Part shown: in pieces, positions 1 through 54,605 of the stretch
Numbering within the stretch: the first letter of the stretch is position 1
Layout: each line of letters starts with the position of its first letter
Sequence record: SRR16203515_1384
DNA length: 54,605 bases
Strand: one strand, 5' to 3'
The notes under the pieces: generated by a model
What the model saw: the letters and a program-made list of their open reading frames with translations, nothing else
The model's database searches: none
What the model was told of the DNA's origin: nothing
Program-made: the position numbers and the translations under genes

Positions 1-380
1 TTGGCATAAAATTCAAGCGGTATTCCCCATGGATCACGTGACCGTAAAATACGGCCAAAAAACGGTTTCTCGATCCATTCAACAGGCAGCCCGCGTTCCG
101 CGAAAAAATCACCTAGGCGGTCCAGATCGGCATCTTCCCAAACCTTAAACCCCAAGACGCCAACAGATGCCACGTTCGATTTAACCAGATGGATACAGTG
201 GTGGCCACGTTCCTCCATCGCGCGCAGGTAGATGGCGTCCTCTGTTTCATGTGTGACTTGTAGGCCAAGGGTGTCCACATAAAACACCCGTGACGCGGCA
301 AGATCGCGTACGTTATATTCCACATGACTTAATCGGACGATATTGAAATCGGGGTTTAAATTGGGTGCTGGTAGGGGCAT
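1..380 (-). CDS. hpaD: 3,4-dihydroxyphenylacetate (homoprotocatechuate) 2,3-dioxygenase, N-terminal part (runs off the window)
   Basis: Not in the ORF track. Manual translation from ATG 380-378 (TAATG overlap with the hpaE stop) gives MPLPAPNLNPDFNIVRLSHVEYNVRDLAASRVFYVDTLGLQVTHETEDAIYLRAMEERGHHC, a VOC extradiol dioxygenase N-terminus; hpa context. Confidence 0.9.
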   Translation of the reverse strand, partial: MPLPAPNLNPDFNIVRLSHVEYNVRDLAASRVFYVDTLGLQVTHETEDAIYLRAMEERGHHCIHLVKSNVASVGVLGFKVWEDADLDRLGDFFAERGLPVEWIEKPFFGRILRSRDPWGIPLEFYA

Positions 381-1894
381 TACAGTTTTCCTAATTTTGG
401 GATAGTGTGCGACCCCGTCGCAAATCCAATATGTTTTTGTTCCATATAAAACTCAAACGACCAATCGCCGCCATCGCGGCCAATTCCGCTGGCCTTAACA
501 CCACCAAAGGGTGTGGGCAGGTGTCGCACGTTTTCCGAATTCACCCAAATCATACCTGCCTCTAACTTATCACTAAATCGCAGTGCTCGGGTCAGATCAT
601 TGGTCCATATATATCCCGTTAAGCCATAATTCACGTCATTGGCCATCTGTAAAGCTTGATCTTCATCAGTGAACCGAATGGATGTTAAGACAGGGCCAAA
701 TATTTCTTCTTGTGCAATACGCATGTCGTTTGTTGCATTCGTGAACAGGGTTGGTTTCACGAAATATCCAACATCACCATCGCGCGCGCCACCCGCTGCG
801 ATTGTTGCGCCATCCGTCTTTGCAATATCAAAGTATGAGGAAACTTTGTTAAAGTGGGCGGTGTGAATAAGGGGACCAACTTCAGTCGCTGGATCAAGGG
901 GATGACCAACCTTGATCGCATTTACGCGTTCAATCAATTTCGCCTCGAACGTATCTGCAATTGTGTCTTGCACCAACAAACGGGACGATGACGTACAACG
1001 TTCGCCATTCAACGAATAAATCATGAATATCGCTGCATCCAACGCCCGATCCAAATCCGCATCATCAAACACAACGACAGGGTTTTTCCCGCCCAGTTCA
1101 AAATGAACGCGCTTTAACGTATCTGCACCCTGTTTCATAATTTGGCTGCCCGTACGGCTTTCGCCCACAAATGCAATCGCCTTGATATCTGGGTGTTCGC
1201 ATAGGGCTTTGCCTGCCTCTTCGCCAATACCATTTACCAAATTCCAAACCCCATCTGGCAAACCTGCGTCCTTTGCAATCTCCATCAGAATGCTGGCTGT
1301 TAATGGACTTAGCTCTGCGGGTTTGTGAACAACGGTGCAGCCTGCGGCCAACGCGGGCGCGATTTTCCATGTGGACAGCATAAAGGGTGTATTCCATGGC
1401 GTAATGACACCTACAGCGCCAATTGGAACACGCGTTGTCACATTCATAAGCGTTGGGGAAGGCAGGCTTTGACCATCGCGCGCCGCAGGTGCACGATCAG
1501 CAAAAAACCGAAAATTCTCGGCACCACGGATCGCGGCCTTGGCCATAAATCGAATAGGTTGTCCTGTGTCCCAACTTTCGCACAACGCGATCTCTTCGGC
1601 GCGGGCAATGATGCCATCCGCGATCTTGTGTAGGATTTTTTTTCGCCCGGTTCCCGTTAGATCACGCCATTCAGGGAATGCGTTTTTAGCGGCATCAGCT
1701 GCCAATACGATTTCTTCGGCACCCCCTTTGGCAACATCGCAAATAAAGGATTCATCAACTGGTGAAACAGATTGAAATGTATCACCGCTTTCGGACCAAA
1801 GATTTTTGCCATTGATGTGGTGCGACACACCTGTCGATTTAAAACGTTCAAGGTATCCAGATAGTTTTTCTAAATTCGAAGTTAAATCTGACAT
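380..1894 (-). CDS. hpaE: 5-carboxymethyl-2-hydroxymuconate semialdehyde dehydrogenase
   Basis: ALDH motifs (ELGGKNP, NGERCTSSSR, EEIFGPV, PFGGVKASG), ITPWNTPFMLSTWK; hpa context. Confidence 0.93.
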   Translation of the reverse strand: MSDLTSNLEKLSGYLERFKSTGVSHHINGKNLWSESGDTFQSVSPVDESFICDVAKGGAEEIVLAADAAKNAFPEWRDLTGTGRKKILHKIADGIIARAEEIALCESWDTGQPIRFMAKAAIRGAENFRFFADRAPAARDGQSLPSPTLMNVTTRVPIGAVGVITPWNTPFMLSTWKIAPALAAGCTVVHKPAELSPLTASILMEIAKDAGLPDGVWNLVNGIGEEAGKALCEHPDIKAIAFVGESRTGSQIMKQGADTLKRVHFELGGKNPVVVFDDADLDRALDAAIFMIYSLNGERCTSSSRLLVQDTIADTFEAKLIERVNAIKVGHPLDPATEVGPLIHTAHFNKVSSYFDIAKTDGATIAAGGARDGDVGYFVKPTLFTNATNDMRIAQEEIFGPVLTSIRFTDEDQALQMANDVNYGLTGYIWTNDLTRALRFSDKLEAGMIWVNSENVRHLPTPFGGVKASGIGRDGGDWSFEFYMEQKHIGFATGSHTIPKLGKL

Positions 1895-2278
1895 TTATAG
1901 CTCCAGGTATTTTCGGATTGATCCAGATTTGGGTGAAAGCGCGGCATCGATATCGCGCAGCTCTAGGGACAACGCCAGCGATTGGCGCTGCATAACTTCC
2001 GCAACAAATTCATTGGCCGCGTCAAATATTTTCTGGGCTGCATTTTGCTTGGTTTCCATATCACGACCTTCGCGGATACGAACGGAAATATCGATAAACC
2101 CATGTTCGGGATTTCCGTCTGCGATCGCATAATGGTCAGCCCGCACCGCGCGCACCTTTACCCCAGCCAATGGAAATGCATCTATTGACGCCGCGGCGTC
2201 GCGCAGAGTGTCACATAATGCGCCGATATCCACGTCTGGTTCAACATTCGCTGAATAGTCGATCATCAAGTGTGGCAT
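1895..2278 (-). CDS. hpaF: 5-carboxymethyl-2-hydroxymuconate isomerase (tautomerase superfamily)
   Basis: Catalytic Pro1 (MPHLMIDYSAN), FPLAGVKVRA, 127 aa. Confidence 0.88.
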   Translation of the reverse strand: MPHLMIDYSANVEPDVDIGALCDTLRDAAASIDAFPLAGVKVRAVRADHYAIADGNPEHGFIDISVRIREGRDMETKQNAAQKIFDAANEFVAEVMQRQSLALSLELRDIDAALSPKSGSIRKYLEL

Positions 2279-2298
2279 TGAAATATCCTTAACATCGC

Positions 2299-2320
2299 AA
2301 TCATTAACATGTTAAATATA
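2299..2320. promoter_or_regulatory. Putative HpaR operator in the divergent hpa/hpaR promoter
   Basis: Perfect palindrome TTAACATGTTAA (2304-2315) inside AATCATTAA-CATG-TTAAATATA. Confidence 0.65.
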
Positions 2321-2354
2321 TTGCATCAATTGAGTCAATCGTTATTATACAGCC

Positions 2355-2789
2355 ATGAAACAACTACCCTCGACACAAAGATCATTACCAATCGCGCTTA
2401 TTCAAGCGCGTGAAAATGTGATGACCCCAATTCGTCAGATGTTGAGCGAAAGTGGCCTGACCGAACAACAGTGGCGTGTTTTACGTGTTTTGGACGAACA
2501 TGGTGCCTTGGAACCCTCACAACTGGCCAAACACGCGGCTCTTTTGCTACCCAGCCAAACACGGATCGTCCAATCCATGGCTCAGAAGGGGCTGGTGGAA
2601 AGACGCGAACATCGAAATGATCGCAGGCGCACAGTGATTGAAATCACAGCTGCGGGTCAGGCAATCATTAATGATAATGCGGTCAAAGCTGCCGAAATTG
2701 CCGCGCAAATTCGCGACAAACTTGGCCCACGGCGGTTTGAAACACTGTTAGATATTCTTGATGATTTAGGTAATTTAGATGTCAGATAA
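2355..2789 (+). CDS. hpaR: Homoprotocatechuate degradation regulator (MarR family)
   Basis: RSLPIALIQARENVM...GLTEQQWRVLRVL...DRRR; divergent from the hpa genes. Confidence 0.92.
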   Translation: MKQLPSTQRSLPIALIQARENVMTPIRQMLSESGLTEQQWRVLRVLDEHGALEPSQLAKHAALLLPSQTRIVQSMAQKGLVERREHRNDRRRTVIEITAAGQAIINDNAVKAAEIAAQIRDKLGPRRFETLLDILDDLGNLDVR

Positions 2790-4014
2790 AACGATCCTGG
2801 TCATTGGAACATATGACACTAAAGATGACGAATTGAATTATCTATGTGATCGCATTCGTGCCCAAGGGGGCGGTGTTTTAACATTGGATGTCAGCGTTCT
2901 GGGTGATCCAAGTGTTCCTACCGATATTTCAAAACACGATATCGCGAAAACCGGTGGCAGCAGCATCGAGGCCGCAATCGCAAGCGAAGACGAAAACGTC
3001 GCGATGCAGATCATGGCAAATGGTGCTGTGGCCAAAGTACTGGAACTTTATTTTGCTGGTCACATTCATGGTGTGATCATTCTTGGTGGAAGTATGGGGA
3101 CAGATCTGGCACTTGATGTCTGCCAGGCACTGCCCCTAGGTGTTCCAAAATACATCGTTTCCACCGTTTCATTTTCGGCGATGCTGCCTCCTGAACGTTT
3201 GGCGGCAGACGTACAAATGATCCTTTGGGCAGGGGGGCTGTATGGTTTAAATTCAATCTGCAAATCATCCCTGTCCCAGGCCGCTGGCGCCGTATTGGGT
3301 GCCGCCCGCGCGGTTGAGGCGACCAAACGCGAAAAACCCCTGATTGGGATGACATCGTTTGGCAAAACGATCCTACACTATATGGTGACACTTAAGCCAG
3401 AATTGGAAAAACGCGGGTTCGAGGTGGCCGTGTTTCACGCCACTGGAATGGGCGGGCGGGCGTTCGAATCCCTTGCATCGCAGGGGCAATTTGCAGCCGT
3501 AATGGACTTTGCCCCACAAGAAATCTGTAACCAGATTTTTGGCTCTGGGATCACAGCTGGACCCGATCGGATGACAAATGCGGGAAAGTCAGCGATCCCT
3601 CAAATCATTGCACCTGCATGCTATGATCTGGTGGATTTGATAGGCTGGCAAGATATCCCCGCACACTTCCAAAATCGCGAAAGCCATGCCCATAACCGCT
3701 TGATCACCTCAATAGTTTTAAACCATGACGAACGTCGCCAAGTTGCCCGTGAATTCAATAAACGGTTGGCTGGGGCACAGAGCAAAACAACCTACATTCT
3801 GCCCACCCAAGGTTGCAACGAATGGGACCGAGAGGGTGCACCGCTACACGACAAACAAGGTTTAGATGTCTTTATTCAGGAAACGCGCGATACACGCCCC
3901 AAAAATGTCGAACTCATTGAATTGGATTGCCACATCAATGACCCTGAGTTTTCAGAAACGGCACTCTCTATTTTGGATAATTGGATCGCCGCAGGAGTGG
4001 TGAAGGTAGCTTAA
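2779..4014 (+). CDS. Tm-1-like ATP-binding protein (UPF0261)
   Basis: IGTYDTKDDEL, GGSMGT, LPLGVPKYIVST, VFHATGMGGRAFE, HAHN motifs. Confidence 0.85.
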   Translation: MSDKTILVIGTYDTKDDELNYLCDRIRAQGGGVLTLDVSVLGDPSVPTDISKHDIAKTGGSSIEAAIASEDENVAMQIMANGAVAKVLELYFAGHIHGVIILGGSMGTDLALDVCQALPLGVPKYIVSTVSFSAMLPPERLAADVQMILWAGGLYGLNSICKSSLSQAAGAVLGAARAVEATKREKPLIGMTSFGKTILHYMVTLKPELEKRGFEVAVFHATGMGGRAFESLASQGQFAAVMDFAPQEICNQIFGSGITAGPDRMTNAGKSAIPQIIAPACYDLVDLIGWQDIPAHFQNRESHAHNRLITSIVLNHDERRQVAREFNKRLAGAQSKTTYILPTQGCNEWDREGAPLHDKQGLDVFIQETRDTRPKNVELIELDCHINDPEFSETALSILDNWIAAGVVKVA

Positions 4015-4082
4015 ACATTTGAAACGCTATTTTTGATGCAATATGTATCTGCAATAATTTCACTATTTTACGACTTCGCTGT

Positions 4083-4583
4083 TTATTTTTTCCCAGGTTC
4101 CAAGGTTCCAATCTGATCCAAAACCGCGATGTAAACATCCCGTTTGAACGGAACAATGGTGTCGACCATTTCAGACTGGTCGATCCATTTCCATTCAACA
4201 AATTCTGGATGGTCCGTATCAATATTCACCTGAGCATCTGAACCTAAAAACCGCATGCGGAACCATTTTTGTTCCTGCCCGCGATATTTTCCGCCCCAAA
4301 GTTTATCCAACAATTCAAGCGGCAGATCATATGCAAGCCAATCCTCGTTTTCGGCCTCGATCCAAACCAAATCACGAGAAACACCAGTTTCTTCCTCAAG
4401 TTCACGCAGCGCGGCTTCTTTGGGGCTTTCGCCTGGGTCAATTCCGCCTTGTGGCATTTGCCAATGTGGACCCTTCATATCAATGCGGCGCCCAACAAAA
4501 ACCCTATCGTCAGAATTAACAAGCATGACGCCGACGTTCTGCCGGTAGGGGAGTTTTTCGATTTCTTCAGGTGTACGTGTCAT
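4083..4583 (-). CDS. rppH: RNA pyrophosphohydrolase (Nudix)
   Basis: [17 protein letters not shown]...[29 protein letters not shown]. Confidence 0.93.
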
Positions 4584-4585
4584 GA

Positions 4586-5914
4586 TTACTCAGCACTAAT
4601 TGCTGACAAACCGCGCAAGATATCAATTGCATAGGCCAACTGATAATCATCATCGCGCAGACGTGCAGCCGTTTCCGCCTTTTCACGATCCTCTTCCAGC
4701 TGACGAACTTCTTCTTCACTTAGGCTGTCATTGGACAATGACCCACGCAAGTCTGCTTCGGAATTGAAACGAATACCCTCTTCCTCGTTTTCCGCATCTG
4801 GTCGACGACGCGGCTGTTTAACAATGATATCAGGTGTCACACCCAAATTTTGGATCGAGCGCCCAGAAGGTGTGTAGTAACGCGATGTGGTCAATCGCAT
4901 CGCGGCACTGCCGCGTAATGGCATCACCGTTTGCACCGAACCTTTGCCGAAACTTTGTGTTCCAACGATAATCGCACGACGGTGATCTTTTAATGCGCCA
5001 GCAACGATTTCAGAGGCAGACGCAGATCCTCCATTGATCAAAACAACAATGGGCTTTCCATCAATGATGTCGCCCGGTTTGGCGTTATAACGCTCACCCT
5101 CTTCTGGATTGCGGCCACGTGTTGAAACAATCTCACCTTTTTCTAGGAAATCATCTGCAACTTTGATCGCCTGACTTAGCAATCCGCCGGGATTGTTACG
5201 CAAATCCAAAACTAGACCGTTGATGTTGTCCAATCCACCTGCTTCTTCAACCTGCTTATCCAGCCCATCAACAATATTTTTACGGGTGTTATCGTTAAAG
5301 GTTGTGACACGCACGACGACACTGTCGCCTTCGGTACGTGCGCGCGCTGCGGTCAATTCGATGACATCGCGGGTTAGTTCCAAATCAAATGGCTCTTGTT
5401 CACCCTCACGTACAATAGTAACAACGATGTCTGAACCAACAGGGCCTCGCATCCGTTCAACCGCTTGGTTCAATGTTAATCCCAGAACACTTTCACCATC
5501 AACATGGGTAATAAAATCGCCTGCTTCAACACCCGCATCAAATGCAGGTGTTCCATCAATTGGCGAGACAACTTTTACAAATCCCTCTTCCATTGTGACT
5601 TCGATCCCAAGACCGCCAAATTCACCACGTGTTTGGGTTCGCATATCTTCTGCCGCTTTGGGCGCAAGATAACTGGAATGGGGATCAAGCGATGTCAGCA
5701 TCCCGTTGATCGCGGCCTCGATCAATGCGCTTTCGTCAACTTCTTCGACATATTCCGCGCGAATGCGATCAAAGATATTGCCAAATAAATCAAGTTGTTC
5801 GTAAATTTCCTTACGGTCATTTTCTGACTGTGCCAACATAGGACCCGCCAACTGAAATGACGTAACAGCCCCCAAAGAAACGCCCAGCCCAACTGCGATT
5901 AATGTCTTTTTCAT
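4586..5914 (-). CDS. ctpA: Carboxyl-terminal processing protease (S41, PDZ)
   Basis: [47 protein letters not shown]. Confidence 0.93.
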
Positions 5915-7059
5915 CGTTTAACCCCGAATTCTTCGAACCACGTAAGTGGATTTTCTGGTGCTTTGTTGACACGTACTTCTATATAAATCGTTTCACCGCG
6001 CAAACCAGCAGACTCATTAAGTGTTTCAATCAAATTTTTTTCATCAAATATTTCACTCATACCCATAAGCCCGACGGGACTGCCCGCTGGCAAAACTTCA
6101 CCAATATCGCCGTAGACGGTACTCAGCCCAGCAAAAATGTAAAGGATGTCTTTTTGTGGTTCTAAAATTGACACCAAACCGTAATCCAAAAGCGGCCCAC
6201 GATATCGAATAGTTGCAGCGGTCGGGGTACGCACCAAAGCGTTGTCGGATGTTGCCACAACGATTCCGGGGCGTTTAATGCCTGCGGCATCTGCCTCATT
6301 AAAATATCGAATGACTTTACCCTGCACCGGCATCGGCAGTGTGCCTTTGCGTGTGTTGATATCAGGTAAGCTCCCTTCCGCTTCATTTTTTGCGATTAGA
6401 GACAGGCCATCGGCAAAAATATCCAATGTATCTGCCGCGGCTAATAAAATCGCCGTTTGTGCTGGATCTTCGACAAACCGTTTTGGTAAATCATCCCTGT
6501 CAGCAATAGCGCGCCCCAGTGCAGCGCGCGTTTCCTGAAGCGCAACAAGCCCCACTTGTAGGTCCAGCGTGACCTGATATTGAAGCTCACTTAGATATCG
6601 CACCGCCTCAAGATCAGAACGCAGTGATTGTACCTTTTCCTCTAATGCGGGCAGAAGATCCGCAATCAACATTCCGCCCCGTGCTGTGGACATGGGGCCA
6701 TCAGGGTGCAGCAATTCTGCCTGAATCGGCGATTTATCAATGCTCAACAGAACGCCTATCAATTCGCCATAGGCTTCTTCTTCTACCGACAGTTTTTGTT
6801 GTGCGCGTGCTTCAAGAACAGAAATCTGGCGCAAACTATCACGCGCCAGACTTAGGCTTTCTTCAAAACTGAGAATTGCATCCGTTAACGCTGAAATTCG
6901 ATCCTTTGCCGATTTGGACCGTTCCAGCTTGTTCCATGCACTATCAAGTGATTGCTGTGCCTGTCGCGCCTGAAATTCCAGATCATTTTGCGCAAATAGG
7001 GGCGTCGCAGTCCAAAAAATAGCCGCGATAAAAATTCCTATGCGCGCTGCATACCTCAA
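5911..7059 (-). CDS. envC: Murein hydrolase activator EnvC family (coiled coil plus degenerate M23)
   Basis: Signal peptide, coiled coil, C-terminal M23-like domain (LPMPVQG...IYIEVR..P.NPLTWF); lies between gpmI and ctpA. Confidence 0.8.
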   Translation of the reverse strand: MRYAARIGIFIAAIFWTATPLFAQNDLEFQARQAQQSLDSAWNKLERSKSAKDRISALTDAILSFEESLSLARDSLRQISVLEARAQQKLSVEEEAYGELIGVLLSIDKSPIQAELLHPDGPMSTARGGMLIADLLPALEEKVQSLRSDLEAVRYLSELQYQVTLDLQVGLVALQETRAALGRAIADRDDLPKRFVEDPAQTAILLAAADTLDIFADGLSLIAKNEAEGSLPDINTRKGTLPMPVQGKVIRYFNEADAAGIKRPGIVVATSDNALVRTPTAATIRYRGPLLDYGLVSILEPQKDILYIFAGLSTVYGDIGEVLPAGSPVGLMGMSEIFDEKNLIETLNESAGLRGETIYIEVRVNKAPENPLTWFEEFGVKR

Positions 7060-8576
7060 ACTAACAAGCTCTCTCCGGTCATTTCAGTAGGCTTATCAAG
7101 CTGCATCAAATCGAGCAAGGTTGGCGCTAAATCTGCAAGCCGACCACCATCGCGCAGTGTGGTGTTTGCATCACCGCCCACCAAGACAGCTGGGACCAGA
7201 TTGATGGTATGCGCCGTATGTGGTCCGCCCGTTTCTGGATCAATCATGGTTTCGCAATTTCCATGATCGGCGGTCACAATCATCGCACCGCCTGCATTTT
7301 CCAACGCGGCAAGCACACGTCCCAATCCTTGATCAACGGCCTCACAGGCTTTGATCGCCGCATTCAAATCACCAGTATGCCCAACCATGTCTGGATTTGC
7401 GTAATTCGTGACGATCAAATCATATCCTGTCTCAATCGCCTTAACGAACTGATCGGTCACTTCGCCTGCAGACATTTCGGGTTGCAGATCATAGGTCGCC
7501 ACTTTGGGTGAAGGTGCCATATAACGCGCTTCACCCGCTTCTGGTTGCTCTTTCCCGCCGTTCAAGAAAAACGTGACATGGGGATATTTTTCGGTTTCTG
7601 CCAGTCTGAATTGTGACTTGCGTGATTTCGCGACCCATTCACCCAATGTATTGACGAGCTTTTGTTTCGGGAAACAGGTGCGCATATAGTCGTTGTGGGA
7701 CGTCGAATATTCGACCATCCCCAACAACATCGACCACTGGGGACGGGTACCCACATCAAATTCGTCAAATGGGGTTTCACCAATTGCGCGCAAAATTTCG
7801 CGGGCACGGTCGGCGCGGAAATTCATACAGAAAAATGCATCCCCATCTTGGGCACCTTGATAGTCACCTAAGACTGTTGCTGGGATGAATTCATCGCTAA
7901 CACCCGCCGCATAGTTTGACTTAATCGCCAAATCTACGGTGTCCGCGCGCACATCAGATACGCCATGCACAATCGCGTTATAGGCGGTCGCGACGCGTTC
8001 CCATCTATTGTCGCGATCCATAGCGAAATATCGTCCCGTCACTGTGCCAATTTCCACACCATTTGGCAGGTCACCGATCAGGCGATCTAGGAAATCCGCA
8101 GCGGATGATGGCGCAACATCGCGTCCATCGGTAATAGCGTGCAAAACAACAGGAACGCCCGCATTGGTTAAAATACGCAACGTAGCGATTAGATGCGCGA
8201 TATGACCATGAACACCCCCATCCGATATCAATGACATCACATGTGCACGACCACCTGTATTTTTAAGCGAACCGATATAGTCCATCAGCGCAGGATTGTT
8301 CGCATATGACCCATCCTCAATCGCCAAATCAATTTGCCCAAGGTCCATTGCAACAACGCGTCCTGCACCAATGTTGGTGTGCCCCACTTCGGAATTCCCC
8401 ATCTGGCCAGTGGGTAGGCCGACATCACGGCCATGCGTGATAAGTTGCGTATTGGGGCACTGCTGCATGATGCGATCAAAGTTTGGCGTATTGGCCAATA
8501 CGGGCGCGTTCGCCGCTGCATCAGATCGTGTACCCCAACCATCCAAAATACATAAAACAACAGGTTTTGGTGCCAT
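7056..8576 (-). CDS. gpmI: 2,3-bisphosphoglycerate-independent phosphoglycerate mutase
   Basis: ILDGWG, GQMGNSEVGH, RYFAMDRDNRW, AETEKYPHVTFF, NPDMVGHTG, TADHGN. Confidence 0.96.
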   Translation of the reverse strand: MAPKPVVLCILDGWGTRSDAAANAPVLANTPNFDRIMQQCPNTQLITHGRDVGLPTGQMGNSEVGHTNIGAGRVVAMDLGQIDLAIEDGSYANNPALMDYIGSLKNTGGRAHVMSLISDGGVHGHIAHLIATLRILTNAGVPVVLHAITDGRDVAPSSAADFLDRLIGDLPNGVEIGTVTGRYFAMDRDNRWERVATAYNAIVHGVSDVRADTVDLAIKSNYAAGVSDEFIPATVLGDYQGAQDGDAFFCMNFRADRAREILRAIGETPFDEFDVGTRPQWSMLLGMVEYSTSHNDYMRTCFPKQKLVNTLGEWVAKSRKSQFRLAETEKYPHVTFFLNGGKEQPEAGEARYMAPSPKVATYDLQPEMSAGEVTDQFVKAIETGYDLIVTNYANPDMVGHTGDLNAAIKACEAVDQGLGRVLAALENAGGAMIVTADHGNCETMIDPETGGPHTAHTINLVPAVLVGGDANTTLRDGGRLADLAPTLLDLMQLDKPTEMTGESLLV

Positions 8577-8634
8577 ATCTTTCGCCTCTAATCTTTATGA
8601 GCGTTCTACGTAGAGAGGCAAATAAGAGCAAGTG

Positions 8635-9105
8635 CTAAGCGCGGTGATAGGGGGCGCCTGCCAAGATTGACGCCGCCCGATATAGTTGTTCGCTTAGCAT
8701 TACGCGCACCAACATATGTGGCCAAACCATAGACCCAAAGCTGATCGACATATCGGCCCGTGCGCGCAGCGACGGATCAATCCCATCCGCACCGCCAATA
8801 ACAAACGCCAAGTGGCCCTGACCCTGATCCCGAAAATTTGCAAGACATTTGGAAAAATCGGGGGAGGTTAACAGTTTTCCACGCTCGTCCAATGTGATGA
8901 TTTTTGCGCCATTTGGGATTGCACGATCTAACAGATCTGCTTCTGCCCGCATGCCAATGTTTTTCTTGTCCTCAACCTCGATAACCTCTGCAGGGCCCAA
9001 TCCCATCGAACGGCCCTGTTTGTTAAAACGATCAAGATAATCAGAAAGAAGCTCAAGCTCTGGGCCCCGCCGCAGCCGGCCCACCGCACAAATCGATACC
9101 TTCAT
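8635..9105 (-). CDS. rlmH: 23S rRNA (pseudouridine1915-N3)-methyltransferase
   Basis: FVIGGADG, WPHMLVRVMLSEQLYRA, PYHR. Confidence 0.95.
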   Translation of the reverse strand: MKVSICAVGRLRRGPELELLSDYLDRFNKQGRSMGLGPAEVIEVEDKKNIGMRAEADLLDRAIPNGAKIITLDERGKLLTSPDFSKCLANFRDQGQGHLAFVIGGADGIDPSLRARADMSISFGSMVWPHMLVRVMLSEQLYRAASILAGAPYHRA

Positions 9106-9115
9106 TAATCAGCTG

Positions 9116-9511
9116 TTATGCTTGCCCGGCAGGCAACCACATTTTTTCAAGCTGATAGAATTCGCGCACCTCAGGACGGAAAATGTGAACAACCACATCC
9201 CCTGTGTCAATCAAAACCCAATCTCCGGCCTCTTTGCCCTCAACCTTGCATGCACGACCATGCTCTTGCTTTAGACGATCAACCAGCTTTTCTGCCATTG
9301 CCGTGACCTGACGGGTCGAACGACCCGACGCAATAACCATGTAATCGCCAATCGATGTTTTCCCGCGCAAATCAATTTGCACGATCTCTTCGGCTTTATC
9401 TTGGTCAAGTGAGGTTAAGATACGATCCAACAGCGCTTCGCTTGTTAGATCCTCTGCCGCGGGATTGGCAGATGTGTTTGCAGCGCGAACTGCTTCGACA
9501 GATACTGTCAG
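9116..9511 (-). CDS. rsfS: Ribosomal silencing factor RsfS (Iojap); probable CTG start at 9511 (ORF track starts at TTG 9430)
   Basis: DKAEEIVQIDL, DYMVIASGRS, WVLIDTGDVVVHIF, REFYQLEKMW. The frame is open 27 codons further upstream to a CTG preceded by GGAGG. Confidence 0.92.
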   Translation of the reverse strand: MTVSVEAVRAANTSANPAAEDLTSEALLDRILTSLDQDKAEEIVQIDLRGKTSIGDYMVIASGRSTRQVTAMAEKLVDRLKQEHGRACKVEGKEAGDWVLIDTGDVVVHIFRPEVREFYQLEKMWLPAGQA

Positions 9512-9811
9512 AACTATATCCTCCGTTATGCATGTATTAATTACATGTATGCCGAATCTAGCATGGGTTCAAAAAAATCTCAATGACGCGTAATTGAAAT
9601 GCTGCTTAGCTGCAAGAGTGCGGCAACACTTGCGAGCGTGAAGATTCAAGTGTATGCGAAATGTCATGGAAATGATCTTTGACATGGATGATCGTTCGCG
9701 CCTGCCTTGGCGGTTTTATGGTGCAACGATGACAATTCTGGCACGCGGCTGAGTTGCCGCGACAAAAGATTTGCACCAAACGTTCATCACAAAAATCGGG
9801 AGAGGATGGAA

Positions 9812-11218
9812 ATGACCGCCCCCAAGACACTTTATGATAAAATCTGGAACGACCACGTCGTCCACGAAGCAGAAGACGGAACAAGTCTTCTATACATTGA
9901 TCGCCACTTGGTTCACGAAGTGACGTCGCCACAGGCGTTCGAAGGTCTGCGTATGGCGGGCCGCACCGTACGCGCACCAGAAAAAACAATCGCTGTACCA
10001 GATCACAACGTTCCAACAACATTGGATCGCGCAAAAGGCATCGACAACGAAGAAAGCCGTATTCAGGTTGAAGCGTTGGACAAAAATGCCAAGGATTTCG
10101 GCATTCATTATTATCCCGTATCTGACGTTCGTCAGGGGATTGTACACATCGTTGGCCCAGAACAGGGTTGGACATTGCCTGGCATGACCGTTGTGTGCGG
10201 CGACAGCCACACAGCGACACACGGTGCGTTTGGCGCATTGGCACATGGCATCGGCACATCCGAGGTTGAACATGTTCTTGCGACACAAACTTTGATTCAA
10301 AAGAAATCAAAGAACATGAAGGTCGAGATCACAGGCAAACTTCGCCCCGGTGTGACAGCCAAGGACATTACATTGTCCGTTATCGGTGAAACGGGCATTG
10401 CAGGCGGTACAGGCTATGTGATTGAGTACTGTGGCGAAGCAATCCGTGATCTGTCCATGGAAGGTCGCATGACCGTATGTAACATGGCCATCGAAGGCGG
10501 CGCGCGCGCAGGCCTGATTGCCCCAGATGAAAAGACATTCGAATACTGCAAAGGCCGCCCGCACGCACCCAAAGGTGCAGAGTGGGAAGCAGCCGTCGCT
10601 TATTGGAAAACACTGTTCACCGATGAAGGTGCACATTTCGACAAGGTCATCACCATCAAAGGCGAAGACATTGCACCCGTTGTGACATGGGGCACATCAC
10701 CAGAGGATGTATTGCCAATCACCAGCACGGTTCCAAGTGCAGATGACTTCAACGGTGGCAAAGTCGATGCCGCGAAACGTTCACTGGAATACATGGGTCT
10801 GACATCAGGTCAAAAATTGACAGATATCGAAATTGACACTGTGTTCATCGGTTCATGTACGAACGGCCGTATCGAAGATTTGCGCGCAGCCGCAGAAATC
10901 CTAAAGGGCAAAAAGATCAAAGACGGCCTACGTGCCATGATCGTTCCAGGCTCTGGATTGGTACGCGCACAAGCCGAAGAAGAAGGCCTTGCAGACATCT
11001 TTAAAGATGCTGGCTTTGAATGGCGTTTGGCGGGATGTTCAATGTGTTTGGCTATGAACCCTGATCAATTGACACCGGGCGAACGTTGTGCTGCCACATC
11101 AAACCGTAACTTTGAAGGCCGTCAAGGTCGTGGTGGACGCACGCACCTCATGTCACCAGCAATGGCAGCCGCCGCGGCGATCACAGGCCGTCTAACAGAT
11201 GTTCGGGAGATGATGTAA
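9812..11218 (+). CDS. leuC: 3-isopropylmalate dehydratase large subunit
   Basis: [59 protein letters not shown] upstream of 9812. Confidence 0.97.
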
Positions 11219-11823
11219 TGGACAAATTCGAAACATTCAGCGGCATCGCCGCCCCAATGCCATTGGTCAACATCGATACCGATATGATCATCCCAAAGCA
11301 ATTTTTGAAGACGATTAAACGCTCAGGTCTAGGTGTGCATGCGTTTGATGAAATGCGTTATGATGATGACGGTAACGAAATTCCTGATTTCATTTTGAAC
11401 CAATCCGCGTATCGCGAGGCATCAATCCTGATTGCAGGCGACAACTTTGGTTGTGGATCATCACGTGAACACGCGCCATGGGCCTTGTCCGATTTCGGGA
11501 TCAAGGTTGTTGTTTCCACATCATTTGCGGACATCTTCTTTAACAACTGTTTCAAAAACGGAATGCTACCTATCGTACTTCCGCAGGAACAGGTTGATCT
11601 GTTGATGAAAGACGCCGAAAAAGGCGCAAATGCGCGGGTTGACGTCAACCTTCAGGATCAAACAATCACTTCGTCAGATGGGGACGTGATCAAATTTGAC
11701 ATCGACCCATTCCGCAAACACTGCCTATTGAACGGGTTAGACGACATTGGTTTGACCCTTGAAAAAGCGGCCTCAATCGACAGCTTTGAAGCCAAAACAG
11801 GCGTCGCGCGCCCTTGGGCATAA
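11218..11823 (+). CDS. leuD: 3-isopropylmalate dehydratase small subunit
   Basis: [37 protein letters not shown]. Confidence 0.97.
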
Positions 11824-11831
11824 GAAATGCG

Positions 11832-11853
11832 GGTGCGCCCATGCGGGCGCACC
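11832..11853. terminator. GC-rich hairpin between convergent leuD and a hypothetical gene
   Basis: GGTGCGCCC-ATGC-GGGCGCACC, perfect 9-bp stem. Confidence 0.65.
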
Positions 11854-12380
11854 TATTTTCGTATATGAAAAATCACCGCGATATCATCTAAGGTCTCTTT
11901 CTGCTTTGGACCAAGGTCCGTTTCGCATGTGATTTGACCAATCACCCGCATAAGCGATTGAAGCCCATTCATCTCGTGGGTTTTGTAATGGCGACGCGAT
12001 GCACGCGATAAGGCTGCGTCAATGGTACCACATTCACGAATGGCCCAATCCGCCACAATGGTCAGATCCTCAGCCCGCTGATCGGTACAATCAAATTCGT
12101 GTCGAAGCGCCTCGCGCAGGCGCACAATATCATTCAGCGTCACAACACCCTTTTTCTCGACAAAGGCTTTCGCAATAATTGCGGTTAATTGATCGTTATC
12201 CTCAATCGCGTCCACGGGGTGGATATTGGTCTTTCGCTTAAATCCCATGCGTCGGAACGCCAGTCGAACGTCGCTTGCAACATGTACGATATCCTCAGCC
12301 GCATCTCTGGCGTTTCTTGCGCGACCGGACCAAAAATATGCAGCACCAATAATGCTAAGAAGAGTCATTAATATTGGCAT
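11853..12380 (-). CDS. Hypothetical membrane-anchored protein (possibly TerB-like helical C-terminus)
   Basis: N-terminal TM segment, SD-like AGGTGA upstream, ..RRMGFKRKTNIHPVDAIED.. segment. Confidence 0.7.
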   Translation of the reverse strand: MPILMTLLSIIGAAYFWSGRARNARDAAEDIVHVASDVRLAFRRMGFKRKTNIHPVDAIEDNDQLTAIIAKAFVEKKGVVTLNDIVRLREALRHEFDCTDQRAEDLTIVADWAIRECGTIDAALSRASRRHYKTHEMNGLQSLMRVIGQITCETDLGPKQKETLDDIAVIFHIRK

Positions 12381-12842
12381 GTATTCACCTATTTATAAAA
12401 TTTGCTTTAAACTTGATGCGACTCAATTGAACAAAATATTGTGGCATTTTGCGGGAAGGACTGTGTTGTATATCAACCATTTCGCGCGTGTTATGTGAAT
12501 TTTGACCAGCATTTGGTTGCCAAAATTGCTCGATAAACCTTACGAATGGAAAAAGGGGTGATAGAGCACAGAACGATCTACCCAGAGTTGTTTTTGCATT
12601 TCCATTGACTGCAAACAGACACAGTGCCCAGCCCAAGACGTTGAATTTGATAAGAAAATATCAGTCAAAGTGCGGCTTTTTCGTCGCAGTTTGCCAACTA
12701 ATGCTCAAAATCACCCAAACGAAATTAATTTTGTATTGTTAATTTATCCTTTCGGATACAATATTGTGGCAGAAATGAGGCAGATGATTGAAGCAGGCAC
12801 GGGCAAAGTATCCAAACCGCACAATCAATTAAGGAAGTGAGC

Positions 12843-13673
12843 ATGATCTTTTTGGTCATAGGGGCGATATTTCGTGCACTTTTGGTGGCAATGGCCATTT
12901 CGGTTCCGTCTATTGTTCTGATAACAGGTGCGTCCGATGGATCATCCATTACATTGATCGCTGCCTTGATTGCAGGGGCGCTCATCTGTCTTGAATATCT
13001 AAACACATATCCCAGCATGTTAGAGTTCCGCGACGCCGCCCCCTATAACAGGATCAGATACCTAAGTGCGTTGATCGCAATTATATGTGTCAGTACTCTG
13101 TTTCGGGACGCGCACCACGCAGACAATTCAAATACGATGCTGATGGCGATTGGGACAATCATTGGACATGGGTTGGATTTCCCGTATTCGCCCATTCGGT
13201 TGATTATTTTAACTCTCCCTCTCGACGTCAGTGACACGATTGTGGATGCCGCCCGCCTGTCGGCTGGGGTGACATTTGTGATTTCAATCCTGACTGTCGC
13301 TGGATTTTTCCTATTCACCCGCCTGTCACGTTGGCCCGTGTCCTTTGGATCATTTAACGTTTGGACAAACCTTCCCGTATTGGACCCCACATCAGGCGTG
13401 GACATTGTTCTGCGACTGACTCGAGAGGGCAGATCAAACATTGGACTTGCACTGCTTAGCCCATTTTTGATGCCGATCGTGATACAAATCACAATGCTGA
13501 CGCTGCGATTGGAACCGTTTCAATCGGCCCAATCCGCGGCTTGGATCATAATCATGTGGGGGGTGCTTCCGACGTTTTTGGCAATGCGCGGGATCGCAAT
13601 GTTACGTATTACTGAATTGATCATCGAAAAGCGCCATTCAAATAACGCACACAGCATGCTGCAAATGGCGTAA
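12843..13673 (+). CDS. Conserved hypothetical multi-pass membrane protein
   Basis: About 6 hydrophobic segments with motifs EFRDAAPYNRIR, LDFPYSPIRL and SFNVWTNLP; AAGGAAG SD before ATG 12843. Confidence 0.75.
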   Translation: MIFLVIGAIFRALLVAMAISVPSIVLITGASDGSSITLIAALIAGALICLEYLNTYPSMLEFRDAAPYNRIRYLSALIAIICVSTLFRDAHHADNSNTMLMAIGTIIGHGLDFPYSPIRLIILTLPLDVSDTIVDAARLSAGVTFVISILTVAGFFLFTRLSRWPVSFGSFNVWTNLPVLDPTSGVDIVLRLTREGRSNIGLALLSPFLMPIVIQITMLTLRLEPFQSAQSAAWIIIMWGVLPTFLAMRGIAMLRITELIIEKRHSNNAHSMLQMA

Positions 13674-13749
13674 ATTTACCGTGCTTTCTTGACCATTTAC
13701 GTGGAAATCGCTAACTCGCTTGGGACAGCATAACCCAAGGATTCACAGC

Positions 13750-14856
13750 ATGAGCAACCCATCAATTCTTATCCTCCCTGGCGACGGTATCGGACCAGAG
13801 GTCATGGCCGAAGTTCGCAAAATCATTTCCTGGTACGGCGACAACCGCGATCTTGCATTTGATGTATCCGAGGATTTGGTTGGCGGCGCAGCATATGACG
13901 CGCACGGCACGCCATTGCATGACGACACAATGGCCAAAGCCCAAGAGGTAGATGCCGTTCTATTGGGTGCCGTTGGCGGCCCAAAATATGATAACCTTGA
14001 TTTTTCTGTGAAACCAGAACGCGGACTTTTGCGCCTACGCAAGGAAATGGACCTGTTCGCAAACTTGCGCCCAGCGCAGTGTTTTGACGCACTTGCGGAT
14101 TTCTCATCTTTGAAAAAGGATGTGGTCGCTGGTTTAGACATCATGATCGTTCGCGAACTGACTTCTGGCATCTACTTTGGCGAGCCACGCGGCATTTTCG
14201 AGGAAGGTAACGAACGTGTTGGCATCAACACACAACGTTACACAGAATCAGAAATTGAGCGTGTTGCACGCAGCGCATTTGAATTGGCCCGCCGTCGTGG
14301 CAACAAAGTTTGCTCAATGGAAAAAGCAAACGTTATGGAATCTGGCATTCTTTGGCGTGAGGTTGTTCAAAAAGTCCACGACGAAGAATATGCGGATGTT
14401 GAACTATCGCATATGTACGCAGATGCAGGAGCCATGCAACTGTGCCGCTGGCCAAAACAGTTTGATGTGATCGTTACCGATAACCTATTTGGCGACCTTC
14501 TTTCAGATGCGGCGGCAATGCTAACCGGATCGCTGGGCATGTTACCATCAGCCTCGCTGGGTGCCCCAATGGCAAATGGCCGTCCAAAGGCACTATATGA
14601 ACCCGTGCACGGGTCGGCACCTGACATTGCGGGCGAAGGCAAAGCGAACCCAATCGCCTGTGCCCTAAGTTTTGCAATGGCATTGCGCTATAGCTTTGAC
14701 CAAGGTGCAGAAGCGGATCGCCTAGAGCAAGCAGTTGAAAAAGTGTTGGCCGATGGCGTTCGCACTGCAGACCTGTTGGGCGAAGAGGGTGTGACACCTG
14801 TTTCAACATCTGAAATGGGCGACGCGATTATCGCGGCACTAAACGAATCATTATAA
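13750..14856 (+). CDS. leuB: 3-isopropylmalate dehydrogenase
   Basis: [41 protein letters not shown]. Confidence 0.97.
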
Positions 14857-14938
14857 GAGAGTTTTAATTTAACTCTTGCATGAATGACCCGCAGTGTGAT
14901 TTTGCTAAGACAATAGCATTATTCCTGCGGGTTAATTT

Positions 14939-15883
14939 ATGTCTGCTAACGCCAAAGGCGCACTTTTTGCATTGCTCGGATTCGCACTCTTCTCGGCACA
15001 TGATGTGGCGGTGAAATATCTAGGCGGACAGTATTCGACTTTTCAAATCATTTTTTTCTCGGTCTTGTTCAGCTTTCCAATGGTGTTCTTGATGCACCTT
15101 AGGGAACGCAATGCGGATAATTTGTTCCCAAAACACCCTTGGTGGTCTTTACTGCGCGTTGTTGCAACCGTGGTTACGGGGATATCGGCGTTTTACGCAT
15201 TTTCCGTTCTTCCTCTGGCACAAACCTATGCGTTTCTGTTTGGCATGCCTCTATTGATCACGGTTTTATCTGTTCCAATGCTGGGCGAACGTGTCGGGAT
15301 ACATCGGGGCAGCGCGGTCATCGTTGGCCTGATTGGCGTTTTGGTGGTTCTGCGGCCTGGATATGTCGAACTAGGGTTAGGCCATGCGGCCGGTTTGACG
15401 GCAGCCATGGGCGCGGCGATTTCATCGTTGATTGTGCGAAAAATCGGGAACGAAGAACGCAGTACCGTTTTGATGATTTATCCTATGTTTGCCAATCTAT
15501 TGTTGATGGCCGCTTTATTACCTGGCCGCTACGTTCCGATGGCACTGTTTGACTTGGGGACTGTGGCGACAATGGCGATATTAGCTTCGCTTGCCTCTCT
15601 ATGCATTATTTTGGCCTATAAAAACGGTGAAGCCAGCGTCGTGGCCCCGATGCATTATTCGCAAATGATATGGGCGATTATTTATGGATATTTCTTTTTT
15701 GCCGAATTGCCTGACTGGTTCACGTTGATTGGGGCGTGTATCGTTATCTCAAGCGGCTTATATGTTGTCTTTCGCGAAAGCCGCGTCACAGTTTCCGAAA
15801 ACACACCCGTCCTGCGAAACAAAAGCCGCGCAGAAACGGGAACCACCCCCAGGATCTCTACACTTATTAATTCGACGGATTAG
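14939..15883 (+). CDS. DMT/EamA family transporter
   Basis: About 10 TM segments, [18 protein letters not shown]. Confidence 0.88.
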
Positions 15884-18033
15884 GCATCAAGGAACATCCG
15901 CAACTTTTGTTCCAATGTTTTAATTTCAACGGGCTTAGCTATATAATCATCCATACCCGATGCAAAACATTTGTCGGCATCCCCCTTTAGCGCATTGGCC
16001 GTGATTGCGATAATGGGTGTGCGGTTCATGAATTCAGCCTGTTCAATATCACGCAGTGCGCGCGACATTTCAAAGCCGTCCAGCACAGGCAAATGGCAAT
16101 CCGACAGGATCACATCGTAATCGCCCTCTTCCCACATAGTTAGGCCTTCTTGACCATTGCGAGCAATATCCGCGTTAAAGCCGAGAATTTCCAACTGTTT
16201 CAACATAACGATGCGATTGATTTCGTTATCTTCGACGAACAGGATTTTCTTTTCGCCACATGCGCGCATATCAGGCTGCGTTTGGTCCGAATTCACAGGT
16301 GAATCAGTCGAATTCTCTGTCTTGAGACGCCCTGCCAGTAACCCAAACGCCCGATGCAGTTCTGTTGGCAGCGCAGGATATAACTGTGTTCGGAAAACGT
16401 CGTCCTGCAACAGACCCAAACGTTTTGCACGGTTGGCTGTCATCATCAGAAACCGAGGGTTTTCAAAACGTTCACGCAGCTGTTCTTGCCAACCCACGAT
16501 GCGGTCAGGGGAACCGCTGCTTAGGACAAAAATCTTTTGGCCATTGGTCGGAATATTCAAAGCGTTCAAATCACACTCTGCAACATGCGTTTGCACATCA
16601 ACGCCCTGCGCGGTTAGATATCGTTTAATCTCTTCGTGCTCATCCGCGGTATCATCAGCGATCCAATCTATAGACACCCCAGAAATATCTACCAAATTCG
16701 ATGGTGCGCGAAGAGGTTCAAGTGGAAGCAAAACGGAAACCTCGGTTCCGACGTCTTGTTCGCTAATCAATTGAATGCGTCCATCCATTCGATTAACCAA
16801 ATGAAGCGAGATCACCAAACCCAATCCCGTACCACCAACGCGCCGCATCGCAACTGGTTCACCCTGCATAAAGGGTTCAAACAGGTTTTTCTGTACCCCT
16901 TGGCTCATGCCAATGCCATTGTCTTTGACATCGATCCGCATTTGGCCCGCAGACGCCATCGACACACTGAAGCGTACATGACTTTCGCGCTCTGTAAGAT
17001 CATACGCAGAATATTTTACGGCATTACTTAGTAGGTTCAACATAACTTGGCGTAAACGCCCGCCGTCGATCATACCAAACTCTGGAACCTTCGGATCGAT
17101 AAATAGGTGGATTTTCACACCCAAATCATCTGCCATATGCTGTAGGGTCAGGGCCACACCTTCAATCGTGGCGCGCATGTCTGTTTTTGATCGACTGATT
17201 TCCAGCTTGCCCGCATCAATTTTACTGGCATCCAGAATGTCATCAATGATCCGCAGCAACGAGAAGGCAGAATTGCGAATAATGCCCAAAACACGCTTTT
17301 GTTCTTGGGTGGGTCGCAAGGTTTCCATAACCTCAATCATGCCAACCATCCCATTCATGGGTGTTCTGATTTCATGGCTCATATTCGCCAAAAAATCGCC
17401 TTTGGCAGTCGCCGCCTCTTCTGCACGCAGACGCGCTTGGAACAATTCATCTTCTGTCTGTCCAGCTAGGATTGAGAAATAGGCAAGTTCAGCAACCAAC
17501 AAAACCGCCACCGTCCCCATCAACAAATAGTTAATAATTTCTACGGAAAGCGAATTTTTCACTGCCGGAATTCCAAACAAACGCTCCGAGCTTGATGCCA
17601 AATCGAAATAGATCACACAGGCCCATGCAAGGGCGCTGTAGGCAATGAAAGCATACAAGTAGGTCCGCTCAGTTTTCCATGAAAACGCCAAAAACGGCAG
17701 GGCCAATATAGGAAAAAACAAGAGATCAACTTGCGTGCCGTGGTCCGAAACGATGATCCCGAACACCGTTGTCAAAATGGCATTGATCAACCAAAACGCG
17801 CGTGCGATCGTGTCAAATCGAAACAGAAACAACAGCAGACTAAGGCCGTAAACACCTGCCACCGATCCTGCGATGGCAAATCCCGCCCAATCGCCAAGCA
17901 CGATCATCATCACAGCCCAACAAGTCGCAACAATCACGATCACCTGAACCGCAAGTTGACTAACGCGCACACGGCGTTCGCGATCAATCTCGATCATGTT
18001 AGGAAGTTCAGAGGCCGACATCCACTCTACCAC
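15880..18033 (-). CDS. Membrane-bound hybrid sensor histidine kinase / response regulator
   Basis: About 6 N-terminal TM helices, H-box [17 protein letters not shown] boxes ([21 protein letters not shown]), C-terminal REC (VEDN, DVILSD, KP). Confidence 0.92.
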
Positions 18034-18131
18034 TCATAATATCGTTAAATAACCTGTATTCATGATCAACGACTTGCACATAAGTTAGTTTACATACAAA
18101 TTCCCCACAAAATCTAGCGGGTTAATTAAAA

Positions 18132-18725
18132 ATGAAACATGCTCTTTTGATAATTGATGTTCAAAACGATTTTTGTCCTGGCGGATCGCTGGCGGTCACA
18201 GACGGCGATCAGATCGTTTCAGGGATCAATGACATCATGAATGATTTCGATTACGTGATTTTAACCCAAGATTGGCACCCCGCAAACCACAGTTCATTCG
18301 CAAGCAATCAGAATGCCGATCCATTCAGCGTGATTGATATGCCATATGGCCCACAAGTTCTGTGGCCTGATCATTGTATCCAAGGATCATTCGGCAGCGC
18401 ACTTCATGAAGATTTGAACACAACACGTGCCGATTTGATTATTCGAAAAGGCCAGAACCCTGGTGTGGATAGTTATTCTGCGTTTTTCGAAAATGACCGC
18501 ACTACCGCGACTGAACTGCATGGGCATCTTACAGAACGATCTGTGTCCAAAGTGACGCTTGTCGGATTGGCCACGGATTATTGCGTTAATTTTTCGGCAC
18601 AAGACGCCGTAAAACTGGGGTATGAAACACATGTTCGCATTGATCTGTGCCGCGCCATTGACCTTGATGGATCATTGGATCAGGCACGGAGCGATTGGAA
18701 TGCGTTAGGAATAGGAACTTCATAA
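18132..18725 (+). CDS. pncA: Nicotinamidase/pyrazinamidase
   Basis: IDVQNDFCPGGSL, QDWHP, WPDHC, DSYSAF, GLATDYCV. Confidence 0.95.
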   Translation: MKHALLIIDVQNDFCPGGSLAVTDGDQIVSGINDIMNDFDYVILTQDWHPANHSSFASNQNADPFSVIDMPYGPQVLWPDHCIQGSFGSALHEDLNTTRADLIIRKGQNPGVDSYSAFFENDRTTATELHGHLTERSVSKVTLVGLATDYCVNFSAQDAVKLGYETHVRIDLCRAIDLDGSLDQARSDWNALGIGTS

Positions 18726-20017
18726 TGGTGGATATCGCGACACGCGTTTGGAACCACAAATGGCGCATTGATCCCATTGTCAGATCACTGATCGACACGG
18801 ATTTCTATAAACTGTTGATGTGCCAATCGATCCATCGCAACAAACCAGATACGCAGGTTACATTTAGTCTGATCAATCGTTCAAAACATATCCGTTTGGC
18901 CGAATTGATCGACGAAGGAGAATTGCGCGAACAACTGGATCATATTCGCAGTCTTTCACTAAGCCGCGGCGAAAGCACGTGGTTGCGCGGAAATACCTTT
19001 TACGGCAAACGGCAGATGTTCAGACCTGATTTCATGGAATGGTTTGAAAACCTGCGATTGCCCGATTACCACCTTGAAAAACGTGATGGACAATATGAAC
19101 TGATGTTCGAAGGCAGTTGGCCAGAGGTTATGTTGTGGGAAATCCCCGCACTTGCCGTATTGATGGAGCTGCGAGGTCGTGCCGTTTTAAAGGACATGCG
19201 ACGTTTTGAAATCCAAATTTTGTACGCACGCGCGATGACAAAACTGTGGGAAAAGGTGGAACGCCTGCGGCAATTGGAACATCTGCGGATCGCGGATTTT
19301 GGAGCACGTCGCCGACATTCCTTTTTGTGGCAGGACTGGGCCGTACAAGCCATGCAAGAGGGGCTTGGAAATAAATTCATTGGAACCTCAAACTGCCTGA
19401 TCGCGATGCACCGCGATATCGAAGCGATCGGCACCAACGCACATGAATTGCCGATGGTCTATTCAGCGCTGACGGAAAGTGATGCTGATTTGGCACAAGC
19501 TCCCTATCAGGTTTTGGCAGACTGGCATGAAGAACACGATGGCAATCTGCGCATCATCCTGCCCGACACCTATGGCACAGAAGGTTTTTTGAAAAATGCC
19601 CCAGATTGGTTGGCAGGTTGGACAGGTATCCGTATCGACAGTGGCAAACCCGAACTTGCCGCGGAAACCGCAATTCAGTGGTGGAAGGACCGTGGAGAGG
19701 ATCCGACACAGAAACTTGTCATCTTCTCAGACGGACTCGACACCGACGAAATACAGACGTTATACCGACGTTTTACCGACAGGGTAAAAGTGTCCTTTGG
19801 GTGGGGCACAAATCTGACAAATGATTTCCGCGGATTGGTGCCTGATGCGGGGCTTGAGGCGTTTTCGTTGGTGTGCAAGGCGGTGTCAGCGAATGGAAAT
19901 CCAACCGTCAAATTGTCCGATAACCCGAATAAGGCAATGGGTCCAAAAGAGGAAATTGAACGCTATAAACGCGTATTTGATGTTGGCCAACAACTGGCCA
20001 TCGACGTAACTGTTTAG
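18725..20017 (+). CDS. pncB: Nicotinate phosphoribosyltransferase
   Basis: SLIDTDFYKLLM, GTNAHE, LPDTYGT, RIDSG, FSDGL, KLSDN; TAATG coupling with pncA. Confidence 0.95.
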   Translation: MVDIATRVWNHKWRIDPIVRSLIDTDFYKLLMCQSIHRNKPDTQVTFSLINRSKHIRLAELIDEGELREQLDHIRSLSLSRGESTWLRGNTFYGKRQMFRPDFMEWFENLRLPDYHLEKRDGQYELMFEGSWPEVMLWEIPALAVLMELRGRAVLKDMRRFEIQILYARAMTKLWEKVERLRQLEHLRIADFGARRRHSFLWQDWAVQAMQEGLGNKFIGTSNCLIAMHRDIEAIGTNAHELPMVYSALTESDADLAQAPYQVLADWHEEHDGNLRIILPDTYGTEGFLKNAPDWLAGWTGIRIDSGKPELAAETAIQWWKDRGEDPTQKLVIFSDGLDTDEIQTLYRRFTDRVKVSFGWGTNLTNDFRGLVPDAGLEAFSLVCKAVSANGNPTVKLSDNPNKAMGPKEEIERYKRVFDVGQQLAIDVTV

Positions 20018-20081
20018 GCCCCACTTCACCCCAGTATGTCATTGATATTCTGCGTCAGAATCGCAGCGAAAGGCAAATTTT

Positions 20082-20618
20082 ATGTATCCATTTCTGAGAC
20101 TTACCAAAGAGGTGTTCAAATTTCGAAAGGCACCGCAATTGGGGTTTGGCGATGTTCACGTATCCTATCATATGCGCATGCCGTGGGATTTGGATCCATG
20201 GATCGAATTGAACAACGGTCGCACACTGACCCTATATGATTTGGGGCGCATCCCGCTTGCCGCACGCTCTGGTCTATTGAATGTGTTGAAAGAACGCAGA
20301 TGGGGAATGACCATGGCCGGTGCCTGCGTCCGATACCGCCGCCGCATCCGTATGTTTGAACGCATCGAAATGCGATCCCGCGCCCTCTGCTGGGATGATC
20401 GATTTATCTATATCGAACAATCCATGTGGAAAACCAACGGCGACTGCGCAGGTCACATAGTTTATCGCGGTGCATTTGTTGGTCACGATGGTATTGTTTC
20501 ACCAGATCGCATTTGGTCAGCATTAGGTGAAACAGCGGATCGACCCGAAATTCCTGAATGGGTCGCAACCTGGATTGCGGCTGAAGATATGCGCCCTTGG
20601 CCGCCTATGCAGGACTGA
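20082..20618 (+). CDS. Acyl-CoA thioesterase (hot-dog fold, 4HBT-like)
   Basis: PWDLDPWIELNNGRTLTLYDLGR motif. Confidence 0.85.
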   Translation: MYPFLRLTKEVFKFRKAPQLGFGDVHVSYHMRMPWDLDPWIELNNGRTLTLYDLGRIPLAARSGLLNVLKERRWGMTMAGACVRYRRRIRMFERIEMRSRALCWDDRFIYIEQSMWKTNGDCAGHIVYRGAFVGHDGIVSPDRIWSALGETADRPEIPEWVATWIAAEDMRPWPPMQD

Positions 20619-20707
20619 TAACTTTGGGTCAAATTGCATTCCAGGGCTACTTAATTCTTGACCCTCAATAAATACTTGCGTTTTGTGAGTAAAAAATGGG
20701 GGATCAC

Positions 20708-22066
20708 ATGTCACAGAGAAAAACGATCTGGGGTTGGTATTGGTTTGATTGGGCATGTCAGCCGTTTTTCACATTGCTTCTGACGTTCATTTTCGCCCCG
20801 TTTTTTGCACAGGTTGCGACAGAATATTACGCATCTGGCGGACTATCTGAACAATCTGCGGATGCCCGCGCGCAAACGTTATGGTCAACGGGTATTACGA
20901 TTGCGGGCCTGATTATTGCCTTTTCTGCCCCAATCCTGGGCGCAATCGCGGACTCTGCTGGCCGACGGATGCCATGGATTTCCTGTTTCACCGTTGCAGC
21001 AATTTTTGGGGCCGCCACAACATGGTTTATAGATCCCGCAGGTTCCAACCTAGTGACAATGTTGGTGGCATTTGTGATCTGCTACATTGGTGCTGAACTG
21101 GCATTTATCTTTGCCAGCGCTCAGTTACCAGACCTAGGGGATGACGACAGTGTAGGTGGGATTTCGGGATCGGGATTGGCATTTGGCTATGTCGGTGGCG
21201 TGTTGTCTTTGGTCATTGTGCTGCTGCTATTTGTTGGTCAGGACAACGGCAAAACAATATTCCTAAATCTCGATCCGCTCTTTGGATTTGACCCTGCAGA
21301 GAAGGAAGGCACACGTTTTGCGGGCCCCTTTGCCGCGCTATGGTGTTTGGTTTTTTCAATTCCATATTTCCTGTGGGTGCGTGAAGGGCACCTTCCCAAT
21401 CGTCGGCCCAACCTGGGCGGTGCAATGTCAACCCTGTGGCAGGCGATCAAAGGCGTCTTAAACCGACCCAGTCAGGGTAAATTCCTAATTTCATCAATGT
21501 TCTACCGTGACGCGTTGAACGGTCTTTATACATTTGGCGGGATTTACGCGGGACTTGTTCTGGATTGGAGCATTGTTCAAATTGGAACCTTTGGAATCGT
21601 TGCCGCAATTTCCGCAGGTTTGTTTAGTTGGATGGGTGGTAAGTTGGATAATCGTATCGGACCCAAACCCGTCATTTACATGACGATTTTCATTCTAATG
21701 GGTGTTTGTGTTGTCATTATCGGGATGAGCAAGACACATTTCTTTGGCGTCGAACTGGCCGCTGGATCAACACTGCCTGATAACCTGTTCATGGTGTGCG
21801 GATGTTTGATTGGGGGCATGGGTGGCATGTTGCAATCAGCGAGCCGCAGTTTGATGGTGCGCCACGCAATGCCCGGGAAAGAGACAATTGAATTCGGGCT
21901 TTATGGCCTATCGGGTCGGGCCACAGCATTCTTAGCGCCATTGTTAATCACAATCGCCACGACCATCACCGACAGTGCGCGATTGGGTGTGTCCCCCATT
22001 GTAATCCTGTTCGTTTTGGGCCTTGTGTTCTTGATCGGCGTGAACGCCAAGGGTGATGCAAGATAG
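20708..22066 (+). CDS. MFS transporter (UMF1/ATG22-like)
   Basis: IWGWYWFDWA, APILGAIAD, SMFYRDAL, QSASRS, FGLYGLSGRAT. Confidence 0.88.
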   Translation: MSQRKTIWGWYWFDWACQPFFTLLLTFIFAPFFAQVATEYYASGGLSEQSADARAQTLWSTGITIAGLIIAFSAPILGAIADSAGRRMPWISCFTVAAIFGAATTWFIDPAGSNLVTMLVAFVICYIGAELAFIFASAQLPDLGDDDSVGGISGSGLAFGYVGGVLSLVIVLLLFVGQDNGKTIFLNLDPLFGFDPAEKEGTRFAGPFAALWCLVFSIPYFLWVREGHLPNRRPNLGGAMSTLWQAIKGVLNRPSQGKFLISSMFYRDALNGLYTFGGIYAGLVLDWSIVQIGTFGIVAAISAGLFSWMGGKLDNRIGPKPVIYMTIFILMGVCVVIIGMSKTHFFGVELAAGSTLPDNLFMVCGCLIGGMGGMLQSASRSLMVRHAMPGKETIEFGLYGLSGRATAFLAPLLITIATTITDSARLGVSPIVILFVLGLVFLIGVNAKGDAR

Positions 22067-22144
22067 GCAAAGTTTTGCACTTGGTTTAGAAATGTTTGGC
22101 CTTCAACCGCTTCCTTGTTAGGGTTTGTCCAAAGGAATGCGTTT

Positions 22145-23032
22145 ATGATTTTCAGATTTCTAATCCTGTCCAGCCTGATCTGGCTATCTGCCTGTTCAAA
22201 TTATGATCCTGAATTGGTGGCCCGTCTAAGTACGAAAGAAGCCAAACATTTGTTTGGCGCCGTAGAACGCGGATCAGAACAGCGACCCGCCCCCCACGGC
22301 AGTTACGCCAAAGGATGCGTTGCAGGGGCGGAACAACTGGCGGAAACTGGTCCAGCGTGGCAGGCGATGCGATTGTCGCGCAATCGCAACTGGGGACATC
22401 CAATCGCGATTGATTTCATCCATGACCTTTCTGCCAAGGCGGCACGGCAATCAGGATGGAACGGTTTGTACATTGGCGATATCTCACAACCGCGTGGTGG
22501 TCCGATGTTAACGGGTCATGCAAGCCATCAAATTGGGTTGGATATCGATATCTGGATGCGCCCGGCCAATAATATGTCACTAAGCACGAAACAACGCGAA
22601 GAGATATCATCCATTTCAATGCGCCGAGCGAATGGTGCCTATGTTAACGATAAGTGGACCAAACAACACCACAACATCATCAAAGCCGCCGCATCTGATC
22701 CACGCACAGCCCGCATCTTTGTTTTCCCAGGGGCCAAGGTTCAAATGTGCAAAGATGAAAAAGGCGATCGGGCATGGTTGAATAAGGTGCGTCCGTGGTG
22801 GGGACACCATTATCATTTTCATGTACGCCTATCCTGTCCAGCGGGTGCAACAAATTGTAAAAATCAGGCACCACCACCCCCAGGCGATGGTTGCAAGGAC
22901 GCAGAGCGTTGGGTCCGCGATATTTTGAACCCGCCGCCCCCAAATCCAAACGCACCAAAACGGAAACCAAAGCCGCCCCTGACATTGGCGCGACTTCCAC
23001 AGCAATGTGTTGGTGTTTTGCAGTCGAACTAA
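22145..23032 (+). CDS. mepA: Penicillin-insensitive murein endopeptidase
   Basis: SRNRNWGHP, IGDISQPRGG, GHASHQIGLDID, HHYHFHVRL; lipobox-like LSAC. Confidence 0.92.
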   Translation: MIFRFLILSSLIWLSACSNYDPELVARLSTKEAKHLFGAVERGSEQRPAPHGSYAKGCVAGAEQLAETGPAWQAMRLSRNRNWGHPIAIDFIHDLSAKAARQSGWNGLYIGDISQPRGGPMLTGHASHQIGLDIDIWMRPANNMSLSTKQREEISSISMRRANGAYVNDKWTKQHHNIIKAAASDPRTARIFVFPGAKVQMCKDEKGDRAWLNKVRPWWGHHYHFHVRLSCPAGATNCKNQAPPPPGDGCKDAERWVRDILNPPPPNPNAPKRKPKPPLTLARLPQQCVGVLQSN

Positions 23033-23089
23033 GCGGGCTTGTCATTTTATCCAAGTGACTTTAAACGCGTCTCGTTTCCGAATGGGAAC

Positions 23090-23120
23090 CGAGTCTCCGA
23101 ACACCTTCGATAAAAACGGA
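23090..23120 (+). promoter_or_regulatory. Candidate preQ1-I-like riboswitch aptamer
   Basis: CGAG-UCUCCGAACAC-CUUCG-AUAAAAA-CGGA: loop UCCG can pair with tail CGGA, which holds the SD 7 nt before the ATG of a queuosine-precursor transporter. P1 is imperfect. Confidence 0.5.
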
Positions 23121-23127
23121 TAATGCT

Positions 23128-23781
23128 ATGACAAAACTTCTTCCTGGCGTGATCGCCATGGCCATGATTGTGGTCGCCTCAAATATCCTTGTTCAATTTT
23201 TGCTATTGGATGGTCTTCTTACATGGGGGGCGTTTACCTATCCATTTGCCTTTTTGGTCACCGACCTGATGAACCGCGTTTACGGGCCAGCTGCAGCGCG
23301 TCGTGTTGTATTTGTCGGCTTTGTAACGGGTATCATTTGTTCCTTGATAGGTAGCCAAATCATGTTTGACAGCGAATACGGCCCCTATCCTGCCGTCGCG
23401 TTTCGCGTTGCAATTGGATCAGGGATTGCATTCCTGACCGCGCAACTGGTGGACGTTGCCATCTTTGACCGTTTGCGTAGTGGTGCCTGGTGGCGTGCTC
23501 CATTGGCATCAACTGTGATTGGATCTGCGCTGGACACCGCGATATTTTTTACAATCGCATTTTCAGCATCCGTTTCAGTTTTCAGCGAAGCGCAAAATGC
23601 AGAAATCAGCTGGGCATGGGATAGCGCGCCATTGTTGTTGTTTGGTGGCGATGCACCCCTATGGGTATCATTGGCGATTGCCGATTGGGGCGTGAAACTG
23701 TTGCTGGCATTGATTGCATTGGTGCCGTTCCGTATCTTGGTCGCACGTTTGCAAGCGAATACAACATCTGTTGCGAACTAA
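23128..23781 (+). CDS. Queuosine precursor transporter (YhhQ/VUT family)
   Basis: VVASNILVQ, LTWGAFTYPFAFLVTDL.NR.YG, AQLVDVAIFDRLR, S.LDTAIFF.IAF. Confidence 0.92.
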   Translation: MTKLLPGVIAMAMIVVASNILVQFLLLDGLLTWGAFTYPFAFLVTDLMNRVYGPAAARRVVFVGFVTGIICSLIGSQIMFDSEYGPYPAVAFRVAIGSGIAFLTAQLVDVAIFDRLRSGAWWRAPLASTVIGSALDTAIFFTIAFSASVSVFSEAQNAEISWAWDSAPLLLFGGDAPLWVSLAIADWGVKLLLALIALVPFRILVARLQANTTSVAN

Positions 23782-23851
23782 AACATTTTGACTTTTCTAG
23801 AAACTGTGGCACCATCACTAGTAGTGAAACATAGTGAAAGGAGGTGGTCCA

Positions 23852-23908
23852 GTGTCTAGAGAGGTATTGGAGAGAGGTGTCGGAACAGTTTGGGAGGTCC
23901 TTGACTAA
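23852..23908 (+). CDS. Putative 18-aa peptide MSREVLERGVGTVWEVLD
   Basis: GTG start 7 nt after AGGAGG, within an exceptionally long SD; TAA at 23906-08. Confidence 0.4.
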   Translation: MSREVLERGVGTVWEVLD

Positions 23909-23973
23909 GGCAACCCTTGGTCATTGACCAAACGAATTGGTGAAGCCTAACCGGCCCACCTCCGAAATTCTCG

Positions 23974-23998
23974 AGGGTCGTCCGCAACGGGCGACCCT
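23974..23998 (+). terminator. Hairpin closing the small RNA, 14 nt upstream of arfB
   Basis: AGGGTCGTCCG-CAA-CGGGCGACCCT (11 bp, one G-U); weak U-tract. Confidence 0.55.
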
Positions 23999-24012
23999 TA
24001 TCAGTTAGCGAC

Positions 24013-24429
24013 ATGATAACGATAAACGATAAAATCAGCATTCAAGATTGGGAAATCACCGAACAGTTCGTGCGCGCGTCAGGTCCGGGCGGACAGAACG
24101 TAAACAAGGTGTCGACAAAAGTGTCCCTGCGCTTTGAGGCGGACCGTTCCCCGAATTTGAGTGCCGCAGTGAAGGCCCGATTAAAGAAAATCGCTGGCAC
24201 CAAATGGACAACGGACGGCGCAATCATTCTCCAATGTGATGAAACACGCAGTCAAATCCGCAACCGCGAGATTGCGCAAGATCGACTAAAGGATTTGATC
24301 AAGAAAGCCCTGGTGGTTCCCAAACGGCGCCGCCCAACAAAACCAAGTCGTGGAGCAATAGAACGCCGGTTAAAGTCCAAGAAAATAAGGGCAGAGGTGA
24401 AATCACTGCGTTCTGGGAAAATTGAATGA
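24013..24429 (+). CDS. arfB: Alternative ribosome rescue peptidyl-tRNA hydrolase
   Basis: RASGPGGQNVNKV, RSQIRNRE, basic tail PKRRRPTKPS...RRLKSKK. Confidence 0.95.
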   Translation: MITINDKISIQDWEITEQFVRASGPGGQNVNKVSTKVSLRFEADRSPNLSAAVKARLKKIAGTKWTTDGAIILQCDETRSQIRNREIAQDRLKDLIKKALVVPKRRRPTKPSRGAIERRLKSKKIRAEVKSLRSGKIE

Positions 24430-24896
24430 AGGGGTTTCAAATGCTGGTTAGGGTCGCAGTCGTAATTTCGCTTTTATGTTCTGTCGCCTCTGCGCAAGAA
24501 GCGGGGCAAAAAGCACGGTCTGCTTATCAACATTTTTATTGTCACCATACAATCCCACTCATGGCTGATGCAGATGGTGCAAAACTATTAGAGCAACATG
24601 AAAAGCATGTTTGGGCCGGCATAAGAGAAGCCCGCAAAATGATGACCGAGATCGAAAAGTTCAAAGACGCAAACCAAAAAGATTGGTTGGAACATGCACC
24701 CAAAAATTGGGGATATTATCTGAACGCGGGTCCAAGTGAGGATTTTGTAATTGGGATGCTTTATGAACAAGTAAGAGGTGTCGTAGAACGAGAAATCCTT
24801 CAGGAAGAAGGTGGCCGCTATATATCGAATACGGCGCTTTACCAGGAAAATGCCCGAGCAAGCTATGACGAAAATGGGTGCAAGAATCTGAAATGA
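24426..24896 (+). CDS. Hypothetical exported protein
   Basis: Signal peptide ending ASA-QE; ATGA overlaps on both sides. Confidence 0.7.
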   Translation: MKGFQMLVRVAVVISLLCSVASAQEAGQKARSAYQHFYCHHTIPLMADADGAKLLEQHEKHVWAGIREARKMMTEIEKFKDANQKDWLEHAPKNWGYYLNAGPSEDFVIGMLYEQVRGVVEREILQEEGGRYISNTALYQENARASYDENGCKNLK

Positions 24897-25519
24897 CAGG
24901 ACAAGGATTGGATCACTACCAAAAATTGGACGTTAATAAGCAGGACAATGATGATGCCCTGCGCGTGGTTTATGATGAATGGGCCAAGGAATACGATCAC
25001 GACAACGACGCAACGCTGGGCACAATATCCCAGCCAAAGACCGTTGAAATTCTCTCTTCGGTTCTTGAAAAACACGCCAAGATCCTTGACGCAGGATGTG
25101 GAACTGGGCTTGTCGGGGCAGAATTAGCAAAACAGGGATATGACGCGTTTGACGGTGTCGATCTATCGGCCGAAATGCTGCGATACGCAAAGAAACGCGG
25201 GTACGCGAACCTATTTCAATATAGTCTTAATGACCCGCTACCAATACCGGATGACGCATATGATGCAATCATAAGTGCCGGCCTATTCACACATGGACAC
25301 GTCAAGACCCATGCTATTCATGAATTTATTAGGATCACAAAATCAGGTGGTTACCTATGTTTTACCATCAATGAGGGCGTTTATTACAGCCAAGGGTTTG
25401 ATAAAGAAATCCAAAGCATCACCAATGATAAGCTGTGGGATATCAAAAAATTGGAAAAAGACGCCTATATGACCAAGGAGCAGGTACAGGCATATTATTG
25501 CCTTGCGCAGGTTCGTTAA
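24893..25519 (+). CDS. Class I SAM-dependent methyltransferase
   Basis: YDEWAKEYD, ILDAGCGTGLVG, GVDLSAEML, GLFTHGHV. Confidence 0.88.
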   Translation: MTGQGLDHYQKLDVNKQDNDDALRVVYDEWAKEYDHDNDATLGTISQPKTVEILSSVLEKHAKILDAGCGTGLVGAELAKQGYDAFDGVDLSAEMLRYAKKRGYANLFQYSLNDPLPIPDDAYDAIISAGLFTHGHVKTHAIHEFIRITKSGGYLCFTINEGVYYSQGFDKEIQSITNDKLWDIKKLEKDAYMTKEQVQAYYCLAQVR

Positions 25520-25522
25520 GTG

Positions 25523-25957
25523 CTATTTAGCGTGCGTTTTTACCAACATCTCGATCTGTTGTGCAGGCATTGCGCCTGATTTACGAAACACCTCTTTTCC
25601 ATCACGATAACCGATCAATGTCGGGATACCGCGAATGCCCAATTTCGTTGCAACGGTTTGATATTGCTCAGTGTTCAGTTTGGTCAATCGCGCCTTACCC
25701 GATAATTTTGATGCAGCCTTTTCAAACTCTGGCGCCATCGTTTTGCATGGCCCACACCAAGGTGCCCAAAAATCAATGACAAGCAAAGCGTCATCAAGGT
25801 TCTTTGCCTTTTCAAAAATCTTCGGCGACAATTCAGACACCTTGGATGGCATCAAACCTGCGCCACAACTGGCACATTTTGGGCCCTGATACATCTTATC
25901 GTTGGGAACACGGTTCCCCTGTCCACACTTCAGGCATGCAAGTTTGATATAATCCAT
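25523..25957 (-). CDS. trxC: Thioredoxin 2 (zinc-binding TrxC type)
   Basis: N-terminal CLKC..NRVP..CASC and WCGPC active site. Confidence 0.9.
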   Translation of the reverse strand: MDYIKLACLKCGQGNRVPNDKMYQGPKCASCGAGLMPSKVSELSPKIFEKAKNLDDALLVIDFWAPWCGPCKTMAPEFEKAASKLSGKARLTKLNTEQYQTVATKLGIRGIPTLIGYRDGKEVFRKSGAMPAQQIEMLVKTHAK

Positions 25958-26022
25958 ACGCGTTGTCCCAGATACACTATGCGCATATCCATAGGGTGTT
26001 TCCCGCGAGCTTACAAACTTGT

Positions 26023-26637
26023 TTAATTCAGTGGTGCAGCTTCTTGGTCGGCAGCACCGTTCATCATTGGCGCTAACTGAGATACGGCAGATTGATCAGG
26101 ACGCATCGTCGCGACCAATTCGGCAACTTTTATCCCAAATTTGCGCATTTCGGATCTGTTCAAAATCGCTCCGTTTTCAGCCAAGTGCAGCCAATCCGTA
26201 ACATCCAATGTATGCCCACCAGAATCCTTGGGCAGGACAATGCGATATTTTAATTGAATTGAAGATCCCGCAACTTCACCTTGTGCGGTTCCGATGATGT
26301 CATCTGCAGTTGCGGTAAAAGTATTGCCGGGGCCCTTTTCCAGAAACCATTTTCTTTCCTGAGTTTTCCCATTTGAATACGAAAAGCTCTCGGAAAGGAT
26401 TCCACTGTCTCCGTCCCACGTCCCCATCATGTTGGCGACAAAAGTCACGCCCACCTTACCGTCTGGACCATAGATTAGGCCTTCGGACAAGATGGGGCCA
26501 TTCAAATGTTTATCCAACACAAATAATGGACCAGTTTGCGAATAGTCCTTGGGTAACTGTGAAGAAAAGCTAAAAAAGCGCGATTTCACACCGATCGCGG
26601 CAAGCAAAATGACCAATAAAATCGTAAGAAATTTCAT
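26023..26637 (-). CDS. DUF3833 family protein
   Basis: E.FSYSNG.TQER.W, TATADDIIG, DWLHL..NG.ILNRS.MRKFGIKVAEL; cfa-cluster context. Confidence 0.82.
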   Translation of the reverse strand: MKFLTILLVILLAAIGVKSRFFSFSSQLPKDYSQTGPLFVLDKHLNGPILSEGLIYGPDGKVGVTFVANMMGTWDGDSGILSESFSYSNGKTQERKWFLEKGPGNTFTATADDIIGTAQGEVAGSSIQLKYRIVLPKDSGGHTLDVTDWLHLAENGAILNRSEMRKFGIKVAELVATMRPDQSAVSQLAPMMNGAADQEAAPLN

Positions 26638-26708
26638 CGTTACGATACTCCGATTTGACTGTGGCTACAAAGTCGTCTGTTAGGGAAGTAGGCTGATCAA
26701 TATTTTAT

Positions 26709-27875
26709 TCAAGCGCTCTCGGCGTGTGCCAATTCAACTTGAACAACCTGTGTGTGACCCACCGAAAATGCAGCGGCGCAGATATCTAGGTAAAATTTCC
26801 AGTGCCGTAAGAATGGATCATCATACCCCAAACTTTTAATTTTGTTGGTTTTGGCCGCCAAACGTTCGGACCATGTTCGACAGGTCAACGCATAAGATTG
26901 GCCAAATTCAAAGTTGTCTTTTACTGTCAAACCAACGTTCTTGGCCTGTTGCGCAATATGCGCACTGGAAAGCAATAAGCCCCCTGGGAAAACGTGCTGG
27001 CGGATGTAATCTGAACCCTTGGCGTAATAGTCAAAACTATCATCAGGAACGGTGATCGCCTGAACCATTGCACGTCCGCCTTCAGCCAAGTTTTCTTTGA
27101 TCGCGCTAAAATAACTGGGCCAGTAACGCTGGCCAACCGCTTCAATCATTTCGATTGAAACGATATTGTCGAATTTACCTTTCACATCACGATAGTCGCG
27201 CAGTCGAATGTCAGCGCGACCATCTAAACGTGCATCTGCATAGCTGCGCTGTGCTTTTGAAACGGTTATTCCAGTAACGTAGCGCCCTTGATCGGCCGCG
27301 CGTTCTGCAAAACCGCCCCACCCACACCCAATTTCCAAAATACCTTCTTTATCGGTTAGGCGTGACAATGCGCGATCATTTTTGCGATATTGCGTGGCCG
27401 CCAAATCATCACCAGGATCATTATAAATTCCCGATGAATACATCATCGTTTCATCCAGCCACAGTTGGTAAAACTCGTTCCCAACATCATAATGCGCGTA
27501 GATATTCTTTTGCGAACCAGATTTGGAATTCGCACGCACGACACGATCAATGATTTGGTACTTTAACGAATTCAACCACGTCGCGTCGTCGAAATCAGCA
27601 AATGTATCCCGATTTGCCAGACCAACACGAATGATGCTTTCGATTGACGGCGTGTCCCAAAGCCCATGAACATAGGTTTCGCCTAGTCCAATTTGGCCAC
27701 GTGCGGCCATGGCGCTGACCACAGCCCAATCATGAATTTCAAGAACCGCTTCTTCACCTGATGACCCAAAACGATGCGTTTCGCCCTCGGGTGTTTTGAT
27801 TACGACAATGCCAGAAGTGACGCCCTCACACGCTGACAGGAACCGAGACTTCAGCGCGTTGTCCGTGAATTTCAT
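26709..27875 (-). CDS. Cyclopropane/unsaturated fatty acyl phospholipid methyltransferase (CfaS/UfaM-like)
   Basis: NIYAHYDVGNEFY, LEIGCGWGGF, VSIEMIEAVG, YIRQHVFPGG, W.FYL..C.A.F. Confidence 0.9.
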   Translation of the reverse strand: MKFTDNALKSRFLSACEGVTSGIVVIKTPEGETHRFGSSGEEAVLEIHDWAVVSAMAARGQIGLGETYVHGLWDTPSIESIIRVGLANRDTFADFDDATWLNSLKYQIIDRVVRANSKSGSQKNIYAHYDVGNEFYQLWLDETMMYSSGIYNDPGDDLAATQYRKNDRALSRLTDKEGILEIGCGWGGFAERAADQGRYVTGITVSKAQRSYADARLDGRADIRLRDYRDVKGKFDNIVSIEMIEAVGQRYWPSYFSAIKENLAEGGRAMVQAITVPDDSFDYYAKGSDYIRQHVFPGGLLLSSAHIAQQAKNVGLTVKDNFEFGQSYALTCRTWSERLAAKTNKIKSLGYDDPFLRHWKFYLDICAAAFSVGHTQVVQVELAHAESA

Positions 27876-29154
27876 GGCGATCACCTTTCAATAGTTCTGG
27901 CGCATTTATCGCGCGGATGACTCTCATGGCGCTTGCAATACCGTCCTCATGGAAACCATGGCGGTTGTATGCGCCGGCAAACCATGTACGATTTGCACCT
28001 TGCATATTCTTAATCATAGTTTGCGCACGAATTGCTGCTGCGTCAAACAATGGATGCGCAAACTGCACATCATCATAGATTAACTCATCTGGGATATCGT
28101 CCGTCGGGTTTAATGTAACGAACAATGGATCGCTTTCGGGAATCCCCTGCAGGAGGTTCATCCAATAGGTCACACCAATACTTCCTTGTTGAGAACGATA
28201 AACCCAGCTGGACCAACACGCGCGGCGTTGAGGCATTTGCCGCACGTCCCGATGCAGCACAGCGCGATTTTCTTGATATTGTACGGATCCAAGCGCAGTT
28301 TTTTCATCCTTGGTTGCATCCGAACCCAAAATGCGCAGCGCCTGATCAGAATGGGTGGCAAAAATAATTTCATCAAACCCATCAAAGCTGTGACCGCTGA
28401 TATGCACCGAACTGTCCAGGGGCCCACGCGTCACGCCAAGTACCGGCGCGCCCAACTGAATGGTCGCCCCATTTTTCAAAAGTGCCGCTTCGATACGTGA
28501 CACATATTCACGACTGCCGCCATCAACCGTCTACCAGTCATGCGTTTGACCACCCGCCAACAATCCATGATTTCGAAAAAATTGAACAAGCGATTTTGAC
28601 GGAAACTTATCAATATCTGCGAGGGGCGTTGACCAAATCGCACCACACATGGGCAGCATGTAATATTCCTTGAACCACTTGCCCAAGCGCAACTCATCGA
28701 TAAATTCGCCAATAGACTTATCATCACTGGCGACATCCTCTGCACGAGCACCAAAGCGAAAGATATCGCGGATCATTTTGTAAAACTGCGGACGAAAAAG
28801 GTTGCGTTTTTGAGCCACAAGAGAGCCAATGCCGTTCATTGCGTATTCAAGACGGCCGTTATCAATGGTGGCGGCAAAGCTCATATCGCTTTTCTTGATT
28901 GGCACGTCTAATTCATTGAACAAGCGCGTCAGATATGGATAGGTTGCAAAGTTGAAAACGATAAATCCTGTATCCACGGGCTGATCACCATTGATACCAG
29001 CAACCTTGGTGCGTGCATGACCACCCAGACGATTTTCCGCCTCAAACAGTGTGACATCATGGTGTTTGGACAAATAATACGCACTGGATAACCCTGAAAT
29101 TCCCGCTCCGATGACCGCAATTTTCTTGCGGGAAATATTAGGATTATCAAACAT
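27826..29154 (-). pseudogene. FAD/NAD-binding oxidoreductase (UfaD-like desaturase) interrupted by an in-frame TAG at 28531-28533
   Basis: ORFs 28531-29154 and 27826-28503 are in the same frame: ...GQTHDW*TVDGGSREYVSRIE...; GAGISGL, GGHART, VDTGFIVFN upstream and GFHEDG downstream. Confidence 0.88.
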
Positions 29155-29181
29155 GAGTGCCTCGTTTAGTTTACACTTTCA

Positions 29182-29207
29182 TACGGATATACCTCTGAGG
29201 CAGATCA
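29182..29207 (-). promoter_or_regulatory. sigmaE (RpoE/ChrR-type) promoter for ufaD-ufaM-DUF3833
   Basis: TGATCT-N14-TCCGTA on the minus strand. Confidence 0.7.
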
Positions 29208-29256
29208 ATGTTTTTTGCAATTAAACAATATTAATCATTGAAACCACCCCAAAACA

Positions 29257-29282
29257 TGATCCATTTGCCAAATAATTGCGTA
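29257..29282 (+). promoter_or_regulatory. sigmaE (RpoE/ChrR-type) promoter for DUF1365-SDR
   Basis: TGATCC-N14-TGCGTA, 11 nt before ATG 29294. Confidence 0.7.
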
Positions 29283-29293
29283 AAAAGAATACC

Positions 29294-30049
29294 ATGTTGA
29301 AGATAATTTCAGGTCACACCTACCATGCACGTCGCGGCGAAATCAAAAACGCATTTCGCTATAGTGTCGATTATTTGTTACACGATTTTCAAAAAACTCC
29401 CGGCACTTGGTTGTTTTCGTTCGACCGTTTTAACCTTTGGTCTCTGCGCACGGCTGATCATGGCGGCATGCCCAAATCGGGCAAAGGTGTGAAATGGTTT
29501 GAACAAATCTTGACTGAAAATGGGTTTGACTCTGAAACCTGTGATACATTTTTAATTACAGCGCCACGTTTCCTGTGGTTTGAATTTAATCCTGTTAGCT
29601 TTTGGATCGCCACGCAAAGCGGATCACCTGTTGCGATGGTTGCAGAAGTGAACAGCACCTTTGGTCAGCGACACTGTTATTATTGCGCCAAACCAGACCA
29701 AAGTGTCATCACGCCGACTGACAGTTTGAGGGCACAGAAACTGATGCATGTATCGCCATTTCAAAAAATATCTGGCGAATATACGTTTAACATGGACTTT
29801 ACCCCTGAAAAATTTTCCATGCGGATTGATTATCGTGACGGTCAGCAGGGTGTATTGGCAACACTGGATGGATCGATCACGAACGCCAGTGACACAAGAT
29901 TGGCATACGCCGCCTTTCGCCGACCGTTCGGTGCGATGCGCGTTCTAACACTAATACATTGGCAGGCGATCAAGTTATGGATCAAAGGTGCCCCATTTTT
30001 AGGGCGTCAAGAACCGCCATCAACCTTGGTGTCAAAACGCGATGCGTAG
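29294..30049 (+). CDS. DUF1365 family protein (UfaO-like)
   Basis: H.RRG.IKNAFRY, FNPVSFW, AEVNSTFGQRH.Y, KLMHVSPF, IHWQAIKLW.KG. Confidence 0.9.
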   Translation: MLKIISGHTYHARRGEIKNAFRYSVDYLLHDFQKTPGTWLFSFDRFNLWSLRTADHGGMPKSGKGVKWFEQILTENGFDSETCDTFLITAPRFLWFEFNPVSFWIATQSGSPVAMVAEVNSTFGQRHCYYCAKPDQSVITPTDSLRAQKLMHVSPFQKISGEYTFNMDFTPEKFSMRIDYRDGQQGVLATLDGSITNASDTRLAYAAFRRPFGAMRVLTLIHWQAIKLWIKGAPFLGRQEPPSTLVSKRDA

Positions 30050-30764
30050 TTTCAAGAACAAATCAATCTGGCTGATCGGCGCAAGTGAAGGATTAGGTCG
30101 AGAAGTTGCAAATTTGCTGAACGCAGAAGGTGCAAAACTTCTCCTAAGTGCACGAAATGAAACATCACTACGTGATTTGTGCCATGAAATGCGCGATGCT
30201 ACTCCGCTTCCTTTGGATGTCACGAATGCTGACAGCATCCGCGCGGCCTATAATCAGATCGAAAATTTGGACGTCATGATTTATAATGCAGGCGCGTATG
30301 ATCCCATGCCAACTCAGGATTGGGATACAGACAAAGCGTTGCGCATGATCGATGTGAACCTAAACGGTTGCCTGCGCGCTGTCGGTGAAGTCCTGCCAGA
30401 CATGTTGGCAAATGGATCTGGACATGTAGTTTTGATTGGTTCGCTTTCTGCTTATGGCGGGCTGCCCAAAGCGATCGGTTATGGAGCAAGCAAGGCTGCA
30501 GTCGCCAGCATTGCAGAAACCATGCGACACGATCTGCAGGGCACAGGGATTGATGTTCAATTGATCAACCCTGGTTTCATCAAAACCCGCCTTACTGACA
30601 AAAACGATTTCAAAATGCCCCAATTGCTAACCCCGAGCGAGGCCGCAAAACACGTGATCAAAGGCATGCGAAAAAATAAATTTCGATATGATTTCCCGTG
30701 GCCATTTTCACGTGTCATAAAATTATTCACAAGTTTGCCAGATTTCATCAGATTTCGCACCTGA
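30042..30764 (+). CDS. SDR family oxidoreductase
   Basis: IGASEGLG, YNAG, YGASKAA, NPGFIKT. Confidence 0.92.
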   Translation: MRSFKNKSIWLIGASEGLGREVANLLNAEGAKLLLSARNETSLRDLCHEMRDATPLPLDVTNADSIRAAYNQIENLDVMIYNAGAYDPMPTQDWDTDKALRMIDVNLNGCLRAVGEVLPDMLANGSGHVVLIGSLSAYGGLPKAIGYGASKAAVASIAETMRHDLQGTGIDVQLINPGFIKTRLTDKNDFKMPQLLTPSEAAKHVIKGMRKNKFRYDFPWPFSRVIKLFTSLPDFIRFRT

Positions 30765-30920
30765 TGGTGACAAAAATACACTTGGTGAGCATCAAAACAT
30801 TTCAAGTCACGTGAAATAATTGAAGCAGCGAAGCAAAGACGCTAACCGAGTTTTGCGAAATAAACCATCGAGCAGCTGTACCCACTCCGCCTGTAACGAA
30901 CTACGGAGCGGTGCCGATAG

Positions 30921-31100
30921 ATGTTAGACCAAAATCGAAAAATGTGCGTTATTTTAACAAATGGTGCACAATATCAATTCACGATACGTGAATTGTTCAG
31001 TCTTTTTACACGCAAAGAATTTTTTTCACTCGCGTTTTCGATGGTGTGCCTCATGGCCATCTTTCAAACTTCACATTTCATGTTCGTTTCCAAAATTTGA
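30921..31100 (+). pseudogene. 59-codon ORF, possible truncated N-terminus of a membrane protein
   Basis: MLDQNRKMCVILTNGAQYQFTIRELFSLFTRKEFFSLAFSMVCLMAIFQTSHFMFVSKI*; just under the ORF-track cutoff; ends inside a duplicated motif. Confidence 0.35.
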
Positions 31101-31125
31101 ACAGTAAAGCATAGGTTTAATTCAT

Positions 31126-31142
31126 GTTTCCAAAATGGAAAC
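31126..31142. promoter_or_regulatory. Perfect palindrome GTTTCCA-AAA-TGGAAAC with a degenerate copy at 31086-31102
   Basis: Read directly from the sequence; operator-like spacing. Confidence 0.45.
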
Positions 31143-31990
31143 TATAGACGAAACAGATTCGCAAAACCAGACATTGCCAGCACGCCATCGTCACGCCTGA
31201 TCCAAATTTCTACTTCTGACGACGATGTTTGGCGCCCACAGACTTCAAACTTCATTAAGTCCAACACAGGCGACAACGCGCGAAATTGAAAATATTTTAC
31301 CGCAGCATCCGGAAAATTCTGCCGGACCAAATCAAGCATCAACGTAGCAAGCAGCGGACCGTGTACCACCAATCCTTCGTACCCTTCGGTTTCAACGCAG
31401 AACGGCTGATCGTAATGTATGCGATGGCCATTGAACGTCAGCGCGGAATAGCGAAATAACAATACTGGATCGGGGTTCATTGCATATGAAAACTCGGGCA
31501 GCGTTTCAGATGTTTTATAGACGGGTGCCTTCACATTTTTGTCAGGCGCACTCCGATAAACAATGTCATGCTCTTCCTCGATGCAGCAGGCATCGTGTTG
31601 GAATACTTGATGCGCAACGGTGACAAATACCAAATCCCCAGATTTTCCAGATTTCTGTTGGATGGATTTTATTGTCGAAACTTTGCGTGCCTTTGCCCCG
31701 ATTGCCAGTTCATTGAAAAACGAAACGCGGCTACCTGCCCACATGCGGCGTGGCAATTGTACAGGTGGCAAAAACCCACCAAGCGCTGCGTGACCATCGT
31801 AATTTGCCTGATCAAGTCGATAAATCGGTAAGAAATACAACCAATGCCAAAGGGGCGGCAAAGATGAACCATCGACGTACTGTGTATCATGGTTCAACGT
31901 CGCCGATAACGCATTGGCGGGAAAGGCCACAATTTGATCATGGCGCTCTTCGCTGTTTCCCAACCAATCCGTTAAATCTTGCGCAGGCAT
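31142..31990 (-). CDS. Double hot-dog (MaoC-like) acyl-CoA hydratase, itaconyl/mesaconyl-CoA hydratase type
   Basis: LPPLWHWLYF, PRRMWAG, EEEHDIVYR, LFRYSALTFNGHRIHYD, VVHGPL. Confidence 0.85.
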   Translation of the reverse strand: MPAQDLTDWLGNSEERHDQIVAFPANALSATLNHDTQYVDGSSLPPLWHWLYFLPIYRLDQANYDGHAALGGFLPPVQLPRRMWAGSRVSFFNELAIGAKARKVSTIKSIQQKSGKSGDLVFVTVAHQVFQHDACCIEEEHDIVYRSAPDKNVKAPVYKTSETLPEFSYAMNPDPVLLFRYSALTFNGHRIHYDQPFCVETEGYEGLVVHGPLLATLMLDLVRQNFPDAAVKYFQFRALSPVLDLMKFEVCGRQTSSSEVEIWIRRDDGVLAMSGFANLFRL

Positions 31991-31992
31991 TC

Positions 31993-32598
31993 TTATCCTT
32001 CAGGCATCGTTTGTTTAAATGCGTCCATCGCCTGCATTTTCGCCTGCCATTCCGCCATTTTTGGATGACGAGATTGCCAATCGCGATCACCGTGGCGGAA
32101 ATCGATATAGTCCAATGCACACGCAATCGAAATCTGTCCTGCATTCAACGGACCCTGCGATTCAGCATACGAACCCGTTTCCAGCGAAGCGATGGCGTGT
32201 TCCACTTTGGACCACTGTGCCTCTATCCAACTGGGTGACTGTTCATTTTCGGGGCGTAAACGTTTTTCGTATGAAATCGACACACCCGAATCCATAATGC
32301 CGTCGCCCAAAGCCTCAAGCGTTAAGACTTTCCAAAGATTATCTGTAGGATACATCCCCAATCCCGCCAGATCATCCAAGTAACGGCAAATAACACGACT
32401 ATCGAAAAGGGTAGAGTTGTCATCCAATATCAACGCTGGGATTTTACCTAGCGGATTTGCCGAACGCGCATCATCTGCCACGTTCAATGCCGTCGTCGCA
32501 ACAGGTGTAAACGAAATCTTATCAGTCAAATTTCCCAAGTGTGTATATACCGCAACCTTCCGCACAAATGGCGACGCAGGCGAATAAATAAGTTTCAT
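31993..32598 (-). CDS. Glutathione S-transferase family protein
   Basis: SPASPFVRKV, NPLGKIPAL, LFDSRVICRYLD. Confidence 0.92.
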   Translation of the reverse strand: MKLIYSPASPFVRKVAVYTHLGNLTDKISFTPVATTALNVADDARSANPLGKIPALILDDNSTLFDSRVICRYLDDLAGLGMYPTDNLWKVLTLEALGDGIMDSGVSISYEKRLRPENEQSPSWIEAQWSKVEHAIASLETGSYAESQGPLNAGQISIACALDYIDFRHGDRDWQSRHPKMAEWQAKMQAMDAFKQTMPEG

Positions 32599-32652
32599 AA
32601 TGCTCTCCGCTGTTTTTCGTGATGTTAGCTCAAACCAACGCAATTGAAAGAT

Positions 32653-33261
32653 TTATTGCGGCAGATCTTTCATCAATTTTGCAAGCGCTGGAACATGATC
32701 AACCAAGGTATCTGCTGCGTCCAAACGTGCTTGTTCTGGTTTGTTTTGACCCAGCTTCCACGTGCTATGCAGTTCAAAAATTTCAAACTTAAACGGTAAT
32801 ATCTGACGCATCATTTTCATTTTGACGTCATCGGTCATCTTTTCCATCGTCCAAATCGGTTTGGGATGTAACTGTCTCTCAAATTGATCCGATAGGCGTG
32901 CCAACAACGGTTCAAGCGCATCATCATCTAATCGAACCAATTGACCCGTTACATGGACAGCGACATAGTTCCATGTCGGCACTTGGGCATCTATGCCGTA
33001 CCAATCTGGTGAAATATAACCATCTGGACCGTTCACAATCAATGTAGTTGGAACCGCTTGACCAACCTCAACACGCGCCATTGGGTTAGATCGGACCAAG
33101 TGTAATTCAATGTACGATCGGCATGCCGATAGCAAAAACGGAACGTGTGAGATGACTGGCAAGCCACTGGTTGATTGAGCAAGTGTTCCAAAGCTGGTTT
33201 TTGAAACCAATTCCCAACTATGCCCGTCTGATGTGTTTCTAAAGCTTGGGTTCGGATGCAT
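32653..33261 (-). CDS. FMN-binding negative transcriptional regulator (PaiB family)
   Basis: SHVPF, H.VRSNP, GPDGYISPDWY, VPTWNYVAVHVTG, KLGQNK. Confidence 0.9.
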   Translation of the reverse strand: MHPNPSFRNTSDGHSWELVSKTSFGTLAQSTSGLPVISHVPFLLSACRSYIELHLVRSNPMARVEVGQAVPTTLIVNGPDGYISPDWYGIDAQVPTWNYVAVHVTGQLVRLDDDALEPLLARLSDQFERQLHPKPIWTMEKMTDDVKMKMMRQILPFKFEIFELHSTWKLGQNKPEQARLDAADTLVDHVPALAKLMKDLPQ

Positions 33262-33270
33262 GCGAATGTT

Positions 33271-33903
33271 CTAATCCTGATGTGGAAAATATGTTGGCGC
33301 GTCCCCGTTCGCCCATTTTGGATATTTGTCCATAATCGCCGCGAACCGATCCGAATCCTTAAAATTCTGCAACCATACCTTGGTTTTTTCCCAAGGTTGC
33401 GCGGAAAACCAATCCAAATCCACATGCGCAAATTGTCGAATGAACGGCAATAGCGCAAAATCGGCCAATTTGGGGTCTGAACCAAACAAATTGCCATCCA
33501 AACGCTGTTCCAATTCATGAATGAAACTTGACGCTGCATCGCGATTTTCAATTGGATCTATCTCAGGATACTTGTTCGGGTATTTGTAACGATCCAGCGC
33601 TTGTTTAAATGTGCCATCGTATGTCGACATAAGCGAATAACCCTCAGTCGGCATTTGCATCAGGTTCTCGGGATCATTCTGACCAAGCGCCCAGGCCATG
33701 ATGTGCAAACTTTCATCAACAACGCGTTCACCTACCTTTAGGCAAGGCACAGTCGCGGTAGGCGATGTTTCTAAAAACTCAGGCGCCTTATCGCGCAGAA
33801 TAATTTCACGCAGCTCAACTTGAATTCCGCTGCTTGCAATCGCAAGGCGTGCGCGCATCGCATAGGGGCATCGGCGAAAACTGTACAAAATGGGATAGGT
33901 CAT
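33271..33903 (-). CDS. Glutathione S-transferase family protein
   Basis: LYSFRRCPYAMRAR, FKQALDRYKY, PFIRQFAHVD. Confidence 0.9.
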   Translation of the reverse strand: MTYPILYSFRRCPYAMRARLAIASSGIQVELREIILRDKAPEFLETSPTATVPCLKVGERVVDESLHIMAWALGQNDPENLMQMPTEGYSLMSTYDGTFKQALDRYKYPNKYPEIDPIENRDAASSFIHELEQRLDGNLFGSDPKLADFALLPFIRQFAHVDLDWFSAQPWEKTKVWLQNFKDSDRFAAIMDKYPKWANGDAPTYFPHQD

Positions 33904-35174
33904 GGTGTTAAAGGCACTGCAAACAACTTTCCATTTACGATATCTGTAATTTGGGCTGTGACTATTTCGCTTTCCTGTTGTGCAGCATCAAAACATACCT
34001 CTGTAAATTGTTCAGTCCGCCCCATGTTGGGGTTTTCCATCAATACCGCATGGACCTTGCCAACCTGATCACGCAAATGCGTCTGAACTTTTTCATCACC
34101 CTTTTGCCGAAGTATCGCGGCACGTTCCTTAATCAACCGACCGTCAACCGCTGGCATGCGTGCCGCAGGCGTTCCCTGACGCGCAGAATAGGGGAAAACA
34201 TGTAGCCATGTTAGATCGCACTCGTCCACCAAATTAACTGAATTCTCAAAGTGGGCTTCGGTTTCGGTGGGAAAGCCCGCGATGATATCCGCACCAAAAA
34301 TCATATCAGGGCGTAATTTACGCGCCTCTTCACAAAACAGAATGGCATCATCACGCAGATGCCGACGTTTCATGCGTTTCAGTATTAGATCATCACCATG
34401 CTGCAAACTTAGATGCAGATGCGGCATCAAACGTGGTTCTGTTGCTATGGCCTGCATCAGATTTTCATCAACCTCGATTGAATCAATCGAACTAATCCGA
34501 AGTCTGTTCAAATCAGGAACCAATTTAAGAATACGCATCACCAAATCGCCCAGCTTTGGGGCGGCAGGCAAATCAGCGCCCCAACTGGTTAAATCGACAC
34601 CTGTCAGGACAACTTCGTCGTATCCACTGTCCACAAGCCGTTTGATTTGATCAACCACGACGCCCGCTGGAACAGAACGCGAATTTCCGCGGCCAAAGGG
34701 TATGATGCAAAATGTACAGCGATGATCGCATCCATTTTGAACCTGAACATACGCGCGGCTACGTGTGCCAAACCCATCAATCAAATGTTCTGCTGTTTCA
34801 GTAACGGACATAATGTCATCAACCTGAACACGTTCGGTTTGACCAATGAAGCCGTTCGATAAACCACGCCACGTATCTGCAGATAGTTTTTCTGTATTCC
34901 CAATAACTGCACTAACCTCTGCCATTTCGGCAAAACTATCTGGGTCAATTTGTGCAGCACATCCAGTTACGATGATTTGTTTCTCAGGAAACTGCCGCTT
35001 TTGTTTTCTGATCTCTTGTTTTGATTTTCGGACGGCTTCGGCAGTTACGGCGCATGTGTTAATGACATAGACATTTTCTACACCTGCAGTCTGGGCCAAT
35101 TCCTTCATCGCCTCGGTCTCATAGGCGTTCAATCGGCACCCAAGCGTTGTGAAAATCGGCGCATCACTCATCAT
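33900..35174 (-). CDS. mtaB: tRNA t6A37 methylthiotransferase
   Basis: TLGCRLNAYE, INTCAVT, radical-SAM CDHRCTFC, HVFPYSAR.GTPAA. Confidence 0.92.
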   Translation of the reverse strand: MMSDAPIFTTLGCRLNAYETEAMKELAQTAGVENVYVINTCAVTAEAVRKSKQEIRKQKRQFPEKQIIVTGCAAQIDPDSFAEMAEVSAVIGNTEKLSADTWRGLSNGFIGQTERVQVDDIMSVTETAEHLIDGFGTRSRAYVQVQNGCDHRCTFCIIPFGRGNSRSVPAGVVVDQIKRLVDSGYDEVVLTGVDLTSWGADLPAAPKLGDLVMRILKLVPDLNRLRISSIDSIEVDENLMQAIATEPRLMPHLHLSLQHGDDLILKRMKRRHLRDDAILFCEEARKLRPDMIFGADIIAGFPTETEAHFENSVNLVDECDLTWLHVFPYSARQGTPAARMPAVDGRLIKERAAILRQKGDEKVQTHLRDQVGKVHAVLMENPNMGRTEQFTEVCFDAAQQESEIVTAQITDIVNGKLFAVPLTP

Positions 35175-36001
35175 ACACCTGCCAAAAATTCCAAAGTGAA
35201 CACACCGTCAAAAACATGCGCTGTCGGACCCGCCATCCAAACACCATCATCACGCCAATCAACCTGTATTTGACCGCCATCCAGATCAATTGTGACAGAG
35301 CGGCCTGTCAGCCCACGGCGGGCGGCTGCAACAGCAGTTGCACATGATGATGATCCTGAGGCAAGCGTTACTCCGACACCCCGCTCCCAAACACGCATAC
35401 GAAGGCGATTGGGTGCGATCATAGATGCGAATTGAACATTTGTACGCTCCGGAAATAGTGCGTGATGTTCAATTTCAGAACCACGACTTTCCAGGTTCAC
35501 TTGTTCGGCATCATCGACAAAGAATGTGCAATGCGGGTTTCCCATTCCCGTGGCAGTAGGGGCGCCGTCAATTGGTAACGACAACGTATCGCATTCATAC
35601 GCCAACGGAACCTCGTTCCAATTTAACATGGGGTGTCCCATGTTCACGGCAGTAATTCCTTCGCCCTGATCAACCGCATGCAAAATCCCGCGATCGGTTT
35701 TCAGATCAAGCGTGGTTTTGCCAGTTTCATTCATCAAAAATCTTGCGATGCAACGGGTTGCATTCCCGCAAGCGGCAGATTTTGAACCATCTGAATTATA
35801 AAAATCCAAATGCGCATCAACATCGCTGGGTAAAATCACAGCAAACTGATCGAACCCAACGCCACGGTGTCGATCTGCTACAGCTGAAATGAGAGGATCC
35901 GTTAATTCGATTCTGGAATCACGTCCATCCACGACAACGAAATCGTTACCGAGCCCATGCATCTTCATAAACGGAAGGCGGATCTTGGATTCAACTGACA
36001 T
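35171..36001 (-). CDS. dapF: Diaminopimelate epimerase
   Basis: FMKMHGLGNDF, RGVGFDQ, ACGNATRC, MGNPHC, RVWERGVGVTLASGS. Confidence 0.94.
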   Translation of the reverse strand: MSVESKIRLPFMKMHGLGNDFVVVDGRDSRIELTDPLISAVADRHRGVGFDQFAVILPSDVDAHLDFYNSDGSKSAACGNATRCIARFLMNETGKTTLDLKTDRGILHAVDQGEGITAVNMGHPMLNWNEVPLAYECDTLSLPIDGAPTATGMGNPHCTFFVDDAEQVNLESRGSEIEHHALFPERTNVQFASMIAPNRLRMRVWERGVGVTLASGSSSCATAVAAARRGLTGRSVTIDLDGGQIQVDWRDDGVWMAGPTAHVFDGVFTLEFLAGV

Positions 36002-36106
36002 AAGCACGCATATACGTACCAAATCGCCCTGAATCCAGAGATAACGACAATTAATTCACTTTCGGGGTTGACCCTACCCCAAGTTCTTTTTATGCACCGC
36101 GCCAGT

Positions 36107-36182
36107 GGGCCGTTAGCTCAGTTGGTAGAGCAACTGACTTTTAATCAGTGGGTCACAGGTTCGAATCCTGTACGGCTCACCA
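36107..36182 (+). tRNA. tRNA-Lys(UUU)
   Basis: 76-nt cloverleaf GGGCCGT...ACGGCTC-ACCA, anticodon arm ACTGA-CTTTTAA-TCAGT, GGTTCGAATCC T-arm. Confidence 0.97.
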
Positions 36183-36227
36183 CTATCACGAACTAATATA
36201 TACATTTCGTCGCCTATCATTGTGCAG

Positions 36228-36253
36228 TGATCCAATTTCTATGAGTATCCGTA
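36228..36253 (+). promoter_or_regulatory. sigmaE (RpoE/ChrR-type) promoter for the CIA30 operon
   Basis: TGATCC-N14-TCCGTA. Confidence 0.75.
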
Positions 36254-36287
36254 ATACATTAGGAACGGATGCACATCAGGATGACAC

Positions 36288-36824
36288 ATGTTTGCGAAAC
36301 GATTGTTATTGATGTTTGCTTTGGCATCTTTGTGTTGGGGCGGTGCGGTGATAGCTGACGATTTATCTACATCGGGAAATTGGGTCTATTTTTCAGACAC
36401 GGTCATGGGAGGTAGATCAAGCGGCACAGCCGAACGCGTGAATGTCGATGGCCAGGCCGCAATAAAGCTTACCGGAAATGTCACAACCGAAAATAATGGT
36501 GGATTTGTTCAAGTAAGGCGGGAAATAGACGCAGGACGTGCATCTGATTTTCAAGGATTATCGTTTAAAGCGAAAGGGAACGGCGAAACCTATTACATCC
36601 ACATCAGAAATGGATCGTCGCGATTACCCTGGCAATATTATTCAGCCAGTTTTCGGACATCTGGCAACTGGGAAACCGTGAAAATTCCATTTTCTAAGTT
36701 CGAGCGTTCAGGGTCATTTATGGCAAAATCACTTAAGAAAAATACAATAAATTCAATTGGACTGGTCGCCTATGGAAAGGATCATCAGGCACTTGTTCTG
36801 CTCTCAAACCTCTCATTTTACTAA
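36288..36824 (+). CDS. Exported CIA30-family protein
   Basis: W..FSDTVMGGRSSG, GNVTTENNGGFVQVR, KGNGETY, W.TVKIPFSKF; signal peptide. Confidence 0.88.
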   Translation: MFAKRLLLMFALASLCWGGAVIADDLSTSGNWVYFSDTVMGGRSSGTAERVNVDGQAAIKLTGNVTTENNGGFVQVRREIDAGRASDFQGLSFKAKGNGETYYIHIRNGSSRLPWQYYSASFRTSGNWETVKIPFSKFERSGSFMAKSLKKNTINSIGLVAYGKDHQALVLLSNLSFY

Positions 36825-36841
36825 CTTGGAATTTTTAAATT

Positions 36842-37225
36842 ATGCGATACTCGACGGACTTCAAAACCTTGCTGTTTGCATCGGTATTATCCAGTTTTCC
36901 CTTGATGGCAGCAGCACAAACAAATGAATGGGTCAAGGACGAAGATCGCTTCATAAATCTTATCGATGGCAAAAAATTAAAGCGTTTTTTGATAGAGTTG
37001 TCCGTTCAAACCGACGGTACAATAATCGGGATGGGTGCAGGCACCGACGTGACGGGAAATTGGAATTGGCAAGATAATTATTTTTGTCGCAACTTGTCCT
37101 GGGGTAATCGGGACCTGGGAACTGATTGCCAAAAAGTTGAGCTAAAAGATAAAAAGCTATTCTTTACGTCTGATCGAGGTCTCGGGACAACCGCGGGATT
37201 CACTATCCAAGTATATTTGCCTTAA
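36842..37225 (+). CDS. Exported small beta-rich hypothetical protein
   Basis: Signal peptide; VTGNWNWQDNYFCR..WG...DCQ.V...FTSDRG. Confidence 0.75.
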   Translation: MRYSTDFKTLLFASVLSSFPLMAAAQTNEWVKDEDRFINLIDGKKLKRFLIELSVQTDGTIIGMGAGTDVTGNWNWQDNYFCRNLSWGNRDLGTDCQKVELKDKKLFFTSDRGLGTTAGFTIQVYLP

Positions 37226-37321
37226 ATGTCAATGAGTGCAGGCAATCATTACGGTTGAAGAGAAAATTTCGTACGGTACTTGCGCATCGTTAGATCATCG
37301 TATAGCACGACATCAGTCTCC

Positions 37322-37395
37322 GGCGGGTTGGCGGAGTGGTGACGCAGCGGATTGCAAATCCGTGTACACCGGTTCGATTCCGGTACCCGCCTCCA
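37322..37395 (+). tRNA. tRNA-Cys(GCA)
   Basis: 74-nt cloverleaf GGCGGGT...ACCCGCC-TCCA, anticodon arm GCGGA-TTGCAAA-TCCGT, U73 discriminator. Confidence 0.97.
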
Positions 37396-37404
37396 AAATT
37401 CTAG

Positions 37405-37848
37405 TTATTTGAATAGAGATATTTCCATACCGATAATGTAATCGCCCTGAAAACAAGTGGGCGCGCCGTAAATCATCATTCGGCTGTTCAATTTATACGT
37501 AATTCCGAAAGATGGTTTCGGAATAAGCTTTGATCCCGTACCAAAAACACGATCCCGATATCCAAAGGCAGCACCGGCCATATAGCCTCATTTCCCATGC
37601 GTGTCCTTTTGGTAGGTAAAGATCAACGCAGGTTCATCATATGAATTCCGAATAACAGAAATGGTTTTGTTTTCATCCCAATCACATTTCACACCGGGGT
37701 GTGTTTCATTGAAATCAGTATCGATATTCCCGTGATAACTCACCGCGAAAAATGGGCTGCACCGATCGAGCGACAGACCCGCGTGTGATACACCAGGCGA
37801 AAGTACAATCGCAAAAAGCGAAAGGCACATAATCAACAATTTTTTCAT
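37405..37848 (-). pseudogene. Exported, probable outer-membrane beta-barrel protein interrupted by an in-frame TGA at 37588-37590
   Basis: The frame continues 60 codons past the stop: ...THGK*GYMAGAAFGYRDRVFG...GDYIIGMEISLFK*. Confidence 0.7.
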
Positions 37849-37986
37849 ATCGAACCATTTCTTTAACATTTATGAACTGTCTAAGGAATTCTTTGATTTT
37901 ACACCATCTATTATTGTTCAAAAATGTGTTGCGTTGTGGACAATCTTTGTCAGATTTAGGACATTAATATTGTGGGGAGTGATCCA

Positions 37987-38949
37987 ATGGAGAAAGCGCC
38001 GGTTAAGGGTTGGAATTATGCACCCAATGTTCCAATCCAAGTTTCGCCTATTTTCACGTGGCCTTGGAAACCCTTCGAAATCCTCAAATGGGTTTGGAAT
38101 TCCTGGTTTTTGATCACTGAAAAGTTGATCGTCGTAGGCTTGGCGTTTTGTTCATTTTATTGGTTTCAACCGCCATTGAGTGACATGAAAACCTTATCCA
38201 TTGATTGGGTACTTGTGCTTTATCTGCGAAATATGGCGCTGATGATTACCGTTGCTGGCGCGCTTCATCTTTATTTTTATACGTTTTTGAAACAGGGCCA
38301 GGCGCTTAAATACGATAAGCGGCCCCTAATGAAAAACGGCAAGCAATTTACACTTGGCGATCAAATTAGGGATAATATGTTTTGGACACTGGGTAGCGGC
38401 GTCACCATTTGGACCGCTTACGAAGTGTTGATGTTTTGGGCAATGGCGAATGGATATGCGCCCGTTCTAAGCTGGGCCGAACATCCGATATGGTTCATTG
38501 CGTTATTCCTGATGATTCCACTTTGGGAAAGCTTTTATTTCTATTGGATTCACCGGATGCTGCACATCCCATTCCTGTATAAACACGTTCACGCGCTGCA
38601 TCACCGTAATATCAATGTTGGCCCATGGTCTGGGCTGTCCATGCACCCCGTTGAACATGTCATTTATTTAGGAACCATTTTAATTCACTGGGTGATTGCG
38701 GCGCACCCTGTGCATATTTTGTTTCACCTGCAATATTACACTTTGACAGCGGCGACCACGCACACGGGATTTGCGGGACTGTTAATGAAGGATGAAAATC
38801 GCCTAAAACTGGGGACCTTCCATCATCAGATGCATCATCGTTATTTTGAATGCAATTATGGGTCTTTGGAAATCCCATGGGACAAATTTTTTGGATCATT
38901 CCACGATGGAACACAGGAATGCGATGATCGCATAAAAAAACGGCCCTAA
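37987..38949 (+). CDS. Sterol desaturase / fatty acid hydroxylase family protein
   Basis: His boxes FYWIHRMLH, HALHH, HTG, HHQMHH...NYG. Confidence 0.9.
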   Translation: MEKAPVKGWNYAPNVPIQVSPIFTWPWKPFEILKWVWNSWFLITEKLIVVGLAFCSFYWFQPPLSDMKTLSIDWVLVLYLRNMALMITVAGALHLYFYTFLKQGQALKYDKRPLMKNGKQFTLGDQIRDNMFWTLGSGVTIWTAYEVLMFWAMANGYAPVLSWAEHPIWFIALFLMIPLWESFYFYWIHRMLHIPFLYKHVHALHHRNINVGPWSGLSMHPVEHVIYLGTILIHWVIAAHPVHILFHLQYYTLTAATTHTGFAGLLMKDENRLKLGTFHHQMHHRYFECNYGSLEIPWDKFFGSFHDGTQECDDRIKKRP

Positions 38950-38964
38950 AGCCAGGGCCGTTTT
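38937..38964. terminator. Bidirectional intrinsic terminator
   Basis: AAAACGGCCCT-AAAGCC-AGGGCCGTTTT between convergent genes. Confidence 0.75.
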
Positions 38965-38984
38965 CCTTTAACAGATGGCTGGTT

Positions 38985-40247
38985 TTATCCGAACATGTCA
39001 GATGTGATACCTGCGTACCAACCGATGGACTCTTCATAAGTTGCCTTACGTAGGGCCGCATCTTCACCTGTTTTCGAAACAAAACCGTCAACTTTTGCAA
39101 TTTTCTCGTCGGTCGCTTTATATGTCGCGCCAACTTTGATGCCATCATCGGTATCAACCAATGACCAGCATGTGTTTGAGAATTTCGCAGGGAAGACTTT
39201 TGAACCTGTCAATGCACCACGAACGGCCATTGCAGCAACTTTCGCTTGGCTATTCGCAGAGAAGCCAGATTTCGGCATATCGCCCTGTGCAGACGCATCA
39301 CCAAGAACGTGAATATTCTCGTCAATACGTGACTGCATTGTATGCGCTGATACTGGTGCCCAGTTACCCTCTGTAATGCCTGCGATTTCACAGATACGCC
39401 CAGCTTTCATCGCTGGGATAACATTACAAACGTCAACTTTTTCAACGCTTCCGTCGATCGTAACAGTCATTGCGCCCGCATCAACGGAAACATTGTCACC
39501 GCCGAAATCTGGTCCAATACGTTCGATCATGCCGCCGTAATGCTTTTGCCAACCTTCTTCAAACAAACCTTGCTTTGAGAATTTTGGTTTCGGATCTGCG
39601 ATCAGGATTTTTGCTGTTGGGTTAATTTCTTTCAGTAGGTGCGCAACCATTGAAACACGCTCATATGGCCCAGGAGGGCAGCGATATGGGTTAGGAGGCG
39701 CAACCATCGCATAAACACCACCCTGTGGCATTGATTCGATCTGACGCTTTAGCAATTCGGTTTGTGAACCTGCTTTATATGCGTGTGGCATCGCGTTTTG
39801 TGATGACACGTCCCAACCAGGAACTGAACCATCGATAAAATCGATACCAGGTGACAGGATCAAACGATCATAGTTCATTGTTGAACCGCCTGCCAATGTC
39901 ACTGTTTTCGCGCCACGGTCGATACCAACGGCCCAGTCGTGTACAACGTTGATACCGTATTCAGCCGCCAATGTACCATAAGAATGACCGATGCTATCCA
40001 TTGAACGGAAACCGCCTAGGTACAGGTTTGAGAAGAAGCAAGTGTAATACTCACGTGATGGTTCCACCAATGTGACGTCGATTTCACCCTTGCTGTCTTT
40101 TGCGATGTAACGTGCTGCTGTTGCACCACCTGCACCACCACCGATTACGACAACTTTTGGACGTCCGTGTCCGCCAGCGTTAACCAATGGCGCGCTTAGC
40201 GACGCCGCTGCAGTCGTTCCGATAAACGCTCTTCTTGTTAATTTCAT
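38985..40247 (-). CDS. soxF: Flavocytochrome c sulfide dehydrogenase flavoprotein (Tat-exported)
   Basis: TRRAFIG Tat motif, GGGAGG, YYTCFFSN, PYRCPPGPYER, MPKSGFSANSQ, NTCWS. Confidence 0.9.
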   Translation of the reverse strand: MKLTRRAFIGTTAAASLSAPLVNAGGHGRPKVVVIGGGAGGATAARYIAKDSKGEIDVTLVEPSREYYTCFFSNLYLGGFRSMDSIGHSYGTLAAEYGINVVHDWAVGIDRGAKTVTLAGGSTMNYDRLILSPGIDFIDGSVPGWDVSSQNAMPHAYKAGSQTELLKRQIESMPQGGVYAMVAPPNPYRCPPGPYERVSMVAHLLKEINPTAKILIADPKPKFSKQGLFEEGWQKHYGGMIERIGPDFGGDNVSVDAGAMTVTIDGSVEKVDVCNVIPAMKAGRICEIAGITEGNWAPVSAHTMQSRIDENIHVLGDASAQGDMPKSGFSANSQAKVAAMAVRGALTGSKVFPAKFSNTCWSLVDTDDGIKVGATYKATDEKIAKVDGFVSKTGEDAALRKATYEESIGWYAGITSDMFG

Positions 40248-40277
40248 AAGGTCCTCCCTAAATGCCAGAATTGAAAA

Positions 40278-40967
40278 TCATTCCAATCCTTCAAAATATG
40301 CAGCCAAGGCTGCAATCTCTTCATCGCCCAGTCCACCAGCCATCATTTGCATAACCGGGTTCGGACGAACTTTTTGTTTATACGCATGCATCGCATAAAC
40401 AAATTCTACGCGTGGCCATCCAACAATCGCTGGCACGCCACCCTCACTTGCGCCACTGACTTGGTGACACGTTTGACAATCGCTTGCCAAATATTCGCCA
40501 TAGGCGACATCACCTTCGATAGACAGTGTTGCATCAGAAAGTGTGATTTCACGTTCATCTGCGGGGGCCGCCGCAAGTGTGTCAGCATCTGAAAACGTCG
40601 CCAGATAGGCGATCAGATTGTCCCGATCAGTTTCTTTCTTCAGCCCTGAAAAGCTCATCTTGGTCCCGGGCATGTATGCCTTAGGCTTCTTCAAAAACTC
40701 AGAAAGTGCCGCTTCATCCCAAATTAGGCCCGCATCCGCTTGTGCAGCGAGCGCTTTGGAGTATTTATAGCCTTCAACCACGCCTGCAGCATTGCCAACG
40801 ATATTGTTAAGCTGCGGACCAACCTTGTTTTTTGCGCCGTCACCGAGGGCGTGACAGGCTTTGCACTTCTTAAACACCTTTGCACCCTTCTCAGGGTCGC
40901 CCGCGACCGCTGTAGAAGCGTATACTCCAAACAAAATTGTGGCCGCCATCGAAAGCAACGTTTTCAT
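40278..40967 (-). CDS. soxE: Diheme cytochrome c
   Basis: CKACH (c2-like, PGTKM) and CQTCH; directly upstream of soxF. Confidence 0.8.
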   Translation of the reverse strand: MKTLLSMAATILFGVYASTAVAGDPEKGAKVFKKCKACHALGDGAKNKVGPQLNNIVGNAAGVVEGYKYSKALAAQADAGLIWDEAALSEFLKKPKAYMPGTKMSFSGLKKETDRDNLIAYLATFSDADTLAAAPADEREITLSDATLSIEGDVAYGEYLASDCQTCHQVSGASEGGVPAIVGWPRVEFVYAMHAYKQKVRPNPVMQMMAGGLGDEEIAALAAYFEGLE

Positions 40968-41069
40968 GTTTACCAGAATCCAGATTCAAACCTCTTTGTA
41001 TTCTATTGTATTCATATATATGCATTTAATCAATGAAATTTTGTGGCCTGAAATAGCCAAAAGAATTAC

Positions 41070-41100
41070 AAAACACCCACCAAAACCTGACGGGTGTTTT
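41070..41100 (-). terminator. Putative carB terminator
   Basis: AAAACACCC-N13-GGGTGTTTT. Confidence 0.55.
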
Positions 41101-41119
41101 AACTTTTAAAAATAAGCGC

Positions 41120-44100
41120 TTAAGCTTGTAATGGTTTAACCATCAAATCACCTTCATTCCGCGCCTGCATCGCCATCACAGCAGCAATCGCAGCGGCGGC
41201 AGTCGTGAAATAAGGGATCTTATCGAATAGTGCTACAGAGCGAATCTCGCGGCTATCGTTGATGGATTGTGTGCCTTCTGTCGTGTTTACGACCAACTTG
41301 ATTTCGGCATTCTTCAAATGATCAACAATATTTGGGCGACCTTCGTAAACCTTATTCACCTTTTCACAGGGGATACCAACGCCAGATAACCATTTGCTGG
41401 TTCCTGAGGTTGCAACAATCTGGAAACCCAGTGCCACAAGGTTTGTCGCGGCTTCTTTCATCTCATCCGTTTTGTCATCGTCTTTGATTGAAAAGAAGAC
41501 TTTACCAGATTTCGGCAAATCCATCCCAGCGCCCATCTGGGCCTTTAGGAATGCACGACCAAAGTTGCGATCCCACCCCATGACTTCACCAGTTGAACGC
41601 ATTTCTGGGCCCAAAATTGTGTCGACACCAGGGAAGCGCGCAAAGGGCATCACCGCTTCCTTCACACTGAACCATGGCAACATCGGGTCCGCCAATGTCA
41701 TTGGGTCGGCTGAAGGGATCGTTTCGTCATATGAAACATCACGATATGGTTCACGCTTTGGGAAGTTGGTGAGCGGTTCGCCCGCCATCAAACGCGCAGC
41801 AATGGACGCAATGGCGCTGTCGGTCGCTTTTGCAACAAAGGGAACAGTACGCGACGCACGCGGGTTCACCTCGATCAGATAAATCTCGTTATCTTTTACC
41901 GCAAACTGAACGTTCATCAGGCCAACAACATTCAATGCCTTGGCCAGCGCTTCGGTTTGTTCGATCAATGCGTCCGTGATCTCTTTTGACAGGCTGTGTG
42001 GCGGCAATGAACACGCGCTGTCACCCGAATGCACACCCGCCTCCTCGATGTGTTGCATGATACCTGAAACATGCACATTTTCCCCATCGCAAAGGGCATC
42101 AACATCACATTCCACTGCACCAGATAAATAGCTATCCAGCAAAACAGGACTATCCCCAGACACTACAACAGCGTCCGAAATATATCGCTTTAACTGATCC
42201 ATATCGCGCACGATTTCCATTGCGCGGCCGCCCAAAACGTATGATGGGCGAATAACCAGTGGGAACCCAATTTTGGTCGCAATTTCCAGCGCTTGTGCAT
42301 CCGTACTGGCGATCCCATTTTTGGGTTGTTTCAGGCCAAGCTGGTTAACCAATGCCTGGAAACGTTCGCGGTCTTCTGCCAAGTCAATTGCATCTGGTGA
42401 TGTCCCAAGGATCGGAATGCCCTCTGCCTCAAGCGCATTGGCAAGCTTCAACGGTGTTTGTCCGCCAAACTGCACGATCACACCGTGTAGCGTTCCGTTT
42501 TCTTGTTCTGTCCGCAGAATTTCCATCACGTGTTCGAATGTCAGCGGTTCGAAATACAGACGGTCAGAGGTATCGTAATCCGTTGAAACCGTTTCAGGGT
42601 TACAATTGATCATGATCGTTTCGTAACCCACATCGGTCAACGAGAAACACGCGTGACAGCAGCAATAATCAAATTCGATACCTTGACCGATTCGGTTCGG
42701 ACCACCGCCCAAAATAACGACCTTTTTCTTGTCTGATGGTCGCGCTTCACACTCTACTTCGCCCATCATCGGGGCTTCATAAGTTGAATACATATAGGGT
42801 GTTTGCGCCTCAAACTCGGCGGCACATGTATCAATACGTTTGAATACGGCTGTGACGCCAAGACCATGACGCGATTTACGTACATCCGCTTCGGTAAAGC
42901 CAGTTAATTTGGCCAAACGCGCATCGGTAAAGCCCATCATTTTCAATCGACGCATATCTGCGGTTGCTGTGGGCAGGCCATTCTGACGAACTTGTTCCTC
43001 GGTCTCAACAATTTCGCGAATACGAGCAAGGAACCAAGGGTCAAACTTGGTCACACCGTGGATTTCATCATTGGTCAATCCATGACGCATCGCCTGAGCG
43101 ATTGTGCGCATGCGATCAGGTGTTTGTTTGCTGATCGCTTTGATTACGGCTGACTTCTCGGGGGCGCCTTCGATCTCGACCTCATCAAAACCTGTTAGGC
43201 CCGTCTCCATCGAAGCAAGTGCCTTTTGCAGGGATTCGTGGATCGTGCGGCCGATCGCCATCGCTTCGCCTACTGACTTCATCGCAGTCGTCAAATAGGG
43301 TTCAGACCCTTGGAATTTTTCAAATGCAAACCGTGGGATTTTGGTGACGACATAATCAATCGCCGGTTCGAATGACGCAGGCGTCACCTGGGTAATGTCG
43401 TTGTCCAATTCGTCCAGCGTGTATCCAACCGCCAGTTTTGCGGCGATTTTTGCAATTGGGAACCCTGTCGCCTTTGATGCTAGGGCGGAAGAACGCGATA
43501 CACGCGGGTTCATTTCAATGACAACCATACGGCCATCTTCTGGGTTGATGGCCCACTGAACATTTGAACCACCCGTTTCAACACCGATTTCGCGCAGAAC
43601 GGCAATCGACCCGTTTCGCATGATTTGATATTCTTTATCGGTCAGCGTCAAAGCCGGCGCGACAGTGATTGAATCACCTGTGTGCACGCCCATTGGATCG
43701 ACGTTTTCGATGGAACACACGATGATTGCATTGTCCGCTTTGTCGCGCACAACTTCCATCTCGTACTCTTTCCAACCCAACAGGGATTCATCAACAAGGA
43801 TTTGGTTAACAGGTGATGCGTCCATCCCGGTGCGGCAGTAATATTCATAATCCTCTCGGTTATAAGCAACGCCGCCGCCCGTGCCGCCTAATGTAAACGC
43901 AGGGCGAATAATCGCTGGAAGGCCGATTTCATCCAATGCATCCACTGCAATGCGAACACCTTCATTCAGGTCAGTTGTTCCATCTTCTTTTTTGGGTGCG
44001 GTTACGATTGTCGCCTTTGGGTTTTCCAATCCAAGGCGATCCATCGCGTGACGGAACAACGCGCGATCTTCGGCCATTTCAATCGCGTCGCGTTTCGCCC

Positions 44101-44449
44101 CAATCATTTCGACACCGAATTTGTCAAGGACCCCCATTTCCTCAAGCGATAGCGCGGTGTTCAGACCCGTTTGACCACCCATGGTTGGCAGCAATGCGTC
44201 TGGGCGCTCTTTCTCGATGATCTTCGCGACGATCTCTGGGGTGATAGGTTCAATGTAGGTCGCATCCGCCATACCAGGATCGGTCATGATCGTTGCTGGG
44301 TTTGAGTTGACGAGGATGACTCGATATCCCTCTTCGCGAAGCGCTTTACACGCTTGTGCGCCTGAATAATCAAATTCGCAGGCCTGACCGATCACAATTG
44401 GACCAGCGCCGATGATCATGATGGATGAAATATCGGTTCTTTTGGGCAT
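41120..44449 (-). CDS. carB: Carbamoyl-phosphate synthase large subunit
   Basis: [17 protein letters not shown], two ATP-grasp repeats, MGS domain; 1109 aa. Confidence 0.98.
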
Positions 44450-44639
44450 TGGGGACCTCGGTATGTATGCAGCAACAATGTCGCGCGAAAATTTTCGTGC
44501 GCAAATTGTCCTGCGTTATACGCATCTTGATCCAAGGTTCAAGGCCAATCCGCATAATATAAAGCGTTTCGCAAATCTTTTAACGCCCTAAACTTTTGGT
44601 TCAATCAAGGCAATGATGCTTACCCGCCCCCAAAATGCA

Positions 44640-45265
44640 TTATAGTGTATCCGCCAATTCCATCGCGGACCGCCTGATGAGACATACGAGAGCCACGCTA
44701 AAACCACGTATCGTGTTTAATAACGCATCACGAGCGGTTTCGTATTCCGCAACAGAAAACGTAAAAGTCACTGTTTCATTGTTTTCTTGCTGCCCTCTGT
44801 AGAACCCAAGCGCAAAGTCGACCAAAAATTCGGACAATTCTACGCGAATAAATTCAACCTCTTCCGAGCAAAGGGAAACGGTTGGCAGCGATAGGTCCAA
44901 GACATCCATTTCATGTTCGCTAAGCGATACGTATCCATTGGCTTTGCTTATCTCAATTTCTGCCTGAATCTTGGGCCAATCGGGCGCACCGTATTTTCTG
45001 TGGATCAAACGCCGACCAATACGCCCCTCTTTCACGACAATAGTCCCGCTGCTGCCAAGTAAATTTTTGCAAAAATCGCATCATCGATCAGCTTGTACAG
45101 CAATTGATAACTGCCATCATCTTGTTTACGTTTGCCCATCCTGGCAATCATAGAGCGTCCTTTTAGTTTCAACGAAGCAATCAACAGGGGCAGGTTTGCA
45201 GTTTTTTTGGCAGAGACGGCCGGCACTCGTAACGGGGATTGATCACCAATTTTCTTGGTTCGCAT
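44640..45265 (-). pseudogene. Hypothetical protein with a WGR-like segment, apparently split by a 1-nt frameshift near 45055-45075
   Basis: GAGGA SD before ATG 45265. The downstream frame is open upstream of its GTG, so the halves join as ...LLYKLIDDAIFAKI/LGSSGTIVVKEGRIGRR...KIQAEIEISKANGY. Confidence 0.5.
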
Positions 45266-45464
45266 AAGAATCCTCGTTCTATTGTAGTCAATTTAAGTGC
45301 CAAGGAATGCAAAGTGAATTTGTCATGAATGACGCAATAAACACATTATTCATGTTTCTGCAGGCAGGATTTATTCGGAAATACTGCAATTCGCTTGACA
45401 TCAATGCGACAACCTTGTGTATCCGTGCCAGCCGAAATAGTCATATGTCAAAGGGGCAAAGATC

Positions 45465-47240
45465 ATGCACGCCTATCGCAGTCACACCTGTGCAGAGTTG
45501 AACAATTCAAACGTAGGTGACACCGTACGGTTGTCAGGGTGGGTACACCGTATACGTGACCATGGTGGAGTCCTTTTCATCGATTTGCGTGATCATTATG
45601 GCATGACCCAAGTTTTGTGTGACCCTGATAGCCCCGTATTTTCACAAGTTGAAAATGTACGCAGTGAATGGTGCATTCGCATTGACGGTGAGGTTAAGGC
45701 GCGTGACGAATCCTTGATTAACTCCAAACTTCCAACTGGCGAGATTGAGGTTTTCATTCGTGACATCGAAGTTTTGGGCCAATCAAGCGAACTGCCCCTA
45801 ATGGTGTTTGGTGACCAAGAATACCCAGAAGAGACACGCCTGCGGTACCGGTATTTGGACCTGCGTCGCGAAGCGATGCAAAACAACATGGCACTACGTT
45901 CGGACGTTGTTGCATCGATCCGCCGTCGCATGTGGGACAAAGGGTTCCGCGAATATCAGACACCCATCATCACCGCATCAAGCCCTGAAGGCGCGCGTGA
46001 TTTCCTGGTTCCATCACGTTTGCACCCTGGAAAATTCTATGCGCTACCTCAAGCGCCACAACAGTTTAAACAGTTAATAATGGTGTCAGGATTTGACAAA
46101 TATTTCCAAATCGCACCCTGTTTCCGAGACGAAGATCCACGCGCAGATCGCAGCCCAACAGATTTCTATCAACTTGACCTAGAGATGTCTTTTGTCTCTC
46201 AGCAAGATGTTTTTGATACGATCCAACCCGTGATCACAGGAATATTCGAAGAATTCGGCGGCGATCGCCGCGTTGATACGGATTGGCCCCAGATTTCATA
46301 CAAGGATGCAGCGGTTTGGTATGGTTCAGACAAACCAGACCTACGTAACCCAATTAAAATGCAAATCGTATCCGATCATTTCCATGGTTCTGGATTTGCC
46401 ATTTTCGCCAAACTGCTGGAGCAAGAAGGCACAGAAATTCGCGCAATTCCTGCACCAACGGGTGGTAGCCGTAAATTCTGTGACCGCATGAATTCGTTCG
46501 CACAAAAAGAGGGTCTGCCCGGAATGGGATATATCTTCTGGCGCGACAATAATGGCGAAATGGAAGCGGCAGGGCCATTGGCCAAAAACATTGGCCCAGA
46601 ACGTACAGAAGCCATTCGTCAGCAGTTGGGTTTGACCGTTGGCGATGCGGCCTTCTTCTTGGGTGGAAAACCGAAAGCGTTTGAGAAGGTCGCTGGCAAA
46701 GCGCGCGATGTTATCGGCGAGGAATTAGGCCTAACCGATAAAGAGCGTTTTGCATTTGCATGGATCGTTGATTTCCCAATTTACGAAAAAGACGAAGAAA
46801 CTGGTAAAATCGATTTTGAACACAACCCATTTTCGATGCCGCAGGGTGGGATGGATGCGCTTCTGGGTAATCCACTACAGGTTAAAGGATACCAATATGA
46901 CCTTGCCTGTAATGGGTATGAATTGTTGTCTGGTGCAATCCGAAACCACAAACCGGAAATCATGTTTAAGGCGTTTGAAATCGCAGGTTACGATGAATCC
47001 GAAGTGCGCAAACGGTTCGGCGGTATGGTCAATGCATTCCAATACGGGGCACCCCCCCACGGCGGATGTGCAGCAGGGATAGACCGTATCGTTATGCTAT
47101 TGGCAGATACGGTAAACATTCGTGAAGTCATCATGTTCCCAATGAACCAGCGCGCCGAGGATTTGATGATGGACGCGCCATCTGAACCACTGTCAGAACA
47201 ATTGATGGAACTAAATCTGCGGGTCATCCCACAAGATTAA
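45465..47240 (+). CDS. aspS: Aspartate--tRNA(Asp/Asn) ligase
   Basis: [40 protein letters not shown]. Confidence 0.98.
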
Positions 47241-47260
47241 CTCCACCTTTATCAGGTTAT

Positions 47261-47292
47261 AATGGTGGTACCAATTTGTGGGCGCCACCATT
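47261..47292 (+). terminator. Putative aspS terminator
   Basis: AATGGTGG...CCACCATT stem followed by CTT. Confidence 0.55.
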
Positions 47293-47506
47293 CTTACATT
47301 GCTATAAAAAAGCAGACCAATTTCCATATCTATTTGAATTGTAAATCAGCAACAACGGGCCAGTCGGGCACCAACTATTCAAGCTATTGGTGATATTCGT
47401 GAAAAATTGTTGATTTGATTATCAATATTGTTTACGACAACTTAAAATTGCAAACAGCTACCAATTTAAACCAATGGTATCAATGGATGATACCATTTGA
47501 AAGATT

Positions 47507-47653
47507 ATGGGAATGCTGGAAATACCAACCTTAACTGCCAAATAATTAGACATCGTACCACTTCTTGTCGCGAATGCAACACGCAGCGAAATTGGGCGGC
47601 ACCTCGGGATTTCCGAAGAAACCGTCAAACATCAGACACGAAACATTTTGCGC
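47507..47653 (+). pseudogene. Relic of a gene with an N-terminal LuxR-type HTH (nonsense at 47543, truncated near 47653)
   Basis: MGMLEIPTLTAK*LDIVPLLVANATRSEIGRHLGISEETVKHQTRNILR fits the LuxR HTH pattern LT..E/Q...EI...L.IS..TVK....NI.. Confidence 0.8.
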
Positions 47654-48265
47654 GGCACGTTCAAGGTGCGCATCCCCAACACTTTTGGCGACGCCTGTCA
47701 AAAATTGACGTAAGTAGTCGCACATTGGTTTATTCGGATCATGTTCGATCAGGGATTTCGCATGACAGAGATCATCCCGCAGCGCGGTTGGGTCGGGATA
47801 AACCATATCGTTTGAGACCAATCGTAAACCAAATCGTTCTGAGGGGGGAAACAAATCAAGCAAGGTTTGTTGAAATGCCGCCAAGCTTTCATACGGTTTC
47901 GAAATGAACACATCTGCACCCGATTTCAATGTCGCGGTATGATGTAATTCATCCCCACTGGTTCCGATTAATGCAGGAACACGTGGCCGTGCGGACGACA
48001 ATTCACGTATTAAATCCAACCCAGAGCCATTATGCAAACCAACATCAACAATAATCGCAGACGGCATATACACCCGCAAATGACGTTTCGCTGATTGAAT
48101 ACTATCCGCGCGACGTAATCGCGCCCCACTGCGTAGCGCCATAAATCGCATTGCTTCGCACGAATATCGACTGTCTTCTACGATCAATATCGTCAAACCC
48201 AATAAGGGCCGATTTGGTGTTGGTTTCGGCATCAGGTTTAAGGGGTCTAGATCGTTCTCCATCAT
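47546..48265 (-). CDS. Response regulator (REC plus helical domain); last ~35 aa derive from the antisense LuxR relic
   Basis: ILIVEDS, IIVDVGL, GTSG, FISKP; aberrant tail CLMFDGFFGNPEVPPNFAACC. Confidence 0.82.
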   Translation of the reverse strand: MMENDLDPLNLMPKPTPNRPLLGLTILIVEDSRYSCEAMRFMALRSGARLRRADSIQSAKRHLRVYMPSAIIVDVGLHNGSGLDLIRELSSARPRVPALIGTSGDELHHTATLKSGADVFISKPYESLAAFQQTLLDLFPPSERFGLRLVSNDMVYPDPTALRDDLCHAKSLIEHDPNKPMCDYLRQFLTGVAKSVGDAHLERAAQNVSCLMFDGFFGNPEVPPNFAACCIRDKKWYDV

Positions 48266-48399
48266 CGCCTCCTATCGATTCCCAACCATGTTGCGTTCGG
48301 AAGGCTAATTAAGAGTTAACAAATTTAGCTGCGCGGAACTGTCCCCTTTGAAAGTATCCGAAAAATCGGCATATAGGCGAAAACAAAAGAGGTTACCAA

Positions 48400-48804
48400 A
48401 TGATCGGAAGATTGAACCATGTGGCGATTGCCGTTCCTGATTTAGAAGCTGCCGCAGATCAATATCGCAGCGCATTGGGTGCGAACGTCGGCGCACCGCA
48501 GGACGAACCGGATCATGGTGTAACCGTAATTTTTATTGAACTGCCAAACACTAAAATTGAACTTTTGTACCCGCTTGGCGAAAACAGCCCGATCCAAGGT
48601 TTCTTGGACAAAAACCCGTCTGGCGGAATTCACCATGTCTGCTATGAGGTTGATGATATCCTGGCCGCACGTGATCATCTGAAATCCACAGGCGCACGTG
48701 TGTTGGGAACAGGAGAACCAAAGATCGGCGCACATGGAAAACCAGTATTGTTTCTGCACCCAAAGGACTTTAATGGCACGCTTATCGAACTAGAACAAGT
48801 TTAA
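48400..48804 (+). CDS. mce: Methylmalonyl-CoA epimerase
   Basis: LNHVAIAVPDL, KIELL.P, GGIHHVCYEV, GAHGKPVLFLHPKD, LIELEQ. Confidence 0.95.
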   Translation: MIGRLNHVAIAVPDLEAAADQYRSALGANVGAPQDEPDHGVTVIFIELPNTKIELLYPLGENSPIQGFLDKNPSGGIHHVCYEVDDILAARDHLKSTGARVLGTGEPKIGAHGKPVLFLHPKDFNGTLIELEQV

Positions 48805-48819
48805 GATCGGGGTGTCGCA

Positions 48820-49113
48820 ATGGGAATCACATCTGCATTAGTTTTGTTTGCTGTCATTTGGTTCATGACATTTCTAATCGTAATTCCATTTAACATCGAA
48901 ACCCAAGGTGACCTGGGCGACGTTGTAGAAGGCACCCAAGCAGGCGCACCAGAAAATCACCACCTGCGTAAAAAGGCATGGATCACAACGGGCATTTCCG
49001 CTGTGATCTGGGCAATTGTAGCAGGCATTATTGTTTCAGGAGCAATCACCGTGGATGATTTAGATTTCTTTGACCGCTACGGTCCGCCATCCACCATTGA
49101 AACAGATGGGTAA
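48820..49113 (+). CDS. DUF1467 family membrane protein
   Basis: ITSALVLFAVIWF, TQG...V.GT..GAP; follows mce. Confidence 0.85.
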   Translation: MGITSALVLFAVIWFMTFLIVIPFNIETQGDLGDVVEGTQAGAPENHHLRKKAWITTGISAVIWAIVAGIIVSGAITVDDLDFFDRYGPPSTIETDG

Positions 49114-49774
49114 AACTTGCTGCGGCGAGGACAGGAACCAATAGGTTCAATAACGGAACGCTCATCGGTAGGACCAAGATCACACCGCACATCCAAACGC
49201 GAAAACGATGATCACAAAATGCGGATAACGCATTGTCGCGTCCCAAATGGCGTTTCGCAGCCATATAAAAATACTCGCGTCCAATTAAATATCCGTTCAA
49301 TGACCAAAAGATAATCGGCGCAAATACGGTAAATAATACGTAAAAAATTAAAGCGATCAGGTTTGCAGCCAACATTGTCCCCAGAAACCCAAGGCTTTCT
49401 CTGACCTCTTCAGACAGTTTTGAACGGTACTGTGCTCGGGTATTAGGATAGTGGCGTTCTTCAACGGCACGGGCGACATCATCGACAAAAAATGCGGACA
49501 TCGCGGATGCAACGGGCACCATCAAGAACACCGATAATCCCAGTATAATCCAAAATGCCCCCCATCCAATTAGCGGCCCGTTAAATGTGATCGTGCCAAT
49601 CCATGGAAGAGTTAAATCACCACTTAACAGCCATCCCAAAACACTGCCACCACCCGCGGCCAAGGCCCAAAGCGCCAATATCGCAAGAGCGATGGATTTA
49701 AATACAACACGTTGAAAACGACGATCAGAAAATTGTGAAATCGAAAGCGCGATTGCGCGCGTGATCTGCGTCAT
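49046..49774 (-). CDS. EI24/CysZ-like membrane protein
   Basis: DDVARAVEERHYP, NGYLIGREYF, VPLLNLLVP, FTHLF. Confidence 0.85.
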   Translation of the reverse strand: MTQITRAIALSISQFSDRRFQRVVFKSIALAILALWALAAGGGSVLGWLLSGDLTLPWIGTITFNGPLIGWGAFWIILGLSVFLMVPVASAMSAFFVDDVARAVEERHYPNTRAQYRSKLSEEVRESLGFLGTMLAANLIALIFYVLFTVFAPIIFWSLNGYLIGREYFYMAAKRHLGRDNALSAFCDHRFRVWMCGVILVLPMSVPLLNLLVPVLAAASFTHLFQWWMADRSGQRNLNHPR

Positions 49775-50343
49775 TCCCAACTCACAATATCGTCAAGGTT
49801 GGGGCGCGGACGCTCTGGTGGTGTGGCGCGTTCTGATCCCAGATAAATAATTCCCGCAACGCGTTCATTTTCTACCAAACCAAAGCCAGCCTCGACAAAT
49901 CCGCGATCATGCGATGGCCAACCAGAAATCCAGTTTGCTCCCCAACCAGAGGCAAGTGCCGCATTTAATAACGCAAGGCACACGGCACCCGCAGAATAGG
50001 TTTGTTCAATCGCTGGAATTTTCTCAGACGGTTTTTGAACCTCGATAACTGCGACAGCCAAATGTCCCGTATTATAGGCACCTTGGGCCTTTTCAATTTT
50101 CTCGGGCTCATGTCCCAGCGCGGCGCCACGACCAGCAACCAAATGCGCCAAGCTGCGCAATTTATCTTTGGACAGAACAATGAAGCGCCATGGCTCTAAC
50201 TTGCCATGATCTGGCGTACGCGCGGCCGCTGTCAACAGAGACAATAACTCTTTTCGATCAGGGATGGGCAGATCGAGCGTTTTTGCGGGGCGCGACCGGC
50301 GCGTCATCAAAAAATCCAGTGCGGCTTGGTTTATTTCGGGCAT
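49771..50343 (-). CDS. Nitroreductase (YdjA-like)
   Basis: TRRS, RTPDHGKLEPWRF, ASGWGANWISG. Confidence 0.9.
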   Translation of the reverse strand: MPEINQAALDFLMTRRSRPAKTLDLPIPDRKELLSLLTAAARTPDHGKLEPWRFIVLSKDKLRSLAHLVAGRGAALGHEPEKIEKAQGAYNTGHLAVAVIEVQKPSEKIPAIEQTYSAGAVCLALLNAALASGWGANWISGWPSHDRGFVEAGFGLVENERVAGIIYLGSERATPPERPRPNLDDIVSWE

Positions 50344-50414
50344 GTCCATTCCTTTTGATTTGAACATATGTCGGAACGATCCGCCGAAAAACAACCCATT
50401 TCATCCAAATCGGA

Positions 50415-51383
50415 TTAAAATCGCAATTTATCCATGATTGAAACCAGTTCCGAACTTATCTTGGGTTCGGACATCGCATGCCCTGCATAGGACATAATAC
50501 GCAGGTCGCATCGGGGCCATTTCCGCGAAAGCTCGTACGCCGTTGCAGGTGGACAAATCATGTCATAGCGACCCTGCACAATATACCCCTGAATATGGCG
50601 AATTTTTTCCATGTTATTTAGGATTTTTTGATCCTGATCCAAAAAGCCATCATTAATGAAATAGTGGTTTTCGATCCGCGCAAATGTGCGTGCATAGGCG
50701 GGCGGGCAGTGTCCGCCAAATCCATTCGATTGAAACGATGCCAGTGCATTTTCCCAATGTGTCCACGTGGTGCCGAACCGCATTTCTTCGCGCATGTCCC
50801 CTGAAAACAACCGTTTGTGATAAGCAGAAATTAGGTCATCACGCTCGCCCTCTGGAATGACAGAAACAAATCGCTGCCACAACTCGGGCCAGAATTTTCC
50901 TGCGCCCCCACCATAAAACCAATCCAACTCAGGTTGCGTCATCAGGAACACACCCCGCAGGATCAGGTGACTAACGCTTTCTGGATGGGTTTGTGCATAA
51001 ATCAACGACAGCGTCGCGCCCCAACTTCCCCCAAACACGGCCCATTGGTCCACGCCCAGATGGGTTCGGATTTGCTCCATATCACGCACCAAATCCCACG
51101 TAGTATTGTGTTCGATGCTGGCATAGGGCAGTGAACGACCACATCCGCGTTGATCAAACATGATGATCCGATATTTGGTCGGATCAAAATATCGGCGCAT
51201 TGACGCACTGCACCCCGCACCGGGTCCACCATGAACAACCACCACAGGATACCCATCCCGCGCGCCGGATTGTTCCAAATAAACCTTATGGCCAGCCCCC
51301 ACATCCAACATTTCGTGCGAAAACGGGTCAATCGCGGGATATAACGGAGAATTTTCTGCTTTTTGCTCTGATCGGTTGTCCAT
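50415..51383 (-). CDS. pip: Prolyl aminopeptidase
   Basis: HGGPG, FDQRGCGRS, GGSWG, GRYDMICP, AGH. Confidence 0.95.
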   Translation of the reverse strand: MDNRSEQKAENSPLYPAIDPFSHEMLDVGAGHKVYLEQSGARDGYPVVVVHGGPGAGCSASMRRYFDPTKYRIIMFDQRGCGRSLPYASIEHNTTWDLVRDMEQIRTHLGVDQWAVFGGSWGATLSLIYAQTHPESVSHLILRGVFLMTQPELDWFYGGGAGKFWPELWQRFVSVIPEGERDDLISAYHKRLFSGDMREEMRFGTTWTHWENALASFQSNGFGGHCPPAYARTFARIENHYFINDGFLDQDQKILNNMEKIRHIQGYIVQGRYDMICPPATAYELSRKWPRCDLRIMSYAGHAMSEPKISSELVSIMDKLRF

Positions 51384-51432
51384 ATACGTCCTATATGTGA
51401 TCTAAACCCAAGAAAACCAGACGGAGATAAAA

Positions 51433-52179
51433 ATGCAACCCTCAGAGACGACCGTTGATCCAGCAGAAGTTGCAAAATTTGAGGCGATGGCAGCAGAATG
51501 GTGGGATCCCCATGGGAAATTCAAGCCACTTCATATGCTAAACCCATGCCGTTTGGATTATATCACAACGCAAATCGCTGGTGAATTTGATCGTGATCTG
51601 AACGCACCTAATCCGTTTCAGGGGCTGCGCATTTTGGATATTGGGTGCGGTGGCGGGTTATTATGCGAACCCATGGCGCGTCTGGGTGCCACTGTGGTTG
51701 GTGTGGATGCAGCCGCACGAAACATCCCCGTGGCCGAGGCACACGCCCGCCAATCGGGGTTGGACATCGACTATCGTTTTGGAACAGCCGAGGATTTGGC
51801 CGAAAACGGAGAAGTCTCTGATATCGTTCTAAATATGGAAGTTGTCGAACATGTGGCAGATCCGCTTGCCTATTTGACAGCCTGTCAAAAATTACTGCGC
51901 CCTGGTGGATTGATGGTGTGTTCAACGATCAATCGCAATCCCAAAAGCTTTGCAATGGCGATCGTGGGGGCGGAATACGTAATGCGCTGGTTGCCCAAGG
52001 GGACACACGAATGGTCCAAGTTTATCACGCCCGATGAACTCTATACGCTAATCTCAAACGCGGGACTGGAACCCATGGATCGGAAGGGGTTTGTTTTTAA
52101 TCCGATCACTTGGGGCTGGAAATTATCTGATCGCGATCTGTCGGTAAATTACGTAACGGCCAGTATCAAATCTGCCTAA
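51433..52179 (+). CDS. ubiG: Ubiquinone biosynthesis O-methyltransferase
   Basis: [37 protein letters not shown]. Confidence 0.95.
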
Positions 52180-52186
52180 AAAGAAC

Positions 52187-52230
52187 ATCGGTTTCGCGTC
52201 GGTATCGTGTCGGTATAACGTCGGTGCGAA
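52187..52230. repeat. Four imperfect direct repeats with an exact 11-bp period
   Basis: TCGGT at 52188, 52199, 52210 and 52221. Confidence 0.7.
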
Positions 52231-52236
52231 TCTTAC

Positions 52237-52929
52237 TTAATCGTTAACTAACATATACCCCGCACCGCGCACGGTTTGAAGGTAACGCGGTTCTTTTGGG
52301 TTGGCTTCTAATTTACGACGCAGCCGCGTAATTTGAACATCAATCGCGCGGTCTTGGGCTTGGCTGTCATCACGACCCAGTTCGGACACCAACTGCGCGC
52401 GGGACACAGGCTCATTCACGGACCCTGCAAAAATCTTCATCAACTGCTGCTCTGTGCCTGTCAGTCGCACCAGTTGGTCACCCTGCCACAGTTCACCGCG
52501 TGAAATGTCATATCGACAAATCCCCAGGTGCAAAATTGTTGGTGTGACTTGGGAAATTTTTGGTTCGGGCACACGGCGCAGAATGGCATTGATACGCAAC
52601 AACAATTCCTTCGGCTCAAAGGGTTTGGCCAAATAATCATCTGCACCCGCCTCAAGCCCAACAATGCGATCCTCTGTTTCGCCCTTTGCGGTCAGCAATA
52701 AAATGGGCGTCTGACGGGTTTCGCGGATGTGTTTTGTCAGGCTTACACCATCTTCACCTGGAATCATGACGTCCAAAACGATCATGTCGAAATCCAAGCC
52801 GGACAGGATTTTTCGGGCATGCGTGGCATCCCGTGCGGCGCTGACCAAAAATCCATTGCGCAACAAAAATTGCTTTAGAAGCGACCTGATACGTTCATCA
52901 TCATCAACAATAAGAAGGTGCGCGTTCAT
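52237..52929 (-). CDS. petR: OmpR-family response regulator (PetR-like)
   Basis: VDDD, LDVM.PG.DG, GADDYLAKPF, RAIDVQITRLRRKLE, QTVRGAGY. Confidence 0.85.
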   Translation of the reverse strand: MNAHLLIVDDDERIRSLLKQFLLRNGFLVSAARDATHARKILSGLDFDMIVLDVMIPGEDGVSLTKHIRETRQTPILLLTAKGETEDRIVGLEAGADDYLAKPFEPKELLLRINAILRRVPEPKISQVTPTILHLGICRYDISRGELWQGDQLVRLTGTEQQLMKIFAGSVNEPVSRAQLVSELGRDDSQAQDRAIDVQITRLRRKLEANPKEPRYLQTVRGAGYMLVND

Positions 52930-53438
52930 TTATCCATCCCTTCATTGTCGCGCAATTTCCAATAGGCGCGCTTCATCTCTGGGTCCATCATCGCCTCTAA
53001 CACTTGACGAAACCCAGAAACGGCATCCGCACCCACATCGCGATAAGCACTGCGCATGCGCGCGCGTTGGGCGTTTGACAATTCTTGTTCCAGGGATTGT
53101 CCCGTTTCGGTCAAATATAAATGCCGTTCACGACGATCCTTTTGACCAACCTGCACTTCGACCAATCCATCCTCGATCAGGGATCGAAGAACACGGTTCA
53201 GAGATTGTTTGGTAACACCCAAGATATGCAACAGATTATTCACCGTCGTCCCAGGCACACAATTTATAAAGTGGATGGCGCGATGGTGGGCGCGACCGTA
53301 CCCATGTTTGTCCAAAATACGATCTGGATCGGCGGTAAAGCCACGATAGGCGAAAAACATCGCTTCGATCCCCTGACGCAGCTGCTCGTCAGTTAAGAAT
53401 AACAGGGCCTCGCCCGTGGAACGATTAGAGGTCGCCAT
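52926..53438 (-). CDS. petP: MarR-family regulator (PetP-like)
   Basis: LLFLTDEQLRQGIEAMFFAYRGFT.DPD, GRAHHRA, TKQSLNRVL. Confidence 0.85.
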   Translation of the reverse strand: MATSNRSTGEALLFLTDEQLRQGIEAMFFAYRGFTADPDRILDKHGYGRAHHRAIHFINCVPGTTVNNLLHILGVTKQSLNRVLRSLIEDGLVEVQVGQKDRRERHLYLTETGQSLEQELSNAQRARMRSAYRDVGADAVSGFRQVLEAMMDPEMKRAYWKLRDNEGMDK

Positions 53439-53469
53439 ATTCAGCATCCTTTTTACTCAGGTCCATTTT

Positions 53470-53488
53470 ATGTCAGTGTTGTTGACAT
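53470..53488. promoter_or_regulatory. Palindrome ATGTCA-N7-TGACAT overlapping a TTGACA -35 box
   Basis: Lies in the divergent petP/ilvE intergenic region. Confidence 0.55.
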
Positions 53489-53605
53489 TCCAAGTCCGAA
53501 CTGGTAGCGATTCTCAGTTTTTGCGCAATATTATGACCGAAACGGACATAGTTTGTGAAAGATTACGAAAGATTGACCCACAAAATACAGCAAGAGGATG
53601 TGACG

Positions 53606-54475
53606 ATGGCTGGCAGTTATGAAGATCGCGATGGCAAAATTTGGCTTGATGGTCAATTGGTTGAGTGGCGCGATGCGCAGGTCCACATCCTGACGCATGC
53701 AATGCACTATGCCAGCTCTGTGTTTGAAGGCGAGCGTTGTTACGAAGGCAAAATCTTTAAAAGCCGCGAACATTCAGAGCGACTCATCAAATCTGGTCAA
53801 CTGGTTGATTTCGAAATTCCATACACCGTTGATGAGATCGAGGCCGCAAAACAAGCAGCACTTGATGCCAATGGGCTAAAGGATGCCTATGTCCGTGCGG
53901 TTGCATGGCGCGGCGCGGGCAATGATATGGGTGTCGCATCCCGTGGAAACCCCGTTCGTATGGCTGTGGCCGTTTGGGCCTGGGGCAATTATTATGGTGA
54001 CGCCAAAATGAAGGGTGCGAAATTGGACATCGCGAAATGGCGCCGTCCAGATCCCGCAACCGCCCCATCACAAGCCAAGGCAGCAGGTCTATATATGATC
54101 GCAACCATGTCCAAACATGCTGCAGAAGACAAAGGGTGTTCTGACGCCATGATGTTTGATTACCGTGGATATATTGCCGAGGCGACAGGCGCGAACATCT
54201 TTTTCGTAAAAGATGGAGAGGTGCACACGCCAACGCCGGATGCATTCCTTAATGGGATCACCCGTCAAACCGTGATCGACATGCTGAAAGAAAAAGGCAT
54301 CAAGGTAAACGAACGCCACATCATGCCAGAAGAGTTAGAAAGCTTTGAACAATGCTGGCTGACTGGGACAGCAGCCGAGGTGACGCCCGTTGGTCAAATC
54401 GGCGATTATAATTTCGAGGTTGGCGCACTGACCCGCGATATTTCCGAAAGTTATGAAAAGCTGGTTCGCAGCTAA
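53606..54475 (+). CDS. ilvE: Branched-chain amino acid aminotransferase
   Basis: HYASSVFEG.R, AKAAGLY, EATGANIF, LNGITR, TGTAAEVTP. Confidence 0.94.
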   Translation: MAGSYEDRDGKIWLDGQLVEWRDAQVHILTHAMHYASSVFEGERCYEGKIFKSREHSERLIKSGQLVDFEIPYTVDEIEAAKQAALDANGLKDAYVRAVAWRGAGNDMGVASRGNPVRMAVAVWAWGNYYGDAKMKGAKLDIAKWRRPDPATAPSQAKAAGLYMIATMSKHAAEDKGCSDAMMFDYRGYIAEATGANIFFVKDGEVHTPTPDAFLNGITRQTVIDMLKEKGIKVNERHIMPEELESFEQCWLTGTAAEVTPVGQIGDYNFEVGALTRDISESYEKLVRS

Positions 54476-54605
54476 TGTGACCTAGGTTGCAGATGAGCAG
54501 TTTACGCGCAACACAATATCCAGAGTGCGTGATAAATGCAGCAGCGGTTAAGCATACGCCCGTGGGCGGTTAACAGGGCTGAATGAAATGAAGCCCCCGC
54601 CCTTC

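Follow-up and report, generated by a model that had tools for sequence, protein, structure and literature searches.

A putative preQ1-I-like riboswitch with a consensus of its own in the yhhQ leaders of Rhodobacteraceae

The leader of yhhQ, the gene of a queuosine-precursor importer, contains a 31-nt RNA pseudoknot at positions 23090-23120 (+) of the window, the whole 54,605-nucleotide stretch of record SRR16203515_1384 analyzed here. This leader is probably a preQ1-sensing translational OFF switch, with a consensus of its own that likely makes it a new subtype. The initial annotation had proposed a preQ1-I-like H-type pseudoknot that hides the yhhQ Shine-Dalgarno (SD) sequence and turns translation off, and this proposal finds support in the covariation of P1, the bases of the putative ligand pocket, the spacing of the SD sequence and a salvage genotype in related bacteria.

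The elements listed in that annotation (CGAG, loop, CUUCG, AUAAAAA, CGGA and ATG) are each found in the window where it had placed them (Table 1). The loop between the P1 strands, at 23094-23104 (+), reads UCUCCGAACAC, and the start codon of yhhQ is the ATG at 23128-23130. UCCG at 23096-23099 is indeed complementary to CGGA at 23117-23120, and the only SD-like GGA lies within P2, ending 7 nt before the ATG. Upstream, the neighbor of yhhQ is a murein endopeptidase gene that ends at 23032; downstream, a gene for an RF-1-domain (ArfB-like) protein starts at 24013.

Table 1. Features of the yhhQ leader and gene in the window; counts refer to 100 aligned copies of the element.
Feature	Coordinates	Strand	Remarks
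Promoter-like -35 hexamer TTGTCA	23039..23044	+	putative; pattern conserved across leaders
Promoter-like -10 hexamer TTAAAC	23061..23066	+	putative; 16-nt spacer, ends 23 nt before P1
CUCG, competitor strand of the initial annotation	23071..23074	+	can lengthen P0 so that it takes in the P1 5′ strand
P0 hairpin GUUUCC-GAAU-GGGAAC	23074..23089	+	-6.2 kcal/mol; ends directly at the first P1 base
P1 5′ strand CGAG	23090..23093	+	G23093 closes the helix at the putative pocket; column G in 98/100 rows, 2 rows misaligned
L1 UC	23094..23095	+	U23094 is the invariant U after P1; U 100/100
P2 5′ strand UCCG (anti-SD)	23096..23099	+	CCG/CGG complementary 100/100
L2 AACAC	23100..23104	+	C23104 is the candidate specificity cytosine, with A before it; C 99/100
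P1 3′ strand CUUCG	23105..23109	+	exceeds the family consensus CUUG by one base; bulged U or C-C mismatch
L3 A-rich tail AUAAAAA	23110..23116	+	AAAA directly 5′ of CGG in 97/100
P2 3′ strand CGGA, SD core	23117..23120	+	last G of CGG 8 nt before the start codon in the window
yhhQ (Vut_1 family, queuosine-precursor transporter), putatively regulated gene	23128..23781	+	Pfam PF02592, E 3e-29; family orthologues 56-97% identity

The window leader folds no better than its shuffles when taken as a single sequence (z = -0.16), so the single sequence proves nothing; it is by comparison, and not by folding, that chance is ruled out. A 28-base motif skeleton is found at one place in the window, where 0.02 occurrences were expected. 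A covariance model, R1, was built from 70 distinct copies (alignment A2), that of the window among them, and covers P1 only, because pseudoknots cannot be modeled. In the window, R1 has a sole site, at E 4e-6, and the next match is at E 0.1. Orthologues of yhhQ were found in 37 of 41 relatives. Within the first set of relatives, the motif is present in 20 of 23 loci that belong to the window's family and have an intact leader, and in 0 of 6 loci from other families. A loose regular expression then recovers it in 74 of 80 further Rhodobacteraceae/Paracoccaceae loci, and four more (L047, L090, L099 and L114) carry it with a changed P1, for a total of 78 of the 79 intact yhhQ leaders among these 80 loci. 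The locus labeled Geminicoccales (L117) has no motif, and one other lacks the 5′ end.

The element is widespread in the family. With one genome per genus and a threshold of E ≤ 0.01, R1 matches 125 of 151 Rhodobacteraceae genera; the match is single in 123 of these 125 genomes, and a second, weak one occurs in the other two. The yhhQ gene is present in 144 of the 151 genomes, and 31 of the 33 weakest matches fetched adjoin it directly upstream. Fifteen yhhQ leaders from genomes without an R1 match comprise one clear copy (L186), one possible copy (L183), two remnant-like sequences (L187 and L196) and 11 empty leaders; divergent copies with a changed P2 were sought in these 15 and none was found. 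A class-wide search with R1 took in 151 genomes from 151 alphaproteobacterial families and gave weak matches (E ≤ 0.1) in 26 of them. Only one of the 30 loci returned adjoins yhhQ, and it belongs to a Paracoccaceae MAG (G001) that is the nearest genome to the window; the weak matches in the remaining 25 genomes were rejected, as the loop and P2 bases are absent from them. The consensus pattern gave 0 matches in viral contigs. Since all the copies come from one bacterial family, their conservation is due in part to shared ancestry.

Two of the loci require comment. In G001, yhhQ is split across the ends of two contigs, G001:C8 and G001:C12 (L119 and L007/L039), with residues 1-22 and the leader on one and residues 37-217 on the second; the break is one of assembly, and the gene itself is not broken. 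A 7569-base contig labeled Luminiphilus, Halieaceae (L053) carries a Rhodobacteraceae-type yhhQ together with the motif, and the YhhQ tree places it within the Yoonia group, though it was binned as a gammaproteobacterium. It is likely a mis-binned contig.

The structure was assessed by counting pairs in 100 distinct copies aligned to R1 (alignment A3), an alignment that leans towards P1, with the variants plain in the raw sequences. The family consensus consists, in order, of the P0 hairpin, CAAG, U-C-UCCG-C-N-A-C, CUUG, NNAAAA, CGG(A/G), a gap of about 8-10 nt and the start codon. P1 is CAAG/CUUG in 71 of the 100 copies. Its bottom pair is C-G in 85, G-C in 6 and A-U in 2; the second is A-U in 90, G·U in 9 and G-C in 1; the third is A-U in 90, U-A in 7 and G-C in 1; and the top pair is G-C in 98, the other two rows being misaligned. 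Compensatory changes are seen at three of the four pairs. The covariation score of P1 is 0.124, against a shuffled mean of 0.055, and none of 500 shuffles scores as high; the maximum lies in register. The CAUG/CAUG form of P1 (7 rows) has at least three origins on well-supported branches of a YhhQ tree that is itself quick and poorly resolved. RNAalifold, run on the MAFFT alignment (A2), returns P2 only, without a covariation term, and does not recover P1. The three pairs of the P2 core never vary, and for that reason the core displays no covariation. The fourth P2 pair is U-A in 43 copies, C-G in 8, U·G in 6 and unpaired in 43; where the fourth position is C (9 copies), a G lies opposite in 8. 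The alignment of yhhQ leaders, which had been suggested as a check with the initial annotation, gives a P1 that covaries, an A-tract kept in 97 of 100 copies and P2 complementarity in all 100.

In class I preQ1 aptamers, the cytosine that immediately precedes the P1 3′ strand pairs with preQ1 on the latter's Watson-Crick face, further contacts come from a U in L1, an L3 adenine beside P2 and the G that closes P1, and the A-rich L3 occupies the groove of P1 (PMC11625349, in part). In the leaders, a candidate specificity cytosine stands immediately before the P1 3′ strand in 99 of 100 copies; the preceding base is A in 84 copies, C in 14 and never U. The loop is 10 nt long in 74 copies, and L3 has 6 nt in 72. 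At the level of sequence, the element displays every class I feature that could be tested here, with a consensus that is its own. Its place directly upstream of yhhQ likewise agrees with class I, whose members precede genes of queuosine synthesis or salvage. One copy (L175, G224:C16:229987-230018) has a G in place of the specificity cytosine, the sole such case, and QueF is present in its genome. The G could reflect decay of the switch, an altered specificity or an error in sequencing.

An abutting hairpin, at least 4 bp long and with 0 nt between its end and P1, is present in 71 of 100 leaders and in 12 of 100 shuffles; it varies widely in sequence between genera. A P0 stem is present in some class I aptamers. 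Because P1 of the window is unstable when taken alone (+1.0 kcal/mol in the bulge form and +2.8 kcal/mol in the mismatch form), we infer that P0 stacks on it. The initial annotation had described instead an upstream hairpin competing for the 5′ strand of P1. Its CUCG is complementary to CGAG, and the minimum free energy fold of the single sequence does use these pairs, 23071-74 with 23090-93 (-8.9 kcal/mol for the extended hairpin, against -6.2 kcal/mol for P0 alone). The competition is not conserved, however: the outer pairs are kept in five loci of the window's genus (L001-L005) but not in a sixth (L006), and only 8 of 100 leaders sequester the 5′ strand of P1 upstream. The supposed competitor is mostly the conserved P0 that abuts P1.

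Promoter-like hexamers lie a short distance upstream. The pattern TTGNNN-N15-18-NTANNN, ending 15-40 nt 5′ of P1, is found in 96 of 100 leaders and in only 4 of 100 control stretches taken from inside yhhQ; a scan of the leader for an E. coli-type consensus promoter found 0. The transcript is predicted from these hexamers to start near 23072-23075, in which case most of the competitor strand would be left untranscribed. Metatranscriptome contigs from four runs, which may include DNA, cover both yhhQ and its leader; three of these contigs, from three of the four runs, bridge the leader from the upstream gene. Since contigs cannot show starts and three of them bridge, they neither confirm nor exclude the predicted one.

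With regard to the expression platform, the distance from the last G of CGG to the start codon is 8-10 nt in 80 of 100 copies, and 0 terminator-like sites were found in a scan between the aptamer and the start. Given this spacing and the lack of a terminator, control should be translational, by occlusion of the SD sequence in P2. In the window, T23124 introduces an AUG (AUG-CUA-UGA) that is out of frame and falls between the SD and the start of yhhQ. This position is A in L001-L005 and in the contigs of all four RNA runs, and the T is therefore private to this assembly or strain.

We propose the following mechanism. Transcription probably begins just upstream of P0 (23074-23089), which abuts P1 (23090-93 with 23105-09), a short and A-U-rich helix on which it probably stacks. 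When abundant, preQ1 would lodge between P1 and P2, bound by C23104, which reads its Watson-Crick face, by U23094, by the last A of the A-tract and by G23093, with the A-tract placed in the groove of P1. UCCG (23096-99) would then pair with CGGA (23117-20) and mask the sole SD sequence, so that less importer would be made. When the ligand is absent, the weak P1 and the pseudoknot would open, and a ribosome could bind. We infer the ligand and its contacts in the pocket, the latter by analogy with solved class I structures.

Does the queuosine genotype of these bacteria agree with a sensor of preQ1? The sample comprised five genomes, two from the window's genus and three from its family. Tgt, QueA and QueG are over their cut-offs in all five, QueF has no match in any of the five, and QueC is over its cut-off in none, the score in one genome being 103 bits against a cut-off of 150. 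Tgt, QueA and QueG without QueF and QueC constitute the preQ1-salvage pattern of PMC5372724 (in part), and with this set of enzymes the five relatives must import preQ1. Among the 151 Rhodobacteraceae genera, QueF is over the cut-off in 28 and was not found in 123. For the most part, the family seems to depend on the import of preQ1. The motif occurs in 105 of the 123 QueF-less genera (85%) and in 20 of the 28 genera with QueF (71%), a weak link by which the motif is not tied to the loss of QueF. Four of the seven genomes without yhhQ have QueF.

No Rfam family matches the leader, either at gathering score or at E ≤ 10, in the window, at the loci of 16 relatives or in a consensus copy. RF00522, the preQ1 model, when run over five genomes, has no match at the leaders, and its best matches elsewhere reach 13-17 bits against a cut-off of 39. 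This is the evasion that the initial annotation, which called for such a covariance search, had thought possible. The cause given there, the bulged P1, does not hold up, since RF00522 likewise misses the unbulged consensus CAAG/CUUG and the type III leader of E. coli. In fact, the yhhQ leader of E. coli K-12, a type III aptamer that has been crystallized (PMC10622847, in part), is unmatched at E ≤ 10, and RF00522 passes in only 1 of 14 control genomes. Because a validated type III leader is also missed, the failure of Rfam says little about membership.

How does the element compare with the described types of preQ1-I? Type II aptamers, such as those of Thermoanaerobacter tengcongensis and Bacillus subtilis (PMC11625349, in part), are H-type pseudoknots with P2 formed by the 3′ tail, as is the element studied here. 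Both have AC before the 3′ strand of P1 (in the leaders the A is present in 84 of 100 copies and the C in 99), a U after P1, a G closing P1 and an A-rich L3 in the P1 groove, and some type II members control translation by occluding the SD, as we propose for yhhQ. The leaders differ from type II in being unscored by RF00522, in having only four P1 pairs, rich in A-U, in the invariant CCG/CGG of P2, in an L3 of mostly 6 nt and in a P0 abutting P1; their host is an alphaproteobacterial family, and the gene is yhhQ.

Type III, known from the E. coli yhhQ leader (PMC10622847, in part), precedes the same gene family in the same phylum and also has AC before the P1 3′ strand. Both pair a pyrimidine-rich loop strand with a purine SD in the tail, both act, or would act, as translational OFF switches, and both are invisible to RF00522. 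However, type III is marked by three G-C pairs conserved in P1, by a UU that follows P1 and by a tail of AAGG, and it is confined almost entirely to gamma-proteobacteria (PMC11625349 and PMC10622847, both in part). Here, two A-U pairs stand between C-G and G-C in P1, the tail is CGGA or CGGG, and P1 is followed by UC in 74 of 100 copies and by UU in 7. We therefore rejected membership in type III, given the tail, the scarcity of UU and a P1 of CAAG/CUUG in 71 copies. Type I shares with the leaders the class I pseudoknot architecture and the specificity C before the 3′ strand of P1, and it is defined by UC before that strand and by UU at the top of the P1 5′ strand (PMC11625349, in part). Membership in type I was rejected as well, the base before the specificity C being A in 84 copies, C in 14 and U in none. 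The type I aptamer of Carnobacterium antarcticum is said to bind two preQ1 molecules; since that base is never U here, two-ligand binding is not expected.

The literature found, including the available parts of PMC3766115 and PMC5737381, reports neither a preQ1 riboswitch for the Rhodobacterales or the Roseobacter group nor a fourth type, and a prior listing is possible in the supplements of McCown et al. 2014. It is tempting to propose, though we do so tentatively and with somewhat less than even confidence, that the leaders constitute an undescribed fourth consensus type of class I, confined to Rhodobacteraceae, in which a minimal 4-bp A-U-rich P1 is propped by an abutting P0 and gates the sole preQ1 importer of this marine group. 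If this is true, the switch may have been selected to distinguish preQ1 from useless preQ0, given that QueF was not found in about four-fifths of the genera sampled.

That the consensus is unlike all three described types also agrees with another possibility, namely, that the same fold and switch are tuned to a different 7-deazapurine or purine (preQ0, queuine or a guanine-like molecule). YhhQ reportedly imports preQ0 as well as preQ1 (PMC5372724 and PMC10622847, both in part), and L175 has a G at the specificity position. On the other hand, the four positions of the pocket agree with those by which preQ1 is recognized in solved class I structures, preQ0 would be unusable where QueF is not found (5 of 5 relatives and 123 of 151 genera), and QueA together with QueG in all five relatives argues against the direct use of queuine. 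We consider another ligand improbable. The leader might instead be conserved without sensing anything, as a site for a protein or a small RNA or as a constitutive structure that tunes yhhQ translation. An SD together with such a site could account for the invariant P2 core, and the lack of a match to any Rfam riboswitch family fits as well. Yet coincidence would have to supply the class I architecture and the invariant pocket C, U, G and A-tract, as well as reproduce the 10-nt loop (74 of 100) and the 6-nt L3 (72 of 100), ahead of a gene family that is under type III preQ1-I control in gamma-proteobacteria (PMC10622847, in part). A non-sensing leader is, in our judgment, likewise improbable.

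It could also be that the family element works while the copy in the window is weakened or defunct through its extra P1 base, the outer competitor pairs and the upstream AUG. This copy is among the lowest R1 scorers, at 28 bits against up to 52; its P1 requires a bulge or a mismatch; and the extended P0, which consumes the 5′ strand of P1, exceeds P0 alone in stability by 2.7 kcal/mol. The same CGAG/CUUCG is, however, identical in six further genomes of the window's genus (L001-L006) and recurs in Celeribacter, Pacificibacter, Donghicola and G211; the loci with the extra-base CUUCG variant include L044, L045, L059, L096 and L186. The pocket bases and P2 of the window are all intact, and a transcript beginning at the predicted start would omit most of the competitor strand. 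A failed copy in the window is accordingly very improbable, and a preQ1-sensing OFF switch is the reading that we prefer for the window as for the family.

If the preQ1 switch is real, it would extend the range of preQ1 riboswitches of class I to a family of alphaproteobacteria for which standard annotation shows none, and R1 with alignment A3 provides a concrete model for annotating the element. The leaders would also be a natural test of how short and A-U-rich a P1 may be when a neighboring helix stacks on it. The failure to find QueF in 123 of 151 genera would mark preQ1 as a regulated, external micronutrient for abundant bacteria of the ocean.

A separate observation concerns the region between yhhQ and the ArfB-like gene. 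Positions 23828-23997 (+) of the window match the Caulobacter sRNA CC2171 (RF01867) at 36.3 bits, below the gathering score of 75, and a match to RF01867 lies 3′ of yhhQ at 15 of the 16 relatives' loci as well, at 28-49 bits. This stretch ends in a G+C hairpin and contains GAAAGGAGGUGGUCC, which we take to be a near-perfect complement of the 3′ end of 16S rRNA. A metatranscriptome contig covering 23800-24038 spans it and is, over this stretch, the deepest of its run.

Follow-up and report, generated by a model that had tools for sequence, protein, structure and literature searches.

The window, by which we mean the whole stretch of 54,605 bases analysed here, carries a compact set of features between a gene for a membrane protein and the ribosome-rescue gene arfB. 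They are listed below in window coordinates.

23128–23781, + strand: gene for a Vut_1/YhhQ-like membrane protein of 217 aa (Pfam PF02592 Vut_1, E 3e-29)
23788–23815, + strand: promoter-like element, composed of TTGACT (23788–23793), a 16-nt spacer ending in CTGTGG, and CACCAT (23810–23815)
23822–24006, + strand: predicted rreR small mRNA of ~185 nt, both ends inferred
23836–23852, + strand: 17-nt extended Shine-Dalgarno sequence ("17c region"), GAAAGGAGGTGGTCCAG, complementary to the 3' end of 16S rRNA
23840–23847, + strand: 5' arm of the closing helix H1, which is the SD core GGAGGUGG and pairs with 23956–23963 in the minimum-free-energy fold
23848–23871, + strand: hairpin H2, which takes in the 17-mer's 3' end together with GTG and codons 2–7
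23852–23908, + strand: rreR sORF, with GTG at 23852–23854, 18 codons to 23905 and TAA at 23906–23908
23902–23923, + strand: stop-codon hairpin of 9 bp with one G-U and the loop CAAC, forming the tip of a longer hairpin
23956–23963, + strand: 3' arm of H1, the anti-SD-like CCACCUCC (DNA CCACCTCC)
23974–23998, + strand: terminator-like hairpin of 11 bp, G+C-rich, with the loop CAA and a weak U tract
24013–24429, + strand: arfB, 138 aa, with an RF-1/GGQ domain (Pfam PF00472, E 1.1e-21)

The last G of the 17-mer is at the same time the base that opens the GTG start codon, and the peptide specified by the 18-codon ORF is V/M-SREVLERGVGTVWEVLD. Its stop codon, TAA, sits inside the 5' arm of the 9-bp hairpin at 23902–23923. 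The ATG of arfB (24013) lies 14 nt beyond the end of the 11-bp hairpin, and no GGAG-like or other SD motif is found within these 14 nt, as had been claimed in an earlier, sequence-only reading of this DNA which described the arfB start as SD-less. The 17-mer, the ORF, the hairpins, the anti-SD and the promoter-like element on which that reading was built are likewise all present on the sequence at the coordinates given above.

As a 16S reference we used the gene of G001, the nearest genome used for comparison. Its 3' end reads ...CTGCGGCTGGATCACCTCCTTTCTAAGG, so that every base of the 17-mer finds a partner there, 16 by Watson-Crick pairing and one by G-U, which agrees with the 17-nt complementarity with a single wobble that had been deduced from the sequence. 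The pairing covers the entire free 3' tail of 16S rRNA. A search for the 17-mer which tolerated up to two mismatches (<=2) returned one occurrence in the 54,605-base window, with 0.00 expected from 100 shuffles. The G-U variant carried by the window (GGTGGTCC) is common in the family, and gives one extra G-C pair in the internal anti-SD helix (25/73 copies).

Based upon these features we identify the element, with a probability of about 0.9, as rreR, which represents the "rre" small mRNAs (ribosome-regulated expression) in the Rhodobacterales. rreR is already published (Hahn et al., RNA Biol 14:1353, PMC5711450) and the window copy is a rediscovery. The main text of that paper defines rreR by a complementarity of 16–17 nt to the 16S 3' end which terminates in the G of GTG and is followed by an 18-codon sORF, the latter being conserved in the Rhodobacter/Roseobacter clade. 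The window 17-mer ends in the G of GTG, the N-terminus of its 18-codon sORF matches those of the genera named there, the first bases of its 17-mer are unpaired with the remainder in conserved helices, and it possesses a terminator-like hairpin; compared with rreR and rreB as described in that text there is no defining difference, the window 17-mer having one G-U. Paracoccus, Rhodobacter and the other genera named in our species scan, which carry the same motif, are listed in PMC5711450, and this supports the identification.

The experimental description in the same text concerns chiefly rreB of Bradyrhizobium. This mRNA is 165 nt long and starts at GTG behind an SD of 17 nt; most of it is found in the ribosome fraction, it co-sediments with 30S subunits and it is weakly translated, the weak translation being attributed to the long SD together with the GTG start (PMC5711450). 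Tight binding of rreB to 30S subunits requires the 5' extension of the SD, and replacement of the start codon stabilises the mRNA, which indicates a start-codon-dependent turnover. It is with rreB that 30S binding, weak translation and decay dependent on the start codon were demonstrated; the data for rreR itself in that text come from a synthetic peptide, which was unstructured. Overproduction of the ribosome-binding RNA had no effect on growth, and the authors argue against simple ribosome recruitment, or a sponge, as its main role; in their speculation, cleavage and ribosome rescue may follow when a ribosome is trapped on rreB. Among its other conclusions is that the context of rre genes is not conserved outside the Bradyrhizobiaceae (PMC5711450).

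The sequence-only reading had offered the locus as an undescribed system, and had itself taken a match to a known family as removing any novelty. With the gene published as rreR, and with a sub-threshold relative, CC2171, in Rfam, that novelty is gone. Its alternative suggestions of a 30S-binding RNA or a dual-function RNA fared better and would agree, by analogy, with the 30S co-sedimentation, weak translation and turnover described for the homologue rreB (PMC5711450). Our additions to the published picture are incremental. They are the anchoring of rreR to a yhhQ-like gene, arfB as a frequent neighbour, a predicted fold in which four bases of the 17-mer alone stay exposed, and the equivalence to CC2171.

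At curated cut-offs Rfam recognises two tRNAs only in the window. A permissive search aligned the element with RF01867 [CC2171] over the full model (1–159; window 23828–23997) at 36.3 bits against a cut-off of 75 (E 1.4e-5), so that the comparison with Rfam which had been proposed succeeded in alignment but not in score. The gathering cut-off was reached by none of 31 relatives. Because its score lies below the cut-off the window element is not a curated member of CC2171; on this alignment it is a sub-threshold relative. CRISPR-DR19, PreQ1 (inside arfB) and two eukaryotic lncRNA models also appeared near the site with E values of 1–7 and were taken as chance. The 5' consensus of CC2171, CAACAA..GAAAGGAGGUGAUCC, together with the start codon and the terminator, aligns with high posterior probability, and its consensus opens with the same GAAAGGAGGUGAUCCAGUGUCU. 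In contrast, the middle of the model is unaligned in the window copy, the CC2171 peptides are of the MSHCH.. or MSS..EQPL types as opposed to VSRxxLERGVGT in the window, and the family is entered in Rfam as a non-coding sRNA. CC2171 is described as a Caulobacter sRNA, and has been validated by northern blotting in Methylorubrum (bioRxiv 10.1101/2022.01.24.477521). This "non-coding" family represents the same kind of mini-gene as rreR.

The predicted transcript, 23822–24006, folds at -76.6 kcal/mol (z = -4.86; 0/200 shuffles as low). A single-RNA fold of 23788–24012 was dropped in favour of the transcript from ~23822 because promoter DNA in the longer segment pairs with the ORF. In the window fold GGAGGUGG is paired with CCACCUCC, the start codon is contained within a 10-bp hairpin, and only the first four bases of the 17-mer (GAAA) are free. 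The published rreB model likewise leaves only the first bases of the 17-mer unpaired and the rest in helices (PMC5711450).

Of the 81 copies collected, eight (L015, L018, L054, L058, L100, L104, L113 and L124) were spurious or belonged to a different type and were left out; the other 73, all from the family, were aligned with MAFFT, unfitted, to assess conservation of this structure. The same architecture emerged from RNAalifold and from base-pair probabilities averaged across 73 single-sequence ensembles: H1, H2, a short helix adjoining H1, a long hairpin whose 5' arm holds the stop codon, and the terminator. Over all helices 91.9% of the cells are paired on the alignment versus 88.4% in shuffles, none of 500 of which reached the observed value; a control in which partners were slid gave at most 57%. 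The structured RNA with an anti-SD folding back on the SD, as first envisaged from the window alone, is thus upheld by the fold and by conservation in 73 copies.

H1 has a mean pair probability of ~0.82 (73 copies), and each of its seven core pairs (columns 17–23) leaves between 0 and 4 of 73 cells unpaired. In its 3' arm 27 C-to-U and 14 A-to-G variants occur, and in all of these wobble keeps the pairing (27 G-U, 14 U-G). Covariation of the SD/anti-SD helix had been suggested as a check on it, and of this only the compatible half was found: the changes on the 3' side are wobble-compatible, but there are zero both-side changes in the seven core pairs among the 73 copies. Covariation is not possible in the H1 core since its 5' (SD) side is fixed by 16S; the case for the pairing therefore rests on conservation and on wobble-compatible changes. 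The anti-SD has a second potential partner inside the ORF (GAGGUG); this is paired in 79.7% of cells, which is below H1. H2 shows pair probabilities of 0.6–0.73, with 94.2% of cells paired and both-side changes in 4/9 pairs. In the stop hairpin the apical pairs are 100% paired on the alignment. The hairpin's pairs are partly out of register in MAFFT (69.9% paired) and were therefore counted in loop-anchored fashion, by which the loops are CAGC, CAAC or CAGA and the stop codon falls wholly within an uninterrupted stem in 39/73 copies.

The terminator helix is paired in 94.7–98.9% of cells and displays both-side changes in 10/12 pairs on the 73-copy alignment. A generic terminator scan did not call the hairpin 23974–23998, its weak U tract (CCCUUAUCAGUU) having failed the U-tract rule. 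At the other end, TTGAC is present 47–49 nt upstream of the 17-mer in 45/73 family copies and is followed by a conserved CTGTGnCAnCnT, and the element is a putative promoter. A generic sigma-70 scan called no promoter at the site, where the -10 hexamer matches at 3 of 6 positions. Two RNA-library contigs cover the locus, one from run X5 (23821–24278), which starts at 23821 and crosses the hairpin into arfB, and one from run X9 (23710–24335), which joins the yhhQ 3' end, rreR and arfB. The RNA runs are represented by contigs only, whose coverage, gaps and ends give no firm transcript ends or levels; nor can contigs prove a single transcript, and RNA libraries may contain DNA.

The ORF comprises 18 codons in 72/80 family copies and in 75/80 of the named-species loci. 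Its frame is open in 73/73 aligned copies, the other two frames being interrupted by stops in 31/73 and 32/73, respectively, and the stop column is fixed at codon 19, where TAA, TAG or TGA occurs in all 73 rows and TGG never. The peptide of the window, VSREVLERGVGTVWEVLD, is identical in its N-terminal 12 residues to that of Dinoroseobacter sp. VSREVLERGVGTDLEVSS, and its N-terminus (VSREVLERGVGT...) is the family consensus, found also in the Dinoroseobacter, Jannaschia, Paracoccus and Cereibacter copies. The three codon positions differ little in entropy (15.5, 17.0 and 16.2), and among single-base variant codons we observed 25 synonymous to 50 non-synonymous where 39:114 are possible, that is, a mild enrichment of synonymous changes. 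Selection on the rreR peptide therefore appears weak: the frame is retained with both its ends, yet much of the sequence conservation probably lies in the RNA. The codon conservation which had been proposed as a check is accordingly borne out by the open frame, the fixed stop and the 18-codon length, but not by the flat entropy or the weak selection on the peptide.

The distribution of the element was surveyed in one genome per genus from 201 genera of the family to which the window belongs. The exact 19-nt motif was found in 138/201 genera (the reversed control in 0), once per genome except in G014, which has it twice. A further 40 genomes have arfB without the exact motif, and in 27 of these a variant motif with an 18-codon ORF was recovered. 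Among the remaining 13 at least 6 hold insertion/deletion variants and two retain the terminator only. The figure of 13/40 without rreR is hence an over-count, because substitution-only matching missed variants with insertions or deletions. rreR is near-universal in the family as sampled. Matches of the CC2171 type were obtained in 18/19 same-family genomes, none above the cut-off.

Class-wide, CC2171 matches were present in 24/151 genomes, five of them above the cut-off. All 22 full-length matches (22/22) possess an extended SD, a start codon (13 ATG, 7 GTG and 2 TTG) and an ORF of 18–32 codons. The encoded peptides are not alike, and two of the matches (L033 and L041) read through the conserved GGAGCAGCCUC hairpin in a different frame. 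When species genomes were scanned with a 28-base pattern, the titles among the 80 loci listed were of Rhodobacterales type except for a number of unclassified MAGs and a single MAG that is probably mis-binned; Paracoccus, Rhodobacter, Cereibacter, Dinoroseobacter, Jannaschia, Celeribacter and Rhodovulum all appear among them.

The upstream neighbour is nearly invariant within the family. A yhhQ-like gene directly precedes the motif in 102/104 genera and in 69/70 named loci, ending 45–162 nt upstream of the 17-mer. arfB follows rreR directly in 77/89 genera among the matches listed, and in 44/72 named loci. For the 89 genera in which all three places were listed, both neighbours are present in 76, yhhQ only in 11, arfB only in one and neither in one. 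Measured from the start codon, arfB lies on the same strand at a distance of 152–721 nt (median 211) in 92/108 genera among the matches listed, 1.5–3.4 kb downstream in five and elsewhere in 11; these placements are drawn from 150 of 188 ArfB matches. The terminator stem is separated from the arfB start by <=60 nt in 35/60 copies, and an SD-like motif precedes arfB in 10/60 and is absent in 50/60. All 11 Paracoccus loci (11/11) are without arfB downstream, and four genomes (G230, G311, G312 and G362) carry the motif with no ArfB match. Convergent TruA-like and thiolase genes lie downstream of rreR in two of the loci without arfB; 7/9 of the frames chosen in such loci had no Pfam match and are probably wrong frames in G+C-rich DNA. 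The gene which follows arfB in the window is kept within the genus only.

Conversely, yhhQ and arfB are adjacent in 114/129 genera, and these include three without rreR (gaps of 43–189 nt). Outside the family arfB was found within 1.5 kb at 1/22 rre loci, where it is divergent, and yhhQ at none of the 22. A conserved linkage to arfB, which had been singled out for checking, therefore holds directly downstream in 77/89 genera among the matches listed, but fails in 12/89 genera and in 28/72 named loci. Variable downstream genes had been named beforehand as evidence against an arfB link, and the link is weakened to that extent. yhhQ-rreR-arfB looks like an inherited gene block rather than a dedicated switch. 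In most genera of the family only tens of bases separate the terminator from arfB, and part of the arfB transcription there probably comes from read-through that starts at the yhhQ or rreR promoter. We found no report of a link between rre and arfB in the open-access literature; the terms "arfB", "Rfam" and "CC2171" have 0 occurrences in the main text of PMC5711450, the figures and supplement of which may show the context.

By its anatomy rreR is an apparently self-contained mini-gene between the Vut_1/yhhQ-like gene and arfB, with a conserved promoter-like element, a conserved rod-like fold and a terminator-like hairpin of its own. From what is described for rreB one might draw the following scheme for its action. 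The free 5' GAAA of the 17-mer may serve as a toehold which seeds pairing with the 16S tail. By the same analogy the 30S subunit would then open H1 and H2 and be held tightly by up to 17 pairs, while the over-long SD and the GTG start would keep translation of the peptide weak. Few ribosomes would proceed through the 18 codons, and these would terminate in the stop hairpin. The ribosome-bound mRNA would presumably be turned over, as is rreB, in a manner dependent on the start codon.

Other explanations put the function of rreR in its neighbour or in the RNA alone. The sequence-only reading offered, as one of its possibilities, a ribosome-occupancy sensor gating read-through into arfB, that is, rreR as a cis-acting, ribosome-dependent leader (attenuator) in which occupancy or trapping decides passage past the hairpin 23974–23998. 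The distances speak for it, arfB being on the same strand 152–721 nt after the start codon in 92/108 genera among the matches listed and often within 60 nt of the terminator, with an SD-like motif of its own in 10/60 copies; so do the weak U tract of the window, the two contigs (X5 23821–24278 and X9 23710–24335) which cross the hairpin into arfB, and the speculation of Hahn et al. (PMC5711450) on the trapped rreB ribosome. The contigs, however, cannot show a single transcript, and DNA may occur in RNA libraries. In nascent RNA lacking the 3' arm there is no conserved antiterminator, the 5' arm of the terminator finding a partner with a mean probability of 0.19 at best over the 73 copies, and no conserved alternative pairing which competes with the terminator was found at any upstream column. 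The strength of the U tract is independent of the closeness of arfB (mean 5.7–6.3 T in all classes). Nor is the linkage constant as one would expect of an attenuator (77/89 genera among the matches listed, 44/72 named loci, 1/22 loci outside the family): rreR occurs without arfB downstream, in Paracoccus throughout, and in four genomes without any ArfB match, yhhQ and arfB remain adjacent in the three genera where rreR has been lost, and when the block breaks yhhQ is kept in 11 cases and arfB in one. We consider an arfB leader quite unlikely. It is also hardly probable that rreR serves in most Rhodobacteraceae as a trapped-ribosome sensor, in which stuck ribosomes alter the folding or decay of a yhhQ-rreR-arfB read-through transcript and their load sets the output of the SD-less arfB. 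Such a sensor has neither a conserved switch helix nor a constant partner; were it real, it would amount to a feedback of a new type that differs from the control of arfA by tmRNA.

The 11-to-1 bias by which rreR stays with yhhQ, its position behind this gene in 102/104 genera and 69/70 named loci, and the X9 contig joining the yhhQ 3' end to rreR might suggest instead that rreR is tied functionally to the Vut_1/yhhQ-like gene, as a 3'-end element or mRNA partner, and not to arfB. Against this, yhhQ is absent from the 22 loci outside the family, the rre genes of other orders having other neighbours, and the main text of PMC5711450 finds no conserved context outside the Bradyrhizobiaceae. Moreover, the short spacer is occupied by the conserved promoter-like element, and breakpoints there would therefore be selected against without any functional tie, which makes this proposal very improbable. 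That the ORF is incidental, and that rreR is a non-coding regulatory RNA whose 17-mer or CCACCUCC acts in trans on ribosomes or on the ribosome-binding sites of mRNAs, for instance as a 30S sponge or in a hibernation-like role, is also unlikely. It would account for the flat codon-position entropy and the weak selection on the peptide, for peptides which are unconserved outside the family with the GGAGCAGCCUC hairpin in different frames, and for the presence of rreB mainly in the ribosome fraction with weak translation and unstructured synthetic peptides (PMC5711450). It does not account for start codons which are ATG, GTG or TTG only at 22/22 loci, nor for a stop fixed at codon 19, never TGG, and an 18-codon length held in 72/80 and 75/80 copies; the lack of a growth effect upon overproduction, and the authors' own argument that simple recruitment is not the main role, also count against it (PMC5711450).

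Two known arrangements bear comparison with the locus. In E. coli arfA, control by tmRNA proceeds through a non-stop mRNA cleaved at a hairpin, and this hairpin is inside the rescue gene itself. rreR resembles it in that a short coding region close to a gene for ribosome rescue ends in a hairpin, and in the idea that rescue capacity could be sensed through the fate of ribosomes on a special mRNA. It differs in being a separate gene, and a cleavage or non-stop product of rreR would be hypothetical.

The second is trpL/rnTrpL of Sinorhizobium, described as a ribosome-dependent transcription attenuator with a leader peptide (PMC6614838). As presented there, attenuators of the trpL type share with rreR a short ORF, a terminator hairpin and then a gene without its own Shine-Dalgarno sequence, as well as a terminated leader which persists as a small RNA. 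Unlike them, rreR has neither a conserved antiterminator nor a constant downstream gene, and its ORF contains no regulatory codons; its hallmark is the 17-nt SD and not codon-specific stalling. The Shine-Dalgarno sequences of the rre genes are the longest natural ones described.

The small mRNA gene rreR is more tightly tied to the yhhQ-like gene upstream of it than to arfB downstream. A Vut_1/yhhQ-like gene precedes it in 102 of 104 genera and at 69 of 70 named loci of the family, with a spacer of 45–162 nt. This linkage may reflect function, or may merely mean that the promoter occupies the spacer. The surroundings of rreR in the window are as follows.

Genes and elements around rreR in the window
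22115–23032, Peptidase_M74 (MepA-like murein endopeptidase) gene, upstream of yhhQ
23128–23781, Vut_1/yhhQ-like gene, upstream of the promoter-like element and 17-mer (23788–23852)
23788–23815, promoter-like element of rreR, conserved across family copies
24426–24896, gene after arfB (156-aa protein), kept within the genus only
36107–36179 and 37322–37392, two tRNA genes, farther downstream

A Pfam search assigned no family to the 156-aa protein encoded after arfB. Among the 73 aligned family copies the promoter-like element follows the pattern TTGAC(A), a gap of approximately 11 nt, and CTGTGnCAnCnT; in 45 of them TTGAC lies 47–49 nt upstream of the 17-mer, the extended Shine-Dalgarno (SD) sequence of rreR. 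The element may represent an extended -10 (TGn) promoter with a poor -10 hexamer.

At three loci, L094 (genome G304), L121 (G249) and L105 (G300), rreR is absent between yhhQ and arfB, the spacers being 135, 189 and 43 nt. The terminator hairpin alone persists in two of these genomes and nothing in the third, and the loci look like natural deletions of rreR. Family member G014 carries two genes of the wider rre family: L001 and L020. One of the two is of the rreR type and located between yhhQ and arfB; the other, at a contig end, is of the CC2171 type (a related sRNA family; 66 bits) with a 21-codon ORF specifying the peptide MSHCFING...

Outside the family of the window, only one of 22 rre loci has an arfB neighbour. 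This is L032 (G037, from a different family of the class), where the rre gene has a 30-codon ORF and the arfB homolog lies about 460 nt upstream on the opposite strand. The rreR motif is also present at L195, on a contig whose label names a Firmicute ("uncultured Exiguobacterium sp."); this MAG contig has probably been mis-binned or mislabelled.

Genera carry either A or G at window 23847, the twelfth position of the 17-mer. G reduces the pairing with 16S rRNA here to a G-U but gains an extra G-C pair with the internal anti-SD, found in 25 of 73 copies; A is unable to pair there. It looks as though affinity for the ribosome is traded against self-sequestration at this position. In some genera the 16S match is shortened, either to GAAAGGAGGTGCTCTAG or to forms with 1–2 bases fewer ahead of the start (L092, L102, L112, L117, L122, L111 and others; L099, L104, L106, L109, L115, L126); not every genus, therefore, retains complementarity on the 3' side of the SD core.

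Codons 7–9 of the rreR ORF (window 23869–23879) form an internal SD-like stretch, GGAGAGAGGUG, which could pair with the 3' CCACCUCC while a ribosome occupies the true SD; across the 73 copies, 79.7% of cells in this helix are paired.
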